Of a stretch of 64,000 nt of DNA, positions 1-64,000 are shown piece by piece. Under the pieces are notes generated by a model. The model saw only the letters and a list, made by a program, of their open reading frames with translations, had not been told where the DNA came from and ran no database searches. The stretch's first letter is position 1. Every line of letters starts with the position of its first letter. Source of the stretch: Eledone cirrhosa. Taxonomy: Eukaryota. The position numbers and the translations under genes were made by a program. The stretch spans positions 24,490,001 to 24,554,000 of the forward strand of contig OZ024759.1 of the NCBI GenBank assembly GCA_964016885.1, in the 5' to 3' direction.

Positions 1-49
1 GTCCTGACAAAAGGGCAGCCTTTGGTCCTCGGAGAGGGGTGGCGTGGTA

Positions 50-592
50 GCGGGGAACTTTAGAGCATTCTGGATGGAGGACCTAGTAGGGAGGACTTTA
101 GAACATTCTGGCTGGGGGACCTAGTAGGGGGTAACTCTAGAGTATTCTGGGTGGGAGACATAGTAAGGGGAGCTTTAGAGCATTCTGGCTGAGGATCTAG
201 AAGGGGTAACTTCAGATCATTCTGGGTGGGAGACATAGTATGGGGAACTTTAGAGCATTCTGGCTGGGGGACCTAGTAGGAGGTAACTTTAGAGTATTCT
301 GGGTGGGAGACATAGTAGGAAGCGGGGGAACTCTAGAGCAAACTAGCTGGAGGATCTAGTAGGGGGAACCTAAGTGCATTCTGGGTGGGGGACTTAGTAG
401 TAGGGGAGACTTTATAGCATTCTGGCTGGGGGACCTAGTAGGAAGCGGGGGAACTCTAGAGCAAACTAGCTGGAGGACCTAGTAGGGGGAACCTAAGTGC
501 ATTCTGGGTGGGGGACTTAGTAGTAGGGGAGACTTTATAGCATTCTGGCTGGGGGACCTAGTAAGGGGGTAGATTTAGAGCATCCTGGGTGG
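50..592. repeat. G-rich ~38-45 bp minisatellite, ~14 units
   Basis: Repeated unit GGGGAACTTTAGAGCATTCTGG(C/G)TGGGGGACCTAGTA with alternating variants and a duplicated ~122-bp trimer. Confidence 0.9.
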
Positions 593-678
593 GCAATCAA
601 GGTACACCGTTAAAAAAGTAGATAGAGGGCGGGCAGTGCCATCCGGTGCCCTCTTACCCCTTCACCAACGATGTTTCT

Positions 679-870
679 CGTGCCAAGCTATATCAACCTT
701 TACCTTTTTTGTTTTGTGGACAACTTTCGTGGCATGGAGAGGGTAAACTTGCATGCATGGGTGACTTCTGGTCTTCCATGACTAGAAAAAAATAAACTGG
801 TCAGGCATGCGCCTTGGAGAGGAACTTTAGGGGTCCAGAATCATGGTCAGGCATAATCGAAGGGAGCTTT
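679..870 (+). mobile_element. Degenerate 3' part of tRNA-derived CORE-like SINE (family B)
   Basis: Aligns by eye to the reverse complement of 27405-27580 (GTGCCAAGCT...ATGGGYGACT.CTGGTCTTCCA...CATGGTCA). Confidence 0.65.
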
Positions 871-1796
871 AAAATAGGTATAGGTGTATGCATGTATGTA
901 TGTGTGTATGTATGATTGTGTGTGTGTATGTCTGTATGTGTATGTATATGTGTGTGTGTATGTGTGTGCGTTTTATATATATGTATCAGAAAAACATTGA
1001 GTTATCTAAAATATATATTCATAGAAATATCCTTCTACATTCACAGGGTGGGTGGTTAGGGTGTTTGGGTCACAAGGGTAAAGTTGAATTCCAGTACAAC
1101 TCGTTTTATGTTCCAGCTGAATTGGTTGGAACAGCGTAAAATAAAGTGACTTGCTTAAGGCTACAACGTGCTGCGGTACATCGCGCAAGTGACCTCACGA
1201 TCATGCGCTTTCACTATAAGCGCTAACACAGACATGCACACACACACATACACACATAACCACTCACACTCACACTCACACGCACGCACACATACACACA
1301 TATACACATACACATTCGCATGCAAATACGCACACATGCATGCACACATACACACATACATACACACTCACAAATACACATGCACGCATGCACACATAGA
1401 CACTCACTCATACACACGCGCACACACATACACACGCACACATACACACTCGCACGCGCACATACACGGTTGCACACACACACACGCGCACGCATGCACA
1501 CATACACACTCACATTCACGTACGCACACATACACACTCACGCACGCATGCACATACTCACTCAGACATACACACATACACATACACGTTTATATTCACA
1601 CGCAGGCTGGCGAAGTGTCAGCCAAAGCATATAAAATCCTATTGCTCATTGTTGCTCCGCCCCTTGTTTACGGAGTTACCGTCAGAGGGCGTTGTCAGCA
1701 ACCAACGGGAGAAGTTTGTTGACGTTTGGCAGTGGAAAGTTTCAATGAAGCAAAAGCAGACCGCGGTCACTGTGTATGTGTGTCAGTGTGTGTGTA

Positions 1797-1829
<33 letters not shown>

Positions 1830-2069
1830 GTGTGTGTGTATGTATAAATATCTGTATGTGTGTATCTATATATATATATATGTGTATCTATATACATACA
1901 TATATATGTGTGTATGTGTATATGTGTATATATGAATGTGAGGGGTTATTATACACAAACACACACACACACATATATACATATATATATATTATATAAT
2001 ATTATATTATATATTATATATATTATGGAATACTGTTGGCTTTTTGCTACAATATTTTCTATACCTTTC

Positions 2070-2117
<48 letters not shown>

Positions 2118-2206
2118 CCTTTGCGATATGCGTGTGTGAATATATGTGTTTACACATACGATTATATAATTATACATATAACATACATATATATATAGAT
2201 AGATAG

Positions 2207-2335
2207 TTGACGTATGTTGATGCCCTAGGGACAGACACTGGTCTGTTGGAGGCACAGGACATGGCAACGATAATGAGGGGCAGAGACCACTGGAGAGAAC
2301 TCGTCCATGGATCTCGGGAATTTTTCCCACCCTAG
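2207..2335 (+). mobile_element. RTE-like LINE 3' end remnant
   Basis: Translates LTYVDALGTDTGLLEAQDMATIMRGRDHWRELVHGSREFFPP*; shares GAGAACTCGTCCATGGATCTCGGGAATTTT with ~54514-54543. Confidence 0.75.
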
Positions 2336-2689
2336 AGAGAGAGATATATATATATATATATATGTAAATATTTATAAGTCGTTTGGAAGCCTCGACAATG
2401 CAAATGGGTAAATCTCCGGGTAACAAGGTCCGGTGGTGCAGAGAGAGATATGTAAGTGGGTGTACGTTGAGATGCGTGGTGTGTATAAGATGTGTGAGAT
2501 GTGTAGAATGAAGGGAAGAGTAAAAGAATAAAAATAATAATAACAACACAAGAGAGAGAGTTACCTTGGGAGAGATTTAATAGTCCCTATATATTTCGGA
2601 TTCACATCCATCAACTGGGGTTTTTTCCGGGGTGGGGGAAAAAGTTGTCTCTCGGACAACTCGGAACGCGTCTTTCGCTGTCTGTTGAT

Positions 2690-2724
<35 letters not shown>

Positions 2725-3027
2725 TTTTAAAACTGCGAGTTTTATATACATTATTGGCAAAAATATGTATGATCCATTGTCCAATCTTGTACGTGTATCT
2801 TATATCTAATCATCACCTGGTCCTTATTCTTGACAATTTCAGATAAATGGGGATCCGTATGTTTGCCAATAATATCTATGAAACTGGTGGTTTTGTTTAT
2901 TCTAATATCACTTATTAAAAATATATATTTCCTCTATGTTTGTATATCGATGGCTTATTATTTCGTAATACCGGATCAATGGCTTATTCTTTCGTAAAAT
3001 GGCCTCAGCCGGATGTGTATATATATT

Positions 3028-3059
<32 letters not shown>

Positions 3060-3263
3060 ATATAAATATATAAATATTTATATATGTTTTGTATGTGTGT
3101 GTGAGTGTGTGTGCTTGCTTACAAGTACATATACTCGTGTGTACCTGTAGGTGTTAACGGGCATGTGTGTCTGTTTAAATGTGTCAGTAGTAAGTATTAT
3201 ATGGCTTTATCTCGACATACTTGATAACAACTCTCACACAGTTGCAGCAGAGACAGCAGCACT

Positions 3264-3301
<38 letters not shown>

Positions 3302-3302
3302 C

Positions 3303-3334
<32 letters not shown>

Positions 3335-3959
3335 AATTACTATTAATGTGAGAGAGATAAGGATAGGTAGTGTTGTGACTTAAACTCCGTAAAAACCATG
3401 TTGTTCTATCACCTCCTCTCCCAATACCTTCTTCTACATCGTCACCCCCTCAATCTATCTATCTCTCTCTCCCCACTCTCTCCTCGTTCTCTCCCCTTTA
3501 ACAGTGTATATATACATATTTCTCTACTTATCAAGCTGGGGCGTCACTATCGGCAGTCTTTGATTAGGACCTGGATGGCAGGCTGATTAGCTGGACAACT
3601 TTAAGTTAGTTTTATTACTGAATATAACTATAAATGAACTCTACACCCCATTTATAAATAGTATGAATTCAAGTGAGAAATGTTCTCTCTCTTTCTCTCT
3701 CTCTCTCCACCCTCCTCTCCACCCTTCTCTCCTCTCTATGAGAGAGAAAGAGAGTGTGTGCGTGAGAGAGAGTGAGAGAGAGAGAGAAATCTGTATGTAA
3801 CACTCACTATTCAAGGGCCTCGTGGTCCCAGCCCTTACAACGCTGAGGGCCTCTAAAAGTCCTAAGCCGGTCTTGGGTCAGTGATATGTTCTGAAGCAAA
3901 ACGCTAATTTTCATGATATTTCACTTTAATTTTCATGATATGACTGGGATCCCTATCAT

Positions 3960-4080
3960 TAAAGAACCTGATAAACCTCCAATGGATGTTAAAAAAGATA
4001 CTCAATACGTTAGTAGAGTATAGGCATGTTTATTATATTATAAAAATCACTTCTATAGCACGAGAACTCTTTCATTCGTG
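3960..4080 (-). mobile_element. Degenerate HHR-element fragment (P3-like: HHR 3' half plus tail)
   Basis: Minus strand reads CGAATGAAAGAGTTCTCGTGCTATAGAAG...ACTCTACTAACGTATTGAGT; related copy at ~27285-27370. Confidence 0.55.
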
Positions 4081-4351
4081 TGTATGTATGTATGTATGTA
4101 TGTATGTATGTATGTATGTATGTATGTATGTCATGTCGCTCTTCAGCGCTACTGGTAACATGTTATCCAGTGAAACCTTTGCTTGGTCGGGTCGTCGGTG
4201 ACTAAAACCGGCAACCCCATCAAGATTGCTTGGTGAGGAGGGGTGATATTTGGACACCCTGCGGGATGAAAAACAGAGCCCACCAGAGAGGGGAGGAACT
4301 CAGGAGAGTTAACGGCCATGCAGCAATAGACTCCTAGTCTTCATTTTTGAA

Positions 4352-4478
4352 ATTATATTTTACGTTATATTTTGACGTTTATAGGCATTTTTATGGAACA
4401 CGTCCAATATTTGCGGTTTTTCACTCTTAGCGTTTGATCCAGGATCGTAACTCCCGCGAATACCGGGGAATAACTTTA
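4352..4478 (+). mobile_element. pogo/Tigger-like DNA transposon end fragment
   Basis: CGTAACTCCCGCGAATACCGGGG terminus ending at TA; second copy at 53843-53965. Confidence 0.55.
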
Positions 4479-5429
4479 TATATATATATATTTATATACA
4501 CGACAGAACCAGAGCTCAGTAATCATCAGACTCTAATGTCATATTACGCGTGTATAAATACATCATTTAAGTTTACATTTAAACAGATCTTAACGGTTAT
4601 ATTTTATATACACACGCAGGCATGCTCGTACACATAGGCACACACACACACATATACATATATATATATAAGTATATGTGAGTGAGTGTGTGTGTGTGTG
4701 TGTGTGCGAGTTTGCATATATATATATATATATTTATATATATATTGGTAAACGGAATATATATATATATATGTGTGTCTGATAAAATATCTTCAGTGCC
4801 AGTTATTAAATGTTTGCACTAATAAACTATTTACACCCATGTATATAACAGATTCCTTCATCACCCTTCTATCTCCCCCTTTCTCTATCCCCCTCTCTCT
4901 CTCTACCCCCCCCCCCCCAATCTCTCTCTAATATAATTAACTTAAGAACTAAGTAAATTTAAACGCTATCTTCTTCAATCAACCTTATCTTATCAATTAT
5001 TCAATTAAATAAATTATTAATTAATTAATTAAATAATTAATTTCCTCCTAGACATTCTGCAACCCTTTCTTTCTCCCGTGTTGCACTTTTCCTTCCTCTT
5101 TCTGCTTATTTTTCTTTCTTAAATGCACACACATATGCACATACTCATGTATATCATACACACATACATGCATATATATATATATATATACGCACACACA
5201 CACATATATAACTAAATATATATTTTTATATTTGTGTGTATGTATGTATGTATGTATATATATATATATGTGCGTGTATATATATATATAGTAATAATAA
5301 ATACAAAGACCAAAATCCGAAGAGGGTTTGATAAGGATTGTATATATATACGTGAAAGCAGAAATTCTTTGCTTAAACTTTAATCTGTAGTACTACTAAT
5401 AATTATATATATATGTATACATACACAAG

Positions 5430-5478
<49 letters not shown>

Positions 5479-5486
<8 letters not shown>

Positions 5487-5883
5487 AGATCAAAAGATGG
5501 TTAAAAGAGTTCCAAGTATTTTATTATGCGCATTTCAAAAACAAATATCATCATGGGATGATATCTGCGTTCTCATCAGATAAAATAGGGAGACATGATA
5601 TGAAGCTTAAAAAACGCTTGTGAGCAGTGAACATGTTGATTTAAAACTTCACTGCTCACAAGTGTTTTTTAAGCTTCATATCATGTCTCCCTATTTTATC
5701 TGATGAGAACGCAGATATCATCCCATGATGATATTTGTTTTGGAAATGCGCATAATAAAATACTTGGAACTCTTTTAACCATCTTTTGATCTTATATTAT
5801 TTATACTCCAGTCCTACAAACTGTAGAGTGCTACTTATCCGATATTGCATTGCTTTATTGTGCTACAATAAAACTCACCTCCT

Positions 5884-5885
<2 letters not shown>
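5479..5885 (+). mobile_element. Fold-back HHR element, family P2 (PLE pLTR/retrozyme-like)
   Basis: ~150-bp inverted arms 5479-5631 / 5648-5800 plus an ~85-nt unpaired tail; flanked by TA/CA microsatellite. Confidence 0.85.
5692..5762 (+). ncRNA. Type I hammerhead ribozyme (inverted twin 5517-5587, minus)
   Basis: Stem I UAUUUUAU/AUAAAAUA, core CUGAUGA (5700-5706), ~16-bp stem II, GAAA, palindromic stem III AUGCGCAU, predicted cleavage after AUA (5754). Confidence 0.85.
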
Positions 5886-5914
<29 letters not shown>

Positions 5915-5916
<2 letters not shown>

Positions 5917-5994
5917 GGGTATCCCAAAAAATTGTATGCACACTTTGATTAGAATGCTGTAGAATTGTGTATACATTTTGGGGGGAACACCCTG
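5915..5994. mobile_element. Tc1/mariner-like MITE
   Basis: Imperfect TIRs TAGGGTATCCCAAAAAATTGTATGCAC / GTGTATACATTTTGGGGGGAACACCCTG, flanked by TA. Confidence 0.75.
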
Positions 5995-6086
5995 TATATA
6001 TCCATTCCATGAATATATATGAAGATCTCAGTGATTTAGGAAACATTGGTTAAACTTGAAATGTAGTTGTCACAACGAAAATTATT

Positions 6087-6206
6087 ATAACTGTTTCTAC
6101 TATTGGCATAAGGCCAGAAATTACCCAGTACATTACTGGTACTTTATTTTATCGACCCCGTAAGGATGAAAGCAAAGTTAACCTCGGCGGGATTTTGAAC
6201 TCAGAA
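6087..6206 (-). mobile_element. tRNA-derived SINE family A, 5'-truncated
   Basis: Reverse complement of B-box GAGTTCAAA plus body CCGAGGTTAACTTTGC-TTTCATCCTTACGGGGTCGATAAAATAAAGTACCAG. Confidence 0.85.
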
Positions 6207-6494
6207 TTGCAAGAAATTATTATAACGATAGTGGATCGCTATAAATAATGGTTCAGAAAATCGGGAGAGGTACCACTGGAGACAGAAATATTGGACAAGG
6301 ACATCTGTAAGGCACCAGTGTCAGGTTTCTTCTGTCAACAGGGGTACTTTACCCAGTTTTCTAAACTATTATTCATAGTGATCGACTCTTGTTACAATAA
6401 AATTACATTGGCACGACTACACATCAGATTTTCCCTATGTTTCTTAAGCCAAACGGATGTATATATAAACATGTATATATATATATATATGTAT

Positions 6495-6655
6495 AACGAA
6501 GGAAATGTGGTAAGGAACCAGGTGGACCATAACGCACCAGAGTACTCAATACTTAGGGTAGTAGAGTGGGTAATAGGAAAATGTTCAAGATCCCGACGGC
6601 AGAGCTGAAGCCGTTTCGACGGCTTGAGCTCTGCCGTCGAGGTCTTGAACATTTT

Positions 6656-6660
<5 letters not shown>
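6495..6660 (-). mobile_element. Fold-back HHR element family P1
   Basis: Tail AACGAAGGAAATGTGGTAAGGAACC... plus palindrome 6573-6660 centred on TTCG; HHR 3' half only; fragments also at 7226-7295 and 9192-9282. Confidence 0.85.
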
Positions 6661-6715
<55 letters not shown>

Positions 6716-6937
6716 AGTGGGGTGGTAGTGGTCTGACCGCAAGCTCGGGTGGTTTTAGCATGTAATCTCACCTCAAGATTCTTCAACGTACTCTGAAGAA
6801 GCTTGGATAGGTTCCAAACTAAAACCACCACAGCTTTCTGTCGGTCTTCTACCTCATTAATATACTTTCTTTGTATCACATTATGTAACGTGTACTATTC
6901 TGATTAGTGTCTTCCCTGTATTAGTACTACAGTCACT

Positions 6938-6972
<35 letters not shown>

Positions 6973-7191
6973 CGTGTAGGTATCCATATTTACATGACAT
7001 ATATAGATATATACATATATACATTATATATATATATATATGTATATATACATTATATATATATATATATATGTATATATATTGAAAATATGAATTTATA
7101 TACATATAAATATATATATGTGTATATATATATATATAGTTCAAAATGACAAACAAACGCAGAAGTCAATGGTTCATAGTGTTATTAGCTT

Positions 7192-7227
<36 letters not shown>

Positions 7228-7410
7228 ACGAAGGAAAAGTGGTAAGGAACCAGGTGGACCATAACGCACCAAAGTACTCAATACTTAGGGTTCCTATATA
7301 TATATATATATATATTTGCGTGTAGGTATCCATATTTACATGACATATATAGATATATACATATATATGTATATATATTGAAAATATGAATTTATATACA
7401 TATATATAGA

Positions 7411-7483
<73 letters not shown>

Positions 7484-7487
7484 TTAA

Positions 7488-7648
7488 AAGTTAAACAAGG
7501 TTCAATGAATACATCAAAGAATGAGTTTTACAATAGATTGGAAGCACTCAACAGTAAAGGTTTTCCAGAGTTATTAATATTAATTCAAAATATTAACAAT
7601 CTTGATCACAAGAATATCTATTTTGTTAATATTTTGAATTAATATTAT
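7488..7648 (-). mobile_element. Family P8 tail plus short palindrome
   Basis: Matches the reverse complement of the 54840-54945 tail; inverted AATATTAATTCAAAATATTAACAA arms. Confidence 0.7.
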
Positions 7649-7687
7649 ATATATATAGAAAAACCACAGACCCTCCATCTCAACTCA

Positions 7688-7725
7688 CCTTTTGAAAAGC
7701 AGAAGAACTGCGAAACCGGTAAAGG
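7688..7725 (+). ncRNA. Minimal type I hammerhead ribozyme, U3-A8 variant (family P11, element ~7657-7800)
   Basis: CCUU-UUGAAAA-GCAG(aagaa)CUGC-GAAA-CCGG-UA-AAGG; stems I and II pair, stem III is the palindrome ACCGGU, cleavage triplet GUA. Confidence 0.8.
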
Positions 7726-7794
7726 AACCAAATAAATATATATATTTTTAAAAAAAATAAGACTTCAGTTGCATTTTCGATTTCATCTCTTTTT

Positions 7795-7866
<72 letters not shown>

Positions 7867-8245
7867 TGTGTGTGTGTGAGAGAAAGAGACGTATATACTA
7901 CGTTCGTGCGTCTATGAGTGCATCTTAGCCTTATTTCTTTTTCTTGTCCCCCACTAACTATTTGTTTGTTTTTTTCTTCTTTTTTTTTTGTCTAAGTTTT
8001 GTTTTGACTTCCTTCTATATTTTCCTTTCAATAACTGTGTAATATATGGCTGTCATTGGAGTGTTGTGTTACATCATTTGAATGTGTCAAACTTTCAAAA
8101 GTTTATCAAAATTTGAAATTGAGAGATGACGTTTCATACTTAGAACTTAAAAAAAAAACTAACTGTCGTTTCTTAGGCATCAAGTCATCCATCAACATAT
8201 GACAGATAAATATAAATACTAGAATATGTATTTACATTCACTCAG

Positions 8246-8281
<36 letters not shown>

Positions 8282-8381
8282 CACACATTCATATATATAT
8301 ACATATATGTATAATTAATTAATTATATACACACATATATATATATATGTATATATAAATATATACATACATATATATACA

Positions 8382-8415
<34 letters not shown>

Positions 8416-8574
8416 ACGAACCAATTAACAGTTAACTTTTTCAACGTAAAATGATATCAGATATAATAATCAAAAATTCTAGACAGAAACAAAAAGAAAA
8501 ACGAAAAAAAAAATACAATTCAACCCACCCCCACCACCCTAGTATATATATATATATATATATATATATAATCG

Positions 8575-8655
8575 TCGACCCACTAAGGGAATCCGAACCC
8601 CGTATCTATCGCTTACAGGGCGACAGTTTAACCGATTACATAACTGAACGCCTCT
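8575..8655 (-). pseudogene. tRNA-derived (Asp-like) fragment or SINE head
   Basis: Minus strand TCGCCCTGTAAGCGATAGATACGGGGTTCGGATTCCC resembles anticodon and T arms; no complete acceptor stem. Confidence 0.4.
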
Positions 8656-8900
8656 TAGGCCCTCTCCTCCCATCTCTATCTGAAATTAACTACTTAAAGC
8701 TATTTCTTTTCTTTCGTTTTACCATATATTTCTTTATGTTGTTAAGTTTACTCTTTGAGTGTGGTAGCTTTTGTTGTTTTTTCCTTATTATTATCCCAAC
8801 AAGATAATTAGTCAGTTACACAGGATAGTAGGACATACACACATACACGCATATACAGATGTATATGTGTGTGAGTGTGTGTGTTTGTGTATACAGACAG

Positions 8901-8984
<84 letters not shown>

Positions 8985-9178
8985 GTTATTCCGGGTTGAA
9001 TCGGAGATAACCACAGTAAGTAAGGTACTCAATACATTGCAGAGTATAAAAGTTTTAATATAGATGAGATTCTACAGGACTAGAACTGTTTCATTCTTTA
9101 GAAATCATCAGGAATCCTGATGATTTCTAAAGAATGAAACAGTTCTAGTCCTGTAGAATCTCATCTATATTAAAACTA
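8985..9178 (-). mobile_element. Fold-back HHR element family P3
   Basis: ~60-bp arms around 9113-9115; each arm has CTGATGA TTTCTAAAGAAT GAAACAG...CTGTA; tail on the left. Confidence 0.8.
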
Positions 9179-9280
9179 TATATATATATATAACGAAGGA
9201 GTTGAGGTAAGGAACCAGATGAACCATATAAATAGCCGTCGAACCGGCTTGAGCTCTTCCGTCGGGGTCATACTTTTTCC

Positions 9281-9314
<34 letters not shown>

Positions 9315-9349
9315 TGTTTGTATATATATATACATACATACACATATAT

Positions 9350-9404
<55 letters not shown>

Positions 9405-9442
9405 TGCATATATATATACATATATGCATATATATATATATT

Positions 9443-9540
<98 letters not shown>

Positions 9541-9574
9541 AGTGTGTGTGTGTACATATATGTGTATATCTTTT

Positions 9575-9662
9575 TTAAAAGTTGAAACAGTAAACAGAAA
9601 ACAAAAAAACGTGGAGGCGAAGAGGCAGTACAAATGTTATTAGTTTCACGCTTGAGAGTGGG
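9575..9662 (-). mobile_element. 3' tail fragments of a P5-like element (also 11840-11910, 50025-50102, ~7140-7195)
   Basis: Shared GAGGCAGTAC...TTATTAGTTTCACGCT motif, similar to the reverse complement of the tail at 24600-24685. Confidence 0.55.
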
Positions 9663-9757
9663 ATATATGTGTGTGTGTATATATATATATATATATACAC
9701 ACACACAAACGAAGTTGATGTTGATTGTGGCGTGATTTGTACTCATGGCTCACTGTC

Positions 9758-9801
<44 letters not shown>

Positions 9802-9811
9802 AACCAGTAAG

Positions 9812-9908
9812 ACCCCAACGGCTGAGCTCAAGCCGCCGTTTCGACGGCTAATTCTGGACTAAATTAAAATTTATCCTGGTATTTAAATAGCCGAGCTTCT
9901 CAAGGGGT
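9812..9908 (-). ncRNA. Complete type I hammerhead ribozyme of family P1, U3-A8 variant
   Basis: Minus strand: ACCCC-UUGAGAA-GcuCGGCUA...UAGCCGuC-GAAACGGC(ggc)UUGAGCUCAGCC-GUU-GGGGU; other copies have GUC. Confidence 0.7.
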
Positions 9909-10017
9909 AATTCCATATATGGTCAAAGTGATTGTCACAATGATTGGTCACAAGTTAGTAGTAATTCTGTGATGGCAAATTAGTGGGAGAAGGGGTAGCT
10001 AAACCTGCCAGTAGGAG

Positions 10018-10057
<40 letters not shown>

Positions 10058-10062
<5 letters not shown>

Positions 10063-10212
10063 AAAGTTTGTCCTTCATCAATGATCTTCCAACCATCATA
10101 GGCATTTCACTTTAAAGCGATGAAATGCCTATGATGGTTGGAAGATCACTGATGAAGGACACACTTTTTTCATATCTAAACCATTTGCAACTCCGCAGCG
10201 CCCTTATTATCA
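10058..10212 (+). mobile_element. Fold-back element family P10 (HHR-like 3' half)
   Basis: ~52-bp arms around CTTTAAAGCGA; GAAATGCCTA follows the centre; short tail beginning ...ACTCCGC. Confidence 0.6.
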
Positions 10213-10516
10213 TATATATATATATATATATATACAGAGACAGTGAGCGCTGAGTACAAATCACGCCACAATCAACATCAACTTCGTTTCTAGGTCGATA
10301 AATAAAGTACCCGGCCGATATTGGAGTGGATTCTTCTTCTATATCTCTTTCTATCTCTATATTGCTCTGTGGGGTGGAAAGGGTTTCGTTCAGATCTGTA
10401 GAGGGATAGGTTCCACCAAGTTCAAACGCACGACACTAGTCGTATAGCCCAACGGCGCCCCTAGAGTTCCATCAAGAGTCGTAGGTCTATGTGTGCATGT
10501 ATATGTATGTATGTAG

Positions 10517-10552
<36 letters not shown>

Positions 10553-10683
10553 TCTTATTTCGCAGTATACAATATACGAACGTTATGATATATATATATA
10601 TATATACATATATACACACACACAAACGCAGATACATAAATACACAGACACACACACACACAAACACACACATGCATATATAA

Positions 10684-10730
<47 letters not shown>

Positions 10731-11441
10731 TATGTGTGTGTGTGTGTGTGTGTGTATGTGTGTGTGTGTGTACACTTATATGTATGTGTGTCTCTCTCTA
10801 AAACAATATAGCTGCAGGAGTCCGTAAGCTAAATTGTTTTACACACATATTAACCGATTTTACTTGGAATTTTAAAGGAAACATTTGGAGGGTATTATAC
10901 TGTCATGTATTGCAAACAGGCACACACACACACACACACATATATATACGCACACACACATTCACACACGCACACATACACACACACACACAATAGACAC
11001 ATAAAAACACACACACACACATACAAACACACACACATTCACACACACGCACACACACACACATACAAACACACACACATTCACACACAGACATTCACAC
11101 ACACATACACGCACACACACACACATACACACACACACACACATTCACACACAGACATTCACACACGCATACACACACACATATGGTGAATTGGCAGAGT
11201 CAGATAAAATGCTTTACGATGTTTGTTCTAAATCTCTACGTTTTGAGCTCGGGTCCTGCCGGAGTTGATTCGAGATTCGAGGCACGATTATATTTCTTCC
11301 TCTTTCTTTGTAAGAAACCATTTGTATTCAGAACTAGTGATGAGATGGTCTCTGACAGGTTTAAATGACCAAGATACACCGTATATCACTACGGCACTCA
11401 TACGTCTCTATCAGAAGTTAAGGGCCCATTGCATGGCATTT

Positions 11442-11622
11442 CGCAGTATTGGAAGAGGGTCGGACGCCATGGTTTGTAGCATAGAGTTACGGCCCTTTAT
11501 GATCTGAGTTCAAATCCCGCCGAGGTTAATTTTGCCTTTCATCCGTATGGGGTCGATAAAATAAAGTACCAGTAATACACGAGGATAATTGCTGGCCTTG
11601 TGCCAAAAGTAGAAACAATTAT
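11442..11622 (+). mobile_element. SINE family A
   Basis: B-box GAGTTCAAATCCC, conserved body, GGCCTTGTGCCAAAAGTAGAAAC tail. Confidence 0.9.
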
Positions 11623-11909
11623 ATAGCAGGTGATGGCAAATTATTTTTCTTTATATATATATAAAGAAAAAAAAAAAATTTATATATATATATAAAGAAA
11701 AATAATATATATATATATAAAGAAAAAAAAAAAATTTATATATATATATATAAAGAAAAATAATATATATATATATAAAGAAAAAAAAAAATATATATAT
11801 ATATATAAAGAAAAATAATAAATATATATATATATATATAGTGAAAACTGGAACGGGAACAAAAACAGAGAGGCAGTACAAACAAAGCTTTATTAGTTTC
11901 ACGCTCTTG

Positions 11910-13064
<1,155 letters not shown>

Positions 13065-13139
13065 GTAGAAATCCGTAGATGAAAGATGATGGAAAACATA
13101 CAATTTATCCCATAGAATTTATTCTATTCTTCTATCACT

Positions 13140-13225
13140 CATTCTAACATTGAAGGGCTAAAGCCCGAAACCCGTTAAGACTCTATTCCTACTATATCGA
13201 TGTTAAACAAATATATATCATCATC
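13140..13225 (+). mobile_element. Degenerate P5-like HHR element
   Basis: TGAAGGGCTAAAGCCCGAAACCCGTTAAGAC; stem II covaries with the 24572 copy; core damaged. Confidence 0.55.
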
Positions 13226-13260
13226 GTTCACTCAAAGAGGAAGAAGGAAAGTAGAAAAAG

Positions 13261-13540
13261 ATTACGGACATTTGGTTAGAATGTCACGGGAATGAATTGC
13301 TGGACAGATTTTCCGGTCAAAAATCAACCGGTATGAGACACAGGTGCAGTAAGATGGTTGGATAACATCCATGGACTCATCGTAACAGGTCACGCTTGAG
13401 GGTTCCGGAGGATCAATTGTAGATGGCTTCCTCTGACAGGACCAGCTGGAAGGAAGGAGTACTTCAAGACCCTCCCAGCAATAAGTGGGCGAAGAAGACA
13501 AAGAAGAAGAAGAAGAAGAAGAAGATGAAGATGAAGAAGA
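13261..13540 (+). mobile_element. RTE-like LINE 3' remnant with (GAA)n tail
   Basis: Broken frames give YGHLVRMSRE*IAGQIFRSKI, RWLDNI and DRTSWK. Confidence 0.6.
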
Positions 13541-14072
13541 GGTGGCTGTCTTGTTGGCCTTAATTGAAGTACCAGTTTTATCATTACAATGTTACCGAAA
13601 TCTTTATTCCTTAAAAGCGGATAGAGGATGAACCGTGCGCTAGGCGTTTACATTAATAAAGCGAGGGGGTTAGTGTTGTATTATATGTATTGTATTAGTT
13701 GAGTAAGGACCCTGGGTGTGAGAAGACAATAAATATATAAACAAATACATATATCAGATAATGTTCTGCGGATTTCCTGGACCCCTCTTGGAGTAGTAAA
13801 TGGTAAAATGGCCGTTTGGTTGTGTTTGTTTTTGTTATTTTTGGTTTATTGTTCCTTTTGATCGTTCTCTGTTGCTTCTTATTCCTGTTGATAGTTTAAC
13901 ATCAGAGAAATATTTATCCAAGCATTACGACTGTGTATATACACGGGGTAAGACGGAATATAAATACATACATACATTCATACATAATGGGGATTATATT
14001 TTTAAACACACACATATATATGTATGTATTGTGTATGTATTGTATATATGTATGTATTCATGAATGTATGTT

Positions 14073-14141
<69 letters not shown>

Positions 14142-14158
14142 ATGTATATGTGTTTGTG

Positions 14159-14189
<31 letters not shown>

Positions 14190-14287
14190 GTATATTTATA
14201 TTTATATATACATATAAATATGTATATACATTTAAATATGTATATACATTTTAATAAATATACATATATATATATATATATATAAAC

Positions 14288-14371
<84 letters not shown>

Positions 14372-15653
14372 ATATATGTATATAAGAGTTAAGAAGCTCT
14401 TGTTTAATAGCCTCTCTTCTAATTGGTATTGCAGTTCACATTATAATAACAGAGAAACTGAGGTAAACATAAGAAATAGGAAAGAGGCGGGGAGTAGAAA
14501 CATAAAAAGAAATATGGTAATGGTGGTGGTGGTGGTGATGGTGGCGGTGGCGGTGGTAGTGGTGGTGTTGGTGGTGATGGTGGTGATCCAACTGCGGAGG
14601 ATGATTAGTTAACCAGATGTAACAACTTGGTGGAAGTGAGGTTAAAATAAATATATTTCAAACAGAGTTTTTTTTTGTTTTTTTTTTTCGTGGTAGGTGC
14701 ATAGTAATAGAAGTAAAGATTTTTGCCATGCTAAGGGAGGTAGGGCATGGAGGGAAAGGCGTTTGTTTATTTGTTTATTTGCTATTTTTCTTCTTTTTAT
14801 CTGAAAGCCGAGTGTTTAGAAAGATTGCTGTTATTGCTGTTAATACTGTTGCTGCGTTAATGTTTCTCGATTGGCGCATTTGACGGATCTTTTTGTACCG
14901 CTTTCTTAACTATTTATAAAACCATTTAGAACACTCACAGATGCTTAATAGACGGGATAGATGACATCGGTAGCTCGGCGTGTGGCCTCTCTCTTCGACT
15001 ATTGTGTGACAATCATGCTGTGTCCGTAAAGAAGACAGTTTATTTGTTTATATATATTATTTATTATTTATCTATTTATCTATCTCTCTCTATATATATA
15101 TATTTGCTTTAATTTCCATTTGCCCAACCCAATAGGTAGGTGAGTGAGCTAGCAAGTGTATGCGTCCGGGCATGTGTATGTGTATGTATGTGCGTGCTTG
15201 TGTGTGTGGGTAAGAGAGAGAGAGAGAAAGATCTTTGGGTAAATGTTGGGATAGGTGAGTAGGGGAAGTATTAGGTTGTATGTAATTGCTCTGGAAATGC
15301 CTCGTTTGTGGTGGTAGCTTTGCGATCTTTATTTCCTTTTCTTTTTATGTTTGTCTTTTAATGTTTAAAAGGCATGGCAGATCTTTTAAAGTTGACGGCT
15401 GAGTTTCACTTTTTGCACTTGTCCGTGAATCAAATGTAACCGAAACATCGTTCTACACAAAGAGACAAAATAATATCCTGTCTAACACATTGAAAGATAG
15501 ACTTTACATATTTTATGTTTGCCGTTCTCTATCAATTATTGTGATGCCTGTGAAGAAGATCATGTTCACCGTAGCTCAGTCAGTAGGTGCCTATCTGACT
15601 CCATCACCTTGTATTTTATTTTTTTAATTCTTTTATTATTTTATTAGCCTCAA

Positions 15654-15910
15654 AGGCGGAGGATTAGCAGTATCGGTAGAGCCTTGGAAAACATGCTTTG
15701 CGGCGTGTAGCTACGGCCATTTGCATTCGGAGTTCAAATCTCGCCGAATATAGATTTACCTTTTATCCTTACCAGTAACGGACTGGGGTCGATTTAATTG
15801 CTGGCCTTGTGTCAAATGTAGGAACTATTATTTCAGTAGCTCAAAGAGTGGTGGACTGACAGTATAGATAGAGCTTTGGACAACATGCTTTGCGTGTAGT
15901 TACGACCCTA
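15654..15910 (+). mobile_element. SINE family A, degenerate, plus a second partial head
   Basis: GGCGGAGGATTAGCAGTATCGGTAGAG head, GAGTTCAAATC B-box, GGCCTTGTG tail. Confidence 0.75.
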
Positions 15911-16294
15911 CCTGCACACACATGCATGCATGTACATATGCATACATATCTACCTAGTTGATGTTGTCTAAATTCCAATGAGAGAGTGTTGTGTCTATGT
16001 TAGAAACCGACTCTCTATTGGTAAAAATATATAAAATTATAAAAGCAGAAGAACATACATACATAAATACACACACGATGATATACTGCAGTCTCCGTCT
16101 ACGAAATTCCACTCCAAGAGTTGAAACCCTTAATCACTTTACCACAGCCATGTCTGTGCCAATATTTTTCTTCTTCATATAAACAATAGAAGGACATCTG
16201 CTTGATCAAGGATCACGAGTTCGTATCTTATGCTTACATTTATTGTTGTTTAGCACTAGGTCAACTTAATGGAACATACACATAGTTTCTAGTT

Positions 16295-16547
16295 CCGTAA
16301 CTCTTGAGAGGATCGTAGGGGCACCGCATTGACGTACGGCGTTTCTAGGGCATTCTTTAAGCCTGGTGGAGCTCATGTGTATACATATATGTATATACAT
16401 ATATGGCCCTGAGTACAGCAGATTTCTTCCAGAGAAGGATGGAGATTGATTGAAAGGATATGAGAAAGAGGTATAGAGGAAGAATCGACATCAGTACTAG
16501 ACTGCTACTTTTTTATCGACCTTGAATGAATGAAAGGCAAAGTTGGC
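16295..16547 (-). mobile_element. SINE family A2 (same central domain, different 3' tail)
   Basis: Homologous to 21987-22185 and 58800-59110 (CCGTAAC...TTGACNTACRGCGTTTCTARGGCATT...CAGATTTCTTCCA). Confidence 0.75.
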
Positions 16548-16566
16548 ACGTGATACAAGGTCATTA

Positions 16567-16747
16567 TTGGCAGTATCAGTAGAGGGTCGGACGCCAAGCT
16601 TTCCAGCATAGTTACGTCCCTTTACGATCTGAGTTCAAATCCCGCCGAGGTTGACTTTGCCTTTCATCCTTACGGGGTCGATAAAATAAAGTACCAGTAA
16701 TGCACTGGGTGATTGCTGGCCTTGTGCCTAAAGTAGAAACAATTATT
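16567..16747 (+). mobile_element. SINE family A
   Basis: Near full-length head, body and tail, as at 11442. Confidence 0.9.
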
Positions 16748-16873
16748 TGTTAAGGTGGCTCAGTGGTGAGGGTATTGGACAGGTCATAACATTATACAAC
16801 TCTCTCCGCCGCTTTGGATATTTCCACAACGTTGTTAGTTTCTACAAATCTGTATAAAACTGTAATTCTTTCC

Positions 16874-17054
16874 CCCTTTAGCATTTAAACCGGTCGTATC
16901 CGGCCAGAATTCTCTCATCTATTTCTCCTCAACATAGATAATATCAAAATCACGTAGATTCGATATTATGAGATGTTAAGTTGATATTATGTGAGGCAAA
17001 GACTTTACAAAGAAAATATAATTGTAATTATAGAGTAATGTAAATGCTAAAGGG
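16874..17054. mobile_element. piggyBac-like MITE
   Basis: TIR CCCTTTAGCATTTA / TAAATGCTAAAGGG; CCC/GGG ends; TTAA target site degraded. Confidence 0.6.
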
Positions 17055-17488
17055 TTATGGTTCAGTAATATGTCTTGGTGAGGTCTGCGCCCCATGTGGC
17101 TGCCAAGTTGACCTACAGGCAGCGCAAGACCTGCATATTGGGCTACATTAACTGCCAGTTAATATATAGCTGTTGAAATGCTCAAATCGACTACAGACAC
17201 TTCATTGTGTATTTATTCCAGTATTTATTCTTTAATAGCCCTCAACATTTAAAATCCGGTTCTAGCTGGTATTTAACTCTCTATTGTTTGTATTTATTTA
17301 GTTATCTATATTTTAGACTTCTATTTTCAGTTGTTTATAATTAGCACCCTATTCTTAGCTGCCTATTTTTAGCTTCGACTAATTAGCTGTATATTTAGAG
17401 GTTCAGTTCTGGTGTCTATTTATAGCTGTGTCTATTTTTAGTTAACTCTCTTTAGCATCTCTCCCGCTCTCTTCCTATCTATCTGCCA

Positions 17489-17580
<92 letters not shown>

Positions 17581-17690
17581 ATATATATATAAGTGTATAT
17601 ATATATATATATATAATATATATATGTGTGTGTGTATATATATATATATATTTACATATATATATTTGTGTGTATATATATGTGTGTATG

Positions 17691-17727
<37 letters not shown>

Positions 17728-17776
17728 ATATCTATATATGTATGTGTATATATATATGTATGTGTGTATATATATA

Positions 17777-17827
<51 letters not shown>

Positions 17828-17868
17828 ATGTATATATTTATATCTATTTATGTGTATATATATGTGTG

Positions 17869-17969
<101 letters not shown>

Positions 17970-18516
17970 GTTTATATATATGTGTATATATATATATATA
18001 TACATGTGTGTGTGTGTATATATTTCTTTGTGGGCGTGGCATGTAGTTGACAGTGCCCTAAGCGTGGTCTAGTTTTATATACAAGTTTTCAACTTTCTTT
18101 ATATGTGAATATATATGCAGGAGTGACAATCTAACGCTAACATGTTTCTAAGGAAAGTCACTGTTGATGAGTTTGAAATAATTTTGAAAATATGCAAGAA
18201 TTTAGTAACATAACTTTCTCATTATTAAGCTGGTGTTTGAAACAAAATATAACTAAGAATTCTAAGATAAAATTGAAATGGAAGGTATTGTTAGTAAAAT
18301 ATCAATACTAAAATAAACAGATTTATAACAATCGATAAAATTGTCTTTTGAACCATTCTTATTACGTTTTTATTTATTAATGAATGTCAAAGAAAGTCTT
18401 TTACTCTGTGTGTTTTTGAAAAGCCAAAATCAATCAGAGGCATACGATTTATCTCCCTTGTTAGGTTTGGTGATTTAACCCCTATATATATATATAGGGG
18501 TTAAATCACCAAACCT

Positions 18517-18577
<61 letters not shown>

Positions 18578-18581
<4 letters not shown>

Positions 18582-18650
18582 TCGTCAAGTATGGAATTTG
18601 TAGACATTTGTAGAAAAAAACAAATTTCTACAAATTTCATATGCCCATAA
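18578..18650. mobile_element. Degenerate mariner-like MITE
   Basis: Same family as 58593-58676 (GGTCGTCAAGTATG.AATTTGTAGA / TTCTACAAATTTCATA). Confidence 0.6.
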
Positions 18651-18688
18651 TAAAGAATACATATATATATATATATAACCATAGTAAA

Positions 18689-18742
<54 letters not shown>

Positions 18743-19103
18743 ATCAGGATAAACATGTTATCGTTACTGCGGACGATGATGGTGATCATCATCATAATCA
18801 TCATCATCATCATCATCATCATTATCATCATCATCATTATAATTTAAATAAGTATATTAAGTAGTATACAAAAGAGCCCCCTCCTTGGCCACAGCCAATA
18901 ATTATGTGGTTAGGTTTGATCAAATTACGCTGCATTCATTAGAACAGTGATTTCATTCCACACTACGTTACATAACTAATAGTCTCTACTTTAACCGGCT
19001 GGATTATGGATACTTAAGCTTTAATTAAAATATCATAATTTCTTTATTGGCACATCAAATGTCACATCGGTGTCTCTGTGTCTCTATCTGTGTCTGTGTG
19101 CAC

Positions 19104-19155
<52 letters not shown>

Positions 19156-19281
19156 CAAGCTTTGTGTGAATAAAACACGCATCAAAAGCAACCTAACTCA
19201 CATGCACACGCACAGACACACACATATGTGTATATGTTTTTATATATAAATATATGTATGTATATATTTATATATATATAT

Positions 19282-19458
19282 ATAGGAAACAGTAAGACCC
19301 CGACGGCTGAGCTCAAGCCGTTTCGACGGCTAATTCAGAATTAGCCGTCGAAACGGCTTGAGCTCAGCCATCGGGGTCTTAGTGGTTCCTATTACCCACT
19401 CTACTACCCCAAGTATTGAGTACTTTGGTCCACCTGGTTCCTTACCACATTTCCTTCG

Positions 19459-19460
<2 letters not shown>
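19282..19460 (+). mobile_element. Fold-back P1 element
   Basis: Palindrome centred ~19336 plus tail ending CCACATTTCCTTCGTT, within (TA)n. Confidence 0.85.
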
Positions 19461-19496
<36 letters not shown>

Positions 19497-19693
19497 GTAT
19501 AATTATATATATATATATGTATATATATATATACATATATATATACATATATATACATTGTCTTGGCCTTATTACACATATTCTAACGTTTATATATATA
19601 TACATATATATACATACATATATATATATATAACAATGTATACACATATATATATACATATATATACATATATATATATACATATATATATAC

Positions 19694-19838
<145 letters not shown>

Positions 19839-20211
19839 GAGAGAGAGATGAACACAATCTTAAAACGCCAACAAACATACACAACATACTTTTAGCTAGG
19901 ATAGTAGCTTGTCATTCTGATGTCGCGTTTTAAAGGCGATAAATAATTGAAAATACACAAACACACACATTCACACATAACCCCCCCCCCTCTCTCTCTC
20001 TCGCTCTCTCGCTCTCTCTATATATATCTCTCAGACTCACACACTAACGCACATAGTGGCATGTTCATACTCTCCATCAGTAGTATACAGTTACGCACAT
20101 ACTGACACCCGCCGGGGAATTGCATATTCCATAGTCATATTTCAACCTTATGAAAAGATATTTAAAATGTGTATATATATATATATATATATATAGATAT
20201 AGATATATATA

Positions 20212-20315
<104 letters not shown>

Positions 20316-20333
20316 AATATATATATCTATACA

Positions 20334-20378
<45 letters not shown>

Positions 20379-20399
20379 ATAAATATATATATCTATACA

Positions 20400-20490
<91 letters not shown>

Positions 20491-20562
20491 ATATATAAAC
20501 TAATATATACAAATATCTATATCTATACATATATATATATATATATATACATAAATATATAC

Positions 20563-20625
<63 letters not shown>

Positions 20626-20642
20626 CATATCTATATATACAT

Positions 20643-20688
<46 letters not shown>

Positions 20689-20973
20689 ATATATGTGTAT
20701 ATATATATACATGTATATATATATATATATATATACATGTATATATATGTGTATATATATACATGTATATATATATGTGTATACATATATGTATATACAT
20801 ATATATACATATATACATATATTTATATGTATATATATATGTATATATATATGTATATATATATATGTATATATATATATATGTATATATATATATGTAT
20901 ATATGTATATATATGTATATACATATATATGTATATATATATGTATATATATATATATGTATATATATATAAG

Positions 20974-21023
<50 letters not shown>

Positions 21024-21024
21024 A

Positions 21025-21055
<31 letters not shown>

Positions 21056-21077
21056 TATATGTGTGTATATATATATA

Positions 21078-21177
<100 letters not shown>

Positions 21178-21986
21178 GTACACAATGTTGTTGCATTGTC
21201 ATCTAGTGTTCACTTTTACACATGTCCAACTTGATTTTTTTTTTGTCTGTATGTCTAAAAGAGTGTGCGCATGCGTGTGTATTTTTATGTTAGCAGAGAA
21301 ACCCTTTTTGTATATATTTTCTATAAATTTTTATTCTTTTTTTTTTTTTTTTTCGAAGAATTGCTTCACAACACACAAGGACATTATTTCAGGGCGGCCG
21401 TCTTGAGATGTGATGAAAGGACATCTGTTATAGCAACAGTTATCTAGTTAATACAAACAGATGAAAGTAATAGGATAGATTTGTGTTGTTATGTTGTTGT
21501 TGGTTGTAGCTTGCCGTTGTTGTTGTAGTTGCCGATGTTGTTGTGGTTGTTGTTGCTGTTGTTGTGGTTGCCGTCGTCGCCGTTTTTTTTTGTTACCAAA
21601 ATAGCAATAGCTTCTTATATGAGTCATGAAATCATGTTTTATAGACCTTTCACAGAAGAAATTCTGCTTTCAAGTAGCTTCTGTCGACAATTTCAATGGC
21701 CGTCTTCACCAACTCCGCCAGTTAACACCAACGATAGAACGTTGCCACTTAATAAAGACGAGTTGGAATGATGACAGTATAATCAACACCAATACCATCT
21801 TCAGCTACAGACGCATGTATGAATCTAACTAACTAACGCGCCAAGCAAAGGAGTCTGTATGTAAAGGTGGATAATACTTTTAGTAATTAGAGGTTAATTA
21901 ACCCTTTTAGTATCTTGTATAAATTAATAGTAGATATATATATATATATGACGGAATATGCGATAGATTTATGTATCTCTTGCCTT

Positions 21987-22185
21987 CCATAACGCCTTTG
22001 GGAGTCGTAAGGGCGCCATATTGACCTACGGCGTTTCTAGGGCATTTTTAAACAGTAGATTTCTTCCAGAGAATGATTGAGAGCGAGAAAATGGAAGTGA
22101 AAAAGACTTATAGAGGAAGATGCGACCCCAGTACTGGACTGGTAGCTTTTATCGACCTCGAATGGATGATAGGCAAAGATGACCC
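21987..22185 (-). mobile_element. SINE family A2 fragment
   Basis: Homologous to 16295-16547. Confidence 0.7.
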
Positions 22186-22192
22186 TAATTCA

Positions 22193-22320
22193 TAGCTGAC
22201 ACCTTCAAAATTTGCAAAACATTCTTACGATCCAGAGTATGATTATTTCTTTTCTTTTACAACCTTGCCACCAGGACGGTGTCTGGTGATAAATGTACAC
22301 GAAATTAAGAGAAAAGTAAA
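22193..22320 (+). mobile_element. 3' end of RLE-type non-LTR retrotransposon
   Basis: Reverse complement of ~44750-44875; encodes TFKICKTFLR. Confidence 0.7.
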
Positions 22321-22706
22321 CATACATATATACATACTTACATACATACATACACATACATACTTATAATATATATATGTATGTGCATTCATATATATAT
22401 ATATATGTGTGTGTTTGAATGTATGTTTGCATGTATAGATGTGTATATAAAACTGCATATACATATATGACGGTTGACATCTGTCGTTTGCAATGAGTAC
22501 TTCATATTATAACTGTTTAAAGCAAATCCACTCTATTTTACCCGCCCCCTCCTAGTCTTAGAGAAGTTAAAGTCTTTGAGGAAAATTAATTACCAAACAT
22601 TAATTTCAGGAATGTCACACAAGTATTTTCAAAGACAGGCTCTTTAGTGCCGCCTCACATTGTTAATAATGAATAATAATTAGTTTGTACACACACACAT
22701 AAATAT

Positions 22707-22767
<61 letters not shown>

Positions 22768-22927
22768 TATGTATATATATTGTATATATATATGTAAATA
22801 TATATATATAGTGTATGTATATATATATATATAAAAATAAATATAAATTGTGTATATATATATATATATTTTGTGTGTGTATAAGAGATGGCAACATGAA
22901 TCGACATGTTATTTTTCTCTAAAAAGA

Positions 22928-23095
22928 TGTTTTCCAATTCCACCCCGTCCGCCCCTTCAATCTTTCTAATTTCTCATTATTTGTTCTGGTGAAGGACTAG
23001 CGTCCGAAACGTTAAGACCCCTTCCTGCTATTTCAAGCGTTAACCTAATATATTCCTTCCATATACTGTACCGATTGTGTTGTTATTCCTGTTTA

Positions 23096-23098
<3 letters not shown>
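22928..23098 (+). mobile_element. P5 HHR element with mutated core (CTGGTGA)
   Basis: Highly similar to 24513-24685. Confidence 0.8.
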
Positions 23099-23152
<54 letters not shown>

Positions 23153-23156
<4 letters not shown>

Positions 23157-23573
23157 TGATATTCAATAAATGGAAACTATATTTATAAAACCATATTTAT
23201 TCTATTATATATATTTCAAGGGTACCAACATTTTGGTACGCTATCATCAGATAAAATACAAAATGTTTTATAAATATTTGACATAACTTAACGGTTCAAG
23301 TTATCCCTGGAAAGTTATCCCTTTCCAGGGATAACTTGAACCGTTAAGTTATGTCAAATATTTATAAAACATTTTGTATTTTATCTGATGATAGCGTACC
23401 AAAATTTTGGTACCCTTGAAATATATATAATAGAATAAATATGGTTTTATAAATATAGTTTCCATTTATTTAATATCAATGTATATTATACTCCAGATAC
23501 CTGTTGAGTGCTCTAAATCAATTATAAACATTTATATTTGTTGAATTACCAACAAATTGAATATCCCTTCTGC
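23153..23573 (+). mobile_element. Fold-back HHR element family P6
   Basis: ~162-bp arms 23153-23314 / 23321-23482 plus tail. Confidence 0.85.
23377..23437 (+). ncRNA. Type I hammerhead ribozyme (twin 23198-23258, minus)
   Basis: UAUUUUAU-CUGAUGA-stem II GUACCAAA/UUUGGUAC-GAAA-UAUAUA-UA-AUAGAAUA; base of stem II imperfect. Confidence 0.75.
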
Positions 23574-23574
23574 T

Positions 23575-23699
<125 letters not shown>

Positions 23700-23820
23700 T
23701 TCATTGACAAGGCTGTGATACATATTTCAATGACGACAGTGCCCACGTGATTTCACGCAATGATCATCTCATCTGATAGCTTCATTATGTAATGAGGTTA
23801 CGATCTCGAGACATTCCAAA
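23700..23820 (-). mobile_element. Diverged P9-family HHR fragment
   Basis: GCTGTGATACATATTTCAATG shared with 26156; core reads CAGAUGA. Confidence 0.6.
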
Positions 23821-24260
23821 CAAAAGCGGCCAGCGAACGGTCAAAAATAATGTTTTTGAAGCCTTCATTCGTTCCCTTATGAGCTTCAGTTCTCCTACAC
23901 AACTTTAGAGTAAGAGAGAGAGAGAGACTACGTAATCCGACAGTTGTACTCTGATGACCCCCGTTTCCCTATATGATTGAATGTTGTTAGTTGTTTGGTT
24001 AAAAGAGCTGTTTGAATGTAATTTATGGTTGCTGTGGTATCGTTTGGATGTTACGCCTGATTATCGGATTGTGCTTTGCTTCTTCTTGTATTCGAAGTTG
24101 ACATGGATTTGGTTTCGGTTTGTTTACGCGTTCTAAACATGGCAAATACAGACATATATATACAAACATATATGTATATATATGAATATATACCCCACTA
24201 TCAGGTCAAAATTTCTTTAGTCAAAATACGACGAAAGCTTCTATTTCTACTAGGTATCTA

Positions 24261-24295
<35 letters not shown>

Positions 24296-24299
<4 letters not shown>

Positions 24300-24477
24300 A
24301 TGTTTAACCCCGACGGCAGAGCTCAAGCCGTTTCGACGGCTATTTCTGGAATAGCCGTCGAAACGGCTTGAGCTATGCCGTCGGGGTTAAACATTTTCCT
24401 ATTACCCACTCTACTACCCTAAGTATTGAGTATCCTGGTGTGTTATGGTCCATCCGGTTCCTTACCACATTTCCTTC

Positions 24478-24480
<3 letters not shown>
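24296..24480 (+). mobile_element. Fold-back P1 element
   Basis: Palindrome centred ~24347 plus tail. Confidence 0.85.
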
Positions 24481-24512
<32 letters not shown>

Positions 24513-24685
24513 GTTTTTTCCAATTCCACCCCGCCCGTCCCTTCAATCTATCTAATTTTTCATTTTATCGTCTGATGAAGGACTAGCGTCCGAAACGTTA
24601 AGACCCTCTTCCTGCTATTTCAAGCATTAACCTAATATATTCCTTCCATATACTGTACCGATTGTGTTGTTATTTCTGTTTACCT
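24513..24685 (+). mobile_element. P5 element with minimal HHR motif at 24572-24604
   Basis: CUGAUGA-A-GGAC(uagc)GUCC-GAAACGUUA; stem III palindrome AACGUU; stem I weak. Confidence 0.75.
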
Positions 24686-24687
24686 TT

Positions 24688-24743
<56 letters not shown>

Positions 24744-24835
24744 CGCGCGCGCGCACACGCACACACATACACACACATGTATATATATATGACATGCATG
24801 ATAGATTTTTCAGTGCTGGTGTTGATATAAAGAAA

Positions 24836-24993
24836 TAATTGTTTCTACTTTAGTCACAAGGCCAGCAATTACCCAGTACATTACTGGTACTTTATTTTAT
24901 CGACTCCCGTAAGGATGAAAAGCAAAGTCAACCTCGGCGGGATTTGAACTCAGATCGTAAAGGGACGTAACTATGCTGGAAAGCATGGCGTCC
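24836..24993 (-). mobile_element. SINE family A
   Basis: Reverse complement of the 16567 copy. Confidence 0.9.
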
Positions 24994-25168
24994 AGAAATA
25001 ATCAACACCAACAGTGTACAGGGAGTGCAGAGAGCCGGTCGGAATTCCAGAAAGCACTTTAGAAGTACATATACATTTATGTAAAAGATGTAAACGTATA
25101 AGATTAAGTGTATATTGGAGTGGAAACCCCTTCACATTCTGATGCACACATACACACACACACACACT

Positions 25169-25200
<32 letters not shown>

Positions 25201-25404
25201 CGCTTATACATATATATATATATATATGTGTGTGTATGTATCTGTGTGTGTGTGTATGTTCAAGTATGTGTTAGTGTGTGTGCATAAATATTTACCGTCA
25301 AGTTAATAAGTGCATGTCATAAGTGAATAATTAATCAAATCAATTTAGTAGGATACATTTTCATGAGCATACTGATTAGTTCGAGTAGTGCATGTATTTC
25401 AATA

Positions 25405-25482
<78 letters not shown>

Positions 25483-25554
25483 CATACATATATATATATA
25501 TATATATACATACATATATATATATACATACATATATATATACATATATAAATG

Positions 25555-25589
<35 letters not shown>

Positions 25590-26029
25590 AATTATTATTT
25601 TTATATAAAACATAACTGTTAAGGATGGTCTTACTATTTTTTAATTATAATTACCAATACTTCTTTATATATTCATGTATATATATATATATATATGTAT
25701 GTATATATGTTTCTTTGTGTGTACGTATGTGCGTGTGTGTATATACAAGTGCATGAAGGCTTTTTTCTGTGTCCGTGTATATATATATATATGTATATAT
25801 GTGTAGCTATATATATGCATGTATGTTGTTGTGTATGTTTGATACATAATCATTTGATAACATAATAATTGGTAATGTAATGGAGACCGACGTCTCACGG
25901 AGTAGAAGGACGTCTTACTCGTCTCGTCGAAAGATGGAGAAGGCACGGAGTAACTACAGTTTCATGTTTGCCCTGCTTCTTCCTGGCAGAATTTACACAC
26001 ACATTTATATACATATATAAATGTGTACT

Positions 26030-26475
26030 TAAGGTAAATATTGATGCAATTCAAATCAAGCACTCAACGTACTTATTCCACATAGGAGTGACGGAGTATG
26101 TATCGAATAAGAAAAAGCGAAGTAGTTTCAGATGTTAAAGTCCTTTAATGATAATGCTGTGATACATATTTCAATGGCGACAGTGGCCACACGGTTCCGT
26201 GCGCCAGTGCCGCAAAATTGTCAGACAGCTTGTTACATAATAAGGTTATGTTTCCGAGGCAATCCAAATTGAATCGACATGGGAACGGACAAAGAGTCCC
26301 TTGTCGATTCAATTTGGATTGCCTCGGAAACATAACCTTATTATGTAACAAGCTGTGTGACGATGTCGCGGCACTGGCGCACGGAACCGTGTGGCCACTG
26401 TCGCCATTGAAATATGTATCACAGCATTATCATTAAAGGGCTTTAACATCTGAAACTACTCGCTTTTTCTTATTC
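26030..26475 (-). mobile_element. Fold-back HHR element family P9
   Basis: ~175-bp arms 26105-26279 / 26302-26475; HHR fold 26352-26425 (GCUGU/ACAGC stem I, GAAA-UAUGUA-UC); tail on the left. Confidence 0.85.
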
Positions 26476-26539
26476 TATATAAATATGTAAATAGATACGT
26501 ATTTTTATATATACATACATACACATGTATGTGTGTGTG

Positions 26540-26609
<70 letters not shown>

Positions 26610-26612
<3 letters not shown>

Positions 26613-26690
26613 ATCCTGGGTTCAATCTGCATTCCTGATGATTTCTCCCGAATAAAATAGTTCTAGTCCTTTAGAATCCATTTCTATATT
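26610..26690 (+). mobile_element. P3-family HHR copy, GAAA mutated to AAAA
   Basis: CCTGATGATTTCTCCCGAATAAAATAGTTCTAGTCC; another degenerate copy at ~28765-28825 (minus). Confidence 0.7.
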
Positions 26691-27402
26691 ATATATATAT
26701 TGTTTTACTTGGGGAGGGTCATCTTGTTGTAATAATATTGCCAGAAATAATAACAGAACACACTCACTGTTTGGTTGGTTTTCGCTTCTGTATCTTTTAT
26801 ATCTCCACAGTTAATTCATTTGGTCCCCAAATACAGATATAATATAGATATAAAGACATTTATATAGACTGACAAAGTTCTTTCGTTGCACATCTGCAAC
26901 ATCATCAGTGGTGCTATTATGTTCCTCCTGTTGTATTGTATGTCTACGCCATTTTTATTTTATTATATATACATTCATAGCTATTATCACTTTGACTTAC
27001 TCAGATTATGGTGGCGAATTGGCAGAGTCGTTACAACGTTGGATAGAATGCTTCTCATCCATTTATGGTCGATAACAAATGTACCAGTCAAGTACTGGGG
27101 TCGATTCTTCCTCTATATCTCTTACTCACTTCCTCTCTATCACCGTAGTTTGCTAAGCTCAACTTTGCTTTTCATCCATTCAACGCCCAACATTGACCAT
27201 TTCCCCAGAATGTAAGAATGATCAAAATTCTGACCTAATTTTTAGGCACTTATACGAGTTACATATGCATACATATAATTATTATTCAATATGTTAGTAG
27301 AGTATAGGCATATTTATTTTATTATCGAAATGACTGTTTCATTCGTGCGAAATCATACAGTTCTCCTATAGAAATCAAATAATAATATATATAAATGGTA
27401 TA

Positions 27403-27809
27403 AAACCGCTTCGGTCCCCAATGACCATGGGATTTGCAACCAAGAGAAATCTCCTCCGAGACACAAGTCCGGGTAAAGTTGTTTGTGGAAGACCAGCAGT
27501 CGCCCATACATACCAGCTTCCTGTCTCTATGCCACCGATGTTGTCCAAGGGAAAGGCAATGGCCGATACAGCTTGGCACCAGTGACGTCACAACTCATAT
27601 ATACTATATATACACTATGTGCAGTATATATACACAATGTATGTTGTCCAAGGGAAAGACAATGGCCGATACAGCTTTGCACCAGTGACCAGTAAATTGG
27701 AGCAACGTGAAATAAGGTGTCTTGCTCAAGAACACAACGCAAAGCTCGGTCTGAGAATCGAACTCACAACCTCACGATTGCAAGCCCAATGCTCTAACCA
27801 CGAAGCCAT

Positions 27810-27812
<3 letters not shown>
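27403..27812 (-). mobile_element. tRNA-derived CORE-like SINE family B with an internal ~50-bp duplication
   Basis: Minus-strand head TGGCTTCGTGGTTAGAG...GAGTTCGATTC, then GTGTTCTTGAGCAAGACACC; duplicated block near 27538 and 27641. Confidence 0.85.
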
Positions 27813-27880
<68 letters not shown>

Positions 27881-28054
27881 CATACATACATCAGACAGAC
27901 ACACATGCATACATATATATAAAGGCAGTAGATGGAACTTTGAACTGTGAGAAGGAAAGACATTTACAGAGAATGGTGCACGGAAGTTGCCATTGAGATA
28001 ATTTAGTCAAATGTCCATACATACATACATGCATGTGTGTGTATATATATATAT

Positions 28055-28219
28055 ATATAAGATCAAAAGATGGTTAAAAGAGTTCCATGTATTTTATTAT
28101 GCGCATTTCAAAAACAAATATCATCATGCGATAACATTTGCGTTTTCGTCAGATAAAATAGGGAGACACGATATGAAGGTTAAAAAACACTTGGGAATAG
28201 TGCAGTTTTAAATCAACAT

Positions 28220-28277
<58 letters not shown>

Positions 28278-28403
28278 ATCAAAAGATGGTTAAAAGAGTT
28301 CGATCTTATATATTATGTATACTCCAGTCCGACAAACTGTAGAGTGCTTCTTATCCGATATCTGCATTGCTTTATTGTACTACAATAAAACTCACCTCCT
28401 ACA
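28055..28403. mobile_element. Second P2 locus, split by (TA)n; HHR with CUGACGA core at 28090-28160 (minus)
   Basis: Homologous to 5482-5645 and to tail 5790-5885. Confidence 0.85.
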
Positions 28404-28414
28404 TTATATATATA

Positions 28415-28641
28415 TAGAAGTAGAAAGACGATCGACTTTCGTCAAATCGGACCGAGGGAACAATGTTTCCGTTGGTCTTTCCAATTGCTAATACTATCTA
28501 TCGGTCGCAACTCCAGGTAGAAGGAGCAACGTGAAATAAAGTGTCTTGCTCAAGGACATAACGTATCGCCTGATCCAGGAATCGAACTCACAACCTTACG
28601 ATTGCGAATCCAATTCTCTAACCACTCAGCCACACGCCTTC
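28415..28641 (-). mobile_element. SINE family B2 (same head and CORE-like part, different tail)
   Basis: A/B boxes on the minus strand; near-identical inverted copy at 32778-32972. Confidence 0.9.
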
Positions 28642-28849
28642 ATATATATATATGAAAATGGTCAGGACCCTGACAGCTGAGTTCAGGCCGTTTCAAGGAC
28701 TCTGGTGCGTTATGGTCCACCTGATATCTTACCACACTTTCTTTGTAATATATGTATAATTTAATATAGAAATGGCTTCTACAGGACTAGAATTGTTTCA
28801 TTCGAAGGAAATTACCAGGAAAGCGTATATACCCTACTAATGTATTAAC

Positions 28850-28875
28850 TGAACCACCAGTCTCTCTCTCTCCCC

Positions 28876-28908
<33 letters not shown>

Positions 28909-29013
28909 TCTTTAACTCAACCAACAGTCTCTCTATCTCTCTCCCCTCTCTCTCTCTCTCTCTCTCTCCTTCCCTCACTCTTTAACTCAACCAACAGTCT
29001 CTCTATCTCTCTC

Positions 29014-29049
<36 letters not shown>

Positions 29050-29153
29050 CCTCACTCTTTAACTCAACCAACAGTCTCTCTATCTCCCCCCCCCCTCTCT
29101 CTCTCTCTCCCTCCCTCACTCTTTAACTCAACCAACAGTCTCTCTATCTCTCT

Positions 29154-29195
<42 letters not shown>

Positions 29196-29233
29196 CCTCA
29201 CTCTTTAACTCAACCAACAGTCTCTCTATCTCT

Positions 29234-29296
<63 letters not shown>

Positions 29297-29472
29297 CCTC
29301 ACTCTTTAACTCAACCAACAGTCTCTCTATCTCTCTCCCCCCTCTCTCTCTCTCTCTCTCTCTCCCTCCCTCACTCTTTAACTCAACCAACAGTCTCTCT
29401 ATCTCTCCCCCCTCTCTCTCTCTCTCTCCCTCCCTCACTCTTTAACTCAACCAACAGTCTCTCTATCTCTCT

Positions 29473-29512
<40 letters not shown>

Positions 29513-30030
29513 CCTCACTCTTTAACTCAACCAACAGTCTCTCTATCTCTCATTCCCTCTCTCTATTTCTACCGCAACCACCAGTCTCTCTCTCTCTCAC
29601 TGTCACTCCCTCTCTCTCTCCCTCACTCCCTCTCTCTCTATCTCTAACTCAACCACCAGTCTCTCTCTCTCTCTCACTGTCTCTCCCTCTCTCTCTCTCT
29701 ATCTCTACCGCAACCACCAGTCTCTCACTGTCTCTCACTCCCTCTCTCTCTAACTCTAACTCAACCACCAGTCTCTCTCTCTCTCTCACTGTCTCTCCCT
29801 CTCTCTCTCTCTATCTCTACCGCAACCACCAGTCTCTCTCTCTCTCACTCCCTCTCTCTCTATCACTCCCTCTCTCTCTATCTCTAACTCAACCACCAGT
29901 CTCTCTCTCTCTCTCTCTCACTGTCTCTCCCTCTCTCTCTCTCTATCTCTACCGCAATCACCAGTCTCTCTCTCTCTCACTCCCTCTCTCTCTAACTCTA
30001 ACTCAACCACCAGTCTCTCTCTCTCTCACT
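28850..30030. repeat. Compound CT-microsatellite minisatellite
   Basis: 9 copies of CACTCTTTAACTCAACCAACAGTC, then 4+4 alternating CTACCGCAACCACCAG / CTAACTCAACCACCAG, separated by (CT)n. Confidence 0.95.
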
Positions 30031-30074
30031 TCCTCTCTCTCTATATATCTATCTATCTATCTATATATATATCT

Positions 30075-30107
<33 letters not shown>

Positions 30108-30320
30108 CACTACAGCAACTGAGGGACAAAAGAGGTTTAATGACATATTCATTACCCTGGTACTTGATATTGTATAGCCCAGCAGATGTTGGTGAACAAT
30201 TGACCACATCGAAACTACATGCGCATACGCACGCGCACATATACACGCACGCGTTTGCCTGCATCTTTATTTGTACATACATATGCATGCACATATGTAT
30301 GCATGTATGTATGTTTATAT

Positions 30321-30352
<32 letters not shown>

Positions 30353-30431
30353 TAGATACATACATACATATATGAGAATGTGCATGCATTTAAACACACA
30401 CACTCTCCTCGTAACTCCACACACACACACA

Positions 30432-30470
<39 letters not shown>

Positions 30471-30799
30471 GCGCGCGTATATATATATAAATATATTTGC
30501 ATGCAAATATATTTATGTTATATACACACAAAAGCATATATGTACATATAAATGTGTGTATCTGTATGTATGCACATATAAATGTGTGTGTATACATATA
30601 TATATATGTACATAAATGTGTGTGTATATATATGTATGTACATATAAATGTATGTATATGTATGTATGTACATATAAATATGTGTATATGTATGTATGTA
30701 TATAAATGTGTGTGTGTATATATATGTACATATAAATGTGTCTATATGTATATACATATGAATGTGTGTGTATATGTATGCATATATGTATATATGTAT

Positions 30800-32335
30800 G
30801 TATGTATAAATGTAAGTACATATGTATGTAGTATATATGTATGTATGTATATATGTAAGTACATATGTATGTAGTATATGTGTATGTATGTATATATGTA
30901 AGTACATATGTATGTAGTATATATGTATGTATATATGTAAGTACATATGTATGTATGTATGTATGTATGTATATATGTAAGTACATATGTATGTAGTATA
31001 TATATATGTATGTATGTATATATGTAAGTACATATGTATGTAGTATATATCTATGTATATATGTAAGTACATATGTATGTAGTATATATGTATGTATATA
31101 TGTAAGTACATATGTATGTATGTATGTATGTATATATGTAAGTACATATGTATATACATGTATGTATGTATATATGTAAGTACATATGTATATACATACA
31201 TATGTACTTACATATATACATACATTCATATATACATACTACATACATATGTACTTACATATTACATATATACATATATGTATGTAGTATGTATGTATAT
31301 ATGTAAGTACATATGTATGTAGTGTGTATGTATGTATATATGTAAGTACATATGTATGTAGTATGTATATATGTATGTATATATGTAAGTACATATGTAT
31401 GTAGTATGTATATATGTATGTAGTATGTATATATGTGTGTAGTATATATGTATGTAGTATATATGTATGTATATATGTAAGTACATATGTATGTAGTATG
31501 TATATATGTATGTAGTATGTATATATGTATGTATATATGTAAGTAGTATATATGTATGTATGTATATATGTAAGTACATATGTATGTATGTATATATGTA
31601 AGTACATATGTATGTAGTACATATATATGTATATATATATGTAAGTACATATGTATGTAGTATGTATATATATATGTAGTATGTATATATGTATGTATAT
31701 ATGTAAGTACATATGTATGTAGTATGTATATATGTATGTAGTATGTATATATGTATGTATATATGTAAGTAGTATATATGTATGTATGTATATATGTATG
31801 TAGTATGTATGTATTTATATATGTAAGTACATATGTATGTAGTATGTATATATATATGTAGTATGTATATATGTATGTATATATGTAAGTACATATGTAT
31901 GTAGTATGTATATATGTATGTAGTATGTATATATGTATGTATATATGTAAGTAGTATATATGTATGTATGTATATATGTATGTAGTATGTATGTATTTAT
32001 ATATGTAAGTACATATGTATGTAGTATGTATATATATATGTAGTATGTATATATGTATGTATATATGTAAGTACATATGTATGTAGTATGTATATATGTA
32101 TGTAGTATGTATATATGTATGTATATATGTAAGTAGTATATATGTATGTATGTATATATGTATGTAGTATGTATGTATTTATATATGTAAGTACATATGT
32201 ATGTAGTATGTATATATATATGTAGTATGTATATATGTATGTATATATGTAAGTACATATGTATGTAGTATGTATATATGTATGTAGTATGTATATATGT
32301 ATGTATGTATAATGTAAGTACATATGTATGTATGT
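30800..32335. repeat. (TATG)-derived minisatellite with a 182-bp higher-order repeat and an internal inversion
   Basis: ATATGTAAGTACATATGTATGTAGT units; period 182 from ~31640; inverted block at ~31190-31275. Confidence 0.9.
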
Positions 32336-32593
32336 ATACACACCAGGACACACCACATACATCGGTAATTGTTGAGCCTTACATATGACATGTTAGTTAC
32401 AGAAGATGACAATTACCCTACAATTGACAAATTGACACCAGTCCTTCATTAATCAACTTACTCTTAACAACATGTAACTAATGTAAGGGGGCGGGGTAGG
32501 AGGAGAGGAAGTGGAAGGAGGACGAGGAGGGGGGCGAGGAGGAGGAGGAGGGTGTTGATGTGGAGGAGGAGTGCCGCGTGCGCTGGAACAGCG

Positions 32594-32680
<87 letters not shown>

Positions 32681-32733
32681 AGGCTTCTACAAGACTAGAA
32701 CTGTTTCATTCGGGAGAAATCATCAGGAAGCCT
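32681..32733 (-). ncRNA. Complete type I hammerhead ribozyme (family P3)
   Basis: AGGCUUC-CUGAUGA-UUUC(uccc)GAAU-GAAACAG...CUU-GUA-GAAGCCU; perfect 7-bp stem I. Confidence 0.8.
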
Positions 32734-32777
32734 CCGATTGAACCCGGGATAAACTTATATATATATATAGAGAGAGA

Positions 32778-32972
32778 GAATTGTATTCGCAATCGTAAGG
32801 TTGTGAGTTCGATTCCTGGACCAGGCGATGCGTTATGTCCTTGAGCAAGACACTTTATTTCACGTTGCTCCTTCTACCTGGAGTTGCGACCGATAGATAG
32901 TATTAGCAATTGGAAAGACCAACGGAAACATTGTTCCCTCGGTCCGATTTGACAAAAAAGTCGATCGTTCCT
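32778..32972 (+). mobile_element. SINE family B2
   Basis: GAGTTCGATTCC B-box and GTCCTTGAGCAAGACACTT. Confidence 0.9.
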
Positions 32973-32998
32973 TTATATATATATATATATATATATAT

Positions 32999-33140
32999 AA
33001 CAAAGGAATTGTGGTAAGGAACCAGATGGACCATAACGCACCAGAGGACTCAATACTTAGGGTAGTAGAGTGGGAAATAGGAAAAAGTATGACCCCGACG
33101 GCAGAGCTCAAGCCGTTTCGACTGCTATTTCTGGACTAAA
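32999..33140 (-). mobile_element. P1 element, non-palindromic 3' part
   Basis: Tail plus GACCCCGACGGCAGAGCTCAAGCCGTTTCG. Confidence 0.85.
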
Positions 33141-33679
33141 TTGAATAAATACCCGAACTTTGAATAAATACCCGAAGATTGTAGTTGTCAAGAGGATTGG
33201 TTAAACTTTGTTGTAAACACAAATATATATATATATGGTTGATTGAAGTAGTATGTGGTGTTGGGTTGTGGTGAGTAGATACCGTGTTTGTAGTGGGAGT
33301 GAGAGTATGGGTCGTGGTGGTGGTGGTAGTGGTCGGTGTAGTGGTGGTAGAGAGAGTGCTGGCTGTGGTGGTAGTAGTTTTTCATGCGTATGGCTGTTAG
33401 TGGTTGTTAAAGTAGATATAGTGGACATACTAACTGTGGGTGAAGTAGGTGTTATATATATGACTAGTAGTGGTAGTAGGAGTAATAGTTGAGGTAGTAG
33501 TAGGAGTAAGGGTTGTGGTGGTAGTAGGTGTTATATATATGACTAGTAGTGGTAGTAGGAGTAATAGTTGAGGTGGTAGTAGGTGTTATATGTATGACTA
33601 GTAGTGGTAGGAAGAGTAAGGGTTGTGGTGGTAGTAGATATTGTAGTGTTATATGTCTCATGGAAGAACTGTGATGATA

Positions 33680-33750
<71 letters not shown>

Positions 33751-33989
33751 CGATCAGCAATTTAATTCGGTATTCATATAGTCATTACATGCTGATTTTA
33801 CCAGCGGCAGCATTATATAAATTAGCTGGCCTCACTCCCACCTCTCTATACTCCACACTAACTATGCACCTATACAACGTGCATCTCCGTCTTTGGACAT
33901 ACGACCAATTTTCTGTGTTAATTAGCTTCCTTCTAATTCCATGTTGCAGTGTGGCCAAAGTTTAATTTTCTGTTTACTGTTTTCAAAGC

Positions 33990-34122
33990 AAATCTCGCCG
34001 AGGTTAGCTTTGCCTTTCATCCTTACGGGGTCGATAAAATAAAGTACCAGCAGTGCACTGGGGTCGATTTGATCGACTTTTCTCTCCCCTAAAATTGTTC
34101 GCCTTGTGCCTAAATAAGAAAC

Positions 34123-34174
<52 letters not shown>

Positions 34175-34217
34175 GTTGTTATTACTCTTTGAGTCTCAGT
34201 CATTGATGTTAGTTAAC

Positions 34218-34249
<32 letters not shown>

Positions 34250-34410
34250 GTCGGACGCCATGCTTTCCAGCATAGTTACGTCCCTTTACGGTCTGAGTTC
34301 AAACCCCGCCGAGGTTTACTTTGCCTTTCATCCTTACGGGGTCGATAAAATAAAGTACCAGTAATGCACTGGGTAATTGCTGGACTTGTGCCTAAAGTAG
34401 AAACAATTAT
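33990..34410 (+). mobile_element. Two SINE family A copies (33990-34125, 34250-34410) with (ATT)n tails
   Basis: Conserved body; each followed by (TTA)n. Confidence 0.85.
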
Positions 34411-35300
34411 TATTATTATTATTATTATTATTATTTTACTGAGGGTTTAATGTCCAAAATACAGTCGTGGGTAGGCAATTCAAGACCTCCTGATAATAGA
34501 CAGAAAATATTCCTGAAAGCAACACCACCACCATAAACTACAAAACTACCACTAGCAGCACTATTAATATCAGCACCATCAAACACCACCAAAGACACCA
34601 CAACCACCACCAATAACAACAACAACAACAACAACAGCATCACCATCACCAACAACAACACTAACATCATTACCAACAACAAAAACACCACCAACAACAG
34701 CACCATCAACGACAACAACATCAACAACAGCAACAACACCAACAACAAAAATACCACCAACAACAACAACAACAACAACACCACCACCAACAGCAAAAAC
34801 ACCAACAACACAAACAACAACAAAAACGCCTCCACCACCAATAACAACACCAACAACACCAACACCACCACCAACACCAACAACAACACCACCAATAACA
34901 ACACCAACAAAACCAACACCACCACCACCACCACCAACAACAACCCCACCAATAACAACACCAACAACACCAACACCACCACCAGCACCACTTCGTACCA
35001 CCCTGATTCTACATCAGCTGCCTACACCATTTGACTTCTGATATCACCCCCACCTCATTCACCTAGACATTCCCACCCGACACCCTTGCTGTACCCCTCC
35101 TCCCTCACCCCTACCCCCTACACTAGTTTGTATCCCTATGATTGATGACCAGCTTGTGATGAAGACTCTACTCACACATTGTTAGGGATCAGACAGACCC
35201 ATACACACATTGTTAGGGCTCTTGTTCGGCATAAGGAGCATGTGTGTATATACGTGTCTGTATGTGTGTGTATGTGTGTGTGTGTATGTATATATGTGTG

Positions 35301-35353
<53 letters not shown>

Positions 35354-35363
35354 ACATATGTGA

Positions 35364-35430
<67 letters not shown>

Positions 35431-35435
<5 letters not shown>

Positions 35436-35800
35436 CGAATGGGCTCATATTTCTCAACGCATTTGTCTATTCGTTTATGAATGTATGTATGCATGCGTAT
35501 GTGTGTTTGCGTTTGCATGTGTGTGTGTGTGTGTATTTGAATTTATGTGTGTGTGTGTGTGTGTGTATTTGAATTTATGTATGTGTGTGAGTGTGTGTGT
35601 GAACGAACGTACTCATATTTCTCAACGCATTTGTCTATTCGTTTATGAATGTATGTATGCATGCGTATGTGTGTTTGTGTTTGTGTGTGTTTGCATGTGT
35701 GTGTGTATGTGTGTGTATTTGAATTTATGTGTGTGTGAGTGTGTGTGAACGAACGTACTCATATTTCTCAACGCATTTGTCTATTCGTTTATGAATGTAT
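35431..35800. repeat. Triplicated ~60-bp unique block within (GT)n
   Basis: GTGAACGAA...CTCATATTTCTCAACGCATTTGTCTATTCGTTTATGAATG at 35431, 35599 and 35745. Confidence 0.9.
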
Positions 35801-35956
35801 AAATGCATGCATATGTGTTTGTATGTGTGAATGTATGTATGTATGTGTGTGTGTGTATTTATATATATATTTGAGTATGGGCTTATGAATGTATGTTTTA
35901 CGGATACTTGTGTGTGCTTCAGTTTGTGGGTCTATATGTCTTCTTTGGTTGTTTCG

Positions 35957-35992
<36 letters not shown>

Positions 35993-36009
35993 CAGCGTGT
36001 GTGTGTAAG

Positions 36010-36316
36010 AGTGTTGCTGTTATTTAGCCCCACCTCATGCCTCATAGAACAGACATATGATGAAAGATATTCTACCATTACTATACGGTCATTTTAGGGG
36101 GTATTTAGACGTTTACGTAGTTCTCAGGGAGACTCAGTGTGGCACGGTATTTGACTAGACCGGTCATTTGAATTAATGGTATACTCATGTTTGCCAGCTA
36201 AGTGAAGTGGAATAAACGCGAAATAAAGTGTATTATTCACCGTTTGGTCAGGGAATCGAACTCACGTCCTCGGGATCTCAAGGCGAACATCTTAATCGTT
36301 ATGCCCCACACCTTCC
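36010..36316 (-). mobile_element. Old family-B-type SINE
   Basis: GGGAATCGAACTCAC (B-box, minus) and TTTGCCAGCT...GAAATAAAGTGT; related to 63473-63750. Confidence 0.6.
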
Positions 36317-36355
36317 AGACACATGCAATACACATATGCATATATATATATATAT

Positions 36356-36554
36356 AACGAAGGAAATGTGGTAAGGAACCAGGTGGACCATAACGCACCA
36401 AAGTACTCAATACTTAGGGTAGTAGAGTGGGTAATAGGAACGAGTAGGACCCCGACGGCTGAGCTCAAGCCGTTTCGACGGCTAATTCTGGACTCATTAG
36501 TCCAGAATTAGCCGTCGAAACGGCTTGAGCTCAGCCGTCGAGGTCCTACTCGTT

Positions 36555-36558
<4 letters not shown>
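36356..36558 (-). mobile_element. Fold-back P1 element
   Basis: Tail plus ~60-bp arms around CATT (~36496). Confidence 0.85.
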
Positions 36559-36593
<35 letters not shown>

Positions 36594-36643
36594 TAGCTCG
36601 GGCGGGTCGGCTGCAAAAGAACACTTCTGGCTATATATATATA

Positions 36644-36678
<35 letters not shown>

Positions 36679-36849
36679 TTTCCATTTATATATATATTAT
36701 ATATTATATATAGTTGTAGGAATAACCAAAGAGTGCTTAGAAATACATTGTTTTATTAGCTAACAGTGTTTATAACCACTGTGATCTGTGTGTCTGGGCA
36801 TATTGATATATTTTTCAACGAAACTATATATATATATATATATATATAT

Positions 36850-37015
36850 GAAAAAGTATGACCCCGACGGCAGAGCTCAAGCCGTTTCGACGTCTATTTC
36901 TGGACGTCCAGAAATAGCCGTCGAAACTTTTTCATATTTCCAACTCTACTACTCTAAGTATTGAGTACTCTGGTGCGTTATGGTCCATCTGGTTCCTTAC
37001 CACAATTCCTTTGTT
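36850..37015 (+). mobile_element. Fold-back P1 element with internal deletion
   Basis: Centre TGGACGTCCA; tail present. Confidence 0.8.
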
Positions 37016-37131
37016 ATATATATATATATACGGGATAACAAATTATTGTTATAGGTAGTCCACTTAGATGTAGTCCAGTTAGGGTACTCCGAGTAGTAGA
37101 TAGTACTAGCGCTAGGCTCATGAATAACGCA

Positions 37132-37239
37132 TGCTCTGATGAGTAGACTAGTTATAACAAAGTATTGGTGATCGATTGACGCAAAAATAGGCGGCTAGCG
37201 ATCTCTAGACCTACTAGTTCAGAGAAACAATTGTCAGCA
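37132..37239 (+). ncRNA. Type I hammerhead motif with greatly expanded stem II
   Basis: UGCU-CUGAUGA-(~80 nt, GACUAGU/ACUAGUU)-GAAA-CAAUUG-UC-AGCA; stem III palindrome ACAAUUGU. Confidence 0.65.
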
Positions 37240-37423
37240 ATGTGAATAAAGCCCTTATTGTATAGCAAAATAGCAAACCATGTCACTCCTTCTTTCTTGA
37301 TTTATTATATATATATATTTTTATATATATATATATTTCTATATATATATATTTTTTTTTATATATATATATATATATTTTTATATATATATATATATAT
37401 TTTTATATATATATATATATTTT

Positions 37424-37458
<35 letters not shown>

Positions 37459-37625
37459 ATATTTTTATATATATATATATATATTTTTATATATATATAT
37501 ATATATTTTTATATATATATATATATTTTTATATATATATATATATATATTTTTATATATATATATATTTTTATATATATATATATTTTTATATATATAT
37601 ATATATTTTTATATATATTTATATA

Positions 37626-37724
<99 letters not shown>

Positions 37725-38121
37725 GATTGGTGTTTCTGGAGTTAAACGGTTACCATTGTGTTTGTTGCACCTGCTAATTTTATTCTTACATCTTACATAA
37801 GCAGCGACTCCATATCTTGAATAGTTTTGATTTATCGGAACACCTACAGCGACTGGTGATATAAGAGTCGGCTTAGAGACATTTGCAAAAACAACAGTGG
37901 CCAGGAACATGCATATTGTTTGCGAGAATTGCAGTCTGAGCCTCAACATCAACAGTAACCACAAACGGTATCAATAAGAGCAACAATTCAGCTCCTGGGG
38001 AGCAGAACTCACATAGGTGTATTATTGGGATGGTGTGGTGGTAGGACAGTGGTCTGGATAACCGAAAGATGTGGGTTCGACTTCCATGTATGTCGATACT
38101 CATCATTTTCTATTTTTAACA

Positions 38122-38482
38122 AGGGCGGTGGATTGGCAGTGTCGGTAGAGCGTCGGACACCATGCTTTACAGCATAGAGTTATGGCTCTTTACGTTCTGA
38201 GTTCAACTCCCGCGCGGTCGATAAAATAATGCACCAGTAATGCACTGGGGTAATTGCTGGCCTTGTGCCAAAAATAGAAACAATTATATATAGGGCGGTG
38301 GATTGGCAGTATCGGTAGAGGGTCGGACGCCATGCTTTGACGCATTGAGTTACGGCCCTTGCCATTCTGAGTTCAAATCCCGCCGAGGTTAACTTTACCT
38401 TTCATCCTTACGGGGTCGATAAAATAAAGTACCAGTCATGTACTGGGTAATTGCTGGCCTTGTGCCAAATGTAGAAACAATT
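38122..38482 (+). mobile_element. Head-to-tail dimer of SINE family A
   Basis: Two GGGCGGTGGATTGGCAGT heads at ~38122 and ~38293. Confidence 0.9.
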
Positions 38483-39055
38483 ATTATTATTATTATTGTT
38501 GTTGTTGTTATTGATCTTCTTTGCCTTCAATTTCTTCTTCTTCTCCTCCTCCTCCTCTTTTTTCTTCTTCTTTCTTTTCTTCTTTCTATTCTTCTTCTTT
38601 CATTGCTTTCGTTTGACAAAAAAGAAAAAATGTTGCTAGTTATGTTGTAATTGTTATGTTGTCGTTGTTGTTGTTGTTGTAATTATAGTTGTTGTAAATG
38701 TTATTATTGATGCTGTTGTAATTGTTGTTGTTGTGGGTGGTGGTGGTGGTGATGGTGGTGGTGGTGGTGGTGGAGGGTTGGGTTTGTTTTCTTTGTTCCA
38801 CTTCATTTTTTTTATATCTTCCCTCTAATAATTGGCACCGCTAATAACGATGTTAACAATGATAATAATGATAAAAACAACATCGACCAACGACATGAAC
38901 AGCTACAGGTGGGGGAGGGGAGGAGGGGGGCGACTGGGGGAGATGGAGGACGACGACGATGGCGACGACTGAAGAAGAAGAAGTAAAAGAAGAAGAAACG
39001 TAGTTTAGGCTTGTAAACAAGAAAATTTGAAAAAAAAAAAAAATGAAGAAAAGAA

Positions 39056-39123
<68 letters not shown>

Positions 39124-39256
39124 AAAATGTGTGCAAGAAGTAAAGCAAAAAGAATAAAATAGAAGGAGAAATTCCTCATGAAGAAATAAAAAAGGTAAGA
39201 ATTGCTATTTAGATTTGGGAGACGTCTTGATAAGAAAGAACATGTGATATGAATTG

Positions 39257-39314
<58 letters not shown>

Positions 39315-39404
39315 GTATATATATACATATATATACGTATGTATATATAAATATATATAAACGTATATATACGTATATATAAATATATATATACATACAT
39401 ATAC

Positions 39405-39493
<89 letters not shown>

Positions 39494-39601
39494 CACACAC
39501 ACATATATATGCATATGTATGTATATATATATATATATATACGTATGTATATATATGTATATATATACGTATGTATATATATATATATATATACACACAT
39601 T

Positions 39602-39632
<31 letters not shown>

Positions 39633-40065
39633 ATATATACATATATACATTTATATGTATGTGTATATATAATTATATATGCATATATATATATACATAT
39701 ATACACACACACACATATATATGTATCTATATGCATACATACACATATATATATATGTGTGTGTGTGTGTATACACACACACATATATATATGTATCTAT
39801 ATGCATACATATATATACATATATATATACATATATATATATATATGTGTGTGTGTGTATGTGTATATACACACACACGTGATATGAATTGATGGCAGCT
39901 CTAATAGACTATAATAAATAGTTTCACATTTATTAGAAGTGTAATTACCACAATGAAGATATGACTTGTGTTAAAATTACTGACAGCCAACTTACTAGAG
40001 GAGACTGGTGGGTGGACAGGGTGTAGGATGTCAGATTAGACATCTGCAGGTGTGTCTCTGCTCCC

Positions 40066-40318
<253 letters not shown>

Positions 40319-40375
40319 TATATATATATACACATATATATATATATATATATTTTATATATATATATATTATAC

Positions 40376-40410
<35 letters not shown>

Positions 40411-40413
40411 CAG

Positions 40414-40560
<147 letters not shown>

Positions 40561-40577
40561 TATATATATATACACAC

Positions 40578-40609
<32 letters not shown>

Positions 40610-40943
40610 ACTTTATTTTTGTATTTGTTTGCCAAGATTCTTCATTTGAATCAGATATGTTTATTCTTTGGTAGGGCCATGCTGCCAATACAAAACACAC
40701 TAGTTGATTTCACTTCAGTTTAGTAGAAGTTGAGTAAGTTATCCATTCATCGGTTAGTTTAATAACAGGTTAGTTGTTTAACTCTTAACTCTCAAAGCTG
40801 TTTCGTCTCACATCTTGTGACTTACTCAATGACTGTTCTTGCTTCTTTGTGTCTTTACTATTTTAGCTTGTTCTATATAACTCATCTTTTCTTATTCGTG
40901 GATACGTGTAATATGTATATATGTGTGTGTTATTGTGTGTGTA

Positions 40944-40996
<53 letters not shown>

Positions 40997-40997
40997 G

Positions 40998-41066
<69 letters not shown>

Positions 41067-41445
41067 GGGTATGTATTTATGTATTTATGTACTCCTGCAT
41101 TTGTAAGTAAGTATGTGTCGTGTCTTGAATTATTTTACTGTGTTTAGTTATAGAGAGATCGTAATTTGGAGTACAAGCCTTAGAGATTACAGGAATGGTA
41201 AATCAAATAGTGGAACGAATTGGCGTGCAAGAATATTAAGTTACAATGAAACTGTTTGGATATTTTCATAGAATCTAGGACATAGTTTTCATATTTTTTT
41301 TTTATTTTTATTACGCAGTATAAATATTCATATATGTATTGTTTTGATAAATATTTGCTTAAATCTCAATTAGCAGACTGTTACATATATCAATGTAAGA
41401 TATGAATAGATCAACATATATTTAGACCGTCTCATAAATAATTTA

Positions 41446-41610
41446 AGGTGGCGAATTGCCAGAGCCTTTAAGATGTCGGGTTAAAAATTCCTCGGTATTT
41501 ATTCTGTCTCTTTGCGCTCTACGTTCAAATCCTGCCGAGCGTGGTCGATTTTGTCTTTTCCCCTTTGGTGATTGATAAATAAAGTCCTAGTCAAGAACTG
41601 GGGTAGATTC
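41446..41610 (+). mobile_element. Degenerate SINE family A
   Basis: AGGTGGCGAATTGCCAGAG head and GTTCAAATCCTGCCGAG. Confidence 0.65.
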
Positions 41611-41765
41611 TTCTTCTACCTATCTTTATCTTTTTCTTTCTGTCTCTCTTTCGGTGGAAGAGATCGGCTATGTTCCAGCCCGCAGAGGAATGGACTTTAC
41701 CAGGTTTAAAATGCCCAAGATTCGGTTGAAAGTTGAGGAGGAGATAAATGTTTGGTGGACGATGT

Positions 41766-41975
41766 CTATTTCTTAGCGGTTTTCTTGGTGGCCTTCTTAG
41801 CTGGCTTTTTAGCATCAGCCTTTTTGGCAAGCTTCCTAGATCTTTTCTTAGTTGCAGGTTTCTAAGCAACTTTCTTGGTTTGGGGCACATAGTGACATCT
41901 TACGAATCTCACAAACGAAGAACTGCTTTTTGGACGTCCTTAAGATCTCGTTTAGATTCGGTGGAATTTCGTTGA
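41766..41975 (-). pseudogene. Remnant encoding a Lys/Ala-rich histone-H1-tail-like peptide
   Basis: Frame reads ...TKKVA*KPATKKRSRKLAKKADAKKPAKKATKKTAKK*; in-frame stops; no globular domain found. Confidence 0.4.
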
Positions 41976-42251
41976 AGTGCCATAGATCCCTCTCACCCTA
42001 TCTGATAATATACCTTGCCACGAAATGATACAGCAAATAACTTAAAGACTAGGTTTACTGTAACGGAAGCTCTTTTACATGTTAACTGTTTTCCATAAAG
42101 TTCACCGTAAACCTTACCACGGCTTCTTTTAATATGAATCCTTCCACTCCACCAACTCTAATGACTCCATAAACGTTCACTTATACTGCGAATTTACTTC
42201 ATATACCATCTTGAAATTCTTAATAATAAACCAAATATGTCTCTCTCTTTC

Positions 42252-42340
<89 letters not shown>

Positions 42341-42425
42341 TATATATGATTGTCTAAACTCTCTGTACATCTGTATCAGTGTATGTATGCATGTATGTGA
42401 GACTGTATCTCAGTATCTGTGTGTG

Positions 42426-42498
<73 letters not shown>

Positions 42499-42504
<6 letters not shown>

Positions 42505-42960
42505 AAATAAAATAAATAAGTCAAATGATTAAAATTTGGCTTCGTTTATTACTGCTATATATATTTCGGTAAAAGCCATCTTTGGCTGTGACCTCTTCAG
42601 GCAGTCCGAATTAATGTGGTAGAGACGAGTACACATGTTGTTGAGGTGTTTAACTTAGTCAATACTCTGATATGCCCAGTTCCTGGTAGGGTTGTTATTT
42701 TACTGAGGAACTGGTACATGTGTACTCGTCTCTACCACACTAATTCGGACTGCCTGAAGAGGTCACAGCCAAAGATGGCTGTCACCGAAATATATATAGC
42801 AGTAATAAACGAAGCCAAATTTTAAACATTTGACTTATTTATTTTATTTTATTTTACATTACTCCGGAGTAACCAAACCAACCTGCGCACTTCGTCGAGT
42901 GCTGCAATCCTTCTCTTAATGCTTACCTGTGTTTTCTCTTTTATACTTTATACTCCAAGA
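42499..42960 (+). mobile_element. Fold-back HHR element family P7
   Basis: ~140-bp arms 42499-42638 / 42716-42856, 77-nt spacer, tail (may extend to ~43310). Confidence 0.85.
42749..42803 (+). ncRNA. Type I hammerhead ribozyme (twin 42551-42605, minus)
   Basis: ACUGC-CUGAAGA-GGUcACAGCCA(aaga)UGGCUGUcACC-GAAA-UAUAUA-UA-GCAGU. Confidence 0.88.
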
Positions 42961-43955
42961 TTGAATGGAATTCTTACAAACTTGTGGAGTTACCCCTAAC
43001 CGTACGTTGAAACCATCCATGAAACTGGCTTTCTTAACCAAGAACTGGATCACAATAAGCAATTTTTTGCTTCTCTAACTATATTCATTTCATTTATTGA
43101 TTTATTGATAATTTATCTGAGTGTCCCGAATCTTCCATATCGAACTTATCGGTTATTTGGTTGATTGTAGACATATTCTGCGTGTGACGGTATTTAACGA
43201 TAGTTATAGCTCTAATTTATTTGAATTATAGAGCCCTCTGCCGCTCATCTCGAATTTTGTTTATCGTGAACTCGTGCGCCGATTTTTCGATACTCGATTA
43301 TTCTACTATATATATATATATATGAGGGTGTTAAAGTTTGCTTGAAGCATTGTGAAATGTGTAAAATATGTAGTTTAGAAAGCCACAACATATATGCATA
43401 TATGTGTATGGGGTTTCACTAGCTAGTCAGGTACGTGTGTGTGTATGTGAAGGTGTGTGTGTGTTTTCGTTTGTATCTTTGTATCAATCTATCTATATAT
43501 CACAGGATCTGTATATATATATATATAATATATATGCATGTATGTGTATGGAGTTTCACTAGCTAGTCAGGTACGTGTGTGTGTAGGTGTGAGTGTGTCT
43601 TCGTTTGTATCTATGTATATATATATATATATATACATATATGTTTATGCGTGTCTGTAAATGTATATATCTCTGAATCTGTATATGTATGCATGTGTAT
43701 ATATGCATATGGATGTATGTATATGTACAGGGGTCTCTGTAGCCAGCCATTTATGTGCATGAATGTGCCCCTAGTGAATAATATACCAGAAATAACCTGC
43801 GCTTTTACAGCAGGCGTATAACATATATTTTCGTACATGTAATCATTAATTAATTAATATTTCTTGAGTGATTTACGTTATAATCTGTGAAAGGTAATTA
43901 ATAATTCTACACCGGCAGAATAATTATTATACACACACTCATATACATATATATG

Positions 43956-44035
<80 letters not shown>

Positions 44036-44039
44036 TCTC

Positions 44040-44070
<31 letters not shown>

Positions 44071-44238
44071 CTCTCTCTCGTTTGTAGAGTGCTGGTGTGT
44101 AGTATTTGTGTTGTACGCATTATGATTTGGTGTGTAGATGTGTCTGTGTACGCATGCGTATACGAATGATGTACATGCATTGTTTTCTGCAGTATATGTA
44201 GTATGTGTGTGTGTGATGTTTCTGTATAGTGTATATAC

Positions 44239-44269
<31 letters not shown>

Positions 44270-44385
44270 ATGTTTCTGTAGTGCCTTTATAGTGTATATG
44301 TGTGTGTGTTGGATATTTCTATAGTGTGTTTATAGTATATACATATATGTGTGTGTGCATGATATTTCTATAGTGTGTTTATAGC

Positions 44386-44421
<36 letters not shown>

Positions 44422-44636
44422 TTATGATGTGTCTGTCATATGTTTATAGTACATATGTATGTGTGTGATGCTTCTTTAGTGTGTATATAGTGTGTGTGTG
44501 TGTTATAGATAATGTTACATATAGAATTATCAAGTGCATTTTGTTAATTAGATTTTAATTAAGTCGTAAATAATAATGACAACAGCAACAGCAACAACAA
44601 CAATGAAAATATAATAAACTATAACACCAAGAACGT

Positions 44637-44680
<44 letters not shown>

Positions 44681-44744
44681 AGAGTCTCAACAGTAAAGAC
44701 AAAGAATTTATAATTGTACACACATATATGTATGTATGTATGCA

Positions 44745-45517
44745 TGCTTCTCTTTCTCTTAATTTCGAGTACATTTTGACCGGCCACCTTCGCGGTGGCA
44801 AGGTTGTAATAGAAAAGAAATTGTTATCCCTTGAATCGCAAGAATGTTTTGCAAATTTTGAAGGTGCCAGCTATCGTGGCCATTTGTAGTCTATGAATTA
44901 GGAAACTGTGCTCTTTCTCCACAAATCCAAAGTCTTACTCTGCTCCAAGCGGGCTGGTATATAACCTGTAGCTCCAATAATGATTTCATTTATTGGCCAC
45001 AAGGGCCGACATATAGGGACAATACAAAAGACTGGGACGGTGGGGTTTTACAGAAAAATCGAGTAAACAATATGAATAACAATAACAAAGTAACAAGAAA
45101 ATTACAACAAGAAAATTACAACAAGAAAAAGATTCCCCAATAAGGGGGATGACCACCCAGGGTTCGCTCAGGTACCCCACCAATCCTGAATGACCTGACG
45201 CTTCGAGAGCACCCTGGAAGGGCACCCCTCTCCTCCTCAAATTTGCCTACCTACAGCCGCATGACCAGAGTAGGCCCACGCACACGGGCCATTCTCGCCA
45301 CATTCCCCCACCTTTCAGCAAATGTACTGGGGGAGGGGGGGGAAGCACTTCTCTCTCCACCCTCAGCTTCCGTTCCAATGTAGCTCCAATAATAATGGCT
45401 ATACAGCTGAAACTGTATCTTGGATACTGGATCTGCAAACTCCTCATCAGTGGTCCATAGATGTCTTCCTTCTCCTGTATTTTTCTTACAACGTTGACAT
45501 CAAGAGGGCAACTGATC
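44745..45517 (-). mobile_element. 3' end of an RLE-type non-LTR retrotransposon (R4/NeSL-like), interrupted
   Basis: ISCPLDVNVVRKIQEKEDIYGPLMRSLQIQYPRYSFSCIAIIIGAT continues past the insertion as IIIGATGYIPARLEQ...LIHRLQMATIAGTFKICKTFLRF. Confidence 0.8.
44982..45378 (-). mobile_element. 5'-truncated L1/Tx1-like LINE insertion with 15-bp TSD
   Basis: TSD TGTAGCTCCAATAAT at 44967-44981 and 45379-45393; ORF end LERKLRVEREVL..STFAERWGNVARMARVRGPTLVMRL*; AATAAA near the 3' end. Confidence 0.75.
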
Positions 45518-45540
45518 TTTATGTATGTATGTATGTATGA

Positions 45541-45635
<95 letters not shown>

Positions 45636-45854
45636 TGTGTGTGTGTGAGAGAGAGAGAGAGTGTTTGTGTGTGAGAGAGAGAGAGAGTGTGTGTGTGTGT
45701 GTGTGTGTGCGTGTGCGTGTATGTAATTGCTTGAGCAAATCTGGTCTCAGGAACCAGAATCGCAGCCATGTTCAGAGAGAACCAGTGAACTATGATCTCC
45801 ACAGTATTGTGAAGGTTCACAGGCAGCCTGATGCAAGACCTCAGGCCAGGGAAA

Positions 45855-45932
45855 TCCATAGTTATCGTCAATGTGCGAAGGAATGAAAGTCTCTAGCAGG
45901 CTTGAAAAGCCACATCCGATCGTCACACATCT
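45855..45932 (+). mobile_element. Degenerate C2H2-finger-coding remnant, probably LINE-derived
   Basis: HSYRQCAKE*KSLAGLKSHIRSSH. Confidence 0.4.
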
Positions 45933-46031
45933 GACTCTGACAAGCGAATGTAATAATCTCAGCGTGTGTTTGCAGGCATTATGTGTGCATACGAATGTAT
46001 GCTTTGCTTTTATTTTCTTAAACATTCTCAG

Positions 46032-46098
<67 letters not shown>

Positions 46099-46215
46099 GA
46101 GGGAAGGAGAATGTGAGAGAGCCGGTTTCTAACGCAGGAACAAGACTTATTGTAATTTAGATAACATCAACTAGTTAACTATATATATATATATATATGT
46201 ATGTATATATGTATG

Positions 46216-46252
<37 letters not shown>

Positions 46253-46305
46253 GTATATATGTATATACATATATATATGTATATATATATATGTATATAT
46301 ATATG

Positions 46306-46350
<45 letters not shown>

Positions 46351-46366
46351 GTATATATGTATATAC

Positions 46367-46407
<41 letters not shown>

Positions 46408-46420
46408 CATATATATGTAT

Positions 46421-46463
<43 letters not shown>

Positions 46464-46570
46464 TATATACATATATATATACATATATATATATACATAT
46501 GTGTGTATACATATATATATATACATATATATATATAGATATACATATATATACACATATATATATATAG

Positions 46571-46631
<61 letters not shown>

Positions 46632-46703
46632 GATATACATATATATATATGCATATGTATATATATATATATATATAGAGAGATATACATATATATATGT
46701 ATA

Positions 46704-46757
<54 letters not shown>

Positions 46758-46779
46758 TATACATATATATATGTATATG

Positions 46780-46815
<36 letters not shown>

Positions 46816-46822
46816 TATACAT

Positions 46823-46881
<59 letters not shown>

Positions 46882-47251
46882 AACACCATTATTGTGTTGT
46901 CCTCTGGTACCGTGTTTCTCGTTTTTTTTTTTACATATATACCACTGTTTCTCTAACTCATAGAATGTATATATGTGTGATTGTGTGTATGTATGTATGT
47001 ACATAATACTATTTAGAATATTAAAACATGGAAACGCTTTCTTACCATCTGCAGAAAGTCATTTAGTAATTTTGGGTTGTCTCCCCCACCGAGTTGCTAT
47101 GATGTTGTTAGGGTGACAGAAATTGATGTGTCCTCTCGTATCCACCCCACATCTGGGCTACACAAGACAGACACATATATATAAGGCTGAATTACATACA
47201 GCTACTTGTAAAGACATACACAGTCATGTAAGTACACGGACATATACATAC

Positions 47252-47287
<36 letters not shown>

Positions 47288-47365
47288 TAAAACATGTCTA
47301 TAGAATCACCAGATAAAATATATACCATTTCCTCTCCCAAAAATAAAAACTGAAAAAGGTTATAT

Positions 47366-47440
47366 GTGCCTCTTGGCCAGGATTGAACCCAAAGCCAGGA
47401 TCTCTACCATCTCTTGTACCTACCTCTAGGCCACAGAGAC
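47366..47440 (-). pseudogene. tRNA-like pol III head (SINE head or tRNA pseudogene)
   Basis: Minus-strand A-box TGGCCTAGAGG and B-box GGTTCAATCC; GTCTCT/AGAGGC acceptor-like pairing; anticodon arm not canonical. Confidence 0.45.
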
Positions 47441-47771
47441 AACTACGAAAGTCTTATGAAAATTCATACTTATAAACCTACTTTCAAAATTTTCAAAACA
47501 AAGTGTTGCGGTGTCGTTCATGTCTTTCTTAATGTTATTGCTCCTACTTAAGGTCGACTTCTAAATCATTTGGGTGTTCTATAAACTACATCCTCGTTTT
47601 GTTTCATATCTATCGAGACTATATTTTAACCTGTAATCCATTATTCATTTCTGTTGCACCTCAATTCTACTCTCTCTATCACTGTGATATTTGAATCTAC
47701 TTTGATTTGGGCTTACCTTACTATATATATGTTTTTGCATGTCAGTTAGATTCAAACTTACAATTATTGAC

Positions 47772-47861
<90 letters not shown>

Positions 47862-48049
47862 TAGAGAGTGGCGGACTAGGTCCAAAATTATTGGTTGTCA
47901 GATGAAGGGACCGGCCTACATATAGAATGCTATCATTTAATTTTTATAATTATATTTTCGTATATATGGGAATAGCTTTATTTGTATACATGCTTTGCTG
48001 ATGACACGATTGGTTACTTTCCAGTTTCAAATTATATATACATACATAA

Positions 48050-48139
<90 letters not shown>

Positions 48140-48141
<2 letters not shown>

Positions 48142-48350
48142 CGAAGGAAATGTGGTAAGGAACCAGGTGGACCATAACGCACCAAAGTACTCGATACTTG
48201 AGGTAGTAGAGTGGGTAATAGGAACCAGTAAGACCCCGACAGCTGAGCTCAAGCCGTTTCGACGGCTAATTCTGGACAGAATTAGCCGTCGAAACGTCCA
48301 GAATTAGCCGTCGAAACGGCTTGAGCTCAGCTGTCGGGGTCTTACTGGTT

Positions 48351-48354
<4 letters not shown>
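48140..48354 (-). mobile_element. Fold-back P1 element with duplicated junction
   Basis: AGAATTAGCCGTCGAAACG is repeated twice at the fold. Confidence 0.85.
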
Positions 48355-48387
<33 letters not shown>

Positions 48388-48689
48388 CGTTTCTGAATTT
48401 GTTTAGCAAGATTCTTTATCTGAAAACGTGTGTTGAAACCGATATTGTTATGTTTTTATGATATTATTGCTGAAGAGGTCACAGAATGTGTGACGAAAGA
48501 ACTTTGACAATATATGAACAATCGTCTGGTTGTGGAACCAACCAACCAACCAACCGGAAATTTATAAATTCCTAAATTTATAAATTTAATTTATAATAAA
48601 TTGAAGTGAAAGCAACTGGTGCGTGTGTTTCTTATTGGCAACATCACCCTCCCAAAGCATAACAATATATATATATATATATATATTAG

Positions 48690-48940
48690 AAACTGAGGTT
48701 TTTTTTAGAAAATGAAAAATAACCGAGGTGTCCTACACGAGTGAAAGTATAAAGAAAAAGAGATGAAATCGAAAATGCAACTGGAGTCTTATTTTTAAAA
48801 AAATATATATATTTATTTGGTTCCTTTACTTTTGAAAAGCAGAAGAACTGCGAAACCGGTAAAGGAACTAAATAAATATATATATTTAAAAAAAAAATAA
48901 GACTCCAGTTGCATTTTCGATTTCATCTCTTTTTCTTTAT
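48690..48940. mobile_element. Fold-back P11 element with a U3-A8 HHR core at 48832-48861
   Basis: ~80-bp arms 48748-48829 / 48859-48940; HHR sequence identical to 7690-7728. Confidence 0.8.
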
Positions 48941-49152
48941 ATATATATATATATAATCTTTCCTGAGTCCTGTATTTTCGTTGCTCTAGTGATGCGGCTG
49001 GACTGCCGATCGCTATATTTGATTTGCTAAGCTGTCTAAACGTATTGTTATTACTCTGGGGTACTTTTCCCCATCCGAGTGCTAAAGCTACAGACCAAAT
49101 TTGCATTCGTTAGCTTGGTCGCGAACTAAAGCTCCGTTAATGCTATACTAAA

Positions 49153-49258
<106 letters not shown>

Positions 49259-49782
49259 TGTTTGTGTGTGTGTGTATGTCTGTGTGTGCCGAAGTTAAGA
49301 TGAAATCGCTTGAGCTCGCGGTCGAATCTCCACCTCATTAATATATGTGTGTGTGTGTGTGTGTGTCTCTCTCTGTGTGTGTGTCACTCTCTGTGGTAGG
49401 GTAAGAAGGGGTTAGCATGAAGAATGATGTGAAAACAACATGAATGACAGACTAAAACGAACAGAGGATTCAATGAAACGGTGGTGGCGGTGGTGGTGGT
49501 GGTGGTGGTGGTAAGGAAGAGAAAAGTAAGGCATAGTGGATTGAATGTGAGAAAGGAGTGAGAGAGGGAAGTTGAAGAACGAAAGAATAAGAATAAGGAG
49601 AATAAGAGGATTTATAATAAGAAGGAGAAACGAGATAAGTAGGGGAGAAAACCCCAAATACTGAAAACGGCAAGAACCGAGTCAAGAGAACTTGTAGATT
49701 AACAGAAAAAAATAATGTATATACACATATATACACCCATCTCTCTCTCTCTATATATATATATATTTATATATATATATAC

Positions 49783-49876
<94 letters not shown>

Positions 49877-49929
49877 AATGTATATACGTATATCAAATAT
49901 ATACATATATGTATATATATGTATCTCTC

Positions 49930-50028
<99 letters not shown>

Positions 50029-50185
50029 AAAAATTGAACGGGAACAAAACAGAGAGGCAGTACGAACAAAGGTTTATTAGTTTCACGCTCTTGAGAGTGG
50101 GGTATATATATATATAGAGAGAGAGAGACAGAGAGATACATATATCTATATATATATACACACATACACCTGTACATGTACATAC

Positions 50186-50305
50186 GCAGGAGATGGATCT
50201 TCTCCTACACCGGATATGAAATAAACCTGGATAAGATCTCGCCGTTTGTGGCCCCGTGCTGTGTTTTACATCGAAACTGTCTTCGTTCGCACTTAAGCGT
50301 GCCAT
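50186..50305 (-). CDS. Candidate first coding exon of an unknown gene (40 aa)
   Basis: ACTATGG start context; open frame [40 protein letters not shown] followed by a GTATGT donor; no homology recognised. Confidence 0.25.
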
Positions 50306-50390
50306 AGTTGGTCGTGGAAACTTGGTTGTTAAAGCCCTGACAGAGGTTTCACACTCTCTCGCTCTCTCTCTCTTGGTGTCTCCTCTCTCA

Positions 50391-50423
<33 letters not shown>

Positions 50424-51418
50424 ATTCTCTTTCACTCCTCTCACTCTCTCTCTCTCTCGCCCTCTCTTTTTTATTCACCCTCTCATTCCCTGTTTCTCCA
50501 TTCCCACCAATAACAGTCTAAGTCTTGGGAAAGTCATTTCGCAGCAAGCCTTTATTTATCCTTCTACTCTCTCCCTCTCACCCCCTCTCTCTCTTCTTCC
50601 GTCTGTTCCTCTCTCTCTCTCTCTCTCTCTCTCACAGTCAAATACTACACTGATTCCATACTCTTTCTCCATCTCTATCTATCTTCCTCACACACACATG
50701 CACACACACACTCTCTCTCTCTCTCTCTCTCTCTTTATGTCCCTCTCTTTTCTCCTCCTCTCTCTTCCACTCTCTCTTATGAACACAAATTCTCTTTCTT
50801 TACCTCTTCCCTCTCCCTCATACGCACATAAACTTTCTTCCTCTCTCATACACCACCAAACCCTCCGCTCTCTTCTCCCCCCTCTCTCAAATGCACATAC
50901 ACTCTCTTCCTCTTTTCCTCTTTCTTCCCCTCTCTCTCATACACATACAAAGTCTCTACCTCTCTTCTCTCTAGTTTCTCTCTTCCCTAAACCATCTCTC
51001 TCTTCCATCCTCTCTCTTATATACATACAAACCCTTCCTACCCTCTCTTGGCCCCACCCTCATTCTATCTCTCTCTCTCTCTCTCTCACTCACTCTCTCT
51101 ATCTATCTCCTTCTCTCTCTTCCTCCCTCACTCTCTCACCCTCTCTCTCTCCCTCCCACTCTCTCTCTCTCCCCCTCTCTCTCTTTCTCTCTCACATCAT
51201 CATTATCTGCTGTGTTGTTTTATGTATTTAACTGGACTGAAGTTTCTTGTGTTAAACATTCAAATACATTTTTCCCCAGAGAGCCGAACTTCTAAGGAAA
51301 CTTACAAAAACTATTAAAATCTATAATAACAACTTGCTTGTTTGGGGATGGTTTTGTTGTTGTTGTAGGTTTGGTTTCTCTTCTTTTTTTCTTTTTTTTT
51401 TGTTCCTTTTACTCAGTA

Positions 51419-51727
51419 GAAAGGCATGCTGTTTTAAAGGAAATGGAGCCATGATGTGCTGTGATGTTCATGCTTTGTCCGTCGTATGAGAGTAATAATA
51501 GCGTAACTCTTTAGTGGCCATCGTTTTAACGAAAGGCATGCTGTTTTAAAGGAAATGGAGACATGATGTGCTGTGATGTTCATGCTTTGCCCGTCGTATG
51601 AGAGTAATAATAGCGTAACTCTTTAGTGGCCATCGTTTTAACGAAAGGCATGCTGTTTTAAAGGAAATGGAACCATGATGTGCTGTGATGTTCATGCTTT
51701 GCCCGTCGTATAAGAGTAATAATAGCA
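51419..51727. repeat. 112-bp tandem repeat, ~2.7 copies
   Basis: Unit starts GAAAGGCATGCTGTTTTAAAGG at 51419, 51531 and 51643. Confidence 0.95.
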
Positions 51728-51784
51728 TAATCAAGAATTTGGAAGGATTTAGTTAAGTAACTTCCTTTATTAATAAGCTGGTAT

Positions 51785-52922
51785 GAGGACAGTGAACTGG
51801 TAGTATCGGTAGAGCGTCGGACAACATGTTTTGTGGCATTTAGTTACCGTTCTTTATGTTCTGAGTTCTAGTCTCTCCAAAGTTGGCCATGCCTTTCATC
51901 CTTACGGGGTCGATAGAATAAAGTACCAGTCACGCACTGGGGTAATTTAATCGACTTTCCCATCCTCTAAAATTGTTGGCCTTGTGCCTAAATCAGAAAC
52001 CATTATTAAGGGCGGTGAATTGGCAGTATCGGTAGAGGGTTGGACGCCATGCTTTGACGCATGGAGTTACGGCCCTTGCCATTCTGAGTTCAAATCCCGC
52101 CGAGGTTAACTTTGCCTTTCATCCTTACGGGGTCGATAAAATAAAGTACCAGTAATGTACTGGGTAATTGCTGGCCTTGTGCCAAAAGTAGAAACAATTA
52201 TTAAGCTGCTGTGAGGACAGTGAATTGGTAGACTCATTAGAAGGTTGGACAAAATGTTTTGTGGCATTTTGTTTCAGCTCTTTATGTTCTGAGTTCGAAT
52301 CCCACCGAAGTTAACTTTGCCTTTCATCCTTTCTGGGTCTTCATAATTGACTATTCCTCTTCCCCCAAAAGTATTGGCCTTGTACCTAAATCAGAAATTG
52401 GCAGTATCAGTAGAGGGTCGTACGCCATGCTTTGCAGCATAGAGTTACAGCCCTTTACTGTATGAGTTCAAATCCCGCCGAGGTTAACTTTGCCTTTCAT
52501 CCTTTCTGGGTCTTCATAATTGACTATTCCTCTTCCCCCAAAAGTATTGGCCTTGTACCTAAATCAGAAATTGGCAGTATCAGTAGAGGGCCGTACGCCA
52601 TGCTTTGCAGCATAGAGTTACAGCCCTTTACTGTATGAGTTCAAATCCCGCCGAGGTTAACTTTGCCTTTCATCCTTTCTGGGTCTTCATAATTGACTAT
52701 TCCTCTTCCCCCAAAAGTATTGGCCTTGTACCTAAATCAGAAATTGGCAGTATTAGTAGAGGGTCGTACGCCATGCTTTGCAGCATAGAGTTACAGCCCT
52801 TTACTGTCTGAGTTCAAATCCTGCCGAGGTTAACTTTGCCTTTCATCCTTACGAGGTCGATAAAAATAAAGTACCAGTAATGCACTGGGACAATTGCTGG
52901 CCTTGTGCCAAAAGTAGAAATA
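51785..52922 (+). mobile_element. Tandem array of six SINE family A units, including a 173-bp amplified unit
   Basis: Six B-box-containing heads; period 173 from ~52290 to ~52850. Confidence 0.92.
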
Positions 52923-53842
52923 AAATGTTGATGGAGGGTTTTACATGGTGGCAGCGGCGTTGGTTGTGGTGGTGGTGAACATAACAATAGTGAATCTGGA
53001 GTTAACAGTTTTCATGAGTTGTCGGATTTTAGTGTGTGTGTGTGTGTGTGTGTGCTGAATAAGCACTCAATACTAGTGGGTAGGGTGTAGAATGTAGAAA
53101 TGTTACTTGGAATATCAGTAGTGACAACAACATCAACAACATCAACAACAACAACTGCAACGACAGCAACAGAAGGGGTAGAAGGTGGTGGGTGAGATGT
53201 GAGTGGGGGGGGGGGGGGAAGGGGGAGATGTTGAGCAGAAGACAATAAAAGAACTACAGAGTGTTTACACAACTGTTGATGTGATCGTCTTTGAATGCTG
53301 TTGCTGTGGTGGTGGTGGTTGTGGGGGGGGGGGGGGGGTGATGGCGTTTGTGATGCTGATTGTTACAGTAGTTGTGATGGTGGTGGTGGTGGTGATGGTG
53401 GTGGTAGTGGTGATGGTGGTGGTGGTGGTGATGGTGGTGGTGGTGGTGATAGTGGTGGTGGTGTTTGTGATGGTTGTGGTGGTGGACGTTATGGTGGTAG
53501 TATGGTAGTGGTATTGTTTGTGATGGTGGTGGTGGTAGCGGTGGTGGTGGTGGTGGTGGTGGTGGGATTGGTGCTGGTGATGGTGATGCTGTTTGTGATG
53601 GTTGTGATGGTGGTGGTGGCGGTGGGTTTGGTGGTAGTGGTGGTGATGATGCTGTTGGCGCTGGTGATGGTGATGGTGTTTGTGATGGTTGTGATGTTGA
53701 TTGTTGCAGTAGTTGTGCTGGTGATGGCGGTGGTGCTGGCACTGATTGTATTTATTTATGACTTTTCTCGTGGCAATATATATTTTTTCACGCTTTTTAA
53801 CACTAAATTATTAATAACAATATACAGTATTTGCCGGTTTAT

Positions 53843-53965
53843 CTTTTACGTTATGTTTTGACATTAATAGGTATGTTTATGGATCACGTCCAATATTCGC
53901 GGTTTTTCCATCTTCGCGGGTGCTCTAAGAACGTAACCTTCACGAATACCGGGGTACAATTGTAT
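53843..53965 (+). mobile_element. pogo/Tigger-like transposon end fragment
   Basis: Homologous to 4352-4478. Confidence 0.55.
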
Positions 53966-54039
53966 ATAATTTTTTAATCAAATATTTCAAATTTCATTTT
54001 ATTCTTTTTGCCTCTTTGAGAATTGTATGGTGACCCTGT

Positions 54040-54175
54040 TGTGATGGGACAATTAGGCGAGGAAATGTTGACACCGAGCACGCCATGCTGTTTCCTTGTC
54101 AGCCCGCCTTGAACAACGTCATTAGAAGACCCTTATTGCGGCCGGTTTCCCATCACAACTGGAGCCTGCTAGCCC
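54040..54175 (+). mobile_element. Possible CRE-like non-LTR RLE-domain remnant
   Basis: With one frameshift reads ALNNVIRR.LIAAGFPSQLEP, similar to the RH..LND.I.RAL..AG.PS.LEP motif. Confidence 0.45.
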
Positions 54176-54249
54176 GAACTGTTTGATGCTGAAGATGGCA
54201 CCGAACATTAGTCAATACGCATAGAAGATGAAGAAGTCAGAGCTGTAGA

Positions 54250-54552
54250 AGCGCTTCCCAAAAGTCAGCTCGAAAGTGACACAAAGGAGACTGAAGTTAG
54301 CTGGACAGGTTCACCGAAATTCAGAGCTGACACTGCACTCGGTGGTCCTGTGGGAGACCCTATACGGACTCACTGGAAGAAGGAGACCGACGATGATACG
54401 TGTTGATGTCCTGAGAACAGATACAGATCTCGGGAGACGTGGGACATGGTGGCGATGTTGAAGGACAGAGGCCGCTGAAGGACAGAGGCCGCTGAAGGAC
54501 AGAGGCCGCTGAAGAGAACTCGTCCATGGATCTCGGGAATTTTAACCACCCA
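54250..54552 (+). mobile_element. RTE-like LINE 3' remnant with a 17-bp triplication
   Basis: LPKVSSKVTQRRLKLAGQVHRNSELTLHSVVLWE...GRRRPT..VDVLRTDT; GAAGGACAGAGGCCGCT x3. Confidence 0.8.
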
Positions 54553-54570
54553 ATATATATATATATATAT

Positions 54571-54950
54571 ATATTAAAATATAACTATTAATAAAATAGA
54601 TGTTCTTTTGATCAATTACATTTTATTATACATATTTCGGATGTACAACAGTACGTCCTCATCAGACAAAATATAACGATACATGACATACCCTGAGATG
54701 TTATATGGTTAAGATTTAATCAATATAACATCTCAGGGTATGTCAAGTATCATTATATTTTGTCTGATGAGGACGTACTGTTGTACATCCGAAATATGTA
54801 TAATAAAATGTGATTGACCAAAAGAACATCTATTTTATTAATACTTATATTTTAATATTAATAACTCCTGAAAATTATTTTTTCGTTGAGTGCTTCCAAT
54901 CTACTGTAAAACTCATTCTTTGACATAATCATCGAATATTGTTTAACAAC

Positions 54951-54952
<2 letters not shown>
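54571..54952 (+). mobile_element. Fold-back HHR element family P8
   Basis: ~136-bp arms 54571-54706 / 54723-54858 with several mismatches, plus tail. Confidence 0.85.
54754..54812 (+). ncRNA. Type I hammerhead ribozyme (twin 54617-54675, minus)
   Basis: UAUAUUUUGU-CUGAUGA-GGAcGUAC(uguu)GUACaUCC-GAAA-UAUGUA-UA-AUAAAAUGUG. Confidence 0.88.
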
Positions 54953-55049
<97 letters not shown>

Positions 55050-55265
55050 TTAGGTATGAATCGAAGTTGATAGCTGCCATATAGCAGGTACTAACCGCCA
55101 TTACCATCACTATTACCGCCACCCTAACCACCACCCTTTCCACTATCAACCCACACTATTGCCAGAACGTAAACAATCCAAGCAACAGCAACAACAAAAG
55201 CCAATGTCATAGCTAATTGCAATACAGAACAACAACAAGACAAAACACAAACAACATACAAGTTC

Positions 55266-55296
<31 letters not shown>

Positions 55297-55613
55297 CCAC
55301 AACCACAACCACAAAAACCACTACAACAAACACCACCACCACCACAACAACACCAACAACAACAATAGCAATGTCTGCTATGCGTTAAATAATGGAGATC
55401 GGATTGCATCTGAGATCCGCCTGTTCTGCTATGCAATGCTGAGAGACGGAGCAAATGTGAGGAGACGTTATGGTGCTTGTGAATATCTGTTTAGTTAGGG
55501 TGTGGACGTCTGGCAGATGTGATCAGACTTGACAGATTATGGCCTACAGATCAATCTGTAACATGTTTCACTCTGATAGAGATCTGGAAGTGTCTCTATA
55601 GACATTTCTCTAC

Positions 55614-55985
55614 ATGTATGTATGTATGTATGTATGTATGTATGTATGTATGTATGTATGTATGTATGTATGTATGTATGGTTGTATGTATGTATGGTTG
55701 TATGTATGTATGGTTGTATGTATGTATGTATGTATGTATGTATGGTTGTATGTATGTATGTATGTATGTATGTATGTATGTATGGTTGTATGTATGTATG
55801 TATGTATGTATGTATGTATGTATGTATGTATGTATGGTTGTATGTATGTATGGTTGTATGTATGTATGTATGGTTGTATGTATGTATGTATGTATGTATG
55901 TATGTATGGTTGTATGTATGTATGTATGTATGTATGTATGTATGTATGTATGTATGTATGTATGTATGTATGGTTGTATGTATGT
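55614..55985. repeat. (TATG)n with GTTG interruptions
   Basis: Direct reading. Confidence 0.95.
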
Positions 55986-56126
55986 CGTATATGTATATAA
56001 ATATATGCATATATATACACACATATATATACAGGCGCATTTATTGCAACCTTACAACAACTATATATATATTGTTATACATCTTTAAATATACATTTAA
56101 CCATGCATCGATACATTCATATATAG

Positions 56127-56176
<50 letters not shown>

Positions 56177-56178
<2 letters not shown>

Positions 56179-56288
56179 GTAATAGGAACAAGTATGACCC
56201 CGACGGCAGAGCTCAAGCCGTTTCGACGGCTAAGAATTAGCCGTCGAAACGGCTTGAGCTCTGCCGTCGGGGTCATACTTGTTCCTAT
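56177..56288 (-). mobile_element. Fold-back P1 element, tail mostly lost
   Basis: Perfect ~50-bp arms around GAA at ~56234. Confidence 0.85.
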
Positions 56289-56695
56289 ATATATATATAT
56301 ATATAGAGAGAGAGATACATACATATATATATAATAACTAGATTGATACCTTCATTTCCCTCTCGCATTGTTTCTCTTCCTATATCCCCCCCCCCTCTCT
56401 CTCTATGTCTCAAATATCTCCGGCTAGGACGTTATCACATGGAATTTCTGTGCCTCAATAAAACTTCTGATTGGTGGAATGATAGACCAATCACACTGTT
56501 AACATTCTTTGCTAGGGCCGTGTTACATATTGTACAGATCGCAGTGAATAGAGGGATGTATTTTCCACCCACTACATACATACATACATACATACATATA
56601 AACATACATACATACACACATACATACATCCACACATGTGCATAAATATATAAATATATGCTTACATACACACATACATGTGAATGTATCTCTGC

Positions 56696-56728
<33 letters not shown>

Positions 56729-57087
56729 CATGTGTGTCTGTTTTTGTATGTTTGCGTGTATATATGTATACATGTATGTATGTATGTATGTATGCATGTA
56801 TGTACGTATATTTGCATGTATGCATATGCAGATGTATGTATCTGTATTTCCCATAATAATATTGATGCAAGAACGCAGCCTGAATTGCAATGTCAGTTTT
56901 GAAGAGGCTTTTCCCTGCAGTAATATGACATATATGTCAGATGTCCAGATTAAGGCGTCTTCAACTATTTCCAGAACCATTCTTATTATAATAGTTAGCA
57001 AATGTTACTTACCGCTTGTTTTAATAACAGAATGAATTTCACAGCTGGGCATATCTTTGGCAGAAGTTGAGTCCCACAAGATGACAA

Positions 57088-57243
57088 GATGGCAGAGTCG
57101 TTAGAAACTCTGATATAATGTTTTGTTGTTTTTTTTTACGGATTTCTGTACTCTGTGTTCAAATCCGGCCGAGGTCAACTTTGCCTTTCATCCATTTGAG
57201 GTCGATAAAAAAGTAACAGTTTAGTTAGTACTGGGATCGATTC
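57088..57243 (+). mobile_element. SINE family A, degenerate
   Basis: GTTCAAATCCGGCCGAGGTCAACTTTGCCTTTCATCC. Confidence 0.75.
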
Positions 57244-57364
57244 TTCCCTGCGTCTCTTTCTCTCTTTCATATTCTCTCACTTTCTTCTTTTCGGTGGTCG
57301 ATAGATAAAATTCATATTCAATCCTGGGATTGATTCTTCCTTTATATCACGTTTTTATTCCACC

Positions 57365-57468
<104 letters not shown>

Positions 57469-57471
57469 TCA

Positions 57472-57502
<31 letters not shown>

Positions 57503-57503
57503 C

Positions 57504-57534
<31 letters not shown>

Positions 57535-58592
57535 CCTCACTCTCTCTCTCTCTCACACACACAGACACATACACATATTCTCTCATATATGCACACTCTT
57601 ATACAAACACGCTCTCACACACATTGTCTCTCACTCGCACACTCTTTTTCTCTCTCGCTCGTTCTCTCTTTCTTTCTCCGTCTCACTCTCTCTCTCTCTC
57701 TCTCTCTCTCTTCGTATATATTCCGAGTTCAAATCCCACTAGATAGATAAAATAAAATAGCGGTCATATACTTGGGTTGATTTAATGCAACAAATCTGAG
57801 AGGTGTTAACAATGGTGTAGGGTTCGGGGGAACCGTTTCTGCACTCCAGAATTAACTATTGTACGCTTATTTAATTAACGTAATTAATTTTAACCGTTAA
57901 TTGGGCAGTAGTTGGTTCTGTGCAGTGAGTAATTGAAACCAACACACCAGAAAATAACATTAATTATTTTTGTTCTGAATCGTAATTAGTGTACGTCACA
58001 CACACACACACACACATACTACACACACACACACTCACACATACCTCTTACATACTACACATAGCTCTCACACACACATAGCTCACACACACACACACAC
58101 ACACATACCTCTTACATACTACACATAGCTCACACACACATATACTACACATACTACACATAGTTTTGTTCTGAATCGTAATTAGTGTACGTCACACACA
58201 CATACTACACACACACACACATAGTTCACACATACTACACATTGCTCACACATACACATAGCTCACACACACACATAGCTCACACACACACATACTACAC
58301 ACACACACACACATACCTCACACACACATACATAGTTCACACACACAGATAGCTCACACACACATACTACATACACACACATACATACACATAACTCACA
58401 CACACACATACTACACACACATCTCACACACACACACACATCTCACACACATACACATAGCTCACACACACATAGTTCACACACACACACATACACAAAC
58501 CTCACACATACATATAGCTCACACACACAGCACACTCACACAGACACCACATAGTTGCAACACTTACACCCGCAAACCCATTTACATCTACG

Positions 58593-58676
58593 TATTGGGT
58601 CATCAAGTATGACATTTGTAGAACATTTTTTTTTTAAATATAAATTTCTACAAATTTCATACTTGATGACCCAATA
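58593..58676. mobile_element. Mariner-like MITE
   Basis: ~31-bp TIR TATTGGGTCATCAAGTATGA(C/A)ATTTGTAGAA with TA ends. Confidence 0.8.
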
Positions 58677-58799
58677 CATACTTACATATAAAAATTATGA
58701 ATTTATAAGTGAACACGTATATTCACAGACATACGCACACAGGCTTACAAACACAAACACACACATACACATACACACAACTTATTTAATATACATGGT

Positions 58800-59110
58800 C
58801 CCGTAACTTCTGACGGAGCCGTAGAGGGCACTGCATTGACATACAGCGTTTCTAAGGCATTTTTAAAACCTGGCGGAGCCCATCTCCTCTCCAGGCCTGA
58901 ATACACCAGATTTCTTCCAAAGCAGGATAGGAAAGGGTGAAAGACGAAGAATGGACCCCAGTACTAGACTCGTACATTTTTCTATCGACCTCGAATGGCT
59001 GAAAGGCAAAGTTGACCTCGGCGGAATTTGAACCCAGAGAACTTACAGCTGAAACGAATACTGAAAAGCATTCTATCCGATGTTCTAACGACTCTGTTAA
59101 TTAGCTGCCT
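58800..59110 (-). mobile_element. Full-length SINE family A2
   Basis: Minus-strand head GGCAGCTAATTAACAGAGTCGTTAG, B-box GGTTCAAATTCC, A2 tail. Confidence 0.8.
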
Positions 59111-59252
59111 AACGTATGAAAGGAAGCTAATTAAGAAAGAATAATTGTGGGATTAAAAAAGAATGTGGCAATGAGGAATAACAATAATTGTCAATGATTA
59201 ATCATATCTTGAATATTTCGATAATTACGTGGAACAAGTTACGGAAAGTTTC

Positions 59253-59530
59253 GCTCTTATTAAACCTTCTTAGTGAAGCATAGACACATAGACATCACCG
59301 CTCTTATTACAACTTCTTAGCGAAGCATAGTCACATAGACATCAATGCCTTATTACACCTTCTTAGCGAAGCATAGACACATAGACATCACCGCTCTTAT
59401 TAAACCTTCTTAGTGAATCATAGACACATAGACATCACCGCTCTTACTACACCTTCTTATGAAGCATAGGCACATAGACATCACCGCTCTTATTCAACCT
59501 TCTTAGCGAAGCATAGACACAGAGACATCA
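59253..59530. repeat. 47-bp minisatellite x6
   Basis: GCTCTTATTAAACCTTCTTAGYGAAGCATAGACACATAGACATCACC. Confidence 0.95.
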
Positions 59531-59770
59531 TTGCATGCCTTCGTAGTGATGAGAAATCGTTTATTTCTTTTTATTTATTATCTTTTAAATGCTCAGTGCA
59601 TTATCATTAACTTCACTAGGATCAGTAGTATGAAGCTGGGATATACAACCTATGTCGCTATATCTCCGTTATGCACTCACTGAGCCGGCGTCTACGGCTT
59701 TTGGCTAACTGCCCGAAGACGCTCGGAGATTTTCGTACTTTTATCTTGAAAACATTAATCACGTGAATAT

Positions 59771-59913
<143 letters not shown>

Positions 59914-60176
59914 ATGTATATATGTATATATATGTATGTATATATGTATGTATATATATATAGGTGTCTATAGATATACATGTATATATATATATTACAT
60001 ATATATGTATGTATTTATATTTATATATATATATATATATACATGTATATATATACATATATATATATACACACACATGTGTATATATATATATATATAT
60101 ATATACATATATATGTATGTATATATACATACATATACATATATATATATACAAATACATGTATATATATTTGAAA

Positions 60177-60215
<39 letters not shown>

Positions 60216-60236
60216 CACACACATATATATATACAC

Positions 60237-60268
<32 letters not shown>

Positions 60269-60354
60269 ATGAGTGAGCGTGTGCGAATGTATGTATATAA
60301 GTATATATAGATACATATATACGACACAGCAGAGAAGAAAGTAAAGAAGAAATG

Positions 60355-60386
<32 letters not shown>

Positions 60387-60699
60387 TTTTTTTTTCAAAG
60401 AATAATTTTTTTCATGTTTAAAAGAGAAGAATAAATATACCGCCGCCACCGCCACCACCACCACGACACCACCACCACTACCACCACTACCACTACCATC
60501 ACCATCACCATCACCACCTCCTCACCTTTACATTTTGTTGATGAATTACTCACATATGTCAGGGTTAGGGTAATTAGAATGTTAATGTGAATGTCTTGCA
60601 TCATACAAGTGTAAATGTATTTGTTTGTTGATAGTTCTATTTTCGCACGTGAATATGTATTTATCATCCAAAATAATACGCCATATGTGTTTGTATGTT

Positions 60700-60759
<60 letters not shown>

Positions 60760-60987
60760 TATCTGTATAAATATATATATATATATACACACATGTATAT
60801 ATATATATGTATATATATATATACACATGTATATATATGTATGTATATATGTATATATGTGTATATGTGTATATATGTATATATGTATATATGCATATAT
60901 GTATCTATATATATGTATGTATGTATGTATGTACATATATATATGTATATATAAATGTATATATAAATGTATATATATGTATATATA

Positions 60988-61022
<35 letters not shown>

Positions 61023-61182
61023 ATATGTATGTATATGTATATATATGTATATATGTGTATATGTATGAATATGTATATATATATATGTATGTATATATGT
61101 ATATATAAATGTATATGTATATATATGTATGTATATATATATATATATATGTGTGTATATATATGTATATATATATATATAA

Positions 61183-61241
<59 letters not shown>

Positions 61242-61253
61242 CATATGTATATG

Positions 61254-61284
<31 letters not shown>

Positions 61285-61807
61285 GTATATGTGTTTATAT
61301 CTCAGTCATATTGCTATCTCAGTCATGTTGCGACAATGAGAATTTCACTTTCCAATCCCAAGGACCTGTGTTATAACCCTACATCTATCCTTGTAAATAT
61401 CTCTTTCTCCCAATTTAATCACCTTAACTCCAAACCTAGCCCTAATTCTTACCCGGTATGTCATGAGTAAATACACACAGAACTTATATTTAATTATATC
61501 CTAGTAATCGTTTGTAGTTAAAATCACCTTTATATATCAATAATCAACATAAACTATAGGGTTTCTCTTATGCAAAATTAAACTTAGCAAAGTGCAAATT
61601 TCTAAGTTTGTATAATTGATCATATATCCAGATGTAAAATATAAAAATATGGCATACCTTTCATGGACTTCAATATATTATACGTTCAATTAGATAGCAA
61701 TGTGTGTGTGTGGGGGGGGGGGGGGGGTTAAATAACACAGCAGAGTGTCCTAAATAGCAAACAATACACTCAGCAAATCAAAGCCAATTATAAAATATTC
61801 GCCTATA

Positions 61808-61894
61808 TATTGGGTCGTCAAGCATGAAATTTGTAGAAAATTTGTTATTTTCTACAAATTTCTACAAATTTCATACATACTTGACAGTCCAATA
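61808..61894. mobile_element. Mariner-like MITE
   Basis: Same TIR family as 58593. Confidence 0.7.
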
Positions 61895-62689
61895 GATCCC
61901 AGACATCAATCCATATTTCGTGACCCTTAAAGTCCAACCGACCTACACCAATTACTCGTATGCGAGAGACAGACTTTATCAAATTGGACCTGTCATATTA
62001 CGCAGTTTCTGTATAATAATAAACAATAATTATTATTATCTGCAGTGACTACGACCCCATTGCGTCATAACGTACACCAACCAAATAATAATATATATAT
62101 ATATATACATACAAAAATATATATGTATGTATGCATGTATTTTTATATCATATATATGTATATAAATAAATATATATATATATATATATATATATCTTAC
62201 ATTTTCTTTGGCATCATCTGCATCGTTTCCTGAACACTCGTACAGTCCTATCCAGCGTATGGTGTCATCTTATCATGAAGATAGCAGTTGTGAATGTTGA
62301 ACTATTTATAATTCCGACGTTGCTCTGTTCAAAATACAAACACACACAGCACACATATGTTTGAAGATTAATAGCTACATAACTATTACTATATCAAAGA
62401 TTACTTAGCTGACGTTCTCGAAATGTCTATTCTTGGTGAAGATTACATATTTTAAGTAGCTTTCCGCTTACTTGCTATACTTTACTCTGTAAAACACACA
62501 CACACACATATATATATATACGTATATATATATATGTATATATGTATATATGTGTATATATATATGTATATATGTGTGTATATATATATATGTATATATA
62601 TGTGTGTATATATATATATATATACATACATATGTATATAACTATATATAAAGATTTTACCAGTTTTAAACTGGTAAGACCATTATTCA

Positions 62690-62846
62690 GCAGAGTACAC
62701 GACATTTGAGATAGTAGAGTGTAACTATATTAGACAGAGTCGGGGCCCGACGACTAAGCTCTTGCAGTTTCGATAGTTAATTCCAGACTAGAATTAGCTC
62801 TCGAAATGGCAAGAGCTCAACCGCCAAGCCCAGACTCTCTCTAATA
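62690..62846 (-). mobile_element. Old, diverged P1-like fold-back element
   Basis: CCCGACGACTAAGCTCTTGCAGTTTCGA...GAATTAGCTCTCGAAATGGCAAGAGCTC. Confidence 0.6.
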
Positions 62847-63178
62847 TATATATTAGAAAACAGCATATATATTTGAAAACAGCTGGTGATATGCATGTAA
62901 GTAAATATTTTCTCTATCTGATAGTTTGTAAACTTACATAGATCAATAACTGAGTATAGATACAATGTATTATCACCATCTAGAAACGATCGTAAAGCAG
63001 TGAAGTATATCTCTAATGACATGATTTTTTATTTCATTGTTTTAACTTATATCATGACTCTGTTTTCCTTTTAATGTTTTATTGTTTTCTGAGATTTATC
63101 TTAACCTACAACATTTTCAACATATGGATTACATCGAGTTCTTCATGCAGAATAGACCCCACAACTTACAGTGGATAC

Positions 63179-63219
<41 letters not shown>

Positions 63220-63472
63220 CATACAGATACAGATACGATGGTCGGCTGAAATGTTCATAGACTGAACAAGATACTCTCATGGAATAGTTAAATCAGGTTT
63301 ATTTTTCAACGTAGTCCTTAGAAAGAAAGAATGCAGTTATTAATAAGAGTTCAAATTAATGCATGGAGGATTTCATAGCTCTAGCACCGCTCTGTCATAG
63401 TCAGCTTATGAACTTTCACCCTACCCTCGTATATATGTGTGTGTGTGTTCGCGCGCGTGCGTGTATGATTTT

Positions 63473-63750
63473 AGAGGTCCTCCGTCGGTTCTTGACGACG
63501 AATGTTCAAGATGTTTGTTGAACGGAACAGAGATGTGTGCCCCTTAATATAGTATTCAAAGCGATTCAGCGTGACACATCGTGTGACGAAGCTCATTCTT
63601 TGAATTACAAGTGCAACTCATTTTTGCCAGCTGAGTAGACTGGAAAAACATTCAGATAAAATAGTGTCTTACACAAACACATAACGTGCTGCTTGTATTC
63701 AAACTCTAGACCTAACGATCTTTACCGAAACAGCCTACCCACTAACTGAA
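63473..63750 (-). mobile_element. Old family-B-type SINE
   Basis: ACTCATTTTTGCCAGCTGAGTAGACTGGA...GTGTCTT; related to 36010-36316. Confidence 0.6.
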
Positions 63751-64000
63751 ACCCCTTAAGAATTGCTCAACTAAAGTCCTCCCAGTTTGGCCTACATTTC
63801 GACTGGTTGTTTGCTTGTTTCGGTTAGTTTCTGAGATATATCATATTATACAACTGTAGTTCCCATCATTTTCACTACCAAAGATACCTATTATTTCTGT
63901 GTATTTTCCTACAGAACCTCTCCTACAATTATTTCCCATTGTGTTTCTTACAAAGTACTTGAACATTTGTGCTTAATTCAAAGAAACCTAAGCTGCAATC

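Follow-up and report, generated by a model that had tools for sequence, protein, structure and literature searches.

This locus raises the question of how Penelope-like elements (PLEs), whose life cycle has features described as ‘still undefined’ by Craig et al. (PMC8557442), make inverted insertions with a tail on one side only. One study has shown that a PLE reverse transcriptase (RT) starts at two internal sites, but not what places them. The window analysed here, a 64-kb stretch of the 3.0-Gb, (TA)n-rich genome of Eledone cirrhosa, contains short palindromes; these represent such elements inserted in inverted, 5′-truncated form, an arrangement known from earlier work (PMC8557442, PMC3846280). 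A hairpin that recurs in them is a candidate for placing the starts in Hydra-clade elements.

Bulged hairpins in the window

Scanning the window for ACTC, an inner stem of at least three pairs, a 2-nt bulge on the 3′ side and GAGT (the strict scan) gave 16 matches, compared to 1.9 ± 1.5 (maximum 6) in 100 local dinucleotide shuffles of the window. With the bulge altered to 0, 1, 3 or 4 nt, the same scan returned 0, 1, 4 and 2 matches, respectively. All nine hairpin stretches cited in a preliminary description of this DNA were found where it had placed them; the P8 hairpin and that at 49053–49082 fail the strict scan and match a covariance model (E 0.0016 and 2.4).

In family P2, the first hairpin (HP1, 5805–5831, + strand) pairs ACUC with GAGU around an inner CAG(U)/(A)CUG stem, with a 2-nt 3′ bulge and a trailing GC, this being the computed MFE structure. 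The sense arm (5633–5797, +; 3′ UTR/pLTR) contains a type I hammerhead motif (core CUGAUGA at 5700–5706 and GAAA at 5743–5746, by eye), and the inverted tail-less arm (5479–5631, −) merges into (TA)n at site 1. Site 1 (5798–5801, +) is the end point of tail-less copies and inverted arms, 4–7 nt before HP1 (26 ends with an interval of 4–7), and the tail runs from there to site 2 (5802–5886, +); in tandem copies (L081, L290–L304) a second hairpin (HP2) follows 6–8 nt further on, and then the ORF. Another P2 copy has its HP1 at 28321–28347 (+; strict scan).

Further families are present on both strands. P6 HP1 (23490–23511, +) has an inverted arm at about 23154–23318 and a tail to about 23578, and P8 HP1 (54864–54893, +) an inverted arm at 54571–54723 and a tail to about 54955, HP2 being seen in tandem copies of both. 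The P9 element (26028–26475; HP1 26060–26097, −) has a tail-less arm that stops 7 nt before HP1, and that of P3 (8982–9177; HP1 9027–9045, −) has its tail-less arm at 9112–9177 (+). P1 HP1 (24408–24431, +) was recovered by both the strict scan and the covariance model, with HP2 and ORF in its tandem copies; one or other search gave further P1 copies at 6544–6567 (−), 19398–19421 (+), 33048–33071 (−), 36405–36428 (−), 36943–36966 (+) and 48189–48212 (−), and the strict scan a P8-like copy at 7544–7571 (−). The tail behind P7 HP1 (42861–42902, +) is replaced in this copy by another family. The hairpin joined to it at 42952–42990 (+) was considered as the second hairpin of P7 and rejected, as it is the HP1 of a separate family, P10. 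A G-C variant, GCUC/GAGC, at 43209–43234 (+), about 75 nt before a (TA)n run, represents a further family. The region 42480–43310 reads as a chimeric insertion, in which the P7 arm and HP1 are followed by the second family's HP1 and tail, a third hairpin-bearing tail and (TA)n.

The preliminary description held that inverted arms stop 4–7 nt before ACTC, and within the ambiguity of the TA run this was upheld: the seven arms measured end at about 4–9 nt (P2 4–7, P1 5–8, P3 5–6, P8 5–9, P9 7 and P6 7 nt; P7 about 4–5 nt, by eye), given as ranges where needed because the arm merges into (TA)n. Two additional occurrences that it listed are both present; the one at 49053–49082 (+) is a degenerate HP1 of a further family with a (TA)n-ended tail, whereas the match at 4000–4019 (−) has neither an inverted arm nor such a tail and is decayed or unplaced. 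Its reading of the hairpin as the fold-back boundary holds for the fixed distance to the arm end but not for the apex, which lies elsewhere, from about 50 nt to >1 kb upstream; the hairpin marks the 3′ end of the element and not the fold-back apex. Both P3 apexes observed (8982–9177; L077:8640–8837) lie at the near-palindromic hammerhead stem I, so that the whole putative ribozyme core stands on both arms.

The ACTC/GAGT consensus first proposed describes a real hairpin with too narrow a core, which we extend to R-C-U-C-Y … R-NN-G-A-G-Y-RC. Most non-host families, and the second hairpin, have G-C as pair 1. Pairing further in than pair 5 is not obligatory (pair 6 is unpaired in 21 of 77 cells), and the conserved core thus comprises five pairs, the bulge and the trailing RC. 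Across 81 instances, pair 1 is G-C in 63 and A-U in 18, pair 3 U-A in 79 and A-U in 2, and pair 5 C-G in 51, U-A in 27 and U-G in 3. The expected covariation was found as compensatory pairs, except that pairs 2 and 4 are invariant C-G; the score of 0.42 (versus 0.17 ± 0.014) is partly circular, since the 81 instances were chosen for pairing. With anchors set by sequence only and one locus per family (families being 37 clusters at 70% identity), pair 5 was paired in 17/20 and 9/11. Its U-A form appears on separate branches of the tree and differs between HP1 and HP2 within one element. From a gapped alignment RNAalifold retained the outer four pairs alone. Taken alone, the hairpin has little thermodynamic stability, being the MFE structure in 5 of 10 folded instances, with z mostly above −2, and stabilisation by protein must be assumed. 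ACUC/GAGU also occurs in stem III of several Hydra hammerheads, an identity we rejected for this motif given the lack of a preceding GAA and the presence of a separate hammerhead about 45–100 nt upstream.

Hydra-clade parents and a second hairpin

The parent element was located by walking upstream from P2 copies; a Pfam GIY-YIG search, tried for the same purpose, returned Neptune-type elements, all without the hairpin. A full P2 unit has an ORF with RT and C-terminal endonuclease, and intact ORFs were obtained from tandem arrays of P1, P2 and P3. YRDD followed by Y-[IF]-G-x-T is found in P1 (L305/L306), P2 (L081, L309/L310) and P3 (L307); as the P2 protein has no Pfam match, its RT/GIY-YIG assignment rests on these motifs. 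All three proteins contain DKT and lack DKG, carry a CxCx5C linker (C-terminal CxxC and CxH being visible in the printed proteins), and have an RWK-type N-terminal motif that reads RWR in P1 and P3 and RWT or RWI in P2. The CX2-5CxxC finger is absent from P1–P3 and present in the Neptune-type controls L061, L063 and L064. These protein features, with DKT in place of DKG, define the Hydra clade (Craig et al. 2021, PMC8557442). In a quick tree built from P1–P3, 29 metagenomic relatives and three Neptune-type proteins encoded by the host genome, P1–P3 nest among the relatives and the Neptune-type proteins stand apart (support 100). Judged on sequence, P1, P2 and P3 are the 3′ ends of Hydra-clade PLEs.

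The insertion target of these elements is (TA)n. Their tandem period is about 3.5 kb in P1 and 3.9 kb in P2, where published Hydra-clade units are generally <3 kb; the additional length is due to long 3′ UTRs. P6–P9 are candidate members of the clade: tandem copies of P6 and P8 continue into an ORF start like that of P1–P3, and a single P6 locus yields a matching RT fragment. HP1 of a single family has 39,541 exact matches in the host genome. The hammerhead core is canonical in P2, P3 and most relatives, and the hammerhead motifs of these pLTRs are candidate ribozymes. P1, which is intact and very abundant, shows by eye a U3-A8 hammerhead core with a long stem II insertion (L305, about 60–130 nt before HP1), a known variant (PMC4209133).

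Each tandem unit is ordered as ORF, 3′ UTR, hammerhead, site 1, HP1, tail, site 2, HP2 and the ATG of the next ORF. HP2 lies 76–99 nt after HP1, just before the ORF ATG, in P1, P2, P6, P8 and P9. It is absent from ordinary tailed insertions, which end about 3–9 nt before HP2, so that it sits beyond the tailed end. In the host genome HP2 was predicted from the paired hairpins of relatives and then looked for, and it was found in loci unselected for the hairpin (L081 for P2, L349 and L352 for P9). The tandem search patterns demanded only the 5′ half of the hairpin (P1 477, P2 272, P6 4 and P8 34 matches), and most of the pattern-selected loci that were read have the complete hairpin and an ORF start. 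At the second site of P3 only a non-canonical, bulge-less GCAC/GUGC hairpin is present, with ends at 7–9 nt; for P7, no tandem copy was found among 11 loci. Two kinds of ORF-less array were also observed. In retrozyme-like arrays (L311:5400–6200, G000:C9; L252/L253), mini-units repeated in tandem, about 195 nt long in P3 and 257 nt in P1, keep hammerhead, HP1, tail and HP2, and a satellite at L381 (G000:C1:14,250,749–14,253,784) consists of units of about 51 nt, each with P1 HP1 and short flanks.

Relatives from other hosts, comprising 93 loci on metagenome and MAG contigs (77 + 16), carry the motif as GCUC-Y...R-NN-GAGC-RC. Of the 53 loci whose start is readable, 44 have it ≤75 nt upstream of the ATG, compared with 0/52 in each of two ORF windows and 0/53 in antisense, this last control being bulge-aware because a plain hairpin equals its own reverse complement. 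The hairpin-to-ATG distance in the 44 loci is 34–69 nt, and two hairpins lie 55–83 nt apart in 32 of the 44. The motif also occurs 20–130 nt past the hammerhead in 28 of 42 relatives, and 6 of the 14 without it enter (TA)n there. When a covariance model was run on 48 loci, most of them not used to train it, 39 matches were obtained, 35 on the ORF strand and many of them paired. Relatives were not found in viral contigs. Loci L234–L249 are Hydra-clade retroelements with (TA)n flanks in several bacterial MAGs; these contigs are probably animal host DNA binned by mistake.

The P1 unit junction has no match in Rfam, and the P2 junction gives nine weak sub-threshold hits, none of which includes the hairpins. 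For the whole window, the best 150 of 538 Rfam hits are nearly all microRNA families on simple repeats, all below gathering scores. Within Rfam and the full-text literature searched (subscription journals, Repbase and Dfam being outside this scope) the hairpin is undescribed. The duplicated RNA motif is real and, it appears, new to the literature, and refines a known mechanism.

Element ends and the pairing of inverted arms

Element ends were mapped against natural tandem copies in a strict sample of 464 kb, comprising the window and 40 stretches of 10 kb (10 beside the window and 30 elsewhere), ends within 14 nt before HP1 or HP2 being counted as site ends. Among 96 matches, 51 run into (TA)n: site 1 accounts for 27 of these, site 2 for 23 and another position for 1; the other 45, without a (TA)n end, were left unclassed, and many of these stop at subfamily differences from the reference. 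When all loci unselected on family were taken, 103 of 106 TA-flanked ends fell at site 1 or site 2; of such ends, 74 allow an offset of 5 nt and 72 one of 6 nt. The modal intervals of the individual families all contain 6, except for P3 site 2 (7–9) and P6 (two TA-flanked ends, at 8 and 12). Exact offsets are blurred because most sites are AT-rich and share TA microhomology with the target. At P9 site 2, where such microhomology is missing, 12 of 14 ends nonetheless stop at exactly 6 nt from HP2. The distance from arm end to ACTC is thus non-random, with ends clustering at sites 1 and 2 across the 464 kb. These observations support the earlier proposal of a conserved cis signal that sets the end of the inverted arm, through covariation, fixed distance and conservation across hosts, but that proposal captured only half of the picture, having missed the second hairpin at the tailed end.

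The position of HP2 in the 5′ UTR, 34–69 nt before the ATG in the 44 loci of relatives, invites a reading in which the hairpin would help the ORF behind it to be translated or transcribed, with the ends determined by the TA-like microhomology that AT-rich linkers share with (TA)n; most sites are indeed AT-rich and many ends blend into the TA run. HP1, however, is equally conserved though it lies away from any start codon, the P9 ends keep their exact offset at a site without microhomology, and the same offset recurs in five families whose tails (76–99 nt long) are unrelated in sequence. We therefore regard this reading as very improbable.

The two ends are not combined at random. Inverted insertions joined a site-1 end to a site-2 end in 32 cases, or 30 after removal of two duplicates (one double-counted locus and one tandem duplicate), compared with one tail-less/tail-less and one tailed/tailed pair; 19 further unselected pairs have an unclassed end. 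Under independent 50:50 choice this excess has P = 1.2e-7, and instability alone should not favour mixed pairs, since mixed and homotypic pairs both form long palindromes. By eye, 24 of 37 tailed P1 and P3 ends in the strict sample have an inverted tail-less partner and none has a tailed partner. This preference for mixed pairs suggests that one insertion event makes use of site 1 and site 2 together, from opposite nicks in the target.

A different view would make the hairpins RNA-processing signals, for cleavage or 3′-end formation, that yield two RNA 3′ ends 5–6 nt upstream at which RT starts as in LINEs. This predicts the same genomic ends, and RNA-seq read ends are reported to coincide with initiation sites in Anolis (Frangieh et al., PMC11167929). 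By itself, however, it leaves the mixed inverted pairs (30/32) unexplained, and a Poseidon element in vitro initiates internally and independently of the RNA 3′ end (PMC11167929); we consider it quite unlikely.

Some insertions consist of the tail only. Six of seven distinct loci that were read run from site 1 to site 2, and the corresponding start pattern has 805 overlapping matches against 151 at a single control 30 nt further 3′. Few 5′ ends fall at HP2 (9 overlapping matches, 2 loci). Both observations would fit cutting at the two sites, and hence an alternative in which the hairpins act as DNA: the GIY-YIG endonuclease would nick 5–6 nt upstream in single-stranded cDNA or extruded duplex, resolving a longer tandem intermediate, and the ends would be cut sites. 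Craig et al. see the tail as a product of ‘EN-mediated resolution’ (PMC8557442), and work cited by Frangieh et al. (PMC11167929) found the D. virilis tail to be needed for endonuclease cleavage of plasmids. Several observations make the DNA-level alternative unlikely. First, the motif is strand-asymmetric, with the bulge only on the 3′ side of the sense strand and 44/53 sense against 0 antisense occurrences. Second, U-G pairs are tolerated. Third, the nine overlapping matches for 5′ ends at HP2 contrast with several hundred uncut tandem junctions. Lastly, tail ends are RT start sites in the sole PLE tested in vitro (PMC11167929).

We favour positioning of the RT, over nicking by the endonuclease, as the likely role of the hairpin, and think it rather probable that the hairpin, present twice per Hydra-clade unit, holds the RT at each position and sets the start of copying just upstream, at 5–6 nt from the hairpin. 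In the scheme we propose, RNA transcribed through a tandem, or part of one, would carry both hairpins, each bound by the RT-endonuclease protein, probably as two subunits, and the endonuclease would nick both strands of the (TA)n target. One nick would prime cDNA from site 2, including HP1 and the tail, and the opposite nick would prime tail-less cDNA from site 1; the two 5′-truncated cDNAs would be joined head to head, often at palindromic stems. The product would be an inverted repeat whose one-sided tail is the interval from HP1 to HP2, with tail-only insertions arising when the site-1 arm has zero length. Since HP2 is downstream of the start, it would never be included at a copied 3′ end. 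Protein binding, initiation, dimer formation and the joining of the cDNAs are our inferences. To the full form of this scheme, a programmed twin priming in which identical hairpins 55–99 nt apart each dock an RT subunit and start cDNA about 6 nt upstream on opposite (TA)n strands, we give an even chance of being correct. A minimal, covarying, duplicated hairpin of this kind predicts that a shifted hairpin would shift the start, and that its deletion would abolish one class of ends.

Other clades and known systems

Neptune-type elements of the same genome have two ends 40–70 nt apart without the hairpin, which is thus no universal requirement for tails. Such ends lie in the window at 7774–7800, 48914–48940 and, on the reverse strand, 15226, and elsewhere near 1555 and 6534 (−) of L061, 1395 and 6205 (−) of L073 and 1373 of L074. 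Inverted copies of three Neptune-type families again pair tailed with tail-less ends. In two of the three, a GUGU-containing stretch of the tail is matched, by eye, by a complementary stretch with ACAC immediately beyond site 2, possibly a different landmark. When the Naiad/Chlamys consensi in the supplement of Craig et al. were searched with five 8-mers of the hairpin's 3′ half (missing any match split across line ends), the 5′ half was absent from every matching passage. As far as tested, the hairpin appears to be clade-specific.

The published Hydra clade (Craig et al. 2021, PMC8557442) shares with the elements described here the protein motifs, (TA)n targeting, pLTR tandems, the inverted 5′-truncated copy with a one-sided tail, and the hammerhead. 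By eye, the hairpin is present in four of the six new Hydra consensi of that study (from coral, sea cucumber and copepod): at the 3′ end in Hydra-2_Amil and Hydra-2_Ajap, as both copies at the 5′ end in Hydra-1_Ajap, and as variants at both ends in Hydra-1_Crog. The words ‘hairpin’ and ‘stem-loop’ are absent from the main text of PMC8557442. Craig et al. differ in deriving the tail from endonuclease resolution, and report shorter units (<3 kb, against 3.5–3.9 kb here).

The closest experimental counterpart is PAc, a Poseidon-clade PLE of Anolis carolinensis, in which reverse transcription begins at two internal sites, one at either end of the tail (Frangieh et al. 2024, PMC11167929). The PAc protein extends both target strands, requires RNA 3′ of the start and is predicted to be a dimer, and PAc resembles the elements here in its two tail-bounding sites, AT-rich target and upstream hammerhead (PMC11167929). 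In PAc, which belongs to a different clade, an ‘AC-rich stem loop’ is named at the start, the binding motif is left undefined and the tail is 30–40 nt long, whereas here the same conserved hairpin follows both starts at a constant distance and the tail is 55–99 nt. By eye, the RCUC/GAGY motif was not found in the PAc template given in the Methods of PMC11167929. That template does show, again by eye, a different stem of the same topology with a 3-nt 3′ bulge, just after the +111–118 start and inside the minimal RNA.

In RT phylogeny the PLE enzymes are sister to the telomerase RTs (PMC8557442), and the way in which PLE RTs are positioned on RNA bears on the origin of template definition. If our reading is true, the hairpin would be a portable RT-recruitment signal of roughly 20 nt for a telomerase-related RT, able to direct it to a chosen start on an engineered RNA, and would give the first structural rule for the PLE tail. 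The motif is in addition a simple tool for annotating both ends of Hydra-clade elements, which are very abundant in the host genome.

Structured RNA that binds an RT and sets the start of copying is familiar from the R2 3′ UTR, the hepadnaviral epsilon stem-loop and the template-flanking elements of telomerase RNA, and inverted insertions from two target nicks are familiar from L1 twin priming. In epsilon the element's own bulge templates the primer, in R2 copying begins close to the RNA 3′ end, and in L1 the second primer anneals at variable internal sites. Unlike in epsilon, R2 and L1, both starts here would be fixed by duplicated hairpins that lie outside the copied region.
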